This document shows, in pieces, positions 1-64,000 of a stretch of 64,000 nucleotides of DNA; within the stretch, counting starts at the first letter, position 1, and every line of letters starts with the position of its first letter. The DNA lies in the IMG/VR virus record IMGVR_UViG_3300037067_006927, positions 1 to 64,000 of that record; one strand, 5' to 3'. Position numbers and translations under genes: made by a program. This stretch comes from a virus. Taxonomy: Duplodnaviria; Caudoviricetes. Below the pieces are notes generated by a model. It saw only the letters and a list, made by a program, of their open reading frames with translations, was not told where the DNA came from and ran no database searches.

Positions 1-3
1 ACT

Positions 4-31
4 AGTATACGTATAGATTGAGCCGGGTCAA
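4..31 (-). promoter_or_regulatory. sigma70-like promoter, copy 1 of a 28-bp direct repeat (TTGACC-N16-TATACT)
   Basis: Minus strand reads TTGACC CGGCTCAATCTATACG TATACT. 27/28 identical to 554-581. Contains the palindrome TATACGTATA and points out of the window. Confidence 0.75.
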
Positions 32-35
32 GGGA

Positions 36-236
36 CTATTTCTCGCCCTCGGTCGATTTCGACGAAGCCGCGATTTTACGACGGATCCGCCGGCACTCGG
101 CCAGCGCGGAGTCCAGGACAAGGCGCTGGATCTGTCGGCCGGTGGCGACGGCGCAGTCGCGGATCGTGGCGTACTCCTCAGCGGTGCAGGCCAGGTCGAG
201 GCGGGTCCGGGGGGTGGTGGCGAGGCGGCGGGTCAT
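36..236 (-). CDS. Small ribbon-helix-helix-like DNA-binding protein (66 aa)
   Basis: Beta-strand/helix/helix pattern RLDLACTAEEYATIRDCAVATGRQIQRLVLDSAL, resembling Arc/CopG/DUF1778-type proteins. Follows the 244-546 ORF. Confidence 0.5.
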   Translation of the reverse strand: MTRRLATTPRTRLDLACTAEEYATIRDCAVATGRQIQRLVLDSALAECRRIRRKIAASSKSTEGEK

Positions 237-243
237 CAGGGTA

Positions 244-546
244 TCAAGTCTCCGAGCGCTCGCGGCGGATGGCGGCCTTGGTGGCCCTGACGCGGGCCTT
301 GAGCGCCTTGGTCATTTTGGCGACCAGCGCGGGCGGGTCGCACAGCTCGCCCACCCGCACGGTCACGATCTCGGTGGAGCCCATCGCCGACATGGTGGCG
401 TCCACGCCGTAGCTAGTGACCACCTGACCGTCGATCACGCGGTCCCAGGACCGCGGCCAAACGGAGCATCCGAGCGCCCGAAATGCAGCCATGAGCTGCG
501 CCTGGGTCATGGTTTCGGTCGCGGTGTTGTTCGTCGTCGTCGTCAT
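244..546 (-). CDS. Hypothetical protein (100 aa), probably leaderless
   Basis: ATG lies 7 nt downstream of the TATACT -10 box at 554-559. GC3-rich codons. Confidence 0.65.
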   Translation of the reverse strand: MTTTTNNTATETMTQAQLMAAFRALGCSVWPRSWDRVIDGQVVTSYGVDATMSAMGSTEIVTVRVGELCDPPALVAKMTKALKARVRATKAAIRRERSET

Positions 547-553
547 GGGTATC

Positions 554-581
554 AGTATACGTATAGATTGAGCCTGGTCAA
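554..581 (-). promoter_or_regulatory. sigma70-like promoter, copy 2 of the 28-bp repeat
   Basis: Minus strand reads TTGACC AGGCTCAATCTATACG TATACT gataccc ATG, with an A-rich tract upstream of the -35. Confidence 0.8.
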
Positions 582-646
582 CCCTTCCGCAACGTCACTT
601 TTGCAGATAGTACCGCGGGCCGGTTAGCTCGACGCGCGGATTGTGG

Positions 647-1417
647 TCACGTCAGGTGACGTACCCGCGGAAACTCTTCCGCCAGTCGCTCGAACAATTC
701 CGGGTAGAACCTACGGAGCCAGGCTGCCCACCCGCGATCTGCCCCGTCGGTGTATAGCCAACCGCCATTGCGTATTGTCTCCCTTGTCTGTCCTGCCCAC
801 TCGTGATCATACAGTGGATGCCACGGTAGCTCTCGCGAAACCAAGTATGCCCACACGTCCGCGTGCGACCAGTGACCAATCGGATTGGTTACCCAATGGC
901 CGCTGTCCTTCAACTGGTACGTAAGTCCGTGGTATTTCATGCACGCTTTTCGCGCTAGCGATTCCTGCGCGCGCATCCCAAGCGCCGTTACCTCGAATCC
1001 GATCCCACGCAACCACTCCGTCGCCCGGTCCTTCTTGCGCGTCTTGATGATCCGCTGCTGAACTGACTTCGCTCTCTCATGCGGTAATCCAACATCTCGC
1101 AGCCACACCAGCGACTCTTCCAGAGTATTGATCGGTTGAAGCTCGTGGATCTGGGCGCGTTCAGCGAAGTATGCCGCCACGCATTCTCCTCCAGGTATTT
1201 CGTGCGCGCATTTGAGATGCGCCATCTGCAACGGATGCTCCAGTGTTTCCAAAGCCAGATGCCCCAGTACAGTCGAGTCCTTTCCCCAGGACATCGAAAC
1301 CACGAGACGGCCCAGGTGAGATGCGCGTACCAGTTCTCTGCGTGCCTCCTCAACTCGCGACGCGAACGATCGCGAACGCGCATGTATATCGTACTTGTGG
1401 CGGTCGGACTGCCTCAC
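647..1417 (-). CDS. cysH: CysH/PAPS-reductase-like protein of the type IV-B CRISPR-Cas locus (256 aa)
   Basis: PP-loop SMSWGKDS, GMRAQESLAR, NPIGHWSHADVWAYL and WHPLYD motifs. No C-terminal ECGLH tail. GTG start at 1417 overlaps the upstream TGA (GTGA). Sits directly downstream of the csf genes. Confidence 0.88.
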   Translation of the reverse strand: MRQSDRHKYDIHARSRSFASRVEEARRELVRASHLGRLVVSMSWGKDSTVLGHLALETLEHPLQMAHLKCAHEIPGGECVAAYFAERAQIHELQPINTLEESLVWLRDVGLPHERAKSVQQRIIKTRKKDRATEWLRGIGFEVTALGMRAQESLARKACMKYHGLTYQLKDSGHWVTNPIGHWSHADVWAYLVSRELPWHPLYDHEWAGQTRETIRNGGWLYTDGADRGWAAWLRRFYPELFERLAEEFPRVRHLT

Positions 1418-2358
1418 GCCGCCTTCTCCTTCTCTTCCGCCACGTCGCTTACCCGGATCCGCCCAAACCCGAACGCCGTCCGTCCACCCATCCCGAGCCC
1501 GCGAGCTGCGCACTCTAGCAGCCAGCGGCACGGCGCGTTGACGTCTGCCACGAAGTACCCGGAGCACCCGAGCACGGCGCCGAACTTACCACCGAGGTCT
1601 ACGCGCACCGTCTCCGTCCGCTTCTCGAGCAGTCGAAACTGGAGCCGAAGATGGTCGAGCCCGAGGCGGCGCGGCAGCCATGAGGAGATGGTGCTGCACA
1701 GGTTGCCCTCGGTCGGGTTCACCCGTGTGATCGCTCCGCCCATCGAGCGGATGGTGAGCGGTGTCAGCAGGTCGACGCGCACCGTCTGGTGACCGCGCTT
1801 GGTGACCTGCGGTGAACGCAGTCGCGTGAATGGACCGCACCGCACGAGTACGGATTGATCGGCAACCTGAGCGGGCCAGGCGTGGCCAGCGAGTCGCCGT
1901 GCAACGGCCTCGTCTGCGATCCACACCGCCCACTGTCCGCGCCCGTGGTCCATCGGCACGAGCGTGAACATCGGCATCGTCTCGTGATGCGGGATCGCTG
2001 TGAGCTCGGTCATCACACCGTGGAGCAGTCTAGCGTTCCGGAGCTCGAGCGGCCAGCGCAACGCGGGCGCGAACGCGATCGTGAATCCGCCACCGGGGAG
2101 GACGTCGGCATATGGAGGAGGGCCGAGCAGCCACGGGCGTTCCTCGCGATCGGTCTTCTTGGCGGCATACCAGGCCGCGCACCGCTCGCGGGTCTTCTTC
2201 ACCACGTCGGGTCGGCCGGCGTCCTTGTCGCGGTATCGGCAGCGCGACGAGCAGTAGGTGTGCCGCGGAGATTTGGGAGTGAAGGTGACATAGCATCCGG
2301 TCGCACCGCACGTCCGAGGAGTGGCGTCCCATCCCTTCGGAATCCCAACCGCCGTCAC
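1414..2358 (-). CDS. cas6: Cas6-like RAMP endoribonuclease with N-terminal Cys4 Zn-finger-like extension (314 aa)
   Basis: C-terminal glycine-rich loop GLGMGGRTAFGFGRIRV, internal RAMP strand VRVDLLTPLTIRS, and N-terminal CGATGC...YCSSRC. GTG start at 2358 overlaps the csf3 stop. Confidence 0.8.
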   Translation of the reverse strand: MTAVGIPKGWDATPRTCGATGCYVTFTPKSPRHTYCSSRCRYRDKDAGRPDVVKKTRERCAAWYAAKKTDREERPWLLGPPPYADVLPGGGFTIAFAPALRWPLELRNARLLHGVMTELTAIPHHETMPMFTLVPMDHGRGQWAVWIADEAVARRLAGHAWPAQVADQSVLVRCGPFTRLRSPQVTKRGHQTVRVDLLTPLTIRSMGGAITRVNPTEGNLCSTISSWLPRRLGLDHLRLQFRLLEKRTETVRVDLGGKFGAVLGCSGYFVADVNAPCRWLLECAARGLGMGGRTAFGFGRIRVSDVAEEKEKAA

Positions 2359-3089
2359 GTCGCCACCCGCACGATCGGGACCATGCAATCGGCGAGCGAT
2401 GCTCGGTGCCAATACGGCGCGCGTGTCGTGGCCTTCCGCACCGCGAACGTCCCGGGCCTCGGGTGAATGTCGGCGCCACTCGGGATCGCGCGCATCAGCC
2501 GTCCCTGTTCGAGTAGCGAGCGTTGCTGCGGGTCCGCCAGTATCTCCCAGCCCATCACGCAACCGAGGCCACCGGAGCGACAGCGGCCGATGTGGCTGAC
2601 GTCCGGCAACAACTCGGTCAGCAATGCGCGGTTGCCGACCACGTGGAAATCAACCCACGCGGCTACCAGAGTCGGGATTGGGATCTGCTCGCTCTTGTAC
2701 TCGGCCATCGCGACATTGACCTTCGCGAGTCCGTAGGATTCTGCGCGGGCGCGCTTGCGACGCATCCGCACATCCTCCTTTGCTCCCGGAGCCGGCTGCG
2801 CCCACGACGCGAGCGCGATTGGGTATCCCGCCATGTCCTGGTCAGCGATGGGGATCGGGATGGGTGTGAGCGAGTCGCGAGGAGCGTCGGCGAATGCCTC
2901 CTCCGGATCCATCCCGGAGGCGAGGGAGACTACCGCGTATTGCAGCGCTCCCTCGCACGAGACGCCATTATACGGGTCCCACGCCAGTGGCGCCGAGAGC
3001 CACGCGCGCAGCGTGAGCGGCTCCGAGCTAGCGCACGCCCACCGCTCGGCGGCGGTGAGCCACGGTGGCGAGTGGGTCACGGGTCGCAT
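2355..3089 (-). CDS. csf3: Type IV Cas5-family protein Csf3 (244 aa)
   Basis: N-terminal RAMP strand PLTLRAWLSAPLA...EGAL, glycine loop HIGRCRSGGLGCV and C-terminal TRAPYWH, all typical of Csf3. GGAG RBS before ATG 3089. Confidence 0.88.
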   Translation of the reverse strand: MRPVTHSPPWLTAAERWACASSEPLTLRAWLSAPLAWDPYNGVSCEGALQYAVVSLASGMDPEEAFADAPRDSLTPIPIPIADQDMAGYPIALASWAQPAPGAKEDVRMRRKRARAESYGLAKVNVAMAEYKSEQIPIPTLVAAWVDFHVVGNRALLTELLPDVSHIGRCRSGGLGCVMGWEILADPQQRSLLEQGRLMRAIPSGADIHPRPGTFAVRKATTRAPYWHRASLADCMVPIVRVAT

Positions 3090-3649
3090 CGCTTCTCCAG
3101 TAGTCCAGCGTCTTCGTTCGTGAAAGCGTGCTCCCCAAATAGTTCTCGAGCCGCATTGTCGTACACGCGTGCCGCTTCCTCTTCGTCAATGAAGAGCCCC
3201 AGAAACATCAGCCTGCCTCGAGCCCCGGCGGGGTCTGGGATGGTGATGTGGCACCCCCACTTTCTGTTCGCCTTATACCAAGAAACTCCCTTGAATCTGC
3301 TGGACCCGCTCCTGGACCTTGAGTTTCTACCGTTCTCTGACTTTGTTACCAGACGAAGGTTGGTAACTCGATTATCTAGTCCGTCGTGGTTCACATGGTC
3401 AACGTCACGACACCTTGTAGCACTCAATATGACGCGATGCATCAACGCTCCAGAATTCGCCCCCCTGGCATAATAGCCACTGGTGCATCTGGACCACTGG
3501 GCAACCCATAGAACTCCAGAAACAGCCTCGTAGCTTTCAGAGGATACTACTGCTGCCTGCCCCCTAGTAAGCGGGATCTCAACCGCCCCATCTTTTCGGA
3601 TTACTGGTTCCTTGCCCCTCATGCACTTGTCGCGTATTGACGGGGACAT
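3077..3649 (-). CDS. Free-standing HNH endonuclease with AP2 DNA-binding domain (homing-endonuclease type, 190 aa)
   Basis: HRVIL...DVDHVNHDGLDNRVTNLR...SENGRN (HNH) followed by SRFKGVSWYKANRKW...LGLF..EEEAARVYD (AP2). Inserted between csf2 and csf3, and visibly more AT-rich codons. Confidence 0.9.
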   Translation of the reverse strand: MSPSIRDKCMRGKEPVIRKDGAVEIPLTRGQAAVVSSESYEAVSGVLWVAQWSRCTSGYYARGANSGALMHRVILSATRCRDVDHVNHDGLDNRVTNLRLVTKSENGRNSRSRSGSSRFKGVSWYKANRKWGCHITIPDPAGARGRLMFLGLFIDEEEAARVYDNAARELFGEHAFTNEDAGLLEKRCDP

Positions 3650-3651
3650 GG

Positions 3652-5139
3652 TTAGAACGCCTCCTCAGCTGCTGCCAGTTCCTCCGCCGGAACGTCAGCA
3701 GTCCTGGTCTTCCCACGGGTCTTTCCTGATCGCAGTGGAGCCGACGGTTCGTTCTTCATCATTGCCCACTCAATCGCGGCGTCCTTGTTCTTCTCAACAT
3801 GGTCAATGTACACGGTTGGGTCCGGTAGTTCAGGTGTTCCCGGTCCTGGTTGGTATGGGTTGAACGAGATGAGCCCCATACCCCTAGCGCTTTGGGCCCC
3901 AACCACGCCATAGGATCCAAACTCTTCCAGCGCGTCAGCCAGGCAGGACGCGGTTACCGGGTTAACGCCGTCGATTGAAAATACCTGAAGTGAATGGACC
4001 ATCTGTGCACCTGCCAGCAGAAGCTCTACGTTGAAGAGCATCGCATCGCTCTTACCTTTTTCGATCATCTTCTGCGTGCGATCGATGTCTCGGTGGTCAT
4101 GGCGCGTCCCCAGGCGTAACTGGGTTAGTTCAGCCGCTTCAGGTAGTGTGGCCGCCCATTCATCCAGGTTCTTCGTCTCCACACCCATCGCCTGGTGAAC
4201 GGCCCATGCGTTCTCTTTGCACACCAGAACCGCGTCATGGATTCTGGCCCTTCCCGCCATAATCTGCGCATCGGTGCACCCGCCGAGCAGATCCCACGGA
4301 GGGCACATGGTGCGCGCCATCGTGCGGATGTCCACCCGAACCGAGCCGGTATCTGCCCCGGCCTCGACGTTGCCACCCGATAGCATAGCGTGCGCCCTCT
4401 CTGGAGGAATATCTCGAGCCCGCAGCCCGAGCAACCCGAGCCACCTGCCCATCACCATGTCGCGCAGCAGACCGCGCACCGCGTTTCCGGCCATGAACGG
4501 CACGTAAGCGTGCTGTCCAGTGAGCGCGTCGATCACGCGGTGGCGGCGGAACAGGTTGACGTTCCCGCTCTTCTCGTCGGCGCCGTGAGCCATCGGGCTC
4601 GTGAGCGTCCAGACGGTGCGGAAACTGCGCGGTTGGATCATCTGGTCCGGGAGCTTCACGCGAGCGCGCCCGCCCTTCGTCGGCTCCGGGTAGGCGTCGA
4701 ACGACTCGTACTCCGCTCGGAGCATGTCGTCGTCCAGGTCCCGCGTGCTGCTGCTGGCGAACGTGGCGAGGAAATCCGGGTTCTCGTGGATGATCAGGCG
4801 CAGGTCCCGGTAGTCGATCGCCGCCAGCGCCCGATCCCAACGCAGGCGCCCCGTCGGCATCCAGAGCTCGACGGGGCCATACTCGCCATCTCCCGTGGAC
4901 TCGATTCCGAAGCGCGTGCAGAACGCGCGGTAGAACGCCAGGCACGATCGCTCGCTCACCACGAGCGGGATCAGACTCGACCCTATTTCAGAAGAGACTG
5001 AGCTGTACCGATTTGATCCCAGCACCTCGGCCCGCATTCGGATCCGGGTCGCTCGGAGCAGATACGCGAGCAACCGCCGCGCGTTCGTGGTCGTCTTCTC
5101 GATGGTCTTCGGGTCGATCTCGTTCTCGGGTCGGTGCAT
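3652..5139 (-). CDS. csf2: Type IV Cas7-family backbone Csf2 with fused N-terminal helical, Cas11-like small-subunit domain (495 aa)
   Basis: From about aa 170: WTLTSPMAHG, VPFMAGNAVRGLLRD, CPPWDLLGG, GAQSARGMG (Csf2/Cas7). The first ~165 aa are helical and occupy the position of cas11 in type IV-B loci. GAAGGAGG RBS before ATG 5139. Confidence 0.88.
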   Translation of the reverse strand: MHRPENEIDPKTIEKTTTNARRLLAYLLRATRIRMRAEVLGSNRYSSVSSEIGSSLIPLVVSERSCLAFYRAFCTRFGIESTGDGEYGPVELWMPTGRLRWDRALAAIDYRDLRLIIHENPDFLATFASSSTRDLDDDMLRAEYESFDAYPEPTKGGRARVKLPDQMIQPRSFRTVWTLTSPMAHGADEKSGNVNLFRRHRVIDALTGQHAYVPFMAGNAVRGLLRDMVMGRWLGLLGLRARDIPPERAHAMLSGGNVEAGADTGSVRVDIRTMARTMCPPWDLLGGCTDAQIMAGRARIHDAVLVCKENAWAVHQAMGVETKNLDEWAATLPEAAELTQLRLGTRHDHRDIDRTQKMIEKGKSDAMLFNVELLLAGAQMVHSLQVFSIDGVNPVTASCLADALEEFGSYGVVGAQSARGMGLISFNPYQPGPGTPELPDPTVYIDHVEKNKDAAIEWAMMKNEPSAPLRSGKTRGKTRTADVPAEELAAAEEAF

Positions 5140-6007
5140 TGCGGGTGCCCTCCTTCGGGTCTTGTTTCTCTCGCTTCACGAGCGCCGGCATTCGCAGGAG
5201 CTCGACGAACAGCGGCCACCAGATAGCGCGGTGATGCGGCTCGATCGCATGAGTCAGGCCGCGCCACTGGCGCACGACGGCGATGGGCGCACTCGCCGGT
5301 GGCCGCATCGTCAGCAATGAAGTTGTGCATTCGTTCGAACCGACGCCACCATTGCGAAGCGCGCCGAGAATCCGGTAGCAATCGGTACGCGCTTCCGTCC
5401 ACGTCTCGACGTCCACCAGCACATCGTGCACGTCGTCCACCTGGAGTGGGTACCGGTCGCGCGACGTGGACACCTGCGCATAGATGGCCACGTGCTTGGA
5501 CTGGAGCTTGACGAGCGGGTTCGACGGCGCTGGTCGTCCCGGAGAGTAGATGCGGTGCAGATTCTGCTCTCCGCCCTTGCTCACGCCCATGTGCGCCCAC
5601 CCGGCAACGAACGGGGCCGGCGGCGGGCTGAGCAACGAGTCCAGCGTCTCGACGCGCGTTCCAGGAATCGCGTGACCTTTGCCGTCTGCGTCCTTCACGA
5701 TCCACGGCCGCGTCGGTACGTCCCAAATACCGTTCTCGCGCGCGAACCAGAGCGAGCAGCGGAGCCGGAGCGATTTGCAGGACATCAGGCACGCTGCGCA
5801 CACCTCGCGCGTCCCGAATGGCCAGGCGCGCGATGCGTTCTTGACGCTCGTGAATGAACTCGAGATCGCCTGGTCGAGCCGGTACCACGCTTGATCTCCA
5901 CAGTGAGCGCACGGGCCGCCCTTGCCCTTGCGCGGGATTGGCTCGCCGGTCGTCTCGTGCGGATCCGGTGAGCCGAGTCCGGCATAGATGATGTGGGTTG
6001 CGATCAC
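4988..6007 (-). CDS. csf1: Type IV Cas8-like large subunit Csf1 (339 aa), ending in QLSLF
   Basis: Zn-binding CAHCG and CAACLMSC motifs, PPPAPFVA and KLQSKHVAIYA segments, and position upstream of csf2. GTG start at 6007 overlaps an upstream TGA. The 3' end overlaps the first 152 nt of csf2. Confidence 0.82.
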   Translation of the reverse strand: MIATHIIYAGLGSPDPHETTGEPIPRKGKGGPCAHCGDQAWYRLDQAISSSFTSVKNASRAWPFGTREVCAACLMSCKSLRLRCSLWFARENGIWDVPTRPWIVKDADGKGHAIPGTRVETLDSLLSPPPAPFVAGWAHMGVSKGGEQNLHRIYSPGRPAPSNPLVKLQSKHVAIYAQVSTSRDRYPLQVDDVHDVLVDVETWTEARTDCYRILGALRNGGVGSNECTTSLLTMRPPASAPIAVVRQWRGLTHAIEPHHRAIWWPLFVELLRMPALVKREKQDPKEGTRNAPTRERDRPEDHREDDHERAAVARVSAPSDPDPNAGRGAGIKSVQLSLF

Positions 6008-8601
6008 TTTGCCGCCTCCGCCCCCTCCTCCGTCCTCTGCCAGCAGTACCCAGGTATCCGCGCCCCGTCGATCGGGTCCCTCCGGTAGTACCGCACCATC
6101 CGCACGAGTCCGAGCGCGGCGAGCTCGCGCAGCGTGGCCTCCTCGTCGTCGGTCGACGGGAACCGGGCGCCAGGTTGCTCCGGGCACTGGCGCAGGGTGG
6201 CGAGCTGGGTTGGGGTGAGCGTCATTGCGTGCTATCCTCCTCGTCACGTCGGTTCCAGTCGTCGAGGTAGTCGCACCGGCAATCAGCGTCGTCGCAAACC
6301 CCGCCGGCAAGGCACCCGTCGCATGGTGGAGAGCAGCATACCGGGCAGCAGTGGCACGCCAGAGCAGCCGCTCGGATGTGGGCGTGGTAGGACTCGGAGT
6401 CTGGCGGCATTGCGTCTTCCGTTTTATCCAGCGGGCGCTCGGTGGCCCAGTCGTCGCGCTCGTCTAGTACATCCTCGATGTTTCGCGCCGACTCGAACGA
6501 CGACATGCTTCCGGACTTCATGGCCTGGTTTTCGCCTTCTCGGATCGATGCCGCATGATGCGCGCCAGACGCTCGACAACGGGGCGCCACTTCTCTTTGT
6601 CGCAGTAGCGACATTGATCTGGCCCTCCGTCCATCGCCGGCTCGCCCCGGTACTCCTGCTCGAGCCGCTTGCAGTAGCAGTGCTGGGCGCGGGCCCAGAA
6701 CAGAGCCGCTCGAGCGACCCATAGCCAGGCGCGTTTCGCATCAGCGAAGCCCTTGCGCTGGACGTAGGACTCGCGATCATCTGGGGAGTTGCCCATGGTC
6801 GGCACCTCGCGCGAGGCGAAATAGCGGGGGACCCGGCGGCAGGTGACGCCGTTGGTTGGAGCGAGCTGGTGATCGGTCGGGTCAGCCACGGCGCTCCTCC
6901 CATCGCGAGCAGGACTCGTAATCGCACCACAGGGTTTCGCTTTCCGAGCAGACACCGTCGCCGGTCGTAACGTCGTCTTCGACCATCTCTCTCCAATGCT
7001 CGCACCCGTCGCACCTCCGCCGGCTGATCTGCACGAGCTCGCGGACGCGGGGTCTGCACAGTTCTCCGACTACGATTCCTCGGGCGGTGACTCCACAAAT
7101 CTGAACCATCGTCTCCATCGTGTCGTTGACGCTCTCCAGCAGTTCGCACGTTCGCGTGCACCGTGGCTCTCCGCTGCTCTCGTCGGGTTGGTGGCGGTCA
7201 GGCATTGTCGTCCCTTCCGGCACGGTTGGCGGCGTCGATCAAATCCTCCAACGCCTCCACCGGGTCGCCATTCGGTTCGAGCAACCCTGCGCGAAACAGG
7301 CGCGCGATCAGTGCTGGGCCCAGTGCTTCGGCATGGCGACGGACGTTGTTCTGGTATGCACTGGCGAACAACGCAGCAAGTTCACCGTGCTCCTCCGGCT
7401 CCCACGGTAGCCAGCAGCAACAGGCGCCCATGTCCGACTCGGTGGATCGGAGCGGCATCGTTTCTTCTAGCCCGACGAGCCCGGGATGGAATCGCTCACC
7501 CACCTTCCACCTCGATTCCCAACGCGGCGCAGAGCTCGCGCATCGTGGTCCCACCCGCCAATACCGTTCGTTCGTCGCCGCCCCAGTCGATCGCCGCCAT
7601 GCGACCGTCGACGATTTGTACCCCCCGCGTCCCCGGGCATTCCATGAGCCACGTCTCGATCTCGCGCGTGGCGGCGACATCGCGACGGGCCGCTTTCGCC
7701 TCCGTGGCCAGCTCGTGCGCCAGGCGCATGACCTCGTTGTCGTCCTGGTCAACCGACTCGGCGGTACCTGGTCCGCCAAGCGTGTCTACCACATGGCACA
7801 AGCGCGCATGGAGCATCGCGCAGTGGGACTCGAGCTCAGCGATTCGCGCGCGGGCGGAGTCCAGAGCGTTCTCCGCGGCCGCAGCCTTGGCGCCGAGCTC
7901 GCGGTACCCGTCCAGCTTCTCGTCGCACGCGCGCTCGACCATGAACTGGTAGTTCTTCTGCGCCTTGTCCCGCTCCTTCTCCACCCGAGCGAACTCCGAG
8001 GCAGTCGGGAACAGTGCGTCCAGCGGGTTCTCCCCGCCGTGCTCGAGGTAGTGCAGATACCTCTCCGTTTGCTCCGGCGTCAGAGCCTGGGAGGTCAGCA
8101 GCGGGCAGGTTTCGCACTTGTCGATGGCGCTCATGCCTTTCCCTCCAGAATCTCGTCCACCGTAAGTGCACGATCGCCCCACTCGGACCAGCGCCCACCG
8201 GCAACGTCCAGCGCTGACTGGATGCGGGCTTCGAGCTCCGCGCCGCGCGATCTGTCCTTCTCCGCCGCCGCAACCGCCAGCGTCCTCAGCAACTCTACCG
8301 CCTTGCCGAAGCTGATCTCCTCGCCGTCGAGCCGACCAAGTATCTCGCGCACGGCCTCGTAGGTGATGCCGGAATCGCGCGCCCAGGAGAACTCACGCTC
8401 AGACTGGGCGAGGTAGGAGGACAGGACGCTGGACAGCCTCTGGTTACGCGCCCGCAACCTCGCGCACGCATGGCGGGCACCGGCGCGGATGCGTAGGGCC
8501 TCGAAAGTCGCTTCGCCAGACCACCAGTGAGCAACCCTCTTCAGATGCCCTGGAAGGCAGAAGAAGTCGTGCGGGAACGGGTTTCTCCAGTGCTCGGTCA
8601 T
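6004..8601 (-). other. Run of small hypothetical early genes (about 6004-6225, 6222-6521, 6518-6796, 6882-7223, 7198-7503, 7496-8134, 8131-8601), several Cys-rich
   Basis: Consecutive minus-strand ORFs with ATGA/GTGA overlaps and GC3-biased codons. No family recognised. Confidence 0.6.
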
Positions 8602-8610
8602 AGCTCCTCC

Positions 8611-9738
8611 TCAGATCCTGAGTGGCATCACGATCGCCAGGTAGCTCCCGCCCGACGTCACCGTTCCCGGCTTGACCACGATCGGATCCAGATCGCCACC
8701 AAGCTCCAACGTAACCTCTTCGGAGTCGATCGCCAACAGCGCGTCGAGCAGATACGGTGCGTTGACTCCGATTGCATCCGGGCACTTCGCGTCACTGGCG
8801 ATCGGCACCGTGTCCGACCCTTCGCCGCTCTCCGGGCTCGATGCCTCAATCAGAATCTTGCCGCCCCCTATCTTGAGACTGATGCCCCCCGTCCGCCCGC
8901 TCGACGACACGGACACGGCGCGGATCGCATCAGCGAACGCCAGTCTCGGGACCGCGAGCGACGTCTGCGAGGACTCCGGAATCACCTGCTGATAGGGCGG
9001 GAACACCGCGTCCGCGAGCTTCACCGACGTCCGGAATCCGGCGACGTCGAAGAACGCATTTGGCATCGACAGCGTCACCGACACGATCGCTCCCGGGTCA
9101 TCCTCGATCAGGCGCTTGAGCTCCAGGATGCCGCGCCGCGGGACCAGCGCGGACAGCGCAGCGCCGACCACGTCCGTCGTCTTCGTGGCGACCGCGAGCC
9201 GATGGCCATCGGTTGCGACCATGCGCACCACGCCGCGCTCGACCTCGAATAGGGCTCCGTTCAGGTGCACGCGCGTCTCGTCGTCGGCGATGGCGGATGA
9301 CGTCTGTGCGATCAGGGTGGCCAGCGTTTCCGCCGGCAGGTCGATCGTCCTCGACTCCTCCGCCGGAGTCGGCAGCGTCGGGAACTCATCGCCCGGAATG
9401 CCCTGCACGGTGAATCGACGCGACGACCCTACCGCCTTGATCGTGGCCGCGCAGGCGTCGGTGGTCGAGATCGCAATCTCGCCGTCGGGCATCGCGCGCA
9501 GCCGCTCGAGTAGGCCACGGGCGCCGAGTGCGATCGTGCCGCCGCTCTTGACCGTGGCTGGCACACTTCCGCTTACCGCGAGTTGCAGGTCTGTTGCGGC
9601 GATGGTCAACGTGTTCGCCTCGTCGTCCGCGGTGAGGAGCACGTTTTCGAGGATCGGCATCGTGCTCTTGCGGGACGCCACCCCGACGCAACGTGATAGC
9701 AGATGGACGATCGTTCGCTTGGCTATGGTGATGATCAC
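8611..9738 (-). CDS. dnaN: DNA polymerase III beta sliding clamp, phage-encoded (375 aa)
   Basis: MPILENVLL, AATDLQL, ETRVHLNG, VATDGHRLA, FPPYQQVIP, GVNAPYLLDAL and the C-terminal VMPLRI all follow the DnaN pattern. GTG start at 9738 overlaps an upstream TGA. Confidence 0.95.
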   Translation of the reverse strand: MIITIAKRTIVHLLSRCVGVASRKSTMPILENVLLTADDEANTLTIAATDLQLAVSGSVPATVKSGGTIALGARGLLERLRAMPDGEIAISTTDACAATIKAVGSSRRFTVQGIPGDEFPTLPTPAEESRTIDLPAETLATLIAQTSSAIADDETRVHLNGALFEVERGVVRMVATDGHRLAVATKTTDVVGAALSALVPRRGILELKRLIEDDPGAIVSVTLSMPNAFFDVAGFRTSVKLADAVFPPYQQVIPESSQTSLAVPRLAFADAIRAVSVSSSGRTGGISLKIGGGKILIEASSPESGEGSDTVPIASDAKCPDAIGVNAPYLLDALLAIDSEEVTLELGGDLDPIVVKPGTVTSGGSYLAIVMPLRI

Positions 9739-10478
9739 TTGGTGGGCTCCTTCGTGCGGTCGTAGGCTTCCAGTACCTTCTCGGCTGACTGCTTGGAGCT
9801 CAGTACGAATCCGCCATTGAACATGTTGGCCGCACTGCTCCACGCATCGTCTGCCGCGCTGATGAGCATCTCCCGCACCCGCTCCCTCGGCACCCCGTCA
9901 CCCGGAGGCAGGAGGCCGGAGCGGGCGAGGACGGCGAGCAGCACTTGCCACGGGAACACCGTGTACTCGCTCGACCCGCAATGGTTCTGCACCATCGCTG
10001 CCCTCCCGTCCCTCAGCGATATTCGACGAGTCCCGCTGCCGTCGTTGAACATCGCCGCGCCGTCCTTCCAATACCACCCGTCGGAAAGCGGCAGCTCGGC
10101 GGACGGGGCGCGGGACTGGCGGGTGGCGGCAAGTTCGCGCAGCAACCGGTCGCGCTCGTCACGCGCTTCGTTCCGCTCTCGCTCGGCCACAATGTGCCGA
10201 TTCTGGGCGGCGATACTGGCGGCACGAGCGGCGTCACGCTCACTGATCACCTGATCGAGCACCCCGTTTGCGGCTTGGAGTTCACGCTCCAACTTCCGCA
10301 CCCGCACGTCCCCGATGGCCTTCGGCAGGTCGTACACCTCGACGCCGATCTCCTCCCGCACCTCCGCCGGAGCGGCCTTGATCGCGGCTATGAGGTCGTC
10401 CACGAATACCGAAGCGGTCTGCCGTACTGATGGCCCGTGTGTCACGGAATAGGCGGCAATGTCGATCAGCTTATCCAT
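9735..10478 (-). CDS. Hypothetical protein with central coiled coil (247 aa)
   Basis: Strong AGGAGGAG RBS. Heptad-rich segment RKLERELQAANGVLDQ...ERDRLLREL. Confidence 0.7.
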   Translation of the reverse strand: MDKLIDIAAYSVTHGPSVRQTASVFVDDLIAAIKAAPAEVREEIGVEVYDLPKAIGDVRVRKLERELQAANGVLDQVISERDAARAASIAAQNRHIVAERERNEARDERDRLLRELAATRQSRAPSAELPLSDGWYWKDGAAMFNDGSGTRRISLRDGRAAMVQNHCGSSEYTVFPWQVLLAVLARSGLLPPGDGVPRERVREMLISAADDAWSSAANMFNGGFVLSSKQSAEKVLEAYDRTKEPTK

Positions 10479-10570
10479 CTCTCCTCCTAGTGCCCATCCC
10501 CGGTGTCACCCGGGCGCCGCTGAGATTCGACGTCGCGGCGGCGACATGCGAGGGGCGGGTCTTTCGTTCG

Positions 10571-10635
10571 CGCCGGTCCCGGGAATCGAACCCGAATGCC
10601 CAGGGCTAGCCTCACCCCGAACAGCCATCACCGGC
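10571..10635 (-). ncRNA. tRNA-like element (65 nt): acceptor stem, D-like arm and T arm, but no anticodon arm
   Basis: Minus strand: GCCGGTG AT GGCTG-TTCGGGGTGAGGC-TAGCC CTGGGCAT TCGGG-TTCGATT-CCCGG GACCGGC G. Canonical TTCGATT T-loop, 6/7 acceptor pairs. Lies in a ~400-nt region with little convincing coding potential. Confidence 0.5.
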
Positions 10636-10874
10636 AGGTGCCACCTCTGGTGGCCGTCACGTCTCGGTCGCTACTCCGGCCCAGCGTCGTTCGGCGCCTT
10701 GCATGGCCGTTCCGCGGCTCGCATCACCCGCGACGTTCCGGGGCTCGCTGATCTGGCCCCGCCAGCTGGAAACCACCGAGGGCAAGCCCCGGCACCCGTC
10801 GAGCGGCTGCACTTCTGCGCGCGCCTCCGCACTTCTGCTCTCCAGCAGGGGCCGACGAGTAGCCCCGGAGTCGA

Positions 10875-11117
10875 TCATCTCCAGTGCCTCCCTGTTCCGA
10901 TGAACTCGGCGGCTTGCTCCAGAGCGACGGCCGCCGCTCGGCTCTTGTCTGCGTCCGGTGCGTTCTGCGTGGTGTCGGCCAGGAGCGCCACAGCGTGCTT
11001 GCGATGCTCGCTGGCCATCGTGCGCAGGAACGAAACGCAGGCGAGTCGCTCGTCACCCGACGACGCCGGGTAGTGGACGGGTGACGGGACCTGCGAACCG
11101 GGGACGGTGGCGTTCAT
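10875..11117 (-). CDS. Hypothetical protein (80 aa)
   Basis: ATGA overlap with the upstream gene and typical codon usage. Confidence 0.6.
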   Translation of the reverse strand: MNATVPGSQVPSPVHYPASSGDERLACVSFLRTMASEHRKHAVALLADTTQNAPDADKSRAAAVALEQAAEFIGTGRHWR

Positions 11118-12166
11118 GTTCCGGATCCTCCCACCACCCGCACCGCGTTGGCGATCGTTGCTCGCACGGAGCCCACGAGGTTGGAGAGATCGCGATCGGT
11201 CAGGTCAGGGACCGTGACCTGGTTCAGGGCTTCGAGCCACGCCAGCGCACGCTCGCGTTCGGGGCGGAGAGCTTCGCGTCGGCGAGCGAGTTCCGCCTGG
11301 CGCTCGGCCTCGCGGACAGCAGCCTCTTCGGCAGCGATGCGGTCACGCTCCGCCCGCGCCTTCGCTTCCGCCTCGGCCTTGATGGCGGCCGACCGCTTCG
11401 CCTCCTCGACCTCCGCCTGCCGCTTCTGCTCCTCGATGGCGCGGCGTTCCGCGTCAATCTTGGCCTGCGCCGCCCGTTGCTCGGCCTCCACACGCTCCCG
11501 TTCCTCGCGCTCGACCTTGGCCACAGCCTCACGTTCGGCGCGGTCCTTTGCCGCCTGCGCCGCTTGCGCCTCCTCGAATGCCCGACGCTCGGCCGCCAGT
11601 CGGTCCGCCTCTGCCTTCTGCGCCGCCGCTACCCGGGCGGCCTCGACGCGAGCCGCTTCCTCGGCGGCCGCACGTTCCGCCGCGAGTCGGGCGCGTTCGG
11701 CTTCGAGCTCCGCACGTTCGGCAGCTAGGCGTCGCTCCTCCTCCTCGCGAGCTGCACGGAGACGCGCTTCCTCGGCTTCACGCTCGGCGCGCAGCCGGGC
11801 TTCGACCGCGAGCCGTTCGGCGTCCTCCTTGGCCTTCTTCTCCGCGGCCTTGGCGTCGTCGTGCGCCTTCTTCAGAGCCTTGATCGGCTCCTCGGACTCG
11901 GTGACGATGGCGGAGAATCGCTTGGCGGTTTCGTCCACGGTGCGCCCGAACTCGAGCGCAGGTGCCTTGAGAGCGACGCGCTTGTCCTCGATCTCACCAC
12001 GCAAATCGCGATGCACCTTGAGCGCTTCGCGTGCGTGCTCGGCATCCTTCGGCGTGTCGAAGTTGGCTCCCTTGTACCGGGACAGGTTCGCACGGAGTTC
12101 GGCTTCGGTGTGTCCAAAGTCGATCGCGAGCGTGGTTGTTTCGGTGGTTGCGAGTGGTGCGTTCAT
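11114..12166 (-). CDS. Long coiled-coil protein with Glu/Ala/Arg-rich low-complexity tract (350 aa)
   Basis: N-terminal ..LRGEIEDKRVALKAPALEFGRTVD.. typical of phage coiled-coil proteins next to recombination genes, then EAERLA-like repeats. Confidence 0.75.
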   Translation of the reverse strand: MNAPLATTETTTLAIDFGHTEAELRANLSRYKGANFDTPKDAEHAREALKVHRDLRGEIEDKRVALKAPALEFGRTVDETAKRFSAIVTESEEPIKALKKAHDDAKAAEKKAKEDAERLAVEARLRAEREAEEARLRAAREEEERRLAAERAELEAERARLAAERAAAEEAARVEAARVAAAQKAEADRLAAERRAFEEAQAAQAAKDRAEREAVAKVEREERERVEAEQRAAQAKIDAERRAIEEQKRQAEVEEAKRSAAIKAEAEAKARAERDRIAAEEAAVREAERQAELARRREALRPERERALAWLEALNQVTVPDLTDRDLSNLVGSVRATIANAVRVVGGSGT

Positions 12167-13038
12167 GCGTCGTCGCTCCCGGGCTCGCGCGAGGACTCAG
12201 CAGTCGGTTCCCCGTTGCGCCTTCCGATCTTGATCCGTCGCCCATCCTGCTCGGGCGGTGGGTTCGCCGCCACCGGTGGGAATGCCTCGTCCACGCTCGT
12301 ACCGCCGTCCTTGATGGCGGTGCCGAATCCGATCAGTGCCTCCAAGTGCTCGGCCGTGATGTCGTCCACCCCGCGGATCTCGAGCCGCGCCAAGACACGA
12401 TCCTGCGTGACACCCATCTTGAGCAGACGCGACAGCACCTTCTCCCGCGTGGCGGACAGCGTCGTTGCGTCGCCGATAGCCACCTTACGCACCTTCTCGA
12501 AGATGCTGTCCACGTAGGCCCGAGGTACCACGCGATAGATGGCATTCCGGAGAGCGATCGACGCGGCCGCGTTCCCAGTGACGGTGATCATGTCGTCATC
12601 GTACCGCTTGCCGAACTTGTTTGTGATGCGGCGCCGCACCTCGGTCACGCAACGGACGTTTCGCTCGATGTCCCACGCGAGCCCCTGGGCCACCACTTCC
12701 TTCTCCTCCACAGCCACGATGCGCGACCCGACCTGGAGGTTGCCGTAGCTCGACGCCACGATCTCCGCCAGGCGCACGGACGGACCCACGATCGCCTTAC
12801 CGGCGCGCGGCAGCGAGTACATGCACGACTCAGCCACCTCGCGCGTCAGCGTCGCGAGCCCGCACGATTCCTTGAGGAATCGGCTCACGCTGCGCGGGTA
12901 TCGGTGCGCGGCGTCGAGCTGGCAGATGATCTCCTCACGCGCGATTGCGGTACCGGACCCGACAGATATGGACGTGTCGGGGTCCAGCGATTCCGCCAGG
13001 GCGTCGATTGGGTCCACGGTCTGGATCTCATGGTTCAC
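12163..13038 (-). CDS. Putative recombination/ssDNA-annealing partner of the adjacent exonuclease (291 aa)
   Basis: Paired with a PD-(D/E)XK nuclease in the position of Bet/RecT/ERF genes. Motif YSLPRAGKAIVGPSVRLAEI. Exact family not established. Confidence 0.5.
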   Translation of the reverse strand: MNHEIQTVDPIDALAESLDPDTSISVGSGTAIAREEIICQLDAAHRYPRSVSRFLKESCGLATLTREVAESCMYSLPRAGKAIVGPSVRLAEIVASSYGNLQVGSRIVAVEEKEVVAQGLAWDIERNVRCVTEVRRRITNKFGKRYDDDMITVTGNAAASIALRNAIYRVVPRAYVDSIFEKVRKVAIGDATTLSATREKVLSRLLKMGVTQDRVLARLEIRGVDDITAEHLEALIGFGTAIKDGGTSVDEAFPPVAANPPPEQDGRRIKIGRRNGEPTAESSREPGSDDA

Positions 13039-13039
13039 G

Positions 13040-14170
13040 TTACGCTCTCCTCTCAGTCAGTTTGTTGATCTCGGTGGTGCTGATCGCCCCCGCCGCTTCG
13101 AGCTCCTCATTCAGAGCCCGCTTCGCCGCCGCTCCCTTGCTGCGCCCGGCAGCCTTGGCGACGTGCTCTTCGAGCTTCGAGAGCCGCACCGTCAGACACT
13201 GATCGTAAGCATCGTCGTCGAATGCCGCCAGTATCGGCTGGATGATTTGGCCCGCCTTTGCGCCAGAAATGACTCGGCGCTTCTCCGTCGTGATAGTGAG
13301 CCGCGCGTCTTCGGCGATAACGTCTCCGGTGGCCTCGACGTGCAGACGCAGCGCCTCTCGCACCCGCGACGCCACCGCCTCGACGCGCTTCGCCGCCCGG
13401 TAGAGCTCCAGCTTCCGGTCGGCGGACATCGTGGCCAGTCCGCGCTCAATCTCGTCCGGGGCGATGTCCAGCAGAGTCACCGCGTCCGCCTTGGCCATCG
13501 CGGTCCAGCCGGGGCATTCGTGCGCTCGCGGGCAATGGGCGCAGTGGCCACCAGTGCGGTACCCTCCGTCTCGGTCGGCGATGTGGCTGATCCGTCGGTC
13601 CCAATCCGCCACTTCGTCGCGACGCATCCGGCACCGCTCCACCTCGCCGTCGCGCAGCCACGCGATCGTTGCCACCGCCTCCTGAGCGAACGGATCGCGC
13701 AGCAACGCCAGAGCGCAGTACCCGAGGAGTTGCGGCCGGTAGTCGGCGTCCACGCGCCCGGTCTTCCAGTCGAGCACGTGGATCGTTCGGGTGGTGCCGT
13801 CCACCTGCGTGGACAGCACGTCGGCGTGGCCCACCACGATGGGCCCGACCAGCGACGGCTCCGTGGCGACGGCAGACGTGAGCGCAACCTCGGACTCGCC
13901 GCCGAGGAAGTACGCGGCGAGTCCGTCGCGCCACTGGCGCACTCCGGCAGCAACCAGCGGGCGAACGTCTGCCTCTTCGACTCCGAACCGTGCGCACACC
14001 GACGGCAGCGCGTCCCAATCGACAGCGTCCGCGCGTGGAAGGTCGGCCAGGACGTAGTGCGTGGCTGTGCCGACACCGGCCATCTCGCCCCAGTCGCGCA
14101 CGTCGATGTCAGGTGGCTCCGCTGCTTGCGGGCAACGGTAGAGCAGTGGCAGTGAGCTACAACGAATCAT
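13040..14170 (-). CDS. PD-(D/E)XK exonuclease, Cas4/AddB-like with Cys staple (376 aa)
   Basis: GHADVL, VLDWKTG and PQLLGY nuclease motifs. N-terminal RCP plus C-terminal CAHCPRAHECP give the four-Cys arrangement. Start moved to ATG 14170. Confidence 0.85.
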   Translation of the reverse strand: MIRCSSLPLLYRCPQAAEPPDIDVRDWGEMAGVGTATHYVLADLPRADAVDWDALPSVCARFGVEEADVRPLVAAGVRQWRDGLAAYFLGGESEVALTSAVATEPSLVGPIVVGHADVLSTQVDGTTRTIHVLDWKTGRVDADYRPQLLGYCALALLRDPFAQEAVATIAWLRDGEVERCRMRRDEVADWDRRISHIADRDGGYRTGGHCAHCPRAHECPGWTAMAKADAVTLLDIAPDEIERGLATMSADRKLELYRAAKRVEAVASRVREALRLHVEATGDVIAEDARLTITTEKRRVISGAKAGQIIQPILAAFDDDAYDQCLTVRLSKLEEHVAKAAGRSKGAAAKRALNEELEAAGAISTTEINKLTERRA

Positions 14171-17100
14171 CCGCACTCCTCCAACATCTCGTCGATCATC
14201 TCGTGGAACCGCTCCCGCGCCTCGGCCAGCACGTCGGGCGGCGTCTCCCGGCCAACGCAACTCGGCTTGTGCACCCACTTGCACCGGCGATTACGGCGCA
14301 CGTATCGGAACTGGTGGGTGCTCAGATTCGCCCCGCCCCAGCCGGCCACGAGCGAGAACAGGTACTCCACCTTCGTGAGCCCGTCCGGTGACTGGCGGGT
14401 GAGCGTGAAGCCTTGCGGGGACTCGCGCATCACGGATCATCCCACCGCTTCGGGCTCGTCCAGTCGGCGCCGATGTGCTCCCGGGCCCATGCCGCGAGCG
14501 GGTCGTTTGGCGAGTAGTCGTTAGGTTCCGACGTCTCGAACAAAACCACGCCGGTCTTCTCGTCGCGAATCTGGCGGAGCGGGTGCTCGGTTCGGCTCTC
14601 CGCATAGACCATGTCGTACCGCGGATTCAGATGCATGTGCGCCGAGCGGTCGTAGAACGCCGCCTTGTAGAAGATCGAGATCCTGACGTGGCCGTCGTCG
14701 TCCACCACTTCGGCCCACATGGAATGATCGGTGGCGCGCTTGGACCAACCCGGCGGAAGCCTGGCGGGACGGAACATCGGGTCATCGGCGAACGGCTCGC
14801 CGAACTCGAAGCCCCAGGAGACAAGCAGGTCATCGTCTTCCTGACTGCACTTCGTGGGCAGCGACTCGGACGCCACGAGTTCACGGGCTCCGCGCGCTTC
14901 CATGTTCTCGATGATATTTCTTCCGTCGCACAGCGTGCGGACCATGAGCTCGTCGTTCGATAGGGCTGCTGTGTTGGTTGGCTTGCTCATCGTTCGTCCT
15001 CCGTCCTCCGTTTCAGTCATCACGCACTCGTACAGTTCCCCGTCCCGCATCGTTGCCGGGCAGTCCTCCGGCTCCTCTGGCTCGCAGTCGCACGAAGGAT
15101 CGAACCCGCAGTGGCGGCACCACTGGCGCTCGTCCTCGGGTGGGTCGAGTTGGAGATCGGGAAGGTCGTCGAGCCTCACGGCTTCCACCCCTTCGGCGCC
15201 TTCCACCCGGCGGCCGTGGCGTCGATCGCCCACTGCGGCCACGGCTTGGAATCGGCGAGCGAGTTCAGCGTCGCGTTCGCCAGCGAGAGAGCGCGTTTCG
15301 CGTCCATGATGTAGTCGAACGCGAACGTCCCATCGTCTCCGCGCGTGATGAACTCGTTGTTGACCATCGGCGTCAGTGCCCGATTGAGTGCGTCGTTCTC
15401 CGGGTCGCCGCAGAGGCTACCGACCTCCGAGCCCTCGCCGTCCTCGTCGTCGCACCACGACAGGTGGCACAACCCGGAGTGATTCTCGAAGACTTCGAGA
15501 TACATCCCGTCCTTGTCCGTGTACCGCTTGGCCATCACTCCTCCTCCGTCTCCTTGATCATCGCCTGGCACCCGGGGCAATAGGGCCCGTCCGGATCCGT
15601 GTCTCGCAACACCCGATCGCACCACGGGGCCGCGCAGTAGCGGTCAAGCACGGCGTCCTCGCGGCGCTGGTCACGGGTGATCGTGAATCTCCTGCTCCGT
15701 CCACCGAGCGGGACGACGACTTCCCCGGGTTGGGTCGGGGGACACGTGGACTCGGGATGGTCGTCGGCCCGCTGGGAGAACGGAGCGAGGGAGGTCACCA
15801 GTTACCTCCCGCCGTTGCTGCCTCGCCGAACGTGCACGGACCGCACAAGCCAGTACACGGGACGACGGGAGTTGCCCCGCATACGTCGCACTTGTGCGTC
15901 CAGTCCGGAACAACTTGCGGATCGGAGCTGTCAACGACTACGGGACGCGGGCCAGCCTTGGCTCGCCGTCGCCTGCGCTTCGCGGCTCCGCTGGTCTTCG
16001 ACAGGGTCTTCTCGGTCACGCCACCACCTCCGCATCCGGCGCGCGCTCGTGGTTGCTCGCCGCGCACTCGACGGAGCTCGCGGCTTCGAGTTCGGCACGC
16101 TCAGCGGCGGCGAGCTCGGCCCGTAGTTTCTCGATGTCACGGTGGCGGATCGCGAGCCGCGCCTTCGCGATGGCCGCCACGAGGCGCCGGGCGGCGGACT
16201 CCAGGCCGGCGGCGTTGGCGCTCCACGACGACTCGATCAGGCTCGCGCCGCTCTGGGTGTCGTGCGCCGTGAGCAGGTAGCCAGTGGGTGACCGGTACAC
16301 GGATACGGAGCGGTCCTCGCCACCATCGCGCCAGTCGTCCAGAATGCCCCATGCCGGTGAGTTGATTGCGTCACGCATGGCTGTCTCCTTCGTCCCTGTA
16401 CTCAATCGTCCGCACCCTATCCCTCGCCGCGTAGTACCGACCCCAGCAGCGAGCCCGATACTGATTGGCCAGCTCGAGCCGCGGAAGGATGTCCGCGCGC
16501 TCTGGCAAACTGGCGTGGTCGTGCTCCTCCTGCACCAGTCGCGATCGGCGGGTGGCCTCGTCGAGCTGGCGCCGTGCTTCGGTGACGGTGTCATCGGGCA
16601 TCGGATGCGTCCTCGGTAGACTTCCCGTCGGCATCGACACGGAGCGGACTCCCGAGCGATGTCGGCGGGGTAGTTGTGTCGGGCCAGCCGAGGGCGGCGG
16701 CGGCGGCGACGGCGGTCGGAAAACAACGCCCCTCATCGCTGCCACGCCTGCCCATTAGGCACACGTGGCCGTCGTCACCTGCGGCTATCTCGTGCGCTCT
16801 GGTCAGCCATCGGAGCGCCCGCAGTTCGCGCAGTATCGCGTCCCGCCCCCGGGTCAACTCCGCGATCCGATCCGCGACGTCCTGCACGGCGTCCGAGATC
16901 TGCTGCTCTGAGTTGGTGCGTGTCATGATGTCGGCTCCAGTGCTGATTCCAGCGCGGCCAGCAATGCTTCGAGACGTTCGCGCGAGATGGGGCGGTCGCA
17001 GTTCTGAAACCGGTCCATTGCGCCGGAGCAACGGCGGCGCAGAGCTCGGAGATGCGCGGCCTCGGTCACACGCGCGATGTCCTCGGGCGTGGCGATACTG

Positions 17101-18073
17101 TCGAACCGAGCATTGAGCCCGCGCGCCTTTCGACTGCGCAGGTTCCACGTCGTTCCCCTCGTGTCGGTGCACGTCGTCGCAGTCGTTCGCTCGACGGTGC
17201 GCAGGAACTCTCCGCCGTTCCACTCGGTACCGTGGCAGAGCAGAACGTCACTGGGATTCACTGCGATCATGGTTCCACTCCCGTCAACTGGTTGATCCGA
17301 TTCTGCGCGTCGTGCTTCTTCAGCGCAGCGACGGCGACGATCTCAGCGAGCCGAGTTCGCTCCTTCTCCGGAGCGCCAGCGGCCACGGCAGCGAGCCACT
17401 CGTCGAACGCTACTCGGTGCACGGCGCACCAAATGGCGAGGTAACCGGCGGGGGCAAGGTGGATGGTCACGGGGCCACCGCCTGACCCGCGGTGCGCTTC
17501 GCCCGTGCTCTAAATTCAGCCATTCGATCGCGGCACTGGCACGCGCTCCGGCTGATCGAGTCAGCCAGTTCGCGCGCGGTCCTGGCCGTCTCGGAACACG
17601 GAGACGCCGCCGCGATGTCCGCGTAGATCCTGGCCGACTCCGTCTCGATTGCCTCGCAGTCCGAGCACGCTGCTTCTGCTGCCGCCGCGTCCCGTGACGA
17701 GCAGCAGCAGCGGGTGAGCGTCTCGGCCGAGCCAACCCGACGGGCGAGCTTCTCGAGGGCGGTCACGACTGCACCTCGACGGCCAGAGTCGTGCGGTTGT
17801 CCTCCGGGCAGCTGAGGCAGTGACGATTCTCGAGCGCGAGCCCGCCGGTGAACTCCGCCGGCCAGACGAACGCGAACGCTGTGCCGGCCTCGAAATCGGC
17901 GCGGGTCTGGTAGATCGCGCCGCAGCACTTGCAGACCTTGAACGGCTTTGCGGCGGTCACTTGGCCACCTCCGTCCCGGTCGTCTCGATTACCATCGTCT
18001 TCGGTGCGGCCGGCAGCCAGATCTGCACCTCGGTCCCGTCGCCCAGCCTAACTAGCGTCACCCATTTCGACAT
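14167..18073 (-). other. Array of small hypothetical early genes (e.g. 14167-14433, 14430-14990, 15176-15535, 15535-15798, 15795-16067, 16923-17270, 17267-17470, 17763-17960, 17957-18073)
   Basis: Chain of short minus-strand ORFs joined by 1-4 nt overlaps, starting at the leftward promoter. No functions recognised. Confidence 0.6.
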
Positions 18074-18094
18074 CGCTCGTGTCTCCCACCGCTG

Positions 18095-18123
18095 ATAATG
18101 GATCGGGTCGCGGCGGCCGTCAA
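18095..18123 (-). promoter_or_regulatory. Leftward early promoter (TTGACG-N17-CATTAT)
   Basis: Minus strand aaaaagttcc TTGACG gccgccgcgacccgatc CATTAT, followed by a GGGAG RBS and ATG at 18073. Confidence 0.65.
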
Positions 18124-18135
18124 GGAACTTTTTGC

Positions 18136-18164
18136 TTGCGCGGCTTGGCAGGACGGATTAGGTT
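18136..18164 (+). promoter_or_regulatory. Rightward promoter (TTGCGC-N17-TAGGTT)
   Basis: Back-to-back with the leftward promoter. The -10 lies 7 nt before the cro-like ATG, implying a leaderless mRNA. Confidence 0.55.
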
Positions 18165-18171
18165 GCGTTGC

Positions 18172-18384
18172 ATGGGAAAACGAAGAGTGCCTACGGGCCC
18201 CGCGTTGCTGGCTGCCGAACTCGAGCGGAGGGGCGTGAGCCGTGGCGACCTAGCGCAGGAGCTCGACGTCTCCCGCGGCGTCGTCTCGGTTTGGATCCGC
18301 GGAGAGGGGTGTCCCGGGCTTGCCAACGCGGCGGCGATCCGCGACTGGTCCGAGGGCAGGATCGCTCTGGAGGCATGGCTTTGA
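18172..18384 (+). CDS. Cro-like XRE helix-turn-helix regulator (70 aa)
   Basis: VSRGDLAQELDVSRGVVSVWIRGEGCPGL..AAAI is an HTH_3 pattern. First gene of the rightward arm. Confidence 0.85.
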   Translation: MGKRRVPTGPALLAAELERRGVSRGDLAQELDVSRGVVSVWIRGEGCPGLANAAAIRDWSEGRIALEAWL

Positions 18385-20079
18385 CTCCATCCACCCTCCT
18401 CCTATCGCGCGCCGAGAACCGCGACTTCCTGGTGCGCCAGGCATCGGTTGTGATCGATCGTCTCAAACGCGAGACCGGGTACGAGACTTCGCCCGCGCTT
18501 CGGGTGTCGCTCCAGTTCCGAATCCGCATCCGTGAGCTCGACCGCGAGAACGATCGGAAGGCGGCCGAGCTCTATCGCGAGGCGGCGGAAGTGATCGAGG
18601 GGCTACCGTGATCCGCTGCTGGTGGTGCGACGGTCGCGGATGCGAGTGGTGCCAGTGGCGAGGGTATCTGGCCCGCGTCTGGGGGAGCCGATGATTCCCG
18701 CCCAACTCCACCTGATCGCCGCTCACTTGGCCGAGGTCGAGGCGGACCCGCACGATCTCCCCGAGCACTACTACGGCGGCGAGTTCACGGAGGCGCACTA
18801 CCCGCGCCCGACGCTGGCCACGATCATGGCCTGCGGTGAGATGCGCCGGGCAGCGCTGGTGAATGCGCGTCGAGCGGGTGCCACCAGTGCGGACCATCGG
18901 CGGGTGCGGAGTTGGTTCTCGGGAGGAACTCGGGCGGAGCGGAGAGCGAGAGAGAAGGCGGCATGAATCAACTCACCATCACCAACCGCGACATCAGCGA
19001 TTCCGATCCAACCCGTTGCGGCGATTGCCAGCACTCGGACCGGCGCATGGCCTGGTGCAATCTGTACTCGGAGTCGTGCATCGGCACGCCCGAGGATGCC
19101 GGCCCCGAGCTGGTCCGCTGCCCGTCGTGCGTCGCGGCGCCCGTGCTCGATGGCGTGACTCTGGATGAGCTGAGGAAGGTGGTGGGCAAGCCATGAGCGC
19201 CAGGTCAGCAGGTGAGTCGCGGGCTCGTGCGATCGGAATCAGGTTAGTCACGCCCAGCAACGTGCGACTTCCGCTTCGCCTCGCAATTCTGGTCGGCTGC
19301 ACAGTATCCGACCGCCTCGGAATCACGGACCCGTGGCACGTCTGCGGGCTCGTCGCTGCCGCCGAGGGGCTGTCCGTGATGGCAGTCCGGCGCGAGCTGG
19401 CCCACTGCTGGGGCGCCGAACTGATCGTCAACGGGCGCGTCGAGATCACTGCCGCGGGGTGGCGCGAGATGGGGACGAATGAGCAGGGTGTGATTGCGGC
19501 GTGAGGAGGAGAGCGAATGCCTAAGCAACCGACAACCCGCCGCATCATCATCACCATCCCGATCGTCACCGGCGCCGGCTACCCGAATCCGAAGCTATGC
19601 GGAGACAATTGCGTCGGACTCGGCGCGCTGGGACCGTACTGCAAGGCGTTCCCACTGCGCAACGGCGAGTCCAGAGATCTCAAGGTCACCGACCCCGACG
19701 GCTACCCGACGCGGTGCCGGCAGTGTCGCGAGGCGGAGGTCGAGTGATGGCCGCCAGACGCTTCATCGTCTCGCGCCAGGCGGGCGACAACAAGGTCGTA
19801 CAACTCGACTCATACAGGTCATCCAGCCGCACCACTGGCGACGCCGTGGCCTCCGTGGCCGCCGACGAGCAGGCCACTGGCGCACAACTCGTCACGACAT
19901 GGACCGATGCTGTGATCAAGTACACGGACCCGACGATGGCTCACCTGAGCGAACTGGCGGCGGCCGTGGACGACGTGCTCGAGGCGGATTCGTTCGAGTC
20001 GCAGCGGGCGGCGCTACTCCAGATCGCCAACGGGGCGCGCGCGGAGATGGCGGAGAGGTTGAGGAGGGGGAGACGGTGA
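18381..20079 (+). other. Small hypothetical genes after cro (18381-18611, 18690-18966, 18963-19196, 19193-19504, 19517-19747, 19747-20079)
   Basis: Overlapping start/stop chain. Several are Cys-rich. Confidence 0.55.
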
Positions 20080-20711
20080 TCGCAGCCCTCTACGTCGAGG
20101 GTCCGCCGCGGGGCGTGTACTGCGGGCTGCATGGTGTGGACCCGTGGTACCTGCCCGACCGTGACGCGCGCGAGTACGCGGGGCCGTGGCCGGTGGTCGC
20201 GCACCCGCCGTGTCAGCGGTGGGGGCGTTACTGGTACGGCGGTCCGTCTGCGAAGGTGCGCCTAGTCCGCGGTGACGACGGCGGTTGCTTCGCGGCGGCG
20301 CTTGCGTCCGTGCGTCGGTGGGGTGGCGTGCTCGAGCATCCGGCGGATTCGTCGGCTTGGGCGGCGCACGGACTGATCGGGCCACGGCGTGGAGCCGGGT
20401 GGGTGACCGCCGGTGACTTCCTCGGGTGGACCTGCTGCGTCGAGCAAGGCCACTACGGGCACCGGGCGCGCAAGGCGACCTGGCTCTACGCGGTTAGGTG
20501 CGATTTGCCGGAACTCGATTGGGGTCCGTCCACTGCGTCGGTACGACTCGACGCCGGGTGCCCCAGCAAGGAAGAACGGAGACGCATCCAGAGACTGGGT
20601 GATTTGCGCAGTCCGAGACTGCACCGAAGAGAATGTGCAGCCACCCCGCCCGCCTTCCGCGACGTCCTGATCGCGATGGCGCGGTCATCGGTAAAGGAAG
20701 CGGCTCCATGA
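20076..20711 (+). CDS. C5-cytosine methyltransferase-like protein, catalytic-motif fragment (211 aa)
   Basis: VVAHPPCQRW (motif IV PC), GVLEHP (ENV-like) and GHRARKATWLY. No clear FxGxG SAM-binding motif, so activity is uncertain. Confidence 0.55.
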   Translation: MIAALYVEGPPRGVYCGLHGVDPWYLPDRDAREYAGPWPVVAHPPCQRWGRYWYGGPSAKVRLVRGDDGGCFAAALASVRRWGGVLEHPADSSAWAAHGLIGPRRGAGWVTAGDFLGWTCCVEQGHYGHRARKATWLYAVRCDLPELDWGPSTASVRLDAGCPSKEERRRIQRLGDLRSPRLHRRECAATPPAFRDVLIAMARSSVKEAAP

Positions 20712-21754
20712 TCGCCCCCATCGCCCGCACCGAAACCCGCGTTCCCGGTGGCGTAGTGATCACCGTGCAGACGATCGGCGGGCGCCGCTTCCGCGCGCTG
20801 AACGACATCGGCGTGATGCTGCGCGATGGCCTGTCGGTGATCGATTTCGCCTCGTTCGCCGATGCCGAGGCGGCGCTCCGGAGCTTCTCGTCGGGCGACG
20901 ACCTGCCACCGCCGAAGGTCGAGCGCTGCCGCCACTGCCGAGCGAGCCACCCGAGCGACTCCTGCCCGGTGCACGCGGATGCGGAGCGAGTGCGGGAGAG
21001 GCGACGATCGCAGAGAGACGGAGGAGCACCAACGACCATGACCACCACCCCAACCCTATCCGACTACCTCTCAGCCATCGCCAGAATCGACGGTGGTACC
21101 GGTCGCGGCGCCAACGTGCACGACGTCAAGCGCGCGGTCTGGGGCTCGAGTACCGGAATGACCGATACCCGGCTGGCCATCGACGAGCTCGTGGAGAGCG
21201 GCAGCGTCGAGAGGGTCGCTGGGAAGGTGGTGAGGTTCAGGCCGACGGCGCTGGGCGTGAGGGTCGACTCGATGGCGGCACCGAAACCGCTTCGCGCGTT
21301 CGCCACGGTGTTCGACCTGCCCGACGTCCACGCGCCTAATGGCTCACGGGTGCTCGTGGCAGAGAAGCCACCGTCACCGCCCGAGGTGCTCGAGCCGGAG
21401 GACCCGGCGGAGTGCGCCTCGGTCGATGAGGCGATTCAGGCGGAGCGCGGAGACGATAGGTGTCCGAACTGCGAGCAGGCTCCGCGGGAGTGCCGGTGCG
21501 AAGGGGAGCCCGAGTTCACCGAGGCCGAGATTCGTGAGCACCTGCCGGACGGAGGGGCCGAGCACGACGACGGACCGCTCTACGACCCCGCTGCCGAGTC
21601 CACATCCTGGGTCCGCGCCGTCGCCGTCATCAAGCGCGAGCGCCACCTGCACGAGACGCTCGAGCACCGGATCGCGGAACTGCGGCAGGCAGAGACGGAC
21701 TTCCGCGCGATGGCGGACGAGGCGCGGTGTCTGCGAGAGGAACTCGGCGGGTGA
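20708..21754 (+). CDS. Hypothetical protein with probable winged-helix segment (348 aa)
   Basis: ANVHDVKRAVWG...RLAIDELVESGSVERV.GKVVRF winged-helix-like core and acidic C-terminal half. Confidence 0.55.
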   Translation: MIAPIARTETRVPGGVVITVQTIGGRRFRALNDIGVMLRDGLSVIDFASFADAEAALRSFSSGDDLPPPKVERCRHCRASHPSDSCPVHADAERVRERRRSQRDGGAPTTMTTTPTLSDYLSAIARIDGGTGRGANVHDVKRAVWGSSTGMTDTRLAIDELVESGSVERVAGKVVRFRPTALGVRVDSMAAPKPLRAFATVFDLPDVHAPNGSRVLVAEKPPSPPEVLEPEDPAECASVDEAIQAERGDDRCPNCEQAPRECRCEGEPEFTEAEIREHLPDGGAEHDDGPLYDPAAESTSWVRAVAVIKRERHLHETLEHRIAELRQAETDFRAMADEARCLREELGG

Positions 21755-22218
21755 CCGTCTCTCCATCACGCAAGCGCGAACTCCAGCGCGTCCGCAATCA
21801 GCGTCGCAAGCGTGCGCCAGTCCCGCGCCCGAAGACCGCTATGGCACGGATGACGGTTTCCGATCTCGTCCAGCTCCGCCTGGCCAACGACGCCGAGGAA
21901 GCCAGACACCCGCCGCCACCGCGGCCGAAGACGAGAGCCGATTGCATCGATGGTCCGCGCCCGTGTCCATGGGCCTGCCGCTATTCCCTACTCCACGAAA
22001 TCACCACTGCCGGTGGCGTGAAGACCGTGCACCCGAAGGATGCCGACGGCCACGAGCACTCATGCGTGCTCGACTACGCGGACGATCACGTTGACGGCGC
22101 GACGTGTGAGGAGATCGCGATCGAACTGAACGTGACCAGAGAGTGCGTGAGGCAGATCGAAGAGAATGCCATCCGCAAGCTGAAGCGTTACGGCGCTGCG
22201 TTGCGGGAGTGCTTATGA
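21751..22218 (+). CDS. Sigma70 region-4 HTH protein with Cys-rich N-terminal module (155 aa)
   Basis: GATCEEIAIELNVTRECVRQIEENAIRKLK (region 4) preceded by RPKTRADCIDGPRPCPWAC...SCVLD. Confidence 0.75.
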   Translation: MTVSPSRKRELQRVRNQRRKRAPVPRPKTAMARMTVSDLVQLRLANDAEEARHPPPPRPKTRADCIDGPRPCPWACRYSLLHEITTAGGVKTVHPKDADGHEHSCVLDYADDHVDGATCEEIAIELNVTRECVRQIEENAIRKLKRYGAALRECL

Positions 22219-23201
22219 GGAGTGGTGATATGGAACCATTCTGGAAGAGTCCCGATGGCGGCGCCGAACTCTGGCTTGCCGACTCGCTCGACGCCGAGCA
22301 GGTCGCGGCCGTCATGGGTGATCGGAAGGCGCAGGCGCTGATCGTCGACGCGCCATTCAGCGAGCGGACGCATACTGGGCACGAGGGCGGGCGCATGACT
22401 CCGGAGCAACTCGCCAGGTGGGCTACCCGCGACACGTCGGCGCCGCGAACTCGAGAGCGAGCCTACGCGCGCCGAGCCGGGAAGCGCGGAAGCCGGCGTA
22501 ACGGGATCGAGTACCCACCGTGGAAGGCAACCGACGTCGAAACGTTCGTGGACCTGTGGTCGCCGCTGACCGCCGGCTGGATCGTGTCGATCACTGACCA
22601 CGTGCTCTTCCCGCACTGGTCCGGATCGATGGACGCGAATGAGCGGGTGACGTTCCAGCCGCTGCCGTTCGTGGAGACTGGCTCGCGCGTCCGTATGACC
22701 GGAGATGGGCCGAGTTCGTGGACGTGCTGGATCGCAGTCGGTCGCCCGAAGGGGATGCCGTGGTCGAAATGGGGCGCGCTCCGGGGAGCCTACGTGCTGC
22801 CTGGCGAGCGGGCATTCAACGGCGTCGGTGGCTCAGAAAGAATCGTGGGTGGGAAGCCCGTTTCCGGAATGGTGATGCTCGTCCGCGACTACTCGAACCA
22901 TGGCGATCTCGTGGTCGACCCATGCTGCGGATCAGGAACCACCGGAGTCGCGGCGCGGAATCTGGGGCGGCGCTTCATCGGGATCGACTCCTGCCGCGAG
23001 CACCTCGAGATCAGTCAACGGAGGCTCGAGAATGCCAGAGAGCAGATCGTGATTCCGATCGACGAGCGGCGGATGACGCAAGGAGCTCTCTTCGCGGACG
23101 CCGCGCCAGAACCGGTGGCTCCCGCCGTCGAGGATGAGCAAGAGGACACGAGCGAAGACGAATACCCAGACGTCTCGCTGGCACGGGAATGTGGACTGTA
23201 G
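22215..23201 (+). CDS. N6-adenine/N4-cytosine DNA methyltransferase (328 aa)
   Basis: Catalytic-like IVDAPF and SAM-binding VVDPCCGSGTTG motifs in beta order. QGALF near the C-terminus. Confidence 0.82.
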   Translation: MRSGDMEPFWKSPDGGAELWLADSLDAEQVAAVMGDRKAQALIVDAPFSERTHTGHEGGRMTPEQLARWATRDTSAPRTRERAYARRAGKRGSRRNGIEYPPWKATDVETFVDLWSPLTAGWIVSITDHVLFPHWSGSMDANERVTFQPLPFVETGSRVRMTGDGPSSWTCWIAVGRPKGMPWSKWGALRGAYVLPGERAFNGVGGSERIVGGKPVSGMVMLVRDYSNHGDLVVDPCCGSGTTGVAARNLGRRFIGIDSCREHLEISQRRLENAREQIVIPIDERRMTQGALFADAAPEPVAPAVEDEQEDTSEDEYPDVSLARECGL

Positions 23202-23211
23202 AGGAGAAACC

Positions 23212-23925
23212 ATGGACACGAATCGAATCGAATCAGCGTTGAACAGAATCAAGGATGCCGAGGACGTGATCGCGAACTGCAAGCGCGAGATCGTCGAGGC
23301 GGCTGGTGGAGAGGCACCGTTGCCGATCAGGCCGACCGGCAAGGATCTGGATCCGAGAAAGGCACGCGCGCGTGGCAAGCGGCCGGAGAATGCGAAGCCG
23401 TCGACAGCAATCGACGTCCCCCGCGTGGCCCTCGTGCACAAGCGCCTCTCGCTCGCCACTCGCCCGATGTCGGCGGAGCAGTTGTCGTCGCGCACCGGCC
23501 TCGACACGAAGGTCTGCGCGGCGGCCGCCAAGCAACTCGGGTGCATCGTCACCGGCGCCGGCCGAGGTACCAAGTACGCGCTGCCGGGTGGCGCTCCGAA
23601 GGCCAGTGCGAATCCCGTCACCGGGCGGACGCGGAAGCTGCGAGACGCCGGTCCGCCGACTGCCGAGAAGAAGGAGCGCAAGCCGCGCGCTCCCCGCAAC
23701 CCGATCGACCCCATCGCCGTCGAGAAGGTCGAGACTCACCTCGTCGCGCATCCCGAGGGATCGAACTCCGAGGCCATCTGCGCCGCCACTGGCCTGCACC
23801 TGCCGATCGTCAAGGCGGTGCTGAAGTCGCTGGGCGAGCGGATCAGCACGAGCGGTGCGGCGAGAGGGACGAAATACACGATCGGTGAGGCGAAGAACGC
23901 GGACACAGAGGAAGCGGCCGAGTGA
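23212..23925 (+). CDS. Basic nucleoid-associated-type DNA-binding protein with two wHTH-like repeats (237 aa)
   Basis: N-terminal coiled coil, K/R/A/P-rich linkers, and two repeats ending GAGRGTKY and GAARGTKY. Confidence 0.6.
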   Translation: MDTNRIESALNRIKDAEDVIANCKREIVEAAGGEAPLPIRPTGKDLDPRKARARGKRPENAKPSTAIDVPRVALVHKRLSLATRPMSAEQLSSRTGLDTKVCAAAAKQLGCIVTGAGRGTKYALPGGAPKASANPVTGRTRKLRDAGPPTAEKKERKPRAPRNPIDPIAVEKVETHLVAHPEGSNSEAICAATGLHLPIVKAVLKSLGERISTSGAARGTKYTIGEAKNADTEEAAE

Positions 23926-24530
23926 CCCCCCTCACCCGTACCCAGGTCGCCGAGTTCCTCGCCTTCGCTGACGCGACGCTCGCTGCGCCGCCGGCCAAGC
24001 CATGGATCGAGCGGTGGCCTGGGCGCGGGCGGCTCGTCTTGCGCTTTGCTCTGCCCCTCGAGATGGCACCGACGGCCAACGTGGGCGTGCGCCACCGGGC
24101 GGTCTGGGCGCTCGCCAAGGACCGCTCATCGTGCCTGGCGACGATGGCGGGGCAGATGGCCAGTCAGTGGACGCGGGGCATGGCGCCGATGGGGTGGTGC
24201 GCCAACGGCAGAGGCATGATCCCGACCTGGCCGGCTCCGCTGACGGGTCGACCCATGGTGCGCGCGATCCGGTTCTCGTCGGTGGCGCCGGACGGTACGG
24301 CGGGCTTCAGCAAGCTCCCGGTCGATTGCCTCCGGGTGCCACGACCGGTGCGAAAACGGCGCGCCGGTGAGTTGGTGTTCGGCGCACCGAAGATGGTTCC
24401 CGGACTCGGGGTGTTGCTCGACGACAGGCCGGCGCTGTTGGAACTGCGAGAATCCTGGGAGCCGGCGCCACGGGGCGAGGGATTCGCGATGATCGAGGTT
24501 TTCACGGGAACGGAGGAGTGCAGTGTCTGA
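23922..24530 (+). CDS. RusA-like Holliday junction resolvase (202 aa)
   Basis: LRFALP..PTAN, PD...SKLPVDCL and GVLLDD pattern of the RusA-like fold. Confidence 0.6.
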   Translation: MTPLTRTQVAEFLAFADATLAAPPAKPWIERWPGRGRLVLRFALPLEMAPTANVGVRHRAVWALAKDRSSCLATMAGQMASQWTRGMAPMGWCANGRGMIPTWPAPLTGRPMVRAIRFSSVAPDGTAGFSKLPVDCLRVPRPVRKRRAGELVFGAPKMVPGLGVLLDDRPALLELRESWEPAPRGEGFAMIEVFTGTEECSV

Positions 24531-24730
24531 TCGCAAAACCAGAATCCACGTTACGATACCCGCGCGGAAGGGCTCGAAGACGTGCCCGAGCCGGTGCCAG
24601 TTCCGGTCGAGAATCATGATCTATCCACCGGGATGCGCGGCGTTCTCGTGGCACGGCGAGGACACGCAGCTCGAAGAGAAGGGCAGCGGATGGGCGCGGT
24701 GCAAGGCGTGCCTGAAGGCGGAGGAGTGCA

Positions 24731-25894
24731 ATGGGTGAGACAACCGGAATCAGTTGGTGCGACCATACTTTCAATCCCTGGATTGGCTGCGCGAAGGTCG
24801 CCCCCGAGTGCGCGCACTGCTACGCACAGACCTATGGAAACCGCTTCGGCGTCGAGTGGGGTGCCAACGAGGGGCGGCGGCGCACGTCGGCCAGCAACTG
24901 GCGCGATCCGCTCAAGTGGGACAAGGCAGCGAAGCGCGACGGTGTACGCCGCCGCGTCTTCTGCGCCTCGCTCGCTGACGTCTTCGATGACCACGCGGAC
25001 CTCGGCGGGTGGCGTGAGGAGCTCTTCCAACTGATCGAGCGGTGCTCCAATCTCGACTGGCTCCTGCTCACCAAGCGGCCGGAGAACATGCGGCGGATGG
25101 CTCCAGAATCCTGGCGCGAGCGCTGGCCGTCGCACGTGTGGGCGGGAACATCTGCGGGGACGCAGCGGACCGCCGACCGCGCGATCCCTCTCCTGCTACA
25201 GGTGCCGGCGGCGGTGCGGTTCGTATCGTGCGAACCGCTGCTGGGGCCGATCGACTTCCGCGGGTGGGGAAACGACGCCCCTCGTGTCGACCCATCAGCG
25301 CCATATAAATGGGCAAACTACCAATGGGAAGAGTGGATACCACAGGAATTACGAACGCTAGTTGAGGACTTCTGGCAAGAGTCCTGGGGAAGAGGACCAG
25401 CCGCTTGGCTGCGTGATCACGCGGTGCAGATGGTACCCCGTACCGGGGCGCGCGTGACGCTGAATAGCGATCGAGACGGCGGGTGGCTGACAACTGACAA
25501 GATGGCGAGTTCCGGAACCACTGGCCGTTACGTCCACATGTGGAACAACATCGGGAGGGTGGTAGCTGATGACGGAACCGTGCACTGCACGGCCGGAGGA
25601 CACGGTAGCGGGTGGTTCTCACATTGGTTGCAGAGCGACGGAAGCTACAGATCCGAGATCGACTGGGTCATCGTCGGCGGCGAATCAGGCCACAACGCGC
25701 GCCCGTGCAACGTCGAGTGGATCCGGTCGATCGTGCGGCAGTGCAAGGCGGCGGGAGTCCCTGCGTTCGTCAAGCAACTCGGCGCGAAGCACGTCACCGA
25801 GCAGGGCTTTTGCCTGTCCGATCGCGGTGCCGGCGCCGACCCCGCCGAGTGGCCCGAGGATCTCCGGATCCGGGAGTACCCCAATGTTCTTTGA
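24731..25894 (+). CDS. DUF5131 (phage Gp37/Gp68) radical-SAM-like protein with internal ~130-aa insertion (387 aa)
   Basis: TGISWCDHTFNPWIGC..VAPECAHCYA, VFCASLADVF, LLLTKRPEN, FVSCEPLLG, IDWVIVGGESG and FVKQLG motifs. Confidence 0.9.
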   Translation: MGETTGISWCDHTFNPWIGCAKVAPECAHCYAQTYGNRFGVEWGANEGRRRTSASNWRDPLKWDKAAKRDGVRRRVFCASLADVFDDHADLGGWREELFQLIERCSNLDWLLLTKRPENMRRMAPESWRERWPSHVWAGTSAGTQRTADRAIPLLLQVPAAVRFVSCEPLLGPIDFRGWGNDAPRVDPSAPYKWANYQWEEWIPQELRTLVEDFWQESWGRGPAAWLRDHAVQMVPRTGARVTLNSDRDGGWLTTDKMASSGTTGRYVHMWNNIGRVVADDGTVHCTAGGHGSGWFSHWLQSDGSYRSEIDWVIVGGESGHNARPCNVEWIRSIVRQCKAAGVPAFVKQLGAKHVTEQGFCLSDRGAGADPAEWPEDLRIREYPNVL

Positions 25895-26649
25895 CCCTCC
25901 TGCCGAGCCGTTCGCCGGCACGTTCAGCAACAACACGCCACCAGAGAAGATCACGCTGGAGAGCGTGAAGGCTGCGATCGATGCGATGCGCACCAAACCT
26001 GCCCCGTCGATGATCGCACCCAATCGGCGTCTAAGCCGACACCAGACATGGGAGTACGACGGCGTCCTCCATGTATCTCCGGAAGCGTTCGACGCGCTCG
26101 AAACTTGCCTACGTTTCGACCGGTGGATGGATCGCGCTGAGGAGGAACTCCATGTCTGACGCCATCTGGCCCACCGTCTACCTCGTGATCGACGGCGCTG
26201 GTGTTCCGGTGTGCTCCGTGGCTGACGACGGAGGAACCACCGCGCTGGCGTTCCTGCACGAGTCCGAGGCCGAGGACTGCTGCCGGGGCGAGAACACGCG
26301 CGCCGTCGACGCAGGCCGCGAGCCGCTGTGCCGGGTGGCGCTGTTCAGGGAGGTGACCGATGGCTGACTGCTACACCTGCGACCGCTACGCCGAGGAGAT
26401 AGGCACCAACACCGCCGACGAGGCGATCGAGGAGTGCCTAGAGAGTATGGACCCGCCGTTCCCGCGCACGCTGACGGCGATGGCATACGACGCCGACCGT
26501 GAGTCTGGAGATCCGGAGGACGGGCACCCGCTCTACAGATCCAGGGACGACGACGTGACTGTGAACGTCGCCGCGTGGATTCGCGAACACCGTCCGTCGT
26601 GGCTGACTTGTCCGCACATGCTGAACGAAGTGCGGAGATTGGAGGAGTG

Positions 26650-27135
26650 ATGCTGAGCATGGTCTATCAACAGCAGCGTTTCTTCGACGACGTGACCGCG
26701 AAGCGACAGGGTCGCCCGACTCCGGCGGTAGAGTGCGGCGCAACCACCTGCCAGCGGTCCGGCGCCTGCTGCCACCAATCGCCGCCGCAACTCACCCCGG
26801 ACGACGTTCGACGACTAGCGGCACACTTCAACCTGACACCGCCGGATTTCGTTGCCAGTTACTGCGTCCTCGCCGAGCCAGACTACGCGCCCGAGAACGA
26901 CGGAGCCATGTTGGCGCGCTACACGCAGAAGACCGGCGTGATCCTGCTGGATGAAGGCTCGTGGATCGCTGAGCCGTGCATCTTGTTCGACCGCGATGCG
27001 TGGGGTTGCTCGGTGCACGACGTCAAGCCGATGGGGTGCGCCCGGTGGGGATGCTGGACGCGGACCGGTGCGGTCAAGATCCCGAAGTGGACGGCGGAGG
27101 AGCGGCGGGAACTGCTGGGAGGGATGGCGTGGTGA
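26650..27135 (+). CDS. YkgJ-family cysteine-cluster (Fe-S/Zn) protein (161 aa)
   Basis: C...C..SGACC, PCILFD...CSVHDVKPMGCARWGC. Confidence 0.75.
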   Translation: MLSMVYQQQRFFDDVTAKRQGRPTPAVECGATTCQRSGACCHQSPPQLTPDDVRRLAAHFNLTPPDFVASYCVLAEPDYAPENDGAMLARYTQKTGVILLDEGSWIAEPCILFDRDAWGCSVHDVKPMGCARWGCWTRTGAVKIPKWTAEERRELLGGMAW

Positions 27136-27495
27136 TGCCAGACTCGCCGCTCTGGGACTGGGCCGACGTCGCAGCAGTCGGCGTGATCGCTCGCGAGGCG
27201 CCGGACTGCGGGATCGCGTGGGCTTCCGTCACCAACGGACCGAGGCGGAGAATCATCGCGACGGCGCTCAGGAGAGCGTATCTCGACGGCCAGCTCGACC
27301 AGATACGAATCACGCGCGAGGCGGAGGACGAGCCGGGACTCGGGCCGCAGGAGTTCGTGACGCACGAGTCCATGGACCCGGTCGCTGGTCCTCCACTGCT
27401 CTCCGGTGGGCCACTGGACGCCACCATTCACACCAAACGGATCGTGTCCGTCGGCACTGGCGATCCGTGGACCGTAACGATTGACGAGGACGATT

Positions 27496-27921
27496 GTGCC
27501 TGACCGCCCCACCTCCATCCTTGTCGTCACCGGGTCCCGCGACTGGGACGGGAACCCGGATTCGATCACTGGCGTACTGCGTGACTTCGCGGCGCGGTTC
27601 AATGGCTACCGTCCAGAACTCTGGCACGGCGCCTGCCAAGGAGAGCACAGCGTCGACATGCTAGCGGCCGACCGCGCCAAGCATCTCGGTTGGAAGGTGG
27701 TGCCGTTCCCCGCCGACTGGCGTGGACTCGGGAAGCGAGCTGGGCCGGTACGCAATCGGAAGATGATCGAGAAGGCACTGGACGATCTCGCTGAGTACAG
27801 CGCAGCCGAACTTCACGCCTGGCCGATGCCGAACTCACGCGGGACGTGGGACTGCGTCAACGTCGCGCGGAAGTGCGGGATCGTGGTCGTCGTGCATGAG
27901 AGGAATCGAAGCAATGGCTAA
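27496..27921 (+). CDS. SLOG/YspA-like (DUF2493) protein (141 aa)
   Basis: VVTGSRDW, HGACQG..DMLA, PADWRGLGKRAGPVRNRKM. Confidence 0.8.
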   Translation: MPDRPTSILVVTGSRDWDGNPDSITGVLRDFAARFNGYRPELWHGACQGEHSVDMLAADRAKHLGWKVVPFPADWRGLGKRAGPVRNRKMIEKALDDLAEYSAAELHAWPMPNSRGTWDCVNVARKCGIVVVVHERNRSNG

Positions 27922-28966
27922 ACGAGATGGCGTGACTCTGTACTCGGACAGCGCGATCACGGTCACGTACTACCCGAAGAACGGCAACGTGTGCGTCTGC
28001 GACAACGAGGCTCCGGCCATGTCGGACTCGTGCACGTTCTTCGACGCGCGGCCGTTCCTCGAGATGGTGTGCTCGGTTGCCAAGCGGCTGCCGAAGGAGA
28101 TGGGCGATGGCAAAGCGTGAACGATTCCCCTCTGTCGGTGACCGGATCAACTGCGATCCTAACCGCGACGATGGTGATGTCCAACACCGGTGGACGAATC
28201 CGAACCGCGAGTCCGCTCTGGTCATGGCGCGCTTCACCGACGACACTGCCGGAGAGTGCTTCGTCTACCGAGTAGCCCGCCCCGGATACTATCCACGGTT
28301 CTTCGTGATGACAGCGTTCTCGTGGGACCACTCACCGCAATGGGCGATCGGACCCCTACCCAGGGGTCCACGAGGGACAGATCAGAAGGAGAGCCACGGT
28401 GGGTGACATCAGAGAGATCGAACTATATGAAAGCCATCGGGCGCTGTCGTCACTGGCGACTATCGGCGAGTCCCCCACCGACACCGCCCGCCGCATCCGC
28501 CTGGAGCTCGCCGCCCTCCGGTCTGCTCTACGCGAGGCGCACGAGCAGCGGGACCTGGCGGCGGTTGCGGCGTCCAAGGCACGAGACGGGGAGGAGGACG
28601 CTCGCCGGGAACTCGCCGCGCTCGAGTGGCTAACTCTCAACGGCTACCCGTGCGGACGCGGTCCAGACGGCCGCGTGTCTGCGTCGTTCCGCGAGGAGGA
28701 CGCCGAGCCAGACTGGTGCGCGAACTGGACTGAGGCGGCGAGGAAGTTGGGGAAGGCGTGACATCTCTCACGCCAGACCAATCCGCCGCACTGCTTGAGG
28801 CTGTGCGCATGTCCGAAATGGTCGCACGCCGTTACGCCGACTACGAATCCGCCGATCACCTGCGGCAGGTTGGCGACCGGATTGAATCCGGAGACGTCCA
28901 CAAGCCGCGGATGGGTGTCGCGATCATGGTGATGATGGACGGGGCTCAGTGCATGGGATGGGCGTG

Positions 28967-29293
28967 GTGACTGCTCCTACCGCCATCCAGCTCTCCGTCC
29001 TCGTCGCCGTCGAGGCCTCAGTCCGTACCCGCGGAGCTCCGCCGACAACGCGCGAACTCGCCGCCTTCTTCGGGTGGCGCTCGAGCCGGGCCGCTGGTGA
29101 CCACCTGGACTATCTCCGCCGCAAGGGCCTCCTGGAGTCCGAACCGATGCGGGCGCGGGCTCTGCGGGTCACGGAAGCGGGATTGCGAGCGCTTGGTGAG
29201 TGGCGGGAGTTCGTGGGGGAGTGGAGGTGCGATCGGTGCGGGGCGGCGTACTTTGGGGATGGGTGTCCGGGGTGCAGGAAGGCGGAACGGTGA
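28967..29293 (+). CDS. LexA-type N-terminal DNA-binding domain protein with C-terminal Zn ribbon and no peptidase domain (108 aa)
   Basis: T..QLSVL...GAPPTTRELAAFFGWRSSRAAGDHLDYLRRKGLL...RARALRV matches LexA_DNA_bind. Ends with CDRC..GCPGC. Confidence 0.8.
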   Translation: MTAPTAIQLSVLVAVEASVRTRGAPPTTRELAAFFGWRSSRAAGDHLDYLRRKGLLESEPMRARALRVTEAGLRALGEWREFVGEWRCDRCGAAYFGDGCPGCRKAER

Positions 29294-30054
29294 CACCGTA
29301 CTACGACGACCAGCGCAACGGAATCACGATCTACTGCGGGGATTGCAGGGAGGTCGTTCCGACTATTCGTGCCGACGCGCTGGTGACGGATCCACCATAT
29401 GGCGTTGGACTTGGAACCGGCAAAACCATCGAGCCGAGGCGCGCAACCAGTAGTGGACATGGGCTATACCGAGGATCCTACCTGTCATTCGTTGACACCT
29501 ACGAGAACTTCGTTGCGGAGGTAGTCCCGCGCCTAAACCTGGCGCTTGACTCGACGAAGCGCGCGGCCGTGTGGACCGGACCCCACATCCACGAGCAACG
29601 AAAGCCATCGGTTATCGGCGGAGTGTACTGCCCGGCTGGACAGGGCAGGCACTCGTGTGGATTCAAGACCTTCCTTCCGGTGCTGTACTACGGGGTGTGC
29701 CCGCACGTATCTACCGGGTGCCGGACTCCTAACACGATCCAGTCATCTCTGCTCCCGGACCCATCGGCGAAGGATCACCCGTGCCCGAAGCCGACACGCT
29801 GGATGTCGTGGTTAATATCCCTTACGTGCATCAGTGAGGACGTCGTCCTCGACCCATTCATGGGCTCCGGGACGACTCTGGTAGCCGCCAAGGAACTCGG
29901 ACGGCGTGCGATCGGAATCGAGATCGAGGAGCGGTACTGTGAGATCGCGGCGAAGCGGCTGAGCCAGGAGACGCTATTCGGAGCCAGCGCACCGGCAGAA
30001 GCTCCGAAGCAACTCCGCCAGGTGTCTCTATTCGGAGAGGATACGAAGCCATGA
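29290..30054 (+). CDS. N6-adenine/N4-cytosine DNA methyltransferase (254 aa)
   Basis: LVTDPPY, HPCPKP and VLDPFMGSGTT motifs. C-terminal QETLF and QVSLF. Confidence 0.92.
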   Translation: MTPYYDDQRNGITIYCGDCREVVPTIRADALVTDPPYGVGLGTGKTIEPRRATSSGHGLYRGSYLSFVDTYENFVAEVVPRLNLALDSTKRAAVWTGPHIHEQRKPSVIGGVYCPAGQGRHSCGFKTFLPVLYYGVCPHVSTGCRTPNTIQSSLLPDPSAKDHPCPKPTRWMSWLISLTCISEDVVLDPFMGSGTTLVAAKELGRRAIGIEIEERYCEIAAKRLSQETLFGASAPAEAPKQLRQVSLFGEDTKP

Positions 30055-30286
30055 ATCGATCGCAACCCGCAACCATTCCGATCGAGTTAGGCGAGACGGG
30101 TGAGGAGTCGCGAGTGGAGTCGCAACGAGTTGGCGATCAATGCAACGAATCGCGGTCAGGCACACCAAAGATTGAAGTTGCCCAACTGGCACGCTGTGTG
30201 CTAGGGTGCAGGACCACCACCAAAAGGTGGAGCCCGGCAGCGCGCTAACGCTGGCTCGGGCTCCAGCATCAGGAGGAGTTAGCTCC

Positions 30287-31747
30287 ATGACGCAAGAAGA
30301 ATCTAGGCACGAATCATCGTCACCCGCAAGCTTGAACGGATTTGCAGGGCATTCACCCGCGGGAAACGCTCCAAATCCAGCTTGGACGGCGGGACACATC
30401 CGGGTCGACCCAGAGTTCGTGGCGCTCATCCCACCGTTGTCCACGGACGAGCGATCCCAGTTGGAATCCAACGTCCGCGAGCACGGGTGCACAGACTCTC
30501 TCGTCGTGTGGCGCGAGGAGGGTCTGCTGCTCGACGGGCACAACCGACTCGGGATTTGCAGGACTCACGACATACCATTCGCGGTTCGCGAGGTGTCTCT
30601 CCCGGACCGCGCAGCTGCTCGCCGATGGATCATCACCTACCAGCTCGGCCGCCGAAACCTGACCGCCGAAGGCATGTCGGTGCTGCGGGGGATGCTCTAC
30701 TTGGAGCAGAAGAAGCCGGAGGGAAGGCCCGAGAAACTGGGCCACAATGGCCCAGTTTCAGATGGCGACACCGCTTCGTCAATTGCTGAGCAAACCGGAG
30801 TTAGCCCGCGCACGGTGAAGCGCGACGCCGCCTTCGCCGCTGCCCTCGCCGACGTCGCCGAAGCCATCGGAGACGACGTCCGAGAGAAGGTTCTCTCGCG
30901 CGACGCTCGAATCAGCCGGAAGGACGTGGTGGCGCTCTCCGCTCTTCCGGACGAGGAGAAGCTGGCGGCCGGACGCTTGCTGGTGAACGGATCATGCCGT
31001 CGCCTATCGGACGCTCTGCGAGATGTTCGCCAGGCGGAAGCTGTCGAGTCGGCTACCGGGTCCCCGTCAATCGGAGCTCACTTCGCCATGGTGAATGGCG
31101 ATTTGGTGGATGTTGGAGACGGACTGGACGCGGAGTCATTCGACGCGATCATCACTGACCCGCCGTATCCAAAGGAATACATCGACTGCTACGCGAAGCT
31201 CGCTGCGGCTGCGACCAGACTCCTGCGACCCGGTGGATCTCTAGTCGCGATGGCCGGGCAGTCTTACCTTCCTGACGTGATTGCGGCCATGTGCTCGGCC
31301 GGGCTCTCGTACCACTGGATGCTCGCCTACCTTACTCCCGGTGGCCAGGCCGTGCAGATATGGCCCAGGAAGGTTAACACGTTCTGGAAGCCGCTACTGT
31401 GGTTCGTCAAGGGGAAGTACGACGGCCCGTGGTGCGGTGACGTATCCAAGAGCGACACGAACGACAACGATAAGCGATTCCACAACTGGGGGCAGTCGGA
31501 AAGCGGAATGGTGGACATCGTCCGCCGATTGTCACGTCCAGGAGATAGGGTACTCGACCCGTTCGCTGGAGCGGCCACAACCGGGATCGCGTGCCTTCGG
31601 CTCGGACGAGAGTTCACCGGGATCGAGTTGGATGAGAAGAAGTGCGCTCTTGCTTGCGACAGGTTGCGAGCAGAGAGCTTTGGGTCGTCTCTTGCCGCTG
31701 AGCTATCGGGTCAATCGGCTCTGTTCTCCCAGGGAGAGCAGTCATGA
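30287..31747 (+). CDS. ParB-like N-terminal domain fused to a DNA methyltransferase (about 486 aa)
   Basis: IPPLS.DE..QLE.NVREHG....VVW....LLDGHNRL (ParB/Srx-like), then IITDPPY and VLDPFAGAATT. C-terminal QSALF. Confidence 0.88.
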   Translation: MTQEESRHESSSPASLNGFAGHSPAGNAPNPAWTAGHIRVDPEFVALIPPLSTDERSQLESNVREHGCTDSLVVWREEGLLLDGHNRLGICRTHDIPFAVREVSLPDRAAARRWIITYQLGRRNLTAEGMSVLRGMLYLEQKKPEGRPEKLGHNGPVSDGDTASSIAEQTGVSPRTVKRDAAFAAALADVAEAIGDDVREKVLSRDARISRKDVVALSALPDEEKLAAGRLLVNGSCRRLSDALRDVRQAEAVESATGSPSIGAHFAMVNGDLVDVGDGLDAESFDAIITDPPYPKEYIDCYAKLAAAATRLLRPGGSLVAMAGQSYLPDVIAAMCSAGLSYHWMLAYLTPGGQAVQIWPRKVNTFWKPLLWFVKGKYDGPWCGDVSKSDTNDNDKRFHNWGQSESGMVDIVRRLSRPGDRVLDPFAGAATTGIACLRLGREFTGIELDEKKCALACDRLRAESFGSSLAAELSGQSALFSQGEQS

Positions 31748-32601
31748 GCGAGCGATATCCGGTACTCCCGATGCCCGTTATCTTCCCGGCCTGCTACGAG
31801 ATCCTAGAGGCTGAGATCAGGGCGTATCACTACGTCGACCTGACCTCGGCAGCGCTCGAAGTGCTGGGCGTTGACCGTCGTGAGGTGTACTGGGAGAAGC
31901 AGATTGAGGACGTCCGCGAGAAGATGGCGGACAAGCGCGGTGTTCGCCACAAGTGGCAGACGGTACGATACACCGGCGGTCCGGAGTGCCTGGTTGTACT
32001 GTCGTCCTGGCTGCCTCCAGACCAGCACTGCCCGCTGCTGTTCAAGAATACAGACCCTCCTGTGGTAGTGCGGGCTGACGCGAGGAACGCGATAGAGGCG
32101 ACGTTCCAAGCTCTCATGCGAGCTCCGAGCATGGTGAAGAAGACCGTAGCCTCCGACAAAGACGTGGCGCACGGAAGGGCCAGAGGCTTCCAGATTGAAG
32201 CCGCTGTAACCGGGTGGTTCAAGCACAACTGGCCGGAACTGTACAGAGATCCAGACAACTACAACCGGTTCGACCTGTGGTGCAAGCACGACTTCAAGCT
32301 CGCCGTCGGCGGAAGGACGCTGCTGGTGGACGTCACTGGTCCCAACTGCGATGGGCAGTATCACGGACCACCAGCTGGCAAGCAACCGGTCGACCTGCAT
32401 GTAGCCGGAAACGTCAAGGGCGACCACTTCGTCATCGACGGCGTGATGACCGGAAAGGAGTACGCGAGCGGAGGCCGCCACGTGATTCCAATATCGTCGA
32501 TGACGTCGATTCGGCGTCTCGCGTTCTGGCTGAACTGCAAGAAGTACGGGCACGACCACGCTGAGATCCTGCGCGCTATTGCCACTAAGGAGGCAGCGTG
32601 A
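31744..32601 (+). CDS. Hypothetical protein, candidate PD-(D/E)XK restriction-like nuclease (285 aa)
   Basis: ATGA-coupled to the MTase. GFQIEAAV...FD..DFKL...LLVDV resembles nuclease helix/strand spacing. Weak evidence. Confidence 0.35.
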   Translation: MSERYPVLPMPVIFPACYEILEAEIRAYHYVDLTSAALEVLGVDRREVYWEKQIEDVREKMADKRGVRHKWQTVRYTGGPECLVVLSSWLPPDQHCPLLFKNTDPPVVVRADARNAIEATFQALMRAPSMVKKTVASDKDVAHGRARGFQIEAAVTGWFKHNWPELYRDPDNYNRFDLWCKHDFKLAVGGRTLLVDVTGPNCDGQYHGPPAGKQPVDLHVAGNVKGDHFVIDGVMTGKEYASGGRHVIPISSMTSIRRLAFWLNCKKYGHDHAEILRAIATKEAA

Positions 32602-33362
32602 GCCGCCGCATCCGTTCCGTGAAGCCAGAGTGGCTCGAGGATGAAAGGCTTGCCCTTGTGTCATCTGACGCGCGCGTGATGTCGATCGCACTGATGCTCC
32701 TCGCCGACGACGAGGGACGCGGACGAGCGGGTCCCATCATGCTGGCCGGTCAGGTGTTCCCTGGCCTCGCGAATCCTCGCGAGGTTTCGGCGAAGGCTCT
32801 CGAGGAGCTCCGAGCCATAGATTTCGTGGACCTCTACGAGGCCGACGGGCAGCACTACTTCGAGATCCGCAACTGGTTAAAGCACCAGAAGATCGACCAC
32901 CCTACACCGAGCAAACTACCGGCAAATCCGCGTTCTTCTGGAGTTCTCGCGAATCCTCGCGAATCCTCGCGAGAGGTCGAGAATGTTCGCGCCTCGCGCG
33001 CGTCCACTCCTATCCCTTCCTCTCCTGATCCTGTTCCTTCTCAGGAGGGGGACATGGGGGAGGAGCCACATCCGACACGGTTGGACCTAGCCGGCCGACC
33101 GTTGCCCCGGAAGCCGCTGTTCCCGGAGATGGTCCAGCGCGAAGCCTACCAGCCGAGCCAGGTGATGCTGGACTACGGCCGAGGGCTCGGGCTTGCAGAC
33201 ACGGACCTGGACGGAGTGCTGCGCGACCTGCGGGACAAGCACGGGCTGAGGCCACACACGCTGGATTGGTGGGACGAGCGCTGGCTTCGATTCGCTGATC
33301 ACGCGAAGACCGGCAACTCATCGCGGTCAGTCAAGCCATTCGTTTACGAGGACGAGGCATGA
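32598..33362 (+). CDS. Phage replication initiator/replisome organiser (254 aa)
   Basis: N-terminal RIRSVKPEW..DE.L......R...I.L...ADDEGR, and WLKHQKIDHPTPSKLP. Lies upstream of primase and helicase. Confidence 0.75.
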   Translation: MSRRIRSVKPEWLEDERLALVSSDARVMSIALMLLADDEGRGRAGPIMLAGQVFPGLANPREVSAKALEELRAIDFVDLYEADGQHYFEIRNWLKHQKIDHPTPSKLPANPRSSGVLANPRESSREVENVRASRASTPIPSSPDPVPSQEGDMGEEPHPTRLDLAGRPLPRKPLFPEMVQREAYQPSQVMLDYGRGLGLADTDLDGVLRDLRDKHGLRPHTLDWWDERWLRFADHAKTGNSSRSVKPFVYEDEA

Positions 33363-34378
33363 GTCGCGAGCGAGTAGATCTCGTGCACGCCGCACTGCTG
33401 GCCCGCGGATGGGGCGGGATCGCACCGTCGCTCGGACTCCGGTACGTCTCGCCGCGCCACCGGCAGCCGTGCCCGATGCATGGCGGCAAGGGCGATTCGC
33501 TGACCCTGGACGCGAGCGCCGACCGGCTCACGTGGATCTGCGCCACCCACTGCGGAGCCGGCGACGTCATCGGGATGATCCAGTCGATCCGCGGGTGCTC
33601 GTTCCCGGACGCACTACGTGAGGCGGCGGACCTGGCCGGCGTGGATCTCGACGATGACGATTCGGACGAGGCGCAGGCCGAACGCGAGCGGGCTCGAGCC
33701 GCATACCTGGCCGTTCACGCCGCATCAAATCCGGAGCCTCCGGATTCACCGGGATATGTGCCGGTCGCCGAGGTCGAGGCCATTTGGGCGGACGCTGCGC
33801 CGGTGACCGATGACCGCGAGGTGTCGGCCTACCTCGAGAGCAGGGCGATGCCGGCGTCTACGGTAGCCTCCCACGGGCTTCTGCGGGCGCTGCGACCGGG
33901 ACAGCCGCTGCCACGGTGGGCGCGCTACAGGGGCGACGCTGACCGCGCACGGACCTGGCTCGAGACGGGGCACCGGATCCTGATTCGGACGTGGGACCAT
34001 CTCGGGCAGCTACGCGGGGTCCGTGCGTGGCGCGTCGGTGGAGACGAGGAGACGCCGAAGCGACTGCCGCCGGCCGGGTACTCGTCCGCCGGGCTCGTGT
34101 GGGCGAACGAGATCGCGCTTGAGATGCTGCGCACTCCGTATCCGTGCACGGTCGTGGTCAGCGAGGGGGAGCCGGACATGGTCGTCAACGCACTCAGGCG
34201 CCGGTGCCCGGTGATTGGGATCACGAGTGGATCGTGGACGCAAGCACTGGCGGACCGGATTGCGTTTGGGAGTGAGGTCGTGATCCGGACGGACCGAGAT
34301 GTGGCCGGAGACAAGTACGCGGCGGCGATCCGAAAGACGTTGGGTGACCGGGCAACGATGTGGAGGGTAGCGGCATGA
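33359..34378 (+). CDS. DNA primase-like protein (CHC2 zinc finger plus Toprim, 339 aa)
   Basis: CPMHG...W.C..HCGAGDVI zinc finger, Toprim SEGEPD and TDRDVAGDK. Confidence 0.82.
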   Translation: MSRERVDLVHAALLARGWGGIAPSLGLRYVSPRHRQPCPMHGGKGDSLTLDASADRLTWICATHCGAGDVIGMIQSIRGCSFPDALREAADLAGVDLDDDDSDEAQAERERARAAYLAVHAASNPEPPDSPGYVPVAEVEAIWADAAPVTDDREVSAYLESRAMPASTVASHGLLRALRPGQPLPRWARYRGDADRARTWLETGHRILIRTWDHLGQLRGVRAWRVGGDEETPKRLPPAGYSSAGLVWANEIALEMLRTPYPCTVVVSEGEPDMVVNALRRRCPVIGITSGSWTQALADRIAFGSEVVIRTDRDVAGDKYAAAIRKTLGDRATMWRVAA

Positions 34379-35481
34379 GCAGAGACGACACAGACAAGGC
34401 CATTCTGGGGGAGCTACCAGAGGACCCTCGCGAGGACTGCACCAAGGTGCAGGACTGCCCGCGTATCGTGACCGCGCGAGAGATGCTCGAGGGTTCCGTC
34501 CGTCGCGCCGAGCACGGACGAGATCGCGGATTCTCTCCGACCGGGAACAGCATTCTGGACGACATGACCGGAGGGATCGTTCCGGGCCTGTCGTGGGTAT
34601 TCGCTGCGCGGACCAACTACGGCAAGACCATGTGGACCGTAGCCGTCACGGACGAGAATCTGCGTGCCGGTCGCGGTGTGCTGATCGTTTCGATCGAGGA
34701 TCCGGAGGAACTGTATGCGGACCGGCTGATGCTGCGCCGGTGCTGCGTTCGGGCGCGAAACCGCCGCGGTGTTCCGGTATCGGCTGACAACCTGCGACTC
34801 GGCAACCTGACCGATGACGAGAAGATGGCCATGCGCGAGGTCGCCAACGAGGGAGAGCGCAAGCCGATGTTTCTAAACGCCTCGGACTGGACTGGTGAAC
34901 GAATCGAGCGCGAACTCGACCGAATCCTGCCGGCGTACCCGGAGATCGAACTGGTGATCCTGGACTACATCCAGGAGGTGCAGTCCGACGAGCGCCACAA
35001 CACGATGCGCGAGAAGGTGAGCTCGAACGCCAAGCGGCTCCGTAACGTGGCAGCTCGGCACGATCGCGGGCTCATCATCGTGAGTCAGATCACCGACGAC
35101 GAAGACCCGGACAAGTGGCCGCGCATGAAGCAAGTGCGAGACGCTAAGGACGTCGTGATCGGAGCCGCCTATGTGCTCATGGGAGGAGTTGCGACAACAG
35201 AGGTACGCGACGGATCCGGAAACATCATCATGGTGGCTGGAGAGCGCGGAGTTCGGGTCGAGAAGGTCAAGCGCGGCCGCAAGGGAATGGTCAAGCTTCC
35301 ATGGGACGATGACGCCGCGTGCTTCCTCCCGGTCACGATTGGACAGCCCACCGATCCGAAGCCTCCCTTACGCTCCGGCTCCTGGTCGCCCAACGCCGCA
35401 CCCCGCGACCCACGCGAGCCAGCGGAGCGGGACTACGGCGACGGCATCGACGATGGGTTTTGCGGGTTGCCGGCAGTGTGA
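34375..35481 (+). CDS. DnaB-like replicative helicase (368 aa)
   Basis: Walker A variant AARTNYGKT, VSIED, LVILDYIQ and IIVSQ motifs. Confidence 0.88.
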   Translation: MSRDDTDKAILGELPEDPREDCTKVQDCPRIVTAREMLEGSVRRAEHGRDRGFSPTGNSILDDMTGGIVPGLSWVFAARTNYGKTMWTVAVTDENLRAGRGVLIVSIEDPEELYADRLMLRRCCVRARNRRGVPVSADNLRLGNLTDDEKMAMREVANEGERKPMFLNASDWTGERIERELDRILPAYPEIELVILDYIQEVQSDERHNTMREKVSSNAKRLRNVAARHDRGLIIVSQITDDEDPDKWPRMKQVRDAKDVVIGAAYVLMGGVATTEVRDGSGNIIMVAGERGVRVEKVKRGRKGMVKLPWDDDAACFLPVTIGQPTDPKPPLRSGSWSPNAAPRDPREPAERDYGDGIDDGFCGLPAV

Positions 35482-35944
35482 AGGAGGACGACATGACGAC
35501 CGAACCCAAACGGATTCCACTCGCCACCAGGCTTCGCGTGCGCCGCATCATGACCGCCTGGTGGATCCGCGAGCACCTGCCGCGGCTCTACACCGCGTGG
35601 CGCCTCCTGTGCGGCGCGCGACGCCCGAGCAAATCCGGGAAGACCGACGGAGCCTTCGACGCTCCGGGCGTCAGCATTTCGTTCGGCGGTGCCTGCCCGG
35701 TACAGGGCGACGGCGAGATTGATGATTACGGTGTGTACTACCGGTCGCGCGGAGAGACGTGGTCGCTGGACGTGTACGACCGCGATGTAGACGGCGACCT
35801 GCCTGGACCCGAGCATGAGGTCTGGTCGTTCTCACGTCGCGAGTACATCGGATACGACGGCGGGTGGATCAACGCGGACGAGTCGCGGAGGAACATCGGG
35901 ATCGCGGTGAGGAAGTTCAGGGAGCGGGCGGAGAGGAGAGCACC

Positions 35945-36301
35945 ATGAGCTACGACATCGCCATCCTCGACCCGTTCACCCGCGAGCCGCTGATCCTCGA
36001 CGCTCCGCACCACATGCGCGGAGGAACGTACTGCGCCGATGGCGAGACGCAGGCGTACCTGAACATCACCTACAACTACGGCGACCACTTCCGCTCGGCG
36101 CTTGGCGATCGTGGCATCCGGTCGATCTACGGCATGACGGGCGCTGAGTCGCTGCCGGTACTGCGAGACGCTGCGGAAAAGCTCGGCGACGACGTGGACG
36201 ACGACTACTGGAAGCCGACGGAGGGCAACGCCAAGCGGGCGCTGCTGCAACTGGCCGCGTTGGCGGAGATGCGACCTGATGGGATTTGGAACGTAGATTG
36301 A
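35945..36301 (+). CDS. Phage hypothetical protein (118 aa)
   Basis: GGAG RBS. LNITYNY...GMTGAES.P.L...DYWKPTEGNAKRAL. No function known to me. Confidence 0.65.
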   Translation: MSYDIAILDPFTREPLILDAPHHMRGGTYCADGETQAYLNITYNYGDHFRSALGDRGIRSIYGMTGAESLPVLRDAAEKLGDDVDDDYWKPTEGNAKRALLQLAALAEMRPDGIWNVD

Positions 36302-36313
36302 GAGGAGGACGAG

Positions 36314-36946
36314 ATGCAGATCGTAGAACCAAGTTTCGAGTTTCTGAGCCCGTTGGACACGAGTGGAGAACTGGACGTCGCGCGGATGCTCGCGCTGGTC
36401 GAGCGCGCCGGGCGCACCTGCTACAAGAGCGAGGACCGAATCGGACCAGGGACCGCCGAGAAGTTCGTGCGCATGGTGACGGAGCGTGGGCACGAGTCGG
36501 TGCTGGAGCACGCGTCGATCACGGTGCTCTTCGTTGTCGACCGCGGCGTAAGCCACGAACTCGTGCGGCACCGGCTCTGCGCGTTCAGCCAGGAGAGCAC
36601 GCGGTACTGCAACTATGGGAAGACCGACGTGTCGTTCGTGCGCCCGTTCTTTTTCGATCCTGTCGAGCGCGCCCGAGAACTTGAGTTGTGGGCGGCTGCG
36701 ATGGGCCACGCCGAGGCCGCGTATCTGATGCTGCTCGACGCTGGGGCCAAGCCGGAGGAAGCGCGTTCGGTACTTCCGAACTCTCTCAAGACCGAGATCG
36801 TCGTGTCTGCGAACCTCCGCGAGTGGCGGCACATCCTGAAGCTCAGGACGTCACCGAAGGCACACCCTCAGATGCGTCAAGTGATGGCGGGACTTGGAGC
36901 CAGGCTTGGCCAATCGGTTCCGTGCGTGTTCGGTGAGTTCGCGTGA
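36314..36946 (+). CDS. thyX: FAD-dependent thymidylate synthase
   Basis: GHESVLEH, RGVSHELVRHR..FSQESTRY signature, ARSVLPN and AHPQMR. Confidence 0.96.
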   Translation: MQIVEPSFEFLSPLDTSGELDVARMLALVERAGRTCYKSEDRIGPGTAEKFVRMVTERGHESVLEHASITVLFVVDRGVSHELVRHRLCAFSQESTRYCNYGKTDVSFVRPFFFDPVERARELELWAAAMGHAEAAYLMLLDAGAKPEEARSVLPNSLKTEIVVSANLREWRHILKLRTSPKAHPQMRQVMAGLGARLGQSVPCVFGEFA

Positions 36947-37314
36947 TGACGGTGCACGAGATACTCCGCGAGCGGATCCTGCGCAGGTGCGGGATCGTTC
37001 CCGAGCCGCCACCGATCGCGGAGATCGGTCGGGCGCAGTGGGACGATGGGTTCGCAGTTATGATGCTGAACCGCCTCGTGATGTCGTTCTTTCGGCGTGG
37101 TCCGCACCGAGGGGCGGTGATCCCGCCGTATGCGAACATCTCGTGCGCCATTCGCCGGCTGACGGAGTACCTGACAGACGGTAACCGGGAGCACCTGGTC
37201 GACGCCGCTAACCTATGCATGGTCGAGTGGATTCGTGGAGCTCTTGGGATGGGCGAGCACCCTAACCCGAAGTGGGCACCAGTGGATGACGGTGTGCACA
37301 CGCAGGAGTTGTAA
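36943..37314 (+). CDS. Small helical protein, possible NTP-pyrophosphatase-like (123 aa)
   Basis: GNREHLVDAANLCMVEW helix resembles all-alpha NTP-PPase/dNTP-hydrolase families. Adjacent to thyX. Confidence 0.35.
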   Translation: MMTVHEILRERILRRCGIVPEPPPIAEIGRAQWDDGFAVMMLNRLVMSFFRRGPHRGAVIPPYANISCAIRRLTEYLTDGNREHLVDAANLCMVEWIRGALGMGEHPNPKWAPVDDGVHTQEL

Positions 37315-37329
37315 CCAAGGAGGACGAAC

Positions 37330-37767
37330 ATGGCTGATGGTTTGAACAAGGTGATGCTGCTGGGTCGGATCGGCGCTGACCCTGAGCTCAAGATGACGTC
37401 GGGTGGCCAGGCCGTGTTGAAGATACGGCTTGCCACTTCGGAGACGTACCTGGACCGCAACCGCGTGCGGCAAGAGAAGACGGAGTGGCACAACGTCATC
37501 GTGTGGGGCAAGCGAGCCGAGGCGCTGGGCAAATTCCTCACCAAGGGTTCGCGACTCTTCGTCGAGGGGGGCCTCCGGACCACGAGCTACGAGGATCGCG
37601 ACGGTGGCAAGCGGTACCGAACCGAAGTCGTAGCGAACAACATCATCCTGGCCGGTGGTGGAGGGCGTGGGCGGGCGGAAGATGCGGGGCCCGGCGAGGA
37701 GCGCGATGTGGCTCCGGTGAGCGACGCTCCGCCCGATGACTACGATCCCGATCAGATCCCATTTTGA
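37330..37767 (+). CDS. ssb: Single-stranded DNA-binding protein
   Basis: LNKVMLLGRIGADPE, TEWHNVIVWGK.AE, KGSRLFVEG.L.T..Y and acidic tail ending DQIPF. Confidence 0.97.
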   Translation: MADGLNKVMLLGRIGADPELKMTSGGQAVLKIRLATSETYLDRNRVRQEKTEWHNVIVWGKRAEALGKFLTKGSRLFVEGGLRTTSYEDRDGGKRYRTEVVANNIILAGGGGRGRAEDAGPGEERDVAPVSDAPPDDYDPDQIPF

Positions 37768-37779
37768 TGTGGAGGACCA

Positions 37780-38388
37780 ATGACGACCATGATTCCCGCC
37801 TACATAGCCGGAAAGTTCCGCGGACCCACCTCGTGGGACATCGCCAAGAACGTCTACCGAGCCGAGGAGGTCCACCGCGCGGCCTGCCGTCTCGGGCTCG
37901 CCAGTATCTCTCCGCACTGCAACACGTCGCACTTCCAAGGCGAGTGCACCGACGAGTTCTGGATCGCGATGACGCTCGAGCTCCTGCGCATGGTGGCGCG
38001 CAGCGGTGGCATCCTGATCCTGGTGCCCGGGTGGGAGGAGTCGAGCGGCACCCGCGGCGAGGTCCGGGAAGCGCTGAGTCTCGGGATGCCGGTGTTCGAG
38101 TGCGAGCCGAGTCAGCGGGACGATCCGAAGCGGTTGAGGGAGGCGCTGCATATCGCGTCAGTGCTGTGGAGCGAGGCTGGGATCGTGATCAGATTGGGCT
38201 ATGTGCCGTGGCCAGATGGGAGGCCAAAGTATCTCGGCGACTACCTGGACGCCCACGCCAACCCGCCCACCACCGCCCAGGAGCCCGCCGCGCCGCATCG
38301 GGCCACCACCGGGCCGTCCGTGGCCCAAGAGAGCGCCAGTGGGCAGCCAGGGGGCGGGAACGGGACGGAGCCGGAGGCGGCACCATGA
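37780..38388 (+). CDS. DUF4406/nucleoside deoxyribosyltransferase-like fold protein (202 aa)
   Basis: YIAGKFRG, SPHCN and LILVPGWEESSGTRGEV..A..LGMPVF. Confidence 0.7.
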   Translation: MTTMIPAYIAGKFRGPTSWDIAKNVYRAEEVHRAACRLGLASISPHCNTSHFQGECTDEFWIAMTLELLRMVARSGGILILVPGWEESSGTRGEVREALSLGMPVFECEPSQRDDPKRLREALHIASVLWSEAGIVIRLGYVPWPDGRPKYLGDYLDAHANPPTTAQEPAAPHRATTGPSVAQESASGQPGGGNGTEPEAAP

Positions 38389-39107
38389 CGACCGAAGCCA
38401 CCCGCTACCGCGAATGCCTGGCCGCACTGGAGCGCGCGACCGGGAACCACGTGACGCGGCTCGAGTGGGACCTATCGGACCCTAAGCGGCCGCAGGTGAT
38501 CGCCACGGCATCGACGAAGGAGGACGAGCGAGCGCTGGCCGAACTCGGGGTCACGGTGCTGCGCCTGGTCTACTCGTCGCCCGGGAGCAAGACAATCGGG
38601 GAGCCGCATGAGGAGCCGATTGAGGAGGGGGAGCCGTGACCACCTGGCGCCCCGTCTCAACCGACCCGCCCGCCGTCGGGTCCCGCGTGCTCGTGCGTGA
38701 CGGAGAGGAAGTGCGGACCGTCACGTGGTCAGGGCAGTCGGCGAAACGGTTCGAGTGGTGGCTGCCGAGGGAGGTGTTGCCGTGAATCGAAACCACGGTT
38801 ACGGCGATCCCGTCCTGGCTTCCTGCTCGCGACTGCCCGGAGACGTGAGCCAATATGGTGCGACCGGCAGGAGACTGGAACAGGATCGGGAGTTACTGCT
38901 ATCGGACGTCGCGCGGTTCCCGAACTCCACCAGGGAGCGCGCTCGTGAGCTGCTGGAAAGCATCACGTGCGACCTGAACGACGGGCGCATCGAGTGCGAT
39001 GTGGAATTGTCGCCACTGGTGGCACATGAACTACTTGGCCGAGCGGGGGTCATAGAGTTCGCCACTCGCGAGGAGCTCGATCGACTGTTTGGAAAAGGAA
39101 GCAATAC

Positions 39108-39371
39108 GTGAGACGACCCAACCCAAACCAGCTCGCCCTCTTCACCGAGCGCCGAGACGCGCGAGGGAAACTGCGGTTCGCCATCGCGCTGAAACGGCAC
39201 TTCTCGCGACGGGTGCCAACGCTGCGCCGTGGTGAGCGCGTCACCCGCGCGGAGATGCGGATGATGCACGAGGTCTGCGCGGCCGCGTGGAACAGCACCG
39301 AGACACCGCTGGCGCCCAGTTGCGCCGAGATGGATGCAATGAGCACGTTCTGCGCATTGGAAGCTGAATGA
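39108..39371 (+). CDS. Hypothetical protein with N-terminal QLALF motif (87 aa)
   Basis: GTGA overlap with the upstream ORF. Begins MRRPNPNQLALF. Confidence 0.55.
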   Translation: MRRPNPNQLALFTERRDARGKLRFAIALKRHFSRRVPTLRRGERVTRAEMRMMHEVCAAAWNSTETPLAPSCAEMDAMSTFCALEAE

Positions 39372-39576
39372 GTGACACCATCACCGACATGCTCGACCTT
39401 CACGCCCGTCGCCTACTCGAAGAGTGGGAACGGAAGCGCTGGCGCACCCGTGGCGTGCAGTGGATCGATGGCAAGCTGCTCGCCTACGACACGGAGCTGC
39501 TGACCTCGTTCGAGGCGGATGGGTACGTGGAGATGGCGGATAGGATCGGACTGGGAGTGCAGGCGTAGGAGGAGCG

Positions 39577-40809
39577 ATGGAAACGATCCGTGACGGCTCG
39601 GTGAACGTGACGCTGGGATCCCGGCATCCGATTCGCGAATGGACGGTGGGCGTCGAGGTGGAGGACAGCGCGCGCGAGCAACTGCGGCGCGTCGCTGACC
39701 TGCCGTTCGTGTTCAAGCACGTTGCCGTGATGCCCGACGCGCACACCGGCATCGGGTCAACGGTCGGAACGGTGATCCCGACGGTCGGGGCAGTGGTGCC
39801 CGCTTGCGTTGGTAGCGACGTTGGTTGCGGTATGACGGCCACGAAGACCACGCTGTCGATCGCCGACTTCCCGGCGGACCGCGCCGAGGTTCGCGCTTGT
39901 CTGGAGCGAGCCATCCCGCACGGTCGCACCGACAACGGCGGACCCAACGACCGCGGCGCATGGGGCACCGTGCCGGACGCGGTGGCTGACCACTGGTCAT
40001 CGCTGTCGGACGGATACGAGGACATCTGCGAGAGCAACCCGAAGCTCAGGACGCGCCAGCCGCCGCAGAAGCAGCTCGGAACGCTGGGCACCGGCAATCA
40101 CTTCATCGAGGTGTGCGCCGACACGGACGGAGCAATCTGGGTGATGCTGCACTCGGGATCGCGCGGAGTCGGCGGGAGGATCGGGTCGCACTTCACCGGG
40201 TTGGCCAAAGAGGAATGCGCCCGCTGGTTCGTTGACCTTCCGGATCCGAACCTGGCTTACTTCCCCGAGGGCACGCCGTCCTTCGACGAGTACCTGCAAG
40301 CGGTGCGATGGGCGCAGCAGTACGCGCTGACGAATCGACGGCTGATGATGGACGCTGCGCTGGGAACGCTGGAGCGGATCGTCGGGCGAGGGATCCGCAG
40401 TGGTGAGACGATCGACTGCCACCACAACTACATCGCGCGCGAGCATCACTTCGGCCGCGACGTACTGGTGACACGCAAGGGTGCGATCCGAGCACGGGCG
40501 GGAGACGTCGGCATAATTCCGGGGTCAATGGGATCGCGGTCGTTCATCGTGCGCGGACTCGGAAACGCGGATTCATTCTGCTCGGCCTCGCACGGAGCCG
40601 GTCGTCGCATGTCGCGGACGCAGGCCGCGAAGACGTTCACGGTCGAGGACCACGCGGCGGCTGTGGCTGGCGTCGAGTGCCGGATGGACTCCAGCATTCT
40701 GGACGAGACACCGGGAGCGTACAAGGAGATCGGTGCCGTGATGGCGGCGCAGAAGGACATTGTCGAAGTGGTGGCGGAGCTGAAGCAGATCATTTGTGTG
40801 AAGGGGTAG
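39577..40809 (+). CDS. rtcB: RtcB RNA 3'-phosphate/cyclic-phosphate ligase (410 aa)
   Basis: MPDAH.G.G..VG, VG.DVGCGM, GTLGTGNHFIE, MLHSGSRG, HHNY, RKGA, PGSMG, SHGAGR and DETPGAYK motifs. GGAGGAG RBS. Confidence 0.97.
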   Translation: METIRDGSVNVTLGSRHPIREWTVGVEVEDSAREQLRRVADLPFVFKHVAVMPDAHTGIGSTVGTVIPTVGAVVPACVGSDVGCGMTATKTTLSIADFPADRAEVRACLERAIPHGRTDNGGPNDRGAWGTVPDAVADHWSSLSDGYEDICESNPKLRTRQPPQKQLGTLGTGNHFIEVCADTDGAIWVMLHSGSRGVGGRIGSHFTGLAKEECARWFVDLPDPNLAYFPEGTPSFDEYLQAVRWAQQYALTNRRLMMDAALGTLERIVGRGIRSGETIDCHHNYIAREHHFGRDVLVTRKGAIRARAGDVGIIPGSMGSRSFIVRGLGNADSFCSASHGAGRRMSRTQAAKTFTVEDHAAAVAGVECRMDSSILDETPGAYKEIGAVMAAQKDIVEVVAELKQIICVKG

Positions 40810-41445
40810 AGATGGGACAGCGACCGCCACTACAGCACCGGCCTCCGCGCCCATGGCTGAACCCTCCGCCTCCGCCGCCAGCTACGACGAAGTGCCCATT
40901 CTGCGGACACGTCGGCGAAGGCAAGCGGTGCGCGAACTGCGGGGCACCGAGAGGAGAACGACCATGAGCAACGAAACCGACGCATTCGACAGGGCGTGGA
41001 ACTGCATTCGTAGAGAGGTCAAAGACCAGTCGATTGAACTCGCCAAGGCGAAGCGAGACGTTGCCCGCTGGAGAACGAGAGCCATCCTGAACGCGGTGCT
41101 TCTGCTGATGTTGGGAGTGTACGCCGCTTGCCAAATCGGTACCCCATGACCTTCCGCCCTCCCCGCATCCGCTACCGCAAGCCAGCCGCTCGCCACTCTG
41201 CGCCCGAGCCGACGCGGTCTGAGTATCACGTGGCGGGAGGGACGATCGTCTACACGTCGCAGCAGTTCCCGTCGTGGATCGCGATCCGGTTCGATGGGCA
41301 GCGGATGGGGGCGAGGAGGAGCTACGCGGAGGCGGCGGAGTTGCTGGCGGAGTTCGCGGCGTCGGACCCGAGCGTGGTTGCGAGGAGGGCGGCGGAGTGA
41401 GTGGCGTTAGGCGGTAACTGATGGCTAGGTTGGATACACTACCCG

Positions 41446-43012
41446 ATGACGAAACGCGACGACCCTGACGAACTCGGCGCCCTGCGCCTGTACTTGTCAC
41501 ACGGTGGGCTCGAGGGACTGGCGCGATCTAGTCTTGGGCCCATGCTCGACATGCTGTGGCGTGCCGGTCAGTCGCGGCGTTGCGACGTCTGCGGCGGCGT
41601 CGGGGTAGTGGCGACAGCCAATGCGTCGATGCACACCGCAGAACTGGCGCGGGTGAACGCCGAACGCGGATGGGGGATCGCGATACTGCGTGAGGTGAAG
41701 ATTCCGAAGGGAGAGCGGAAGCACCTGAATGAGTACCGAGCTCTCCGAGACGGCGGTGATTTCGTCGAGGAGAGCGGTACCGCCGAGCGAACGCGCATGA
41801 GATCCACCGAGAGGCAGCGGAGGAGAATCAGGGAGCAGCAACATCACTCGAACGGATGATCCGCGCCGAGCGTGCATCCGTCGCCGCCGGCTGCAAAAGC
41901 ACGGTGGGCGAGGTGTTCTGCCAGGTGTGCCAGGGCATCGGGTGGCGACCGCGCGAGAAGGTCGACGCTGCGCCGCTGGGATGGACTGAGGATCCGGAGC
42001 ATCCAGACGATGGCGGACTCGACGCGCAGCCGACGGGTAACTCGGTCAACCGAGCCGGCGGAGTCGATCCGGGAGATGCGGCAACGGAGCGAATGGGCCG
42101 CATTGCTGGCAGGCTGGCGGTGGTCCGCGCCGTTGACCCACTGCTCGCCGATGCGCTGTGCCGGTACCACGCCCCGCAGTCGGGAGGCGCGCTGGCACTC
42201 TGGGAACTGACGGAGCCAGGACGGCGTCTGCTGGCCCAGCACGGGCACGACGACCTACCGCCGGCCGCCATCTGGGCAGACCTCGCTGACCGGCAGCAGA
42301 AGGCGCCCACCGTCAATCTGACCCGGCAGATCGAGGAGACGCGGAGGGATGCCCTGGACCTGGCGGCGGCCGCGCTCCGGGTCTGGCGTGACTCAGCGAC
42401 TCCGAGGAAGGCACCGCCGGGCATCGTGGGGCCGACCAGGGGGAGGTTCCGCGCTCCACGCGACCAAGAGCTCGACCGCATCATAGCCGGCGTCAGGTGG
42501 GCGCTAGAGCACCCGGACGAGGTGGCGGAGTACATGGCCGCCCAGGAGTCGGCAGAGTGAACGAACTCCTCACCGTCACCGAGCACTCGGTCCGGCTGGG
42601 GATGGATCGATACGGGAAGCGACTCCGAAAGATGTTGCTGGCGGTGGTCCGCCGATACCCGAGGGACGAGATCGGAGTCCGGTACGGTCGCGAGTGGCGA
42701 CTGACCGAGACGGAGCTCCGGCGTTACCTGCCGCAACTCTTCGGGGACGTCGGCCTCGACGCGATCGAGCGCCGGGTCCGGGAGCACCTGCGAGACGTGG
42801 ACAAGCGCATCGACGAGAGGTCCGTTGCCGTCTGCCTGCCGCTGGTCGCCGCCGAGCGAGAGGCCAGGGAGCATGGGGATCGACGGGTAGCCAGACTCGT
42901 CGCCGATGTGGCGGAGAAGGTCGCTGGTTTGGCCGTTGAGGTGTGCGAGATCCGGGCAAAATCCGAAGTACGGGTGCGGCCCATGTCGATTTTGTCCGAT
43001 GGGCAGAAATGA
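41446..43012 (+). other. Three putative late-regulatory/DNA-binding genes (41446-41859, 41856-42560, 42557-43012), two with CxxCxGxG motifs
   Basis: CDVCGGVG and CQVCQGIG motifs, and position between the replication and packaging modules, where antiterminator or late-activator genes usually sit. Confidence 0.45.
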
Positions 43013-43550
43013 TGCTCCGTAGCGGGTGTCAGCTACCCTGTTTCATTGCCGTCCCGTGCCCTCTAGTGCCATGGGTCTGGCCCATACCCATAGGGGTGCC
43101 TCCCATTGCGTCCGCGCGCGTAGCTCCGGAAGGGCGCTCCAGACGCCGAGGCGCCAACCGGAGCGTATCCGGCACACCGCTCCCGGTCACCCGCTACGCC
43201 ACCAACCGCGATCCAGCTCCAGTCCCCGCCACCCCGGCCAACAGCCGCTCGATGGCGAGTACGGACTCGATGTCGCCGGCCAGTTCGGCGTCCTGCAACG
43301 CGGCCTCCAATAGGCAGGACGGGGCAGGGTCGAGATCGTCGTCTCCGGTCAGAGCCGGGGACGAGAGGGCGGACTCAGCAGATACCGCGGCGCACGTCGC
43401 ACACGACGCAGCCCACCGGACGCGGTCAGCGTCGGAGGGGCGGCCAAGAGCATCGAGCTCGCGGGCCAGGCGGGAGGCGGTAAGGCGGTCCATCGCAGTT
43501 CACGCTGGCAATCATGCGGCCGGACGGACGGGGAGTCAAGGAAGCGCACG

Positions 43551-44075
43551 ATGGCCAGGGGCAAGAAGCGGACACGCAAGGAGCACGGACCACAGTTCCG
43601 CGCTGCTGCCGTTGCCGAGGCACTGGCCGGAAACTCGCTGGATGTAGCTCGGTCACGAGGGGTCAGCGACAGGACACTGCGGCGCTGGATCGTCGAGTCG
43701 AAGACCAGCCCGGAGATGGCCGAAGACGTCCAGAGAAAGTCCGCGGCCATTGAGGCTGACTGGGCAGAGGACGCCAAGCGGGTAGCGCGCAAGATTCTGG
43801 GTGCTCTGGAGACGCTGATTGAGCAGGCGGTCGCAGAGTGCAAGGGCGGCGCCATTCCGGACAAGCGGATCTACGAGGTGGCCGGGGCGCTGAAGATCGT
43901 GGGCGAGCTTGGGATCACCAAGCAGGTGATGCCGGCTGCTGCCCCGGTAGTGCAGCCGAAGGTCGAGAGTCATGGGGAGCAGTCTGGAACTGATCGGCAA
44001 GGTCCGTCGGCTCCAGAAGCTGGCGGCGGATCCGTCGTCCCTATCCGCGGCGTCCGGCGTGCAGCCGCCGAGTGA
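43551..44075 (+). CDS. terS: Terminase small subunit (HTH)
   Basis: N-terminal HTH (VARSRGVSDRTLRRW), helical C-terminus, directly upstream of and overlapping terL. Confidence 0.75.
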   Translation: MARGKKRTRKEHGPQFRAAAVAEALAGNSLDVARSRGVSDRTLRRWIVESKTSPEMAEDVQRKSAAIEADWAEDAKRVARKILGALETLIEQAVAECKGGAIPDKRIYEVAGALKIVGELGITKQVMPAAAPVVQPKVESHGEQSGTDRQGPSAPEAGGGSVVPIRGVRRAAAE

Positions 44076-45879
44076 CATCGACTGGATCAGATACCGCAAG
44101 TCTTTCGTCGAGTGGGCCGAGGGGCCCGTGGGCGTGGAGCTCACGGTTGCCCAGCGGACGATCGCGCTGGTTGCGTTCGATGGGTTCGACCCGGTAGAGC
44201 TGGACGACGAGCACCTGGCGATGGCCCGCCGGCTATTTGGGCCGGTAGACCAGATCCCGGATTCCGCGCGGCGGGTACTCGCTGCGGTGTGCGGCGCCCG
44301 CGGTGGCAAGAGCGCGATCCTGTCGGCGCTCTACTCCCTGTGGCGAATGCTCACGGCGGACCTATCGTCGGTGGCACCCGGGGAGGTGGCATTCGCGGTA
44401 GTCGTGGCCCCGGACAAGGACACGGCGAAGCAAGTCAGGAACTTCGTTGCCGGTCGGTGCGAGCATCCCGGCATCAAGTCGCTGATTGTTGGCGACCCCT
44501 CCGAGTCGATTCAACTGCGGCGCCCCGACGGGCATCTGGTGGAGTTCGCGGTTCGCGCCGCATCTCGAGGTGGCTCGGCAACCCGAGGCCGAACCTATGT
44601 CTCAGCGGTGCTCGATGAGGCCGCGTTCTTTCGTGACGCAGCGAGCGGAGTCGTCAACGACCAGGAGGTCTTCGATTCCGTCAATGCGCGCGTGCTGCCT
44701 GGCGGGCTCGTAATCGTCGCTTCGACGCCGTATGTCGAGGCGGGATTGCTGTTCAAGTTCTGGTCAGAGAACTTCGGAAATCCGAGTACGGCGCTGGTCG
44801 CCCATGCCCCGACGCTGCTGATGCGCGAGGGCGGCCCCGAGTACGAGACGATCGAGGCGCAGGTCCGCGTTGCAACGGCGGTCGATGGCGAGAACGCCAG
44901 GCGCGAGTACGGCGCGGAGTTCATCTCGGTCGGTGGCGGCTTCTACTTCTCGAGCGAGCTGATCTCGAGATCCGTCAAGGACATCGCTCCAATTGTCGCT
45001 CGCCCAAACTTGGCAGCGATTCGCGTCGGGTGCGGTGGCGACCTGGGGCTAGTCCGCGACTCTGCGGCGCTCGTCATTGTGCACGAGGTGGACGGAAAGA
45101 TCACGGTTGCGGAGATCGTGGAGCGGCGCCCGGCAAAGGGCTCGCCACTGAGGCTCTCGCAAGTAGTGGCAGACTTCGCCGAGGCAATGGGCCGGCACCG
45201 AGTCAAGACGGCGCGCGTTGACCATCACGCAATCGAGCCGGCGCGGGAACATGCGGCAGAGCACTCGATCAATCTCGAGCCCGCGCCCGGTGGAAACACT
45301 GGCAACGAAGAGACGTTCACCGTCGCGCGCGAGGCGCTTCATTCCGGTGTCGTATCGATTCCGCGCGAGTACCAACTCGTCGCCGACCAACTCCGGGAGA
45401 TCATAGCCGAGCCGCTGCCCGGTGGCGGCGTTTCATTCGTGAGCCCTCGCAAGGGTGGGCGCCACGGAGACGTGGCAAGAGCGCTGATCCTGGCACTCTG
45501 GGATCTGGAACAGGGGCAGATCGACATCACCCCATCGATCGACGTCAACCGCCGACTCTCCGCCAACAAGGCGATGCAGTCGCGGTGGGGCGCCGGTGCC
45601 ATGACGCCGCGGTTCATGGGCGGCGGGCTGGGCATGTTCAGCTCGATGCCGCAGAGCAGTCTGCCACGTCACGTTGCGCCTGTCAGTACGCCACCCGCGC
45701 CGACTACGATACAAGAGCCACCGCTCTCTGTTGGTGCCGGCGCCTATCGCGTGGTCGGCCCCGGTTCGATCTCCCGCACGGTCAATCGGCAGCGGGTCCT
45801 GGTGCCCGCTGGTGCCGTTCTCAATCTCACGGCCGACGAGGCGCGCAGCTACGGTGCCGCCGTCACGCCGATCCAATAA
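43972..45879 (+). CDS. terL: Terminase large subunit with C-terminal extension (635 aa)
   Basis: Walker A CGARGGKS, Walker B VLDEAAF, VASTP, nuclease GGDLG..RD and HGDVA motifs. Confidence 0.92.
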   Translation: MGSSLELIGKVRRLQKLAADPSSLSAASGVQPPSDIDWIRYRKSFVEWAEGPVGVELTVAQRTIALVAFDGFDPVELDDEHLAMARRLFGPVDQIPDSARRVLAAVCGARGGKSAILSALYSLWRMLTADLSSVAPGEVAFAVVVAPDKDTAKQVRNFVAGRCEHPGIKSLIVGDPSESIQLRRPDGHLVEFAVRAASRGGSATRGRTYVSAVLDEAAFFRDAASGVVNDQEVFDSVNARVLPGGLVIVASTPYVEAGLLFKFWSENFGNPSTALVAHAPTLLMREGGPEYETIEAQVRVATAVDGENARREYGAEFISVGGGFYFSSELISRSVKDIAPIVARPNLAAIRVGCGGDLGLVRDSAALVIVHEVDGKITVAEIVERRPAKGSPLRLSQVVADFAEAMGRHRVKTARVDHHAIEPAREHAAEHSINLEPAPGGNTGNEETFTVAREALHSGVVSIPREYQLVADQLREIIAEPLPGGGVSFVSPRKGGRHGDVARALILALWDLEQGQIDITPSIDVNRRLSANKAMQSRWGAGAMTPRFMGGGLGMFSSMPQSSLPRHVAPVSTPPAPTTIQEPPLSVGAGAYRVVGPGSISRTVNRQRVLVPAGAVLNLTADEARSYGAAVTPIQ

Positions 45880-45957
45880 CTCACCAGGTCCGGCTGACTC
45901 CGTGACATGCAACACCTGTCCCGCGCCCGGCGCGGCTAACAAGAGAAGGTAACGACC

Positions 45958-46626
45958 ATGAGCACTGGTGCCATCAGACACGGTGACAGAACCGCCCGCG
46001 AAGTCTCGCTCCGTGACGGAGGCGAATGCGCCACTACGGCAGCCGTCCAGGCCATCGGCCCGGCAGAGCGCGCGCACGGAATGAAGGTCATGAAGATGGA
46101 TACGCAGATGCTATGGGTCTACGACTCAGCGTCTGCGGCGGGAGCCGGCCCCAGCGTGATCGTGCCCACGGACGCTCCGGCAACGGGGCGCTGGCTGATC
46201 CACGCGACCGGCACCGGGCTTGCGGTGGGCAGCGTTCAGGCGACCCACCTGGACGGAGAGGTTGCTCTCGTCGGCGGAGTTGGTCTGTCCAGCGTCCCTC
46301 TCGTCATCTATGCGCCGGTTACGGCAGGCATCACTGGCGCCGCGGATGACGTCATCATCACCACGAGCGTTCCACTGGCGTGCCGGATCGTGGACGTCAA
46401 GGCGATCGTCACCACGGTCGGCGCGGGCGACACCTGGATTCTTCGCGATGCGGCAGCGGGTGGCGGAAACTTGCTGTCCAATGCGATCTCGGTCGCTGTC
46501 GCTGGCGTCATTCCCTGGGGCGTCACGACGCTTCCCGCGGATCTCGTGGCTGCGTCGGACATCTATCTCCGGCGCACCGACGACACGACCGACGGCTTCA
46601 TCGTGATCACCCTGCTCCCGGCCTGA
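45958..46626 (+). CDS. Putative virion structural/decoration protein (222 aa)
   Basis: Beta-rich, Gly/Ala/Val/Thr-rich, located in the head module. GAAGG RBS. Confidence 0.55.
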   Translation: MSTGAIRHGDRTAREVSLRDGGECATTAAVQAIGPAERAHGMKVMKMDTQMLWVYDSASAAGAGPSVIVPTDAPATGRWLIHATGTGLAVGSVQATHLDGEVALVGGVGLSSVPLVIYAPVTAGITGAADDVIITTSVPLACRIVDVKAIVTTVGAGDTWILRDAAAGGGNLLSNAISVAVAGVIPWGVTTLPADLVAASDIYLRRTDDTTDGFIVITLLPA

Positions 46627-46636
46627 GCCTAACCAG

Positions 46637-46679
46637 CGGCACGGGCGCTCCGTTTTCTCCTTTCCGGAGCGCCCGCCGC
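46637..46679 (+). terminator. GC-rich hairpin, possible terminator or processing site
   Basis: GGGCGCTCCG-ttttctcctttc-CGGAGCGCCC stem, extendable outward. No U-tract follows it. Confidence 0.4.
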
Positions 46680-46705
46680 ACCTACTCACCACCCGAGGCT
46701 GACCG

Positions 46706-47320
46706 ATGCAAGGGCACTCTACTGCGCTGGCGTCTCAGCGCTCGACCACCTTCCTGACGGCGGCGTCGCTCGCTGACGCGGACGCCTTCAAGACGCTGAT
46801 CGCGACCGACCCAGCAGCGGCGCACACCTACTCGGCCGCAGATCTGAACGGCGCTCTGGCGAACCCGGGGCCCGTCACCGATCTCAAAATGCTGGTACCG
46901 CGCTTTCCGACGGTGACCACGACTGCTGACGCGGCGACGTACAACACGACGGACCCGATCGTGTTCACGGGAACGCGCGGCGGACTGGCGGCGACGGTGT
47001 CGATCACGCTCACCCAGGCAGGCGGAGGCGAGACGCTGATCGGTGCCACTCCGCTCGACACGCTGACGTCGATTCACGTTCCGATCCAGCTCCAGAACAT
47101 CGGTGAGTTCACCTTCGGCTTCAGCGGCGTCGCTGCTCGCAAGCGTAACGGAATGACGCAGCGGATGCCCTTCGAGGCGTTCGCCGATGGGATCGTGAAA
47201 GTCGGGTACGAGGACGGCACTACCAACAGCCTGACGCTCGTGGCGCACGACGTTTCGCCAGCGAGCCCCTACCGCATCTATGCGGATACCACTGCCGTCG
47301 GCGTCATCGTCTACGACTGA
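46706..47320 (+). CDS. Putative virion protein carrying a beta-sandwich-like domain also inserted in the tail sheath (204 aa)
   Basis: TVT..A...Y...I..TGT..G pattern shared with sheath segment about 55778-56006. Confidence 0.6.
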   Translation: MQGHSTALASQRSTTFLTAASLADADAFKTLIATDPAAAHTYSAADLNGALANPGPVTDLKMLVPRFPTVTTTADAATYNTTDPIVFTGTRGGLAATVSITLTQAGGGETLIGATPLDTLTSIHVPIQLQNIGEFTFGFSGVAARKRNGMTQRMPFEAFADGIVKVGYEDGTTNSLTLVAHDVSPASPYRIYADTTAVGVIVYD

Positions 47321-47347
47321 TCGCGGTCCAGGAAGACTGGCCACAAC

Positions 47348-48769
47348 ATGGCGGAGGAAACGAAGGGGGCGTCTGCCGCCAAGCCCGTGAGCAAGATTGC
47401 GAGCATTGCCGGACAGGCGTACCGCGCAATCTCCGCATACGCGCGCGTGCTGAGCAAGACGCTGCTCCCCGAGATCCCGCTCTGGTCGCAGTTCAGTCGC
47501 ATCGGCGGTGGCATCGGCCCATCGGAGGTGTCGTCGATCCTGCGGGAGGCGGACACCGGTAGGCCAGCGCGGCTCGTCGATCTCGTTCACGAATGCCGCC
47601 AGAAGGACGGCCACCTACAGGCCACACTCGGCGTTCGCGAACTCGCGGTAGCCGGGCTCAAGTGGGGCATCGAGCCTCCGCCGGAAGCTGACGAAACCGA
47701 GAAGCGCTGCGCCGCACAGTGCGAAGCGGCTGTCCGCGCGAGCTCTGGATTCCACGTCCTGCTCGCTCACTTGACCGGAGAGGGATGCCTATTCCCGACG
47801 GGCGCCTGGGCGGAGATCGTGTGGGGAGTATCGACCGAGCGCGACTCGCTCGGGCTCGAGGTTCCGCTCTACACGAAGCCAATCAGTTGCCGACGATTCG
47901 GCTTCAAGCGCAGCGACGGGAAACTAGTATTCGTCGAGTACGGCAAGGACCCGGAGACGAGCGGCGTTGACCTGCTCGAGGAGTACGGACCCGGCAACTT
48001 CATCGTTCGACGCCCGCGCGTGAATGGCGACGTACCGGCGCGCGAGGGCCTGGCGTGTGTCATCACGTGGGATGCGGTCTTCCGCAACTGGGGTGTACGT
48101 GACTGGCTCGCCTGCGGTGAGATGAGTTGGCGTCCGTGGAGGATCGCCAGCTACGCGAAGGAGATCGAGAGCGAGAGCCGGACGGCGGCTGAAGAGGCGC
48201 TCGCGAATCTCACGGCGACGGGTTCAGCACTGCTGCCAAACACCGTCGAGATGAAAGTTGAGTGGCCCAAGGCGACCGGTTCCGGGACGCAGGGAGTCCA
48301 CCGCGAACTGTGCGAGTTCTTCGGGCAGGAGATCAGCAAGGCAGTCCTCGGCCAGACGCTGACGACCGAGGCCGGCAGTCGGGGCGCTCGCTCACTCGGT
48401 CAGGTGCACGATGCGATCCGCCGTGACGTTCGCGAGGACGACGCTGTCGATGTGGCTGCGGCTCTCGACCAATACATGATCACTCCGTTCTATCAGTTCA
48501 ACTGGGGCGAGGGAGTCCGCCGCGGGCACTTCGTCTTCTACACCGAGGACGGCGTCGACATGACGACGCTGGCCGACGTGATCCAGAAGATCGCTCCGTT
48601 CGTCGATATCCCCCAGGCGTGGGTCCGCAACGAACTCGGGGCGCCGGAACCGAAAGATGGAGAACCGATCTGCCAAGAGCGGGCAACCGCAGGCACCGAT
48701 CCGTCCGGAGGTGGAGACACCGACACCGACGAATCGGAAGACGACGACGAGCAAGACGACGCGGCGTGA
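47348..48769 (+). CDS. Portal protein, DUF935/Mu gp29-like (473 aa)
   Basis: KDGHLQATL..R...V.GL.W.I, W...FRNWG.RDW....E..G-like, EISKAVLGQTLT, GARSLGQVH. Acidic C-terminus. Confidence 0.92.
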   Translation: MAEETKGASAAKPVSKIASIAGQAYRAISAYARVLSKTLLPEIPLWSQFSRIGGGIGPSEVSSILREADTGRPARLVDLVHECRQKDGHLQATLGVRELAVAGLKWGIEPPPEADETEKRCAAQCEAAVRASSGFHVLLAHLTGEGCLFPTGAWAEIVWGVSTERDSLGLEVPLYTKPISCRRFGFKRSDGKLVFVEYGKDPETSGVDLLEEYGPGNFIVRRPRVNGDVPAREGLACVITWDAVFRNWGVRDWLACGEMSWRPWRIASYAKEIESESRTAAEEALANLTATGSALLPNTVEMKVEWPKATGSGTQGVHRELCEFFGQEISKAVLGQTLTTEAGSRGARSLGQVHDAIRRDVREDDAVDVAAALDQYMITPFYQFNWGEGVRRGHFVFYTEDGVDMTTLADVIQKIAPFVDIPQAWVRNELGAPEPKDGEPICQERATAGTDPSGGGDTDTDESEDDDEQDDAA

Positions 48770-48838
48770 GTGGGAGCGCGACAAGCGCTTCTCACGCCCC
48801 GGATACACGGACCGCCTCGCGCGGGCAGGGGTGACGAG

Positions 48839-49183
48839 ATGAAGGAAAACGTTTCGGTGGACGAAGTGATCGAGCTGTTGAACGAGTCCTTCCGTCTGGA
48901 TCCGGAGTGGGCGCACAACTTCGTCGAGACGCGCACGAAGTGCAACGACGCGGTGGCCGATCACCAGACGATCCAGTCCGGCACTCGTGATGGCATCAAG
49001 CACGTGGGGCCGCTGGGGTTCTTGAACGGACTGTTTGGCGTGGACGATCGTGGGTATGGTCCGATTGCCGCCAGTTACGACGACAAATCGTCGGTCGCGA
49101 GCGTGCGCCCGGTGACGGCGAGGTTGACCGGATTCTGCCGCACACCAGGCGCACAGCCTGTCGGCAGCGACGCTGACGAATAA
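48839..49183 (+). CDS. Hypothetical protein (114 aa)
   Basis: ORF between portal and protease. VGPLGFLNGLFG motif. Confidence 0.55.
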   Translation: MKENVSVDEVIELLNESFRLDPEWAHNFVETRTKCNDAVADHQTIQSGTRDGIKHVGPLGFLNGLFGVDDRGYGPIAASYDDKSSVASVRPVTARLTGFCRTPGAQPVGSDADE

Positions 49184-49211
49184 ACCGCCTAGCGCGGGGA
49201 CTGGTGAACTC

Positions 49212-50333
49212 ATGACCGAAAGCGACATGACGCGCGATCTCGCGTGGTCGGACATCTCTGTCCTTTCTGTGGACGAGGAGAAGCGGACCGTCGAGTACAC
49301 GCTGTCTGACGACTCCGTCGATTCCTACGGGGAGATCGTGGAGCAGAAGTGGCGGCTCGACCGGTTCAAGCGAAACCCGGTCGTCCTCTTCTCGCACAAT
49401 CGCCCCACGGGTGGCGGCATGTTCGGCGGCGGATCTCTATCGCAGGAGGAGACGCTGCCGATTGGTCGCATCGTCGGCAAGATCCGAGTCGAGGGCAACA
49501 AGGCCGAGGGCAAGAGGCTCGTCGGTACCGTCGAGTTCGCGCCGGCTGAGCTCAACCCGTTCGCCGACAAGGTGTTTCGGATGGTGGCCTCCGGCTACAT
49601 GAAGGGCGGCTCCGTCGGCTTCTACCCGCACGACGTGCGCAAGGAGAAGCGCGGCGAAACCGAGCATCACGTCCTTTCGGACAACGAGCTTTTCGAGTTC
49701 TCGATCACGCCGTTGCCGGCGAACGCAAACGCGGTGGCGAACTCGCTGGAGAGCCGTGAAGCGCGGCGCGCCTATCTCGAGCGTCGTTGCGGCGAACACA
49801 CCCAACCGGCCCCGGACGGCCAGGAGATCACCATGAATGAAGAGCAGTTCAGGGCCAAGCTCGCCGAGCTCGAGGCCGTCAACGTCAAGGCCGCGGCTGA
49901 TACCGCCGCTGCAACCGAACTGGCGCAGGCCGCGGAAACGAAGGCTGCCGAGCTCACCGCTGGGCTCGAGACTGCCCGCGCCGAACTCGCCACGAAGACC
50001 GCCGAGATCGTGACTCTCACCGAGAGCAACGCGACCCTGACGACCGAGCGAGACGCGCTGCGCACCGAGCGAGACTCCATCGAGTCGGACCTCGTCGAAC
50101 TCGAGGTGTCCGGGCTCGTGGGAGTGAAGTTCCACGCCGCCGAACTCGACGACATGCGCGAGGACCGCAAGCGTCTCGGCAAGGCCGCATTCTCTGCCCG
50201 CATGGCGAAGCGCGCCGACCTCAAGACGGCGAGTCCGAAGCTTCCCGCCGACATCACTCCTCCCGCCATGCACTCGGAGCCCGGAATCCTGGGCGACGAA
50301 ACGCAGAAGCACATCGACTCCAAGACGGCCTGA
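49212..50333 (+). CDS. Prohead protease (HK97-like) fused to a coiled-coil scaffold region (373 aa)
   Basis: VDSYGEIV, NPVVLFSHN, PIG, SVGF, ELFEFSITPLPAN.NA, then an A/E/T-rich coiled coil. Confidence 0.92.
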   Translation: MTESDMTRDLAWSDISVLSVDEEKRTVEYTLSDDSVDSYGEIVEQKWRLDRFKRNPVVLFSHNRPTGGGMFGGGSLSQEETLPIGRIVGKIRVEGNKAEGKRLVGTVEFAPAELNPFADKVFRMVASGYMKGGSVGFYPHDVRKEKRGETEHHVLSDNELFEFSITPLPANANAVANSLESREARRAYLERRCGEHTQPAPDGQEITMNEEQFRAKLAELEAVNVKAAADTAAATELAQAAETKAAELTAGLETARAELATKTAEIVTLTESNATLTTERDALRTERDSIESDLVELEVSGLVGVKFHAAELDDMREDRKRLGKAAFSARMAKRADLKTASPKLPADITPPAMHSEPGILGDETQKHIDSKTA

Positions 50334-50369
50334 AGGCCCCAACCAATCTCTCACTAGGAGAAAAACGCA

Positions 50370-50801
50370 ATGGCACTTCCCAATGGGGCCGGCATCCCGA
50401 GCTCTTTCCTCCGCACGTACCGCGTTCTCGCGGCCAACACCGTCCGCCAGGGCATGTCCGTCGTGTTCTCCGGCACCGACGTCGTCGAGGCCGCGACCGA
50501 CGATCAGTCGATCATCGGCATCGCCTATGGTGCGCCCGCCGGAACGTGGCCCGTCGCCGCGCTCGGCCAGGTCGAGGTGGTGCTGCTCGGCTCGCCCTGC
50601 GCGTGCCTCGTCCGCTCGACTGCCGCTGGCCTCACCGCCGGTGGATACTGCTGCCCGGGTGCGGCTGGTGCGGTCGACGTCGTGATCGGCGGCGCCGTCC
50701 TCTGCAACGTGATCGGCCAAGTGCTCCAGACCGCCACCGCGGCTGGCGAGCTCGTCGAGGTCAACCTCGGTTCTGGCGGACCGACCGTCACCGCTGCGTA
50801 A
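50370..50801 (+). CDS. Capsid cement/decoration protein, DUF2190-like (143 aa)
   Basis: Small Gly/Ala/Val-rich beta protein between protease and major capsid. AATDD.SIIGIA and ATAAGELVEV motifs. Confidence 0.75.
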   Translation: MALPNGAGIPSSFLRTYRVLAANTVRQGMSVVFSGTDVVEAATDDQSIIGIAYGAPAGTWPVAALGQVEVVLLGSPCACLVRSTAAGLTAGGYCCPGAAGAVDVVIGGAVLCNVIGQVLQTATAAGELVEVNLGSGGPTVTAA

Positions 50802-50843
50802 CCCGCGGCCAACCAACTACCCCTCACGAAGGAACCAGACAAG

Positions 50844-51992
50844 ATGTCTACCAACATCCACGAACACGTCGCCCGTAGCGATAAGGGCATCGCCTCCGAG
50901 AAGCAGCTCAACGAGCTGATCCGGACGCTGACCAATCCACCGAACGAGGCGGTCGCCAAGGACGTCGAGGCGATGAACGAGCGGATCCGCTTCCGGATTC
51001 GGCGCGCCACTGGTGGGCTTCAGGTCACGCCCGAGACGGCGATGGAACTGATCGCTCGTGAGTTGACCGTCGGCGACGTGCAGACGACGCCGGTGCTCCA
51101 GAACTTCTCGCAGATGTACGCGAATGACGAGTACATTGGCACGCGCATCATGCCGGTGGTTCCCGTTCCGCTCGGCACCGGATCCGCGTCGTACTGGACC
51201 CACGACCAGGCGAACGCCTTCACGGCTCCCGATGACTCGATCGCCACCGGTGGCACCGTCAACGAGGTGACCGAGGGGCTGACTCCAACCAGCGTAACGC
51301 TGCTCCCGCGCGCGTTGCAGGAGCGCCTCGACGTGAGGGTCAAGGCGGCCATGGACGCGCCGGTGGCACAGATGGTCACCCCGCTGCTCACCGTGCTGGA
51401 CGGGCTCTTGCTGAACCAAGAGGTCCGGATCGCGGCCATCGCTGGCGTGGCTGGCAGCTACGGCGCCAACACCGCTCCGATCGCGGCACTGGATCGGTGG
51501 AGCACCGCGGCTGGTGGCGATCCCGGTGGCGACATCGATACCGCCAAGGCGGCTCTGTTCGGTGGCAGTTCTCCGTCGCTGACGGTCGGCTTCTGCTCGC
51601 TCGCCGTCTACAACGTGTTGCGCCGGAATCCGGTCATCCTCGACCACTTCAAGTACACGGGTCGCGACGTGCTCGGGCGCCGGCAACTGGCCGACTACCT
51701 CGAGCTCGACGAACTGCTCGTGGGCGCTGCGCGGCGTAACACCGCGCTCCCCGGCGTGGCAGCCGTCTACGCCAGAATCTGGCCGGACGTCTTCGGCGTC
51801 GTGCGAGTTCCTCGGATGCCAGCCGTCAAGGTCGCGACGTTCGGGATCACGCTCGAAGAGCCGAAGAGCGAGATGGAATGGTTCGAGGCTGCCGAAGGCG
51901 GATGGGGCGCGTTCCACAGCAAGGTCGCGTTCGCTGATGCCAGCGTGGTGGTCAGCAACGCCTGCGGATTCCTCTACACCACCCCGATCTGA
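50844..51992 (+). CDS. Major capsid protein (382 aa)
   Basis: Size, position and the LLLNQEVRIA and WS.A.G.DP.GDI segments typical of Mu/lambda-E-like capsids. GAAGGA RBS. Confidence 0.88.
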   Translation: MSTNIHEHVARSDKGIASEKQLNELIRTLTNPPNEAVAKDVEAMNERIRFRIRRATGGLQVTPETAMELIARELTVGDVQTTPVLQNFSQMYANDEYIGTRIMPVVPVPLGTGSASYWTHDQANAFTAPDDSIATGGTVNEVTEGLTPTSVTLLPRALQERLDVRVKAAMDAPVAQMVTPLLTVLDGLLLNQEVRIAAIAGVAGSYGANTAPIAALDRWSTAAGGDPGGDIDTAKAALFGGSSPSLTVGFCSLAVYNVLRRNPVILDHFKYTGRDVLGRRQLADYLELDELLVGAARRNTALPGVAAVYARIWPDVFGVVRVPRMPAVKVATFGITLEEPKSEMEWFEAAEGGWGAFHSKVAFADASVVVSNACGFLYTTPI

Positions 51993-52001
51993 GGCTGAAC
52001 C

Positions 52002-52460
52002 ATGGCGGAGCAGAGCAGTAAGGGGGACCTCCGAGGGTCCTCCGCCACGAGCACCAAACAACCGGACGCCGGCCAACAGTCGGCGCCCGCAACCAAGACA
52101 GGACCAGAGATCTACTACGTCAGGGGACCTGGCTCGATCTCGCGCAGCATCTCGGCCAACGGGCGCGCACCGATGCGCGTTCTCATCCCAGCTGGCGAAC
52201 TGGTCGAGCTCACGGAGGAAGAGGCGGCGGGATACGGAGACGCAGTCGTACTCGGCACTCCTCCTCCTCCACCGACTGCTATTTCAGCGCGCAAGGCTGG
52301 ACGGTATCGAGTCGCCGGTCCCGGCAAGGTCAAGCACGGTGGCGGTGTCGGCGCGGACGGGAAGTACGTGCCCGGCGTGTTCCATGTCGCCGGGACGGTC
52401 CTGAACCTGACCGAGGAAGACGCGCGCTCACTAGGCGCGTCGGTAGTCGAAGCCGTCTGA
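52002..52460 (+). CDS. Post-capsid small protein with two copies of a ~45-aa domain (152 aa)
   Basis: Repeats YYVRGPGSI...VLIPAGELVELTEEEAAGYG and YRVAGPGKV...HVAGTVLNLTEEDARSLG. A third copy is at the TerL C-terminus. Confidence 0.7.
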   Translation: MAEQSSKGDLRGSSATSTKQPDAGQQSAPATKTGPEIYYVRGPGSISRSISANGRAPMRVLIPAGELVELTEEEAAGYGDAVVLGTPPPPPTAISARKAGRYRVAGPGKVKHGGGVGADGKYVPGVFHVAGTVLNLTEEDARSLGASVVEAV

Positions 52461-52478
52461 CGCATTCACGGGTGAGCC

Positions 52479-52949
52479 ATGGCGTGGGAGTTCATCACTC
52501 AGGTGCAACTCTCGCGCCGGATCTCACCAGACCGTCTGCGGCGCATCTATGACGACAGCCTGGTTGGTACTGCCGACGTCGACGCGGTGACGCAACTTCG
52601 GCGAGATGCGTCGAGCAAGGTGGCCAGCTATCTCGTCGGGATCACCGATCTGAACGCGGTGCAGGCGGCCGCAACTGCTGACGCCGCGCATGAGGTGGTA
52701 CGACTCACGCTCGACGTTGCGGTGGCGATGGCCACGCAGCGATTCCCCGAGGTCGTCCAGACGCTCGATTGGGAAGCGCTGATGAAGCAGGCCGACAAGG
52801 ACCTGAAGATGCTGCGTGAGTCGTTCACGCAACTCGACACGGAGCTCACGCCGAACCCGCCAGCGAACGTCGGTGGGACCGTCTATCCGGATCCTGATTC
52901 AACGACTCGTCCGCACACGTTCCACCAGGACGGCTTCGGGGACTTCTGA
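52479..52949 (+). CDS. Head-tail adaptor, DUF1320/Mu gp36-like (156 aa)
   Basis: WEFITQ..L...I...L...Y.D, DASSKVASYL and ..QADKDLKML pattern. Position after capsid. Confidence 0.78.
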   Translation: MAWEFITQVQLSRRISPDRLRRIYDDSLVGTADVDAVTQLRRDASSKVASYLVGITDLNAVQAAATADAAHEVVRLTLDVAVAMATQRFPEVVQTLDWEALMKQADKDLKMLRESFTQLDTELTPNPPANVGGTVYPDPDSTTRPHTFHQDGFGDF

Positions 52950-52959
52950 ACGGTTCACC

Positions 52960-53448
52960 ATGCTCGTGCCGCACGTCACGGTCGACCTGACCGGGTTCCG
53001 CGAACTCGCCGGGCAGACCCAGGCGCTGCTCGTGAACCTGTGCCAGGTGGCGGCAGACGCGGGTTCTGAGGCAGGCGCGGCAGAGGCCAAGGGCAAGCCC
53101 CAGAGCTGGTTCAAGGACCGCACAGGGGCCACGCGGCGCAGCATCGTAGCGACGCCATCGACCTGGATCGGGCGCACCGCATGGGGCGACTACCGGGCGA
53201 CGACTCCGTGGGCCCTCTTCCTGGAAGAGGGCACGAAGCCGCACCCCATCGATGCGCGTCGGGTGCCGAATCTTATATTCTGGTGGGCGCTCAAGAGCGT
53301 TCTATTCATCGGCCCGCACGTCAACCATCCGGGCAGCTACGCGCGGCGCTTCATGGGCGACCGGATGACCACCTGGTGGAAGGCCGAGCAAGCGGCGCTC
53401 AAGGCGGCGGAGCAGGGCGTCGCGCGGATCGTCAACGTCTGGCACTGA
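52960..53448 (+). CDS. Neck/tail-completion protein, HK97 gp10-like (162 aa)
   Basis: DRTGATRRSI, WALFLEEGTKPH.I and VNHPGS..RRFM motifs. Confidence 0.75.
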   Translation: MLVPHVTVDLTGFRELAGQTQALLVNLCQVAADAGSEAGAAEAKGKPQSWFKDRTGATRRSIVATPSTWIGRTAWGDYRATTPWALFLEEGTKPHPIDARRVPNLIFWWALKSVLFIGPHVNHPGSYARRFMGDRMTTWWKAEQAALKAAEQGVARIVNVWH

Positions 53449-53460
53449 GCACTCCGTTCA

Positions 53461-54210
53461 ATGACCGATTCATACGGCGCAACGTCGCTGCCACTGACGG
53501 CCATCTCGGATCCTGAACTCGAGTCTCTCGCAGACCCGGCACGTGCTCATGTCCTCGCCTTCTGCAAGGCAGTGATCGAGTACGAGTGCGAGGAGGCATG
53601 GCTGGCGCTCTGCCCGAACGAGCCGATCGTCCGCCGCACCCGCAACCACAATCCGCAGCAAGAGGATTTCTCCGACAACGACCTGCCTGCGCTGTTCGCC
53701 TGGCGTGGCGATCTCAAGCCGCAGTATTTCCAGGACGAGCATTGGGGAGACGAATCGAACATCGAGCTACTCTGGGTGTTCCCGCCGACTCCGATCCTGA
53801 ACGAGTCGAGCCGGCGAAGCATTGCGGTCGGGCTCTCGCGGGCGCTCCACAAGGCGTTCGGGCCGCTCAACGGCAGGCACCCGTCCTGGGTCGTCTCCGG
53901 AGATACGGACCCGTTCGCGGCCACCTACGGGTCGAGCCTGATCACCCACGGGAGTTTCGTATCGATCGACATGGACGGCTCGGTGCGCTCGGCCGACATG
54001 ATGGTTGAGATCGCGGGCCGCAAGGTCGAGTACAGCGGGATCTATATCTCGCTCAAGTGCCGCGAGGACTTCGTCCCGGGTGACGTCCCGACTGGCTCGC
54101 TTTCGATAGGTGTGATCCAGCGTTCTGTCGATGGGCTCGATGGGTTCACGCAGTACGTAGACGAGTCGCCGGCAATCTTCCCGGCGGCATTTGATGAGGC
54201 GTTCGCCTGA
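53461..54210 (+). CDS. Putative tail terminator/neck protein (249 aa)
   Basis: Position between neck and sheath. DLPALFAWR motif. Confidence 0.55.
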   Translation: MTDSYGATSLPLTAISDPELESLADPARAHVLAFCKAVIEYECEEAWLALCPNEPIVRRTRNHNPQQEDFSDNDLPALFAWRGDLKPQYFQDEHWGDESNIELLWVFPPTPILNESSRRSIAVGLSRALHKAFGPLNGRHPSWVVSGDTDPFAATYGSSLITHGSFVSIDMDGSVRSADMMVEIAGRKVEYSGIYISLKCREDFVPGDVPTGSLSIGVIQRSVDGLDGFTQYVDESPAIFPAAFDEAFA

Positions 54211-55029
54211 TGGCTGACCAGATCCGCACGCAGTCCGCCGCGCTGGCGTTCATGCCGCTCACTGCTGGGCGGCACGCCATCACGATCCAGATGATGCGCG
54301 ACATCGTCTATTCGCTGTTCTCGAAAGCGTACTTCTCGACGGCGGTGACGCTGCCGTCGCTCGCCGATTCAGCGGTGCCGACACCCGCCGCGCTGAGCGT
54401 GGCTCTCTACTACTCGACCACACAATCGGGACTTTGCTTCAAGGACTCGGCCGGCGTGGTGCACGAGATCACGTCGACCTGAAAGGGGACAACCAATGTC
54501 GAAGAGAGATCGCGCCGAGAGCGCGGATGCGGAGTACCGCGTCGAGTTCACGGAGCCGGAGTTCAGTACCGAGGAGGCACCGAAGCCGGAGCCCGTTGCC
54601 GAGCCGGCGCCAAGTGCGCCAGTCGCCAAGCGCGTTGCGCGTCCCGGGTTCATGCTCGTCGCGACGAATCCGTTCAGCGCTCTGGACCATCTCGGGCGTC
54701 CGTGCGGCGCCTGTCCAGTCGATCCATTCGATCCGCGCTACTACGACAAACGCAAGCCGAAGGTGACCTTCCGCGGCAACGTCGGAGCCGCGCGCGTTGC
54801 CGGAGAGGTGACGCGGCCTGCCGCTCGACTCGCCGAACTGCGCCAGCAGACGGAGCGGACGGACATCGAGTGGGCCTTCGTCCGAGAGCCATTCGAGATC
54901 CCGGAGACGAGTTTCTACAAGCGCCAGATTGCTGAGGGGACTCTTCTGGACGCGAACAACGACTACGAACGCGCGCGTGCAAACGCCCGTGCTCGGAGCA
55001 AGTGCGCGGTCGAGCCGCGATGGACCTGA
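54210..55029 (+). other. Two small hypothetical genes before the sheath (54210-54482, 54496-55029)
   Basis: Open frames with RBS and GC3 bias. Confidence 0.55.
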
Positions 55030-55049
55030 CCCACCTGTAAGGAGCAACG

Positions 55050-56927
55050 ATGGCACTGTTATCTCTTCCCGGAATCGGCGCGACTGACAAGGTGCCCATG
55101 GCGCCGAGTCAGAACTTGTACGGACAGGGAGCCTCGTCTGGCTCGCGTCCCTGGTTCGTCTGCTGCACCGGCAACAAGGTCGCTGCCGGCAGCATGACCG
55201 CCGATATCGACGTCCTCCCCGTCTACTCCGAGTCCGAGGTTGCCACGCTGGTCGGCGCCCGCTCGGAGATCGCACAGCAGGCACGCGAGGCGCTCGCGTC
55301 CGGCGCCGCGGTCATCCTCGCTCCCGTGCTCGAGGCGGCAGGCGGTGTCGCCGCAACGCTCGTCCTGCACTATGAGACGGTCGGCTCCGGCACCGGAAGC
55401 GTCACGCTCTACGTCGGCGACGAGACGGTGTCATTCGTCTGCGATGTGACGTCGAAGCAGACCACCATGAACGCCGCCGCGACTGCGGTGAATGCGAAGT
55501 CGACGCTCTTCTGCGTCGCCACGGTGGGCGGTGCTCCGGACTACGACGTGACGCTTACCTGCGCCAACGCTGGCCTTCGCGGAAACGACTGGCTCGCCAA
55601 GGCGGACACGACCGCTGCGCCCGCCGGCTCTGCGTGGACGTTCGGGTTCGCCGAGGACGTCGACTCGGTCATGCTGTCCTTCGCCACGACGGCCGGAGCC
55701 ACGCACTATGGCGATCACGGCGGCGCAACCGGTCCACTCACCGGCGCTCTGGTGGTCGGCGGAGACGCGCTGTGCCCCCCTGCTCGTCGCGTGACGGTGA
55801 CCGTTGCTGCTTCGGTTGGCAGCTACGTCAATCTCTCCGAGATCACGGTGACCGGCACGACTCTCGCCGGAGCTCCGCTGGTTGAGGTTCTTGTCATCAC
55901 CGGCACCGCCGGTGGCATTCTGCTCACCACGGTCGGTTCGTTCGCCACGGTGAACCGAATCGACATCGAGGCGCAGGCCGACGCGAACGGCCACTTCCAG
56001 ATCGGCACCGAGTATTCGGACGGAGTCGAGACGACTGCCGGATACGTGCACTTCACCGGCGGAACCGGTTCCGACGACTGCTCGAACGTCATCAATCTGC
56101 TCGAGGCTACGGAGTACCGGCGCATCGCTGCGGCGCAGAACGACGCCGTCAACGCTGCCCGGTGGGAGGCGCACGCTGACTCCGAATCGGCGCCGCTGCT
56201 CGACCACCTGGAGCAGATCATCTTCGGCCACAACGGCACCAGCGCCGCGGCAATCTCGCTCGCTCAGACGACGCTCAACGCCTTCCTCTGTGCCATGTAC
56301 CCGCGCCGGAACTCTCGCAAGCACCCGTGCCAGATCGCGGCCAAGGTGGCGGCCAATCGCGCCGTGTACGAGGCGCAGAATCCGCACGAGCGATTCGACG
56401 GCAAGTGGAACGACCAGGGCAGCAAGCTCTGGACTACCGTTTCCGCGGCCGCATCTGACGAGTGGACGCACGCCGAGATGGTCGCTCTCCTGGACGCCGG
56501 CTGCTCGCCGTTGCACGACTTCGGCGGGACCACCTGCATCGTCCGGAGCGTCACCAGCCACTCGCTCAACGGTACCGACCCCGACTGGCGTTGCCTGGAT
56601 ACGGCGTGGGTCACGGTGTCGCAGCGCGTCCGCGATGACGTCGAGGCACTGGCCACGACCGAGGCCGAGAACAACACAGGAGTCGGACCAGACCTGCCAG
56701 ATGGGATGCCGCAGATCAGCGGACGCAGCACGCCGAAGATCTGGAACGGCACCGTCAACGCATACCTCGAAGAGAAGGAACGCGCTGGCTGGCTGAAGGA
56801 CGTCGCGTTGAACCCTCCGATCACGGAGTACAACGACGACGCCGACAGGCTCGAGACGATCGTGCCGTGCGTGGTGTGTCCGCACCAGCACCAGATCTTC
56901 ACGTCGGTTCGGCAGATCGCCGGCTGA
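55050..56927 (+). CDS. Contractile tail sheath protein, Mu gpL-like, with inserted domain (625 aa)
   Basis: ..V.S.SE...L.GARSEIA, LTCANAGLRGND, FTGGTGSDD, LLDAGCSP...IVRSVT...D..T and C-terminal D.DRLE..VP..V...HQ motifs. Confidence 0.93.
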   Translation: MALLSLPGIGATDKVPMAPSQNLYGQGASSGSRPWFVCCTGNKVAAGSMTADIDVLPVYSESEVATLVGARSEIAQQAREALASGAAVILAPVLEAAGGVAATLVLHYETVGSGTGSVTLYVGDETVSFVCDVTSKQTTMNAAATAVNAKSTLFCVATVGGAPDYDVTLTCANAGLRGNDWLAKADTTAAPAGSAWTFGFAEDVDSVMLSFATTAGATHYGDHGGATGPLTGALVVGGDALCPPARRVTVTVAASVGSYVNLSEITVTGTTLAGAPLVEVLVITGTAGGILLTTVGSFATVNRIDIEAQADANGHFQIGTEYSDGVETTAGYVHFTGGTGSDDCSNVINLLEATEYRRIAAAQNDAVNAARWEAHADSESAPLLDHLEQIIFGHNGTSAAAISLAQTTLNAFLCAMYPRRNSRKHPCQIAAKVAANRAVYEAQNPHERFDGKWNDQGSKLWTTVSAAASDEWTHAEMVALLDAGCSPLHDFGGTTCIVRSVTSHSLNGTDPDWRCLDTAWVTVSQRVRDDVEALATTEAENNTGVGPDLPDGMPQISGRSTPKIWNGTVNAYLEEKERAGWLKDVALNPPITEYNDDADRLETIVPCVVCPHQHQIFTSVRQIAG

Positions 56928-56936
56928 CCAACCTTT

Positions 56937-56995
56937 CGGCGCCCGCGCTTCGCCGCGGCTGTCCCCCTCCGCTTCGCTGAGGCGCGGGCGCCGAT
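56937..56995 (+). other. Long hairpin in the sheath-tube intergenic region
   Basis: TCGGCGCCCGCGCTTC ... GAGGCGCGGGCGCCGA, a 16-bp stem with one G-U pair. Confidence 0.55.
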
Positions 56996-57036
56996 CCTCT
57001 ACCGCGGGCCGCGTGCCCGGAAGGGATTGATCCATC

Positions 57037-57405
57037 ATGGCGAGCAAGTTTCGCGCGGCCTCCACGTTCTGGAACGGGAAGCGCATGTCCTACGCCACGA
57101 ACGGCGAGTGGACTCCAAGCACGAGCGGTGGCGAGGACGTCATCACCGAGGACGGTTTCCAGGACGTCACCGACGGCGCCGAGATCAACGAGGTGTCGAT
57201 CGACTACGCGATCCCGTACCTCGGGACTGGCATCGTGCTGAAGGTGCACGACCGCGGAACGCTCACGGTCGCTGCGCCGAATACGCAGGTGATCACGATG
57301 CCCAACTGCGTCGTGATGGAAGCACCTGTCACGTGGGATCACGTCAAGGGAACGATGACTGGCAAGTACCGCTTCCGATGCGGTAAGGCGACCCGCACGG
57401 GCTAG
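57037..57405 (+). CDS. Tail tube protein (122 aa)
   Basis: Size, beta-strand pattern and position immediately after the sheath. Confidence 0.85.
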   Translation: MASKFRAASTFWNGKRMSYATNGEWTPSTSGGEDVITEDGFQDVTDGAEINEVSIDYAIPYLGTGIVLKVHDRGTLTVAAPNTQVITMPNCVVMEAPVTWDHVKGTMTGKYRFRCGKATRTG

Positions 57406-57423
57406 TGAGTGTCGGGGGACAAC

Positions 57424-58113
57424 ATGAGCAAAGCTTCTCAGCTGGTACGTGGATACCTGCAAACTAAGATCGTTCCACTCCCGCTCGCGGGGGTGCGCGG
57501 TCAATCTCTCCTCGACGGGCCCCATCCCGACGGCGAGCCAGGGGGCACCACTCCTGGCCCCGTCGCGGTGGGGCTCAAGCCGCTTCCGCCCTGGGACGAG
57601 GCGGAGATTCGGGCGCGGGCTCTCGAGTACGCAAAGAGTCACGGCATCGAGAATCCCGCCGAGGATGGCGAGGTGGTCGAGTTCGGCAAGGCCATCTATA
57701 GGTGCCTGATTGGCGTCGTCGATGCGGAGTCGGACCCGCATTCACCGTTGCCATTCTTCGACGGTGGGATCGAGCAAATCGAGCGCATGACCGAGCTCGG
57801 GCGCGATGGTGTACTGACGCTCTCGCGGATGCATGAGACGTATCAGGACGAGGTCGGCGGGCAGATCGAAGACTGGGGTGAGGATGGTCTAAAGGCGGCA
57901 GCCGAGGAGCTGGCGGGCCCGCGCGGAGGTTTTTTCTGGTTTGCCTTGCGGCCCGGTATGCAACTGAGTTACGCGCTTTTTTCGGCACGCCTGCTGCTCA
58001 GCTTACTGGAGGACAAGTCTACTTCTGGCTCTGGCTCCGTGGCGGCGGATCCTTCGACTGGCTCAAGCCCAAAGAGGAGTGAGCCAGCGCAGCGCACGCG
58101 AGGACGCAAGTGA
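57424..58113 (+). CDS. Tail assembly chaperone with probable programmed -1 frameshift (alternative C-terminus ending at 58082)
   Basis: In-frame slippery heptamer T TTT TTC at 57930-57936. The -1 frame stays open for 48 codons (LVCLAARYATELRAFFGTPAAQLTGGQVYFW...KEE) to TGA 58080-58082. Confidence 0.72.
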   Translation: MSKASQLVRGYLQTKIVPLPLAGVRGQSLLDGPHPDGEPGGTTPGPVAVGLKPLPPWDEAEIRARALEYAKSHGIENPAEDGEVVEFGKAIYRCLIGVVDAESDPHSPLPFFDGGIEQIERMTELGRDGVLTLSRMHETYQDEVGGQIEDWGEDGLKAAAEELAGPRGGFFWFALRPGMQLSYALFSARLLLSLLEDKSTSGSGSVAADPSTGSSPKRSEPAQRTRGRK

Positions 58114-58628
58114 ATGCGTCGAAGGCAGTCGTCGCCAAGCGCCCTGCTTTGCGCTCGGTGCGCCTCGTACCAGAGGACTGGGCGACGTCATGGGAAGCGC
58201 GCCCGCGCGAGCCGGTAGCGATCGGACTGCGCACGATCTCCGACTACGAGGAGTCGGTAGCGAGACGCGAGGCAGCGGCGCAGGCGGAGGCAACGACCGC
58301 CGGAGAGATTCGTCCCGACGAGTACAACGATGCGCTGATGGCCGGCGTAGTCGCTGCCGCCGTCTGCAACCCGAACGACCAGACGCGCGACCCCGCTCAT
58401 ATCCCAACACCGGCCGCGACGTTGCGCCAGGCACTGACCTCGCGCGCAATCCGTCGGCTGTTCTGCGAGTGGGAAGTGATGTGCGCCGATGCCTCTCCGT
58501 CGGCGCCGCACGCTACGGACGACGACGTCGAGGAATTGCTCGAACTTCTCACCGACGAGAATCTGGACCTGAACGATCGCGCACGCCGATTCATGGCAGC
58601 GCTGCTTGATGAACTTCGCGGAGACTGA
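58110..58628 (+). CDS. Second tail-assembly-chaperone-like protein (172 aa)
   Basis: GTGA overlap. PVAIGLR.I..YEE motif resembles PVAVGLKPL..WDE of the preceding gene, suggesting paralogy. Confidence 0.6.
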   Translation: MNASKAVVAKRPALRSVRLVPEDWATSWEARPREPVAIGLRTISDYEESVARREAAAQAEATTAGEIRPDEYNDALMAGVVAAAVCNPNDQTRDPAHIPTPAATLRQALTSRAIRRLFCEWEVMCADASPSAPHATDDDVEELLELLTDENLDLNDRARRFMAALLDELRGD

Positions 58629-58856
58629 CCAGTGGCACCGCGTGGGTGGATGAAGCGATGCGTGCGCTGCGGGTCGCGGGTGAGAAGCGATCACGGAACG
58701 TGCGCCTGCGGGGCCTACGAGTGGGAGATGAGCGTGTCGGTCGTTTCGTCAACGTCGTATCGAACGGCCAAGTCCGTTGGTTACACATTCTCTTTCCGTC
58801 CGGTACCAGACGATAGCGGCATATTCAGCCTGCGCGAACTGCTTGGAACGTAGCCC

Positions 58857-61178
58857 ATGGCCCCGCCGGTTATCGTAAGAGTCGGGTGTGCCCTCGACTC
58901 CTCCGTAGAGAAGTCCTTCCGCGACTTCGAGCGGCGGGCGGCGCAGGCGTCGGCGCGGGCTGAGCAGGCCATGGGGCGCGGCGGGCGGCGCCGGGTGCTC
59001 GACGATGGCGCTGTGGTGGCCGCCAAGGCCACCGAGCGGAAGGTGACCCAGGCGGTCGAGGGCGAATCGAAAGCGCGTCTCAAGGCGTTCCAGGCGGAAG
59101 CACGGGAGCGGCTGCGCGAGACGCGGCAATCCAACCGGCAACTACTCTCCGAGATCAGCAAGTTCGACCGCGAGACGGCCAAGGCACAGCGCGCATCGCA
59201 ACGCGAATCCGAGAAGCTGGCGCGCACCCACTACCGCGAGCTTGACCGCTTCGCCACCCGTACCAGCCACCGAACGACCCGCTTCTTGATGCCTAACGCG
59301 CCGCTGGCGTCCATGGCTCGGCGTGGCGTGTCGGACGTGCTCCGCGGCATTGGGATCGACCCGTCGATCCAGGGCGCCGTTTCCCGATCGACGGAGCTAC
59401 AGAAGAGCGCGGTCGCTCTGTCCACAGCTGGCTACATCCCGGGAGAGAAGGGACCAGCCGGATCCCGCGTCGACGCCGGAGTGCTGCAAGCCGAAGCGCG
59501 CACCACGGCGGAGAAATTCTCACTCGACTCGCAGTCGGTGATCGAGGCGCAAGACCAGTTCGTGAAGCTCACTGGCGACCTGGCTACGTCGCGGCAGATG
59601 ATGGGCGAGTTGTCCGGGCTGAGCATCGCATCGGGCGCGAGCCTCCAGGACATGGCGACGGCTGCCGGCGAACTCTCGAACGCGCTTGGCGACATGGGAT
59701 CGCCAGAAGAGAAGATGAAGTCGATCAGCGGCGCACTCCGCACGCTGTCGGCACAAGGCAAGATCGGGTCCGTCGAGATCAAGGATTACGCGCGCTACAT
59801 GGCGCATCTAGGCGGCACCGTCGGCCAGTTCGGCGGCGACCGTGGAACGCGCATCGCGCAGTTCGGTGCGCTGACGCAGTTGGTCCGCAAGTACGGCGGC
59901 GGCACGTCTGCTGCCGTTGCCACCCGTGCGATCAGTGGCTTCGCGAATACGCTATCAACTCCGGCTCGGCGCGCTCAGTTCGCCAAGAACGACGTAGCAA
60001 TCGAGGACGCAAGCGGGATGTTCCGCGACCCGTTCGCCATCCTGCGTGACGCCATCAAGAAGACGGGCGGGAAGACCGAGCCGCTCAAGGAGATGTTCGC
60101 CAACGTCATTGGCGCGAAGTCGGTCACGGGTCTGTCGAACATCTACAAGCAGGCCGGCGGCGGCGACAAAGGAATGGCCGCCATCGACTCCGAGCTCAAG
60201 CGCATGATGGACGCGAACTCGATGACCGACAAGGCCGTCGCAGAAGCTGTCACCAAGTACGAGGACACGACCGCTGCTAAGGCAAAGCGGTTCCAGGCGC
60301 AGATCGACAAGATCGTCGAGTCGGCAGCGACGAAGCTGATCCCGTCCCTCGAGAAGATGGCTCCGGCTGCTCTACGGGTCGCCGATGGGCTGTCGCGCCT
60401 GGCGCAGTTTGCTGCGGCGAATCCGGGTACCGCGATCTCGCTGGCAATCGCTGCCGTGATCGCACGTGCGGGTATTGAGAGCGCCTTCCGCACGGGGATC
60501 GAACGGGCCATCATGGGCGCGTCTCGTCTCGGTGGAGGGCCCGGAGGCGGCGGAGGAATCGTCACCACCGGAGGCGGTGGCGCCGGAAAGCCAGGCGGCT
60601 TCGTTGGACCGGGTGGAGCCATCGGCGCACTTGGCGCCGCCGTAACCATCACCGCAACAGCGGTTACGCTATACGCGACCGGAACGATCGTCATCGACGA
60701 GCTACTCGGGAAGCTCGGAAAAGAGAAGTCCAAAGAGGTGATGACGGACGTGCAGGAGTTCAACACCACCGAGACGTTGCGGCGCAGGGCACGCGAGCAA
60801 GGTGGCCGTCTCTCCGAAGAGGACATGAAGACTCTGGGGGAGATCGAGAAGAAGAAGGCTGGTCGATTGGCTTCTGCGGAGTCAGACGCCAACCTGCGCG
60901 AATCGCAGGGACTCGGCGCGAACGGACCATCCTGGTGGATGACGGGGCTCGGTGGGCCCATGGGCGCCCCTCCAATGGGTGGGATGCCGGGCACCGGAGC
61001 CGGAACCGTGGTCGGAAAGAATCGCGACCAGGAACAGATAGAGACGCTACGCACGGAACTCGGCGCCCTCCAGTCACTGCTGCGCGGGACCCTTACCGTG
61101 AACGTGGCAAACGCTGACGAGATTCGCCCGGCGAAGGGTGCCGTTACAGACCCGAGCGGACGCGACGGAGAAGTGTGA
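58857..61178 (+). CDS. Tape measure protein (773 aa)
   Basis: Long alpha-helical Ala-rich ORF after the chaperones, QGKIGSVEIKD core and Gly-rich C-terminal third. Confidence 0.9.
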   Translation: MAPPVIVRVGCALDSSVEKSFRDFERRAAQASARAEQAMGRGGRRRVLDDGAVVAAKATERKVTQAVEGESKARLKAFQAEARERLRETRQSNRQLLSEISKFDRETAKAQRASQRESEKLARTHYRELDRFATRTSHRTTRFLMPNAPLASMARRGVSDVLRGIGIDPSIQGAVSRSTELQKSAVALSTAGYIPGEKGPAGSRVDAGVLQAEARTTAEKFSLDSQSVIEAQDQFVKLTGDLATSRQMMGELSGLSIASGASLQDMATAAGELSNALGDMGSPEEKMKSISGALRTLSAQGKIGSVEIKDYARYMAHLGGTVGQFGGDRGTRIAQFGALTQLVRKYGGGTSAAVATRAISGFANTLSTPARRAQFAKNDVAIEDASGMFRDPFAILRDAIKKTGGKTEPLKEMFANVIGAKSVTGLSNIYKQAGGGDKGMAAIDSELKRMMDANSMTDKAVAEAVTKYEDTTAAKAKRFQAQIDKIVESAATKLIPSLEKMAPAALRVADGLSRLAQFAAANPGTAISLAIAAVIARAGIESAFRTGIERAIMGASRLGGGPGGGGGIVTTGGGGAGKPGGFVGPGGAIGALGAAVTITATAVTLYATGTIVIDELLGKLGKEKSKEVMTDVQEFNTTETLRRRAREQGGRLSEEDMKTLGEIEKKKAGRLASAESDANLRESQGLGANGPSWWMTGLGGPMGAPPMGGMPGTGAGTVVGKNRDQEQIETLRTELGALQSLLRGTLTVNVANADEIRPAKGAVTDPSGRDGEV

Positions 61179-61181
61179 TCC

Positions 61182-62072
61182 GTGGCAACCTACCTCTCGG
61201 GATTGAAACGTCTGTCGTTTGACGGCATCACGATCCCATACGCGAAGATCCGCGTCACGGGTGGGCAGCGCGAGCACGTGCACGAGTTCCCGAAGGTGCC
61301 GGGTGGGCTCCCTGAACTCTTCGGGCGCAAGCTGTATGAGATCAATATCACCGGTCGCATCGACGAAGGAATCATGCGCGCCGGTGGGTACTACATGGGG
61401 CGCAACCTGTTCTCGGATCTGAACCTGCTGGCGTCGTATTGGGAGATCGGAATCCGAGGAAGCCTGTACCTGCCGAACATCGGTGAGATCAAAGCCTACG
61501 CAACTTCGTGGACGCGCGAACTGGAAACCAAGGTCACTTCGGGCGAATCGTTCGAGGTCAGCTTTCGCGAGGACTCGGACTCCGCAACGATGCTCGCACA
61601 GACGCTGCTCAGCCAACCGACAGCAGCGACGGCAACCGCGCTCGGTGCATTCACTGGCGGGCTGCCGACTCCGCACGATTCGATCTTCGATACCATCCGC
61701 AACGCGGTGAACGGGATCCTGGCCTTCAAGGATCAGGGCGAGATGTGGGCTGGGTTCATGTCGATGAAGCTCCAGGGTCTGTTCGCGCTGTTCGAGCAAG
61801 CCTACGTGGAGAGCGCCGCGATCTGGAATGACCCGCTCAACTTCCAGTTGCTTGAGGACTTCAAGGCGCTCTGGTCCGCGTGCCAGCAGATGCAAGACAG
61901 CGGTGGCCAACTGCTCGTCTACGTGACACCGAAGGATACGGACGTCTCGGGTGCGTCGATTCTGATCTACGGAGACACCGCGCACGCGACCGACCTGCTG
62001 AACTTGAACGCACTGCCGGATCCGTACTCTATCCCGGCGGGAACCTCCCTTAACTACTTCGCGGCGGCGTGA
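61182..62072 (+). CDS. Mu-like DNA circulation/tail-tube initiator protein with C-terminal LysM-like motif (296 aa)
   Basis: SFDGI, REHVHEFP...E.FGRK, G.LYLPNIGEI, and C-terminal ..IYGD..HA.DLL.LN.LPDP..IPAG. Confidence 0.8.
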   Translation: MATYLSGLKRLSFDGITIPYAKIRVTGGQREHVHEFPKVPGGLPELFGRKLYEINITGRIDEGIMRAGGYYMGRNLFSDLNLLASYWEIGIRGSLYLPNIGEIKAYATSWTRELETKVTSGESFEVSFREDSDSATMLAQTLLSQPTAATATALGAFTGGLPTPHDSIFDTIRNAVNGILAFKDQGEMWAGFMSMKLQGLFALFEQAYVESAAIWNDPLNFQLLEDFKALWSACQQMQDSGGQLLVYVTPKDTDVSGASILIYGDTAHATDLLNLNALPDPYSIPAGTSLNYFAAA

Positions 62073-62075
62073 GCC

Positions 62076-63497
62076 ATGACGGTCGACCGAGGGTGGATTG
62101 ATGACGAGATCGTCATCAGCCTGACGAACGAGAACGTCACCCGTCGGTGCATCGACTACAGCGTCAAGTGCTCGGTGTTCAATCAGCCCAGCGCGTTCAC
62201 CGTGCACCTCGGAGAACAGGAGTCGGCGCTCGAGATGCTGGCGAAGCACAAGCCGGGGCACCCGTTCGAGATCCGAATCCAGCGTGTGGTTCCCGGCTCT
62301 GGTGGCACATACGATCTGGACGTCCCTCTACAGACCGGGCGCCTCGACGCGGTGGAGCTCGCCGACACGGACGCCACCACGGTTGAGATGCGTGGCCGCG
62401 ACAACATGGCGGCGCTCTCCAAATCGTTCTTCATGCAGGAGGAAGCGTTCACGGAGGCGACCTTCTATGACATCACGGCGAAGCAACTGAAGGCAGTCGG
62501 GTTCGATCCAGATCTGTGGCTCACCACCGGAGAGGACGGGCGCAAGAAGGCGATCACGAACGCTGGCGGCGGTATGAAGCGCAGCGCGGCGCAGGTAGCG
62601 GAGCCAACCGTATCGACGGACGCCGAGTTACAGAAGCTGTTCTCATGGACGCCGGCGCAGGAGATTGCGGAACGCGCTCCGGAGGAGGCGGCAGCGCTCC
62701 GTGCGATGGGAATAGAGCTGCAATCGAAACGATTCGGAACTTGGGTTCCATCGACGATGAGCTCGGCTCCGAGCGCGTCAAGCAGCAGCGTCGATGGGCA
62801 GACCGTCATGGTGGAGGACGTCACCGGAGGTCAGCCCAAGACGGAACTAAAGACGCTCAAGGCGATGGTAGGGCAGCAGCGGTACGAGTGGCTCAAGGCG
62901 CAGTACAAGCGCGTCGGGCTGTTCCTGTGGTGCGCTCCAGATGGGAAGTTCATCCTCTCCGCACCCAACACATCGCAAGAGCCGGCGTTCCGGTTGCAGC
63001 GACTGATCGCGGGGACGCCAGCCGAGACGAACATTCTCAGCGGTGGCTTTCGCAACGACACCGTCAGCCGCTACTCACACACGCTGGTCTACGGGCGCGC
63101 GGGTGGCGGAAAGGACGGGCGCAAGCAGATCGTCGGCCAGTACGTTGACCAGGAGATGGTCGACCTCGGGTGGATCTGCCAGATCAGTTCCGAGGACCGC
63201 GACATCAAGACGCAGAAGGCGGCCGACTACCTCGCGCGTCGATATGCGTCCGAGGCGCGGCGCTCGTCACGATCGCTGAACTACACGCTACCGGGTCACT
63301 CGGCGCCGTCGCTGATCCACCCTGGCCAGCGGTTCCCGTTCTACGTCGGATGCGTGGTGCACGTGAAAGACGAGAAGTGCGGGCTCGACGGTAACTACTA
63401 CCTAGGAGAGGTGGAGTTCAGTCGCAACCCGCAGAGCACGAGCAGGCTGACGCTCTATCACATGGACGATCTCGTATTCGCGGAAGAGGCTGCCTGA
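62076..63497 (+). CDS. Baseplate hub protein, Mu gpP/gp44-like (473 aa)
   Basis: YSVKCSVFNQPSAF, GRD.MAAL, GLFLWCAPDG.FIL, SRYSH..VYG and ..S.L.L motifs. Confidence 0.85.
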   Translation: MTVDRGWIDDEIVISLTNENVTRRCIDYSVKCSVFNQPSAFTVHLGEQESALEMLAKHKPGHPFEIRIQRVVPGSGGTYDLDVPLQTGRLDAVELADTDATTVEMRGRDNMAALSKSFFMQEEAFTEATFYDITAKQLKAVGFDPDLWLTTGEDGRKKAITNAGGGMKRSAAQVAEPTVSTDAELQKLFSWTPAQEIAERAPEEAAALRAMGIELQSKRFGTWVPSTMSSAPSASSSSVDGQTVMVEDVTGGQPKTELKTLKAMVGQQRYEWLKAQYKRVGLFLWCAPDGKFILSAPNTSQEPAFRLQRLIAGTPAETNILSGGFRNDTVSRYSHTLVYGRAGGGKDGRKQIVGQYVDQEMVDLGWICQISSEDRDIKTQKAADYLARRYASEARRSSRSLNYTLPGHSAPSLIHPGQRFPFYVGCVVHVKDEKCGLDGNYYLGEVEFSRNPQSTSRLTLYHMDDLVFAEEAA

Positions 63498-64000
63498 TGT
63501 TCTGCACGGTCACCCTCACCGAGTACGACGAGAACGGGCACCTGCTCGTCCAACACGACGCCTATGGCAACGGCGGTGCTCCCGGCTCGATGAACGCCCA
63601 TCAGTACGGATTCCTCTCGCGCCCGCATGACCCAGGAGCCGATGGCATCGGGTGCACGGTCGATGTCCGCAGCGATGGGTCCGAGCGGTTCGCCTGGGTT
63701 GGCGACGACACGCGGGCTACGTCGTGGCTCCCACGATGCACCAAGGGCGGGTCGGCGCAGTACGGTGGCAAGCTGGGGTCGGCACTGACGTGGAGGGAGA
63801 TCGACGGGGACACGGGGTCGATCATCGACTACGTCCCGGTCGCGTGGGACGGGGCCGGAACCTGCACGGAGGCGCACAAGCTCGAGCTCGGGGTGGACGG
63901 CGGCGGCGATCCGATCTGCCAGATCATCCACTCGGACGGGTCCTGCCTGATGCTGTTCGACGGAGCGGCGACGCTGGCGGACGCTACCGGCGGCGGGTTC
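63497..64000 (+). CDS. Baseplate spike protein, Mu gp45-like (partial, runs off the window)
   Basis: TGATG overlap with the hub gene. QYGFLSRP.DP, ...GDDTR and GGSAQY motifs. Confidence 0.75.
   Translation, partial: MFCTVTLTEYDENGHLLVQHDAYGNGGAPGSMNAHQYGFLSRPHDPGADGIGCTVDVRSDGSERFAWVGDDTRATSWLPRCTKGGSAQYGGKLGSALTWREIDGDTGSIIDYVPVAWDGAGTCTEAHKLELGVDGGGDPICQIIHSDGSCLMLFDGAATLADATGGGF

Follow-up and report, generated by a model that had tools for sequence, protein, structure and literature searches.

The type IV-B system of the Mycobacterium sp. JS623 megaplasmid (7JHY; PMC7937560) comprises Csf1, Cas11, Csf2, Csf3 and a CysH-like PP-loop enzyme, and is devoid of an array, adaptation genes, helicase and nuclease. 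The solved IV-B complex binds heterogeneous RNA without any Cas6 (PMC7937560). Pinilla-Redondo et al. (2020, PMC7038947) described Cas6 in IV-B loci as 'rare exceptions: only 12 instances', and IV-B carried by viruses has been published for Fuxiviridae (PMC10541130); in both papers the Cas6 of IV-B is mentioned at most, without analysis. The operon described here is carried by a tailed phage rather than by a plasmid. It has the same components as the JS623 system and shares with it the lack of array, adaptation genes, helicase and nuclease. It differs from JS623 in that Cas11 is fused to Csf2, a zinc-ribbon Cas6 gene lies between csf3 and cysH, and Csf1 has a greater length and a clamp-type motif at its end. 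Compared by description only, the IV-B loci with Cas6 of PMC7038947 are alike in combining the IV-B core with a Cas6. The Fuxivirus locus likewise places the IV-B core on a virus genome, but there a mini-array is present and Cas6 is absent (PMC10541130). The Cas6, the fused small subunit and the clamp-type Csf1 motif of the phage operon offer handles for testing the unexplained role of IV-B.

Layout and classification of the operon

The stretch analysed (the window, 64,000 nucleotides) belongs to a complete phage record of 90,120 bp (CheckV 100%). The carrier is a novel sheathed-tail phage of the lytic tailed type. On the minus strand, positions 647-6007 hold csf1, cas11::csf2, an HNH gene, csf3, a Cas6-fold gene and a cysH-like gene, all closely coupled, and the six placements and assignments of the original prediction held in profile and structure tests. 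The features of the operon and its borders are:

554..581, minus strand, promoter-like box just 3' of cysH, with a near-identical copy at 4-31
647-1417, minus strand, CysH-like PP-loop enzyme (CasCysH type), 256 aa (PF01507 E 3e-17)
1414-2358, minus strand, Cas6-fold gene (AlphaFold2 model, Foldseek, VIA)
2355-3089, minus strand, csf3 (type IV Cas5), 244 aa (PADLOC typeIV_Cas5 E 8.9e-26; TIGR03116 E 2e-7)
3077-3649, minus strand, free-standing HNH_3 + AP2 homing endonuclease between csf2 and csf3 (PF13392, PF00847)
3652-5139, minus strand, cas11::csf2 fusion, 495 aa (profile and structure matches)
3652..4626, minus strand, Csf2 (type IV Cas7) domain, fusion residues 172-495 (PADLOC typeIV_Cas7, TIGR03115, 7JHY Csf2)
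4615..5139, minus strand, Cas11 small-subunit domain, fusion residues 1-175 (fold match to 7jhy_h)
4988-6007, minus strand, csf1, type IV large subunit, 339 aa (PADLOC typeIV_Cas8 E 1.7e-9, Csf1 E 8e-5)
6004..6225, minus strand, 73-aa ORF, stop overlapping the csf1 start (GTGA)

GTGA overlaps were read from the sequence at three junctions (orf73/csf1, csf3/cas6 and cas6/cysH). The HNH gene and csf3 overlap by 13 nt, csf2 and the HNH gene are 2 nt apart, and csf1 overlaps cas11-csf2 by 152 nt. The 73-aa ORF, which had no match in Pfam, PHROG or PADLOC, is possibly a small regulator. At the 3' end, the limit of the operon is marked by the promoter-like box. Two further minus-strand ORFs (244-546 and 36-236) follow past cysH, each behind its own promoter-like box; contrary to the original prediction, the operon does not strictly close the leftward arm.

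The Cas11 part of the fusion is recognized by its fold. The AlphaFold2 model of the domain (pLDDT 85) has as its top match in the wide VIA-align search 7jhy_h (Z 8.7, rmsd 3.7, 119 aligned residues; runner-up Z 3.8), a chain of 143 residues from the IV-B complex 7JHY, which we take to be its Cas11. Neither a sequence-level nor a Foldseek match was obtained for this domain. The Csf2 domain matches PADLOC typeIV_Cas7 over residues 172-458 (E 1.8e-44), TIGR03115 and the Csf2 of PDB 7JHY (E 4e-8). The predicted cas11::csf2 fusion held up. Fusions of this type occur in 26 clusters (436-528 aa), and the fusion means that small and backbone subunits are produced 1:1. In type III-E Cas7-11 (gRAMP), the small subunit is also covalently joined to the backbone RAMP subunit. 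The phage fusion, by contrast, has one Cas11 per Csf2, presumably still polymerizes and is not a single-protein effector.

The HNH gene is a selfish homing endonuclease which landed between csf2 and csf3. It matches phrog_99 (E 7e-32) and bears the PADLOC label HEase; its GC3 is 0.58, versus 0.75-0.80 in the neighbouring genes, and in the closest relatives, L026 and L027, it is missing and csf2 abuts csf3. Of the coupled run proposed originally, csf1-cas11::csf2-csf3-cas6-cysH therefore stands, without the HNH gene as a member. An HNH-armed Cascade such as IV-A2 or I-F HNH, in which the HNH domain is fused to an effector subunit or conserved together with it, was rejected, the gene being free-standing, fitted with an AP2 domain, low in GC and missing from the closest relatives.

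The inserted endonuclease, together with the absence of array and adaptation genes, could point to a decaying, non-functional CRISPR-Cas remnant. However, every reading frame is intact and translationally coupled, the insertion falls exactly between genes, and the gene set is kept across many distant loci. Synonymous changes also exceed non-synonymous ones relative to L027 in csf1, cas11-csf2, csf3 and cas6, and we consider a remnant very improbable. The substitution pattern indicates that the operon is kept by purifying selection.

The presence of a Cas6 and the legacy label 'CAS-IV-A' of the top-scoring PADLOC Csf2 model could also suggest an ordinary type IV-A (or IV-D) system with array and helicase elsewhere. 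For this record that reading is refuted and its chances are negligible. No DEAD_2/DinG, Cas1 or Cas2 was found in the whole 90,120-bp record by searches which gave matches for each in control genomes. No CRISPR array was found in the whole record by k-mer scan, TRF, a repeat finder or a mini-array finder, the last of which detected the arrays of the control loci L022 and L024. The original prediction had reported cas1, cas2, DinG and array to be absent from the 64 kb, had asked for array finders to be run on the complete phage and had named an array and DinG just outside the window as evidence against itself; the absence extends to the complete record. Furthermore, the Cas11 domain and the cysH-like gene are marks of IV-B.

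Csf2, Csf3, Csf1, Cas11 (by fold only) and an adjacent cysH-like gene are thus present, and array, helicase and adaptation genes are not. The lack of Cas6, a typical though not strict trait of IV-B, does not apply here, since this operon has a Cas6-fold gene that the branch conserves; for this reason we term the operon a IV-B variant and not a standard member. We are highly confident that it is a genuine array-less type IV-B effector operon on a phage, representing a distinct conserved IV-B branch composed of a long-tailed Csf1 with a clamp-type motif, Cas11 (here fused to Csf2), Csf3, a zinc-ribbon Cas6 and a PP-loop CysH-like enzyme.

The Cas6-like protein

Two regions are distinguished in this protein:

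2134..2358, minus strand, Cys4 zinc ribbon and basic helices, residues 1-75 (conserved cysteines)
1444..2103, minus strand, Cas6 double-RRM core, residues 86-305 (C-terminal glycine-rich loop GLGxGGRTAFGFGR)

The AlphaFold2 model (pLDDT 92.7) has 69 Foldseek matches in the PDB at E<=1e-3, and all among the matches listed are Cas6-family chains (Cas6, Cas6b, Cse3/Cas6e, Cas6-RT-Cas1 and chains of CAST and III-D complexes). With the Cas6 endoribonucleases of 6FJW (S. thermophilus), 4C8Y (T. thermophilus TTHA0078) and 6NJY (type IV), it shares the double RRM over the full length of those enzymes, with VIA Z scores of 17.5, 16.6 and 16.2, respectively. The original prediction, staked on a RAMP/Cas6 fold of the 1414-2358 product, was borne out, as this product does take the Cas6 fold. 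Also shared with these enzymes are the C-terminal glycine-rich loop and a conserved histidine in the N-terminal RRM. Unlike them, the phage protein is extended at the N-terminus by about 85 residues that include a Cys4 zinc ribbon, and it has no cognate repeat array; its sequence similarity is confined to the C-terminal RRM. Matches to PADLOC Cas6 models are weak (E 1e-3 to 6e-3), and a Pfam search gave no match at 0.01. PF10040 matches 32 of 38 homologues (best E 2e-8). An hhalign comparison with array-linked Cas6 reached a probability of 96.4%, the alignment being limited to the C-terminal RRM.

Conservation among the 38 homologues extends to both regions. The zinc-ribbon cysteines C17, C22, C36 and C40 are conserved in at least 90%; they fall outside the segment (model range 86-305) that can be aligned to solved Cas6 structures. 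The glycine-rich loop G289-R300 is invariant or nearly so. His113 is present in 38/38 homologues and His124 in at least 90%. The N-terminal RRM is the usual place of Cas6 active-site histidines. In the VIA alignment (model 87..305 against TTHA0078 Cas6 1..238), His124 would fall, going by the aligned ranges only, within a residue or two of TTHA0078 His37, which is mutated in PDB entry 4c97. The family is large, with 277 matching cluster representatives at 50% identity, and wherever a sampled locus has enough flank, the gene is coupled to csf2, csf3 or cysH-like genes; two gene orders occur. No other gene of the operon is as well conserved (77-79% identity to L026/L027), and it shows 113 synonymous and 67 non-synonymous codon differences from L027.

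Searches of the phage record and 19 related loci found no CRISPR repeat, whether in a mini-array or solitary. Apart from one tRNA, no Rfam RNA was detected in the window and nine related loci, and neither L026 nor L027 retains the hairpins located within the operon; the repeat, Rfam and hairpin searches thus yielded no candidate substrate RNA. The missing repeat lowers the case for a crRNA-processing Cas6, not that for a Cas6-fold RNA-binding subunit. Without a repeat or conserved hairpin to cut, the protein might be a non-catalytic structural subunit which cuts nothing, either binding and capping RNA or the Csf filament, or acting through its zinc ribbon as a nucleic-acid anchor or regulator. 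Cas6 proteins often remain bound as structural caps in class 1 complexes. The sequence alignment restricted to the C-terminal RRM and the added zinc ribbon, absent from canonical Cas6, fit such a role. The invariant His113 and nearly invariant His124 in the N-terminal RRM and the full conservation of the glycine-rich loop speak against it, and we hold a purely structural subunit to be rather unlikely.

The Csf1 tail and the sliding clamp

The relevant features are:

4988..5139, minus strand, dual-frame overlap of csf1 tail and Cas11 N-terminus, 152 nt (two reading frames)
4991..5005, minus strand, QLSLF, last five csf1 codons, matching the bacterial beta-clamp-binding consensus QL[SD]LF
8611..9738, minus strand, phage DNA polymerase III beta sliding clamp (PF00712, PF02767, PF02768)

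Csf1 has a CxxC...CxxC zinc finger at the N-terminus, with C33, C36, C70 and C73 invariant in 16 homologues, and a low-complexity tail at the C-terminus. Among the 39 homologue clusters found, 10 end in the strict clamp-type motif, and a relaxed version is matched by about 16-18; variants of it thus reach distant Csf1 homologues, the Csf1 of L007 terminates in QLSLFS, and a clamp-type tail was looked for in the JS623 plasmid Csf1 and is absent. The motif is only five residues long. An identical csf1/cas11 overlap is found in L026 and L027. Substitutions relative to L027 within it are distributed as 6/6/21 over the cas11-frame codon positions, and the csf1 stop position is conserved despite the overlap. 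The phage's own clamp gene is located 2.6 kb upstream of csf1, and L007-L009 likewise carry one (39% identity), roughly 0.9 kb upstream of their cas6-like gene. A clamp gene is therefore found near the module in two phage lineages. The beta sliding clamp is proposed as the candidate partner of the Csf1 tail.

Neither this tail nor the conserved CysH-like enzyme is accounted for if the module acts by hijacking or titrating out the host's CRISPR RNA, with the Cas6-like protein processing pre-crRNA, the Csf proteins loading or sequestering it, and the guides being re-aimed or the module serving as an anti-CRISPR. The idea has been published for IV-B (PMC7038947, PMC8175902), and a phage Cas6 would provide the processing step otherwise missing from IV-B. 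However, IV-B is negatively correlated with other CRISPR systems, and the sponge idea has been called unlikely (PMC7038947). We regard such hijacking as improbable.

Proposed mechanism and the adjacent enzyme

The original prediction had proposed that the Cas6 processes some stem-loop RNA and that the complex may serve in counter-defence or DNA modification. Our preferred explanation, a IV-B variant with its own Cas6-like subunit, is given as a whole a probability of roughly 0.55. The mechanism within it is advanced tentatively. The Cas6 subunit would recognize, and probably cut, a structured RNA other than a CRISPR repeat and then remain as its 3' cap. Csf3 and Csf1 would form the cap at the opposite end, with Cas11-Csf2 units polymerizing on the RNA in the manner of the solved IV-B filament. 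The Csf1 tail would dock the particle on the beta sliding clamp of the phage or the host, placing it on replicating DNA. The CysH-like enzyme, or another enzyme in the corresponding slot of some relatives, may modify the particle-held nucleic acid using ATP. The analysis shows the gene identities, the folds, the synteny, the selection and the lack of an array, whereas RNA cleavage, clamp binding and the target of the enzyme are steps that we infer.

The CysH-like protein contains the SWGKDS motif, lacks the C-terminal catalytic cysteine motif, and aligns end to end with the cysH-like proteins of JS623, with which it shares the PP-loop, and of Frondihabitans. It is no more than 31-33% identical to its L026/L027 counterparts, and in one sampled locus a radical-SAM gene takes the place of cysH, suggesting that the enzyme slot next to the module is swappable.

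Operon structure and phage setting

The type IV-B module is a compact minus-strand operon, read here from the sequence, in which three of the junctions are GTGA overlaps.

Genes of the type IV-B operon in the window
6004-6225, minus strand, 73-aa ORF, no family match
4988-6007, minus strand, csf1 (large subunit), PADLOC Csf1 E 1.7e-9
3652-5139, minus strand, cas11::csf2 fusion of 495 aa (small subunit and Cas7), PADLOC Csf2 E 1.8e-44, 7JHY Csf2 E 4e-8
3077-3649, minus strand, HNH gene, HNH_3 and AP2 domains
2355-3089, minus strand, csf3 (Cas5), PADLOC Csf3 E 8.9e-26
1414-2358, minus strand, cas6-like gene, Cas6 fold (model) and homologue profile matches
647-1417, minus strand, cysH-like gene, PF01507 E 3e-17

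Assignment of Csf1 and Csf3 is settled by the PADLOC matches; the Pfam search returned no match for either protein, even for relatives which carry PF27781/PF27782 in precomputed tables. Array and repeat scans found no CRISPR array in the whole 90,120-bp record, and the mini-array finder among them detected the arrays of two control loci. Likewise, no DinG-type helicase, Cas1 or Cas2 is encoded in the whole record, with control genomes matched in each search. The original prediction that the module lacks an array, cas1, cas2 and DinG is thus confirmed for the complete record, and an array and DinG located just outside the window are excluded.

The record is 100% complete according to CheckV and has a G+C content of ~65%. 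Genes for the portal, head protease, major head protein, tail sheath and baseplate hub show that this is a tailed phage whose tail is contractile. The genome also encodes a primase, a DnaB-type helicase, an RtcB ligase, a beta sliding clamp and a PD-(D/E)XK nuclease. The portal shares no more than 29% identity with its counterparts in cultured Mu-like phages, and the search for the IV-B locus among cultured or deposited phages gave no match. Genes run leftward over ~18 kb towards base 1, and rightward from ~18.6 kb.

The zinc-ribbon Cas6-like family

The 314-aa product of 1414-2358 was modelled from 38 homologues with a pLDDT of 92.7. Foldseek against the PDB gave 69 matches at E<=0.001, all of those listed being Cas6-family chains. 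In VIA-align, model residues 86-305 span essentially the entire length of each Cas6 target, with Z scores of 17.5 for Streptococcus thermophilus Cas6, 16.6 for Thermus thermophilus TTHA0078 and 16.2 for a type IV Cas6. The Cas6 fold anticipated for this product is therefore borne out. The C-terminal glycine-rich loop is invariant in the 38 homologues, 32 of which match Pfam CRISPR_Cas6, and the C-terminal RRM aligns with array-linked Cas6 proteins at 96.4% probability. Residues 1-85 are an extra part composed of a Cys4 zinc ribbon, with all four cysteines conserved, and basic helices. His113 is invariant and His124 nearly invariant among the homologues. Judging by the aligned ranges rather than by a residue-level alignment, His124 probably falls within one or two residues of TTHA0078 His37, the residue mutated in PDB 4c97. 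Mapping of the active site by sequence was unsuccessful, as neither the family profile nor an array-linked Cas6 matched any solved Cas6. Some members of the family are long, 600-780 aa, with extra N- or C-terminal parts (L010:7464-9338 in a related locus, and family proteins P0133, P0140, P0150, P0168, P0175 and P0198); these parts, searched for clues from fusions, have no Cas, PADLOC or Pfam family match.

An exhaustive profile-free search matched the Cas6-like protein to 277 representatives at 50% identity. In all loci with enough flank, the cas6-like gene is adjoined by csf2 and csf3, and in most cases also by a cysH-like gene, in either of two orders, csf1-csf2-csf3-cas6-cysH or cas6-csf1-csf2-csf3-cysH. 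The family is carried by ten viral contigs and by metagenome-assembled genomes labelled Sorangium, Deltaproteobacteria, Acidobacteria and Bacteroidetes. A search in plasmids gave no match to the Cas6-like protein. Compared with the two closest relative loci, L026 and L027, cas6-like is the best conserved gene of the operon (77-79% identity), with synonymous change in excess. It is absent from the canonical IV-B loci of Mycobacterium sp. JS623, where the locus is on a megaplasmid, and Frondihabitans.

The array, Rfam and hairpin searches found no candidate substrate RNA in or beside the operon. Mini-arrays are absent from the whole record and the related loci, with 8-10 kb flanks covered for phages with zinc-ribbon Cas6. 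Rfam detected nothing in the window and nine related loci beyond one tRNA in L026, 2.8 kb away, and none of the four in-operon hairpins is conserved in L026 or L027. Elsewhere in the window, an RtcB RNA ligase is encoded at 39577-40809 on the plus strand (phrog_1075, E 2e-136). RtcB joins 2',3'-cyclic-phosphate and 5'-OH ends, which are of the type that Cas6 cleavage produces; no linkage of RtcB to the module was found in the related loci.

The Cas11-Csf2 fusion and the Csf1 tail

Residues 1-175 of the 495-aa protein fold into a mainly helical domain (model pLDDT 85). Among 48,161 representative chains, its sole strong match is in the type IV-B complex 7JHY, to a chain of 143 residues that we take to be Cas11 (Z 8.7 over 119 aligned residues); the next-best chain has a Z of 3.8. 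Among the methods tried, only the wide VIA-align search made this match visible. Sequence profiles did not match the N-terminal extension to stand-alone Cas11 proteins, Foldseek with the N-terminal domain had no PDB match at E<=0.001, and the ESM Atlas search gave no usable match. The predicted cas11::csf2 fusion is accordingly upheld by the fold together with the Csf2 profile match. The fused form is kept in 26 clusters, and more distant relatives have a separate gene of 125-155 aa ahead of csf2.

The HNH gene belongs by family matches to homing endonucleases, and its GC3 is 0.58 versus 0.75-0.80 in the neighbouring genes. In L026 and L027 the gene is missing and csf2 and csf3 abut. For these reasons a role as effector nuclease was rejected, and the HNH gene is an insertion. 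Of the run csf1 - cas11::csf2 - HNH - csf3 - cas6-like - cysH-like originally proposed, the coupled csf, cas6 and cysH genes stand, but HNH does not belong to it as a component.

The csf1 and cas11 genes overlap by 152 nt (4988-5139), and the same overlap is found in L026 and L027, that is, in three phages. Substitutions in the overlap track cas11 (6/6/21 over the codon positions of its frame), and it is this frame that is under selection. The csf1 frame specifies a low-complexity tail with little conservation, of which the terminal QLSLF or QLRLF (QLxLF) alone is kept. QLSLF-type sequences are the bacterial beta-clamp-binding consensus. Distant members of the branch have Csf1 C-termini such as QLGLF, QGSLF, QQSLF, QISLF, QLSLFS and QLVLF, among others, whereas JS623 Csf1 has no clamp-type tail. 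The phage's own clamp gene lies 2.6 kb upstream, and in a second phage lineage (loci L007-L009) a clamp gene is also directly upstream of the module. In the related-locus search, the window clamp had no close relative in viral contigs. Csf1 looks like a large subunit suited to docking on the sliding clamp, its candidate partner; our literature search found no paper describing a clamp-type motif on Csf1.

The enzyme slot and a possible function

The cysH-like product and the CysH-like proteins of the JS623 and Frondihabitans IV-B loci can be aligned over their full lengths. The PP-loop SWGKDS is present in the product and a C-terminal catalytic cysteine motif is missing, as in CasCysH (PMC8175902). 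Its gene (647-1417) is only 31-33% identical to the counterparts L026:11056-11862 and L027:9459-10256, against 66-79% for the remaining four genes. This low identity, together with a lower GC3 of 0.65, suggests that the enzyme gene has been replaced by exchange. At one distant locus, that of family protein P0121, the place of cysH is taken by a radical-SAM gene. In L027, a close relative, cas6 is separated from the cysH-like gene by genes for a DndC-like PAPS-reductase (with DUF3440) and a ParB_N protein (L027:7796-9447). In the related locus L005, a gene for a Ro60/TROVE and vWA protein (L005:10211-11857), another RNA-binding protein beside a IV-B module, is directly downstream of the module and is followed by an integrase.

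Type IV-B has already been described on plasmids, prophages, lytic phages and archaeal viruses (PMC7038947, PMC10541130), and 12 Cas6-bearing IV-B loci are listed with PMC7038947. Among CRISPR-Cas subtypes, type IV-B is the only one for which both function and complete architecture were still called unclear in 2026 (PMC13676074). Apparently new, as not found in print, are a Cas6 that forms a zinc-ribbon family of its own and is fixed in a single branch of IV-B, the fusion of Cas11 to Csf2 in the window's system and the clamp-type tail on Csf1 of its branch. A speculative reading, to which we give roughly one chance in five, is that the branch is a CRISPR-independent ribonucleoprotein tethered to the replisome. 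The dedicated zinc-ribbon Cas6 would cut a non-CRISPR transcript into a scaffold or guide RNA, the particle would dock via Csf1 on the sliding clamp behind the fork, and the exchangeable enzyme in the last slot (CysH-like here, radical SAM and others in relatives) would chemically mark phage or host nucleic acid. In that case, Cas6 would represent a route of guide biogenesis with no need of repeats. The main value of the finding is that the IV-B question becomes experimentally approachable, since the branch offers three independent handles, namely, its own Cas6, a fixed 1:1 Cas11-Csf2 fusion and a clamp-type large subunit. The Cas6 subunit should mark the RNA acted on, making the bound RNA identifiable, the clamp gives a route to testing the cellular site of action, and the enzyme slot, different among relatives, a route to testing the chemistry.

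The rightward early region of the phage carries genes for a DNA methylase (N6_N4_Mtase; 22143-23201, plus strand) and a DUF5131 protein (24731-25894, plus strand); the phage is thus also equipped with conventional DNA-modification genes. A 33-nt imperfect direct repeat (29951-29983 and 30005-30037; 79% identity) is located at a gene boundary. Its 54-nt spacing is too short for a CRISPR unit, and it may be regulatory. Finally, two near-identical 28-nt promoter-like boxes are present on the minus strand, one directly after cysH (554-581) and the other at the left end of the record (4-31). Their layout, TTGACC, 16 nt and TATACT, includes the palindrome TATACGTATA, and they may constitute a phage-specific promoter/operator pair.

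Follow-up and report, generated by a model that had tools for sequence, protein, structure and literature searches.

The window analysed here is the first 64 kb of a 90,120-bp IMG/VR record, which is rated 100% complete and has a GC content of about 65%. Its minus strand carries an operon of type IV CRISPR-Cas genes together with a gene for a beta sliding clamp (Table 1). All three core genes, csf1, csf2 and csf3, are matched by PADLOC. The gene downstream of csf1 had been called csf2 in the initial annotation. This is right for its Csf2 part, but the gene is more exactly a cas11::csf2 fusion, and it is the cas11 part that is overprinted by the tail of csf1. The first 175 residues of the fusion were modelled with a pLDDT of 89.7. 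In an all-against-all structural alignment, the Cas11-like domain was matched to the type IV-B Cas11 chain 7jhy_h with a Z of 9.0 and an rmsd of 3.9 Å over 119 residues, the next match having a Z of 4.0. For the same N-terminal domain, BLASTP against two stand-alone Cas11 proteins returned nothing and Foldseek against the PDB gave no significant match. The fusion is kept in all related loci, and the cysH-like gene is found in most of those long enough to reach it. From the gene set and the Cas11 fold match, the locus is regarded as a type IV-B-like module carried by the phage, with cas11 fused to csf2. No CRISPR-like repeats were found in the 90-kb genome.

Table 1. Location of the type IV-B-like genes, the features within the csf1/cas11 overlap and the sliding clamp gene in the window
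Feature	Position	Strand	Remarks
cysH-like gene, PAPS-reductase family	647-1567	minus	Pfam PAPS_reduct 3.2e-17; longest ORF, true start possibly further downstream
Cas6-like ORF, weak	1414-2562	minus	Between csf3 and cysH; E = 0.002-0.01
csf3 (Cas5)	2355-3089	minus	PADLOC type IV Cas5 8.9e-26
HNH/AP2 homing endonuclease	3077-3649	minus	Between csf2 and csf3
cas11::csf2 fusion	3652-5139	minus	495 aa; residues 1 to about 165 Cas11-like, 172-458 Cas7 (Csf2); PADLOC type IV Cas7 1.8e-44
csf1 (Cas8-like large subunit)	4988-6007	minus	339 aa; GTG start 6007, TGA stop 4990-4988; PADLOC Csf1 model 4.5e-9
Dual-coding overlap, 152 nt	4988-5139	minus	Frame 1, Csf1 tail; frame 2, N-terminal helices of the Cas11-like domain
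QLSLF, beta-clamp-binding-type motif	4991-5005	minus	Last five residues of Csf1; TGA stop at 4988-4990
Csf1 linker, disordered	5006-5182	minus	About residues 276-334; AF2 pLDDT and free divergence among homologues
Shine-Dalgarno GAAGGAGG for cas11::csf2	5149-5156	minus	Located within csf1
Several small genes	Between dnaN and csf1	minus	
Phage dnaN (beta sliding clamp)	8611-9738	minus	375 aa from GTG 9738; three Pfam beta-clamp domains

The HNH gene is a recent insertion, since the closest relatives, L002 and L015, have csf3 directly after csf2. In the locus L005, a Cas6-like gene is found upstream of csf1 instead. A Cas6 is a rare exception in type IV-B (PMC7038947).

The csf1 frame is open without interruption from its GTG start to the TGA stop. 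The start codon forms a GTGA overlap with the stop of a small ORF and is preceded by a G-rich ribosome-binding stretch. This ORF (6004-6225, minus strand, 73 aa) has a high GC3 and is translationally coupled to the csf1 start through the GTGA. Small genes also lie directly upstream of csf1 in L002 and L005, a likeness of position that does not imply homology to ORF 6004-6225. At the other end of csf1, the last five codons (CAG CTC AGT CTC TTC, 5005-4991) encode QLSLF. The ATG of cas11::csf2 at 5139 follows a strong AAGGAGG site, so that the two genes share 152 nt. This read-through into the next gene and the terminal QLSLF-stop had been described in the initial annotation, and all of its coordinates were confirmed. 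Each of its sequence-level predictions was also put to the test, and most were borne out.

The base composition changes where the second frame begins. The GC3 of the csf1 frame is 0.8-0.95 upstream of 5139 and 0.4-0.6 past this position. In the csf2 frame, GC3 past 5139 is 0.85-1.0 and drops to 0.55-0.65 exactly across 5050-4960, where the motif is located. The csf2-frame codons at this dip are TCA, TCT, TCT, GAA and ATA, which include the atypical ones pointed out at first reading (TCA, TCT and ATA). A csf2 start after the csf1 stop (GTG 4962 or 4959) was ruled out: the N-terminal 60 residues are conserved family-wide, are confidently folded and stand behind a strong ribosome-binding site. 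An error in assembly is excluded as well, because contigs from an independent landfill metagenome show zero differences over 4829-6066. No RNA data set with the locus was listed for public runs. Both a sequencing error and a recent loss of the stop had been named as possible origins of the overlap; they are dismissed by these identical contigs together with the free-standing tails of relatives described below.

QL(S/D)LF at C-termini is the stated consensus by which bacterial proteins bind the beta clamp (PMC9690074). When all six frames of the 90,120-bp genome were searched for QL[SD]LF, the end of Csf1 was the single occurrence. The expectation by chance is 0.035 anywhere in the genome, and 200 shuffles gave no occurrence at an ORF end; by this estimate the terminal motif of Csf1 is not a product of chance.

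Csf1 itself is recognised by neither Pfam nor NCBIfam, only by PADLOC and by fold search. In the AF2 model the core has a pLDDT above 90, and its closest structures are the type IV-A Csf1 chains 7xg1_A and 8rc3_G (Foldseek probability 1.0). The pLDDT is still 88 at residues 271-280 and falls to 40-50 from about residue 299 to the end, and no secondary structure is modelled past residue 270. The tail is thus modelled as disordered, with the motif exposed as its last five residues.

A tail of this kind might be accidental, either because a stop is missing in a GC-rich off-frame or because its conservation merely mirrors that of Cas11. Off-frame stops are rare at 65% GC, the GC3 of the csf1 frame is non-coding-like past 5139, and Cas11 is conserved over the overlap, all of which would fit such an accident. 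The third bases of the cas11 codons speak against it. Family-wide, the Cas11 site in question consists of an invariant Arg, five variable residues and an invariant Glu. The variable residues are mostly Arg-rich or mixed in relatives with a tail-less Csf1 or a free tail, and Ser/Asn/Ser-rich in the overlap loci. For five of the six cas11 codons before the Glu, the third base is at the same time the first base of a csf1 codon of the motif or stop (Q, L2, L4, F and stop). The third base of the sixth codon, beneath the variable third motif residue, is free. Among ten overlap loci, third-base entropy at those five codons is 0.47 bit compared with 1.35 bit over 40 flanking codons (permutation p <1e-5), where part of the apparent conservation in the overlap loci is forced by Cas11, whose invariant Glu supplies the GA of the csf1 TGA stop.

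The Cas11 residues at the motif codons do vary (S/N, S/Y and S/G). The S/N change (AGC/AAC) turns CAG into CAA and keeps the Gln of the csf1 frame, while the S/Y change (TCT/TAT) turns CTC into CTA and keeps the Leu. Codons ending in T are retained at the motif although the GC3 of the genome is near 0.85. Third bases that stay invariant while the Cas11 residues vary indicate that the csf1 frame is under selection at the motif, and the cas11 frame in the stretch around it. Coding in the cas11 frame is further indicated by its high GC3, strong ribosome-binding site, conserved fold and family-wide homology. The first 60 residues of the Cas11 domain, 50 of which are encoded by the overlap, have a pLDDT of 87-98, and the motif-encoding residues (about 44-51) form a short turn between long helices in the model. 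Selection in both frames, as first proposed from the codons, is supported by third-base invariance and by motif and stop conservation on the csf1 side, and by Cas11 conservation on the other. On this comparative evidence, the overlap is a pair of overprinted genes with both frames under selection.

The tail was followed through the relatives of Csf1. A protein search yielded 39 full-length homologues with identities down to 38%, most of which end in Q-x-x-L-F after linkers that cannot be aligned. In a profile search of 1.84 billion representatives, only 52 clusters were found at E <1e-30, and the Csf1 family considered here is therefore small. The survey of tails comprised 48 representative clusters (50% identity) with an intact C-terminal region, in which Qxx[LM][FWL], QxxLx[FL] or a near-terminal form was scored as a motif. 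A tail with a clamp-type motif (penta-, hexa- or near-terminal) was observed in 15 clusters and a tail without the motif in 3, while the other 30 have no tail. About 60% of the clusters are tail-less, which makes the tail an accessory feature, dispensable for the core function. In the tail alignment (A2), conservation is confined to Q, L4 and F/W, and the linker diverges freely. Variants of the motif in the family include QGSLF, QQSLF, QRSLF and forms with a terminal W.

Other searches delimit where such proteins are found. GenBank phages gave no matches by megablast of the locus or tblastn of Csf1. In a scan of viral contigs, a single-protein query likewise gave no matches and alignment-based queries recovered loci. 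A search seeded with a canonical IV-B Csf1 (P0115) returned 4 proteins, too few for a survey. More distant Csf1 proteins whose genes are followed by a separate gene of cas11 size also have QQLLF or QLQLF as their last residues. L053, which combines a distant Csf1 of clamp-type end with a separate cas11-sized gene, also contains csf3 and cysH in the canonical IV-B order.

For a comparison of gene layouts, 46 related loci were fetched, and the tipped tail was found in three arrangements. In the overlap layout, which is that of the window, the tail covers about 150 nt of cas11::csf2. In the free-standing layout, a Pro/Ala/Lys-rich tail ends before the csf2 start or overlaps it by a few bases at most. 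Seven distinct loci are of this type (L003, L011, L023, L028, L038, L039 and L040), with ends reading QLSLF, QISLF, QLNLW or QRSLF. The third layout is that of L007, where the tail also lies over cas11 and stops about eight codons earlier, with QLGLAF as its end. Because the seven free-standing tails carry the motif, it is not a by-product of the other frame. Homologues, including those of non-overlap loci, retain a terminal Qxx-L-F/W or Qxx-L-x-F, which answers the question raised at the outset, namely whether the motif is kept while the linker diverges. Furthermore, 12 ORFs of at least 60 aa match the strict terminal pattern in about 450 kb of related loci, and all of them are Csf1.

An accidental tail is hardly credible in light of these results. 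It is already contradicted by the comparative data: by the free-standing motifs, by the different cas11 position of the motif in L007, by third bases that do not follow the Cas11 residues, by the lack of a terminal match in 200 shuffles and by the restriction of the motif to Csf1 ORFs across all loci. A selected tail also fits its history. In a tree of the Csf1 core, at least 8 changes of tail state are required, and a grouping of all tail-bearers in one clade is rejected (AU p = 4.6e-5), by a test that was formulated once the tree was known.

Some further observations concern the ends of the subunits. In L046 (4432-4445; Pseudomonadota MAG), the Csf1 stop lies 14 nt into csf2, and tblastn still aligns the old tail frame past it, which looks like a recent loss of the tail. 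In many loci, Csf2 has an acidic tail that closes in F or L (...AAEEAF in the window, 3652-3700) and recalls SSB-type acidic tips. The Csf2 of L012, where Csf1 is tail-less, ends in LQGGLF and that of L021 in GQGALL. The clamp-type motif could have moved to another subunit in such loci.

A possible partner of the motif is encoded nearby. The initial annotation had placed a phage dnaN 2.6 kb upstream of csf1 in the same arm; this was confirmed, and both genes are on the same strand. The phage DnaN can be aligned over its full length with beta clamps of solved structure. Its 50-53% identity to DnaN proteins from Polyangiaceae and Myxococcales suggests that the host is a myxobacterium. Pocket residues that are kept are L155, T172, G174, H175, R176, L177, P242, V247, N320, Y323, M362, P363 and R365 (E. 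coli numbering). In the phage DnaN and the closest cellular DnaN, 13 of the 21 positions that we take to line the peptide cleft of E. coli beta are identical, TxGHRL and MPxR among them. In two further phages with a tail, DnaN has all but one of the residues named above, N320 being replaced by Ser in L005. Judged by these residues, a clamp with an intact peptide-binding pocket is present. No Pfam match to Pol III alpha, PolA or PolB was obtained in the 90-kb phage.

The tail and a phage clamp coincide in part of the family. Three divergent phages with a tail (the window, L005 and L007) have their dnaN 2-3 kb upstream of csf1. These are three of the eight tail-bearing loci with enough flanking DNA (at least 4 kb). 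No dnaN was found within the DNA read in the other five, among them L002, the closest long relative, for which 20 kb were read upstream. For tail-less loci, which include four near-complete phage records, the DNA read contained no dnaN. The co-occurrence that had been suggested for csf1 tails and dnaN thus holds for three loci and is not seen in the DNA read for the other five, and with such small numbers and lineages that are not independent, a motif that tracks the phage dnaN is not established. The link of the tail to the phage-encoded clamp is suggestive only. Since the co-occurrence is partial, the host clamp would be at least as likely a partner as the phage DnaN.

The tail could also be selected for a partner other than the clamp. 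In this case it would dock to Cas11/Csf2, Csf3, the CysH-like enzyme or another phage protein, or serve as a C-terminal degron that sets Csf1 levels. Hydrophobic C-termini can act as protease tags, and this explanation would also be in line with the partial co-occurrence of dnaN and with the acidic Csf2 tails of the same loci, which likewise close in F or L. It is nevertheless unlikely, as the motif of the window is the exact clamp consensus and the variants of the family (penta QLxLF, hexa QxxLxF/L) fit two known classes of clamp motif, to which we presume they belong. The Q at position 1 is nearly invariant, and a degron would not need it.

A further alternative is that the clamp is bound in order to block it and not to recruit the complex. 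Csf1 would then occupy host clamps and inhibit replication of the host or of competitors in the manner of clamp-targeting toxins, independent of nucleic-acid binding by the ribonucleoprotein. The phage's own divergent DnaN, with about 50% identity to that of the likely host, could in principle escape such a blockade, and the phage has no match to PolA, PolB or Pol III alpha. However, the phage DnaN shares its pocket residues with the host-like DnaN and would be blocked too, and for most loci with a tail, the DNA read contains no phage dnaN. Across many lineages it is the large subunit of a multi-subunit complex that carries the motif, which fits recruitment better, and blocking must be considered quite improbable.

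Overall, the Csf1 of this phage probably combines a folded Cas8-like core with a disordered linker of ~60 residues and a C-terminal motif of the beta-clamp class, overprinted in the lineage of the window, by which it would dock to the clamp. The motif, its conservation, the selection in two frames, the modelled disorder and the intact clamp pocket form the basis of this explanation, and from them we infer physical binding to the clamp, action at replication forks and the consequences of both. In the window lineage, linker and motif would have arisen by overprinting, as csf1 came to extend, in another frame, over codons 1-50 of cas11::csf2. Selection on the csf1 frame would preserve Q, L, F and the stop, and the price would be odd codons and Ser-rich residues in a Cas11 loop. 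The likeliest role of the tail would be to anchor the Csf ribonucleoprotein, together with the CysH-like enzyme associated with it, on sliding clamps, made of either phage DnaN or the host protein. A complex without helicase or nuclease would in this way be enriched at primer-template junctions and on freshly replicated DNA.

In the literature, type IV-B is presented as the CRISPR-Cas subtype that is most reduced and most enigmatic. Array, nuclease and helicase are all missing, and the RNA bound by its complex is heterogeneous (PMC7038947, PMC7937560, PMC8175902). A report linking type IV systems or Csf1 to the sliding clamp was not found in the literature searched, where type IV-B is described as enigmatic and cysH-linked; this agrees with the initial annotation, which knew of no such link for type IV effectors. 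A conserved and repeatedly evolved clamp-type peptide on Csf1 would be a clue that the complex acts on replicating DNA. A bolder proposal, to be taken as tentative and rather doubtful in its full extent, is that type IV-B systems have the sliding clamp as their missing partner. The Csf complex and the CysH-like enzyme would ride clamps left at forks and on lagging strands, where newly replicated DNA, either the phage's own or that of competing elements, would be marked, modified or obstructed, with the tether being gained and lost repeatedly. If true, the least understood CRISPR subtype would become a replication-coupled system. The locus is also a clean natural case of a short linear motif that appears to be made and kept by overprinting the structured domain of a neighboring gene.

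When compared to known type IV systems, the phage module shares the Csf1 fold with type IV-A (7xg1_A, 8rc3_G), which differs in possessing a DinG helicase and an array, while the module has neither. No clamp-type C-terminus was found on the type IV-A Csf1 of the Aromatoleum, Burkholderia and Citrobacter plasmid loci. The resemblance to type IV-B, as represented by the complex of Mycobacterium sp. JS623 (PDB 7JHY, PMC7937560), comprises the same gene set and order (Csf1, Cas11, Csf2, Csf3 and a CysH-like neighbor), the shared Cas11 fold (7jhy_h, Z 9.0) and a 90-kb genome in which no array was found. In contrast to type IV-B, the module is phage-borne, has cas11 fused to csf2 and contains Cas6-like and HNH homing endonuclease genes in the operon, and its Csf1 is longer and bears the clamp-type tail. 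Three out of three plasmid type IV-B loci have no clamp-type motif on Csf1, and two of the three have none on Cas11. In the type IV-B locus on the Rhodovastum atsumiense plasmid (L059:3001-3471), the stand-alone Cas11 has QLELF three residues before its stop.

The cellular clients of the clamp (Pol II, Pol IV, UmuC, MutS, MutL and Hda; PMC9690074) likewise present a penta- or hexapeptide at the extreme C-terminus behind a flexible linker, and they act with a clamp whose binding pocket is conserved, as it is in this phage. These clients are polymerases and repair enzymes, whereas the carrier here, a putative client, is the large subunit of a CRISPR-Cas-type effector, and its motif lies in an alternative frame within another gene. 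Mobile elements also make use of the beta clamp, as described for TnsE of Tn7 and for IS transposases (PMC9690074; PMC3971601). The phage Csf1 is likewise a protein of a mobile element and would find actively replicating DNA through the clamp. The protein families are unrelated, and the output of TnsE and the IS transposases is transposition, while no transposase is linked to the phage module. By analogy, the best reading is that the tether of the phage Csf1 would work in the manner of the known clamp clients and conceptually like Tn7 TnsE.
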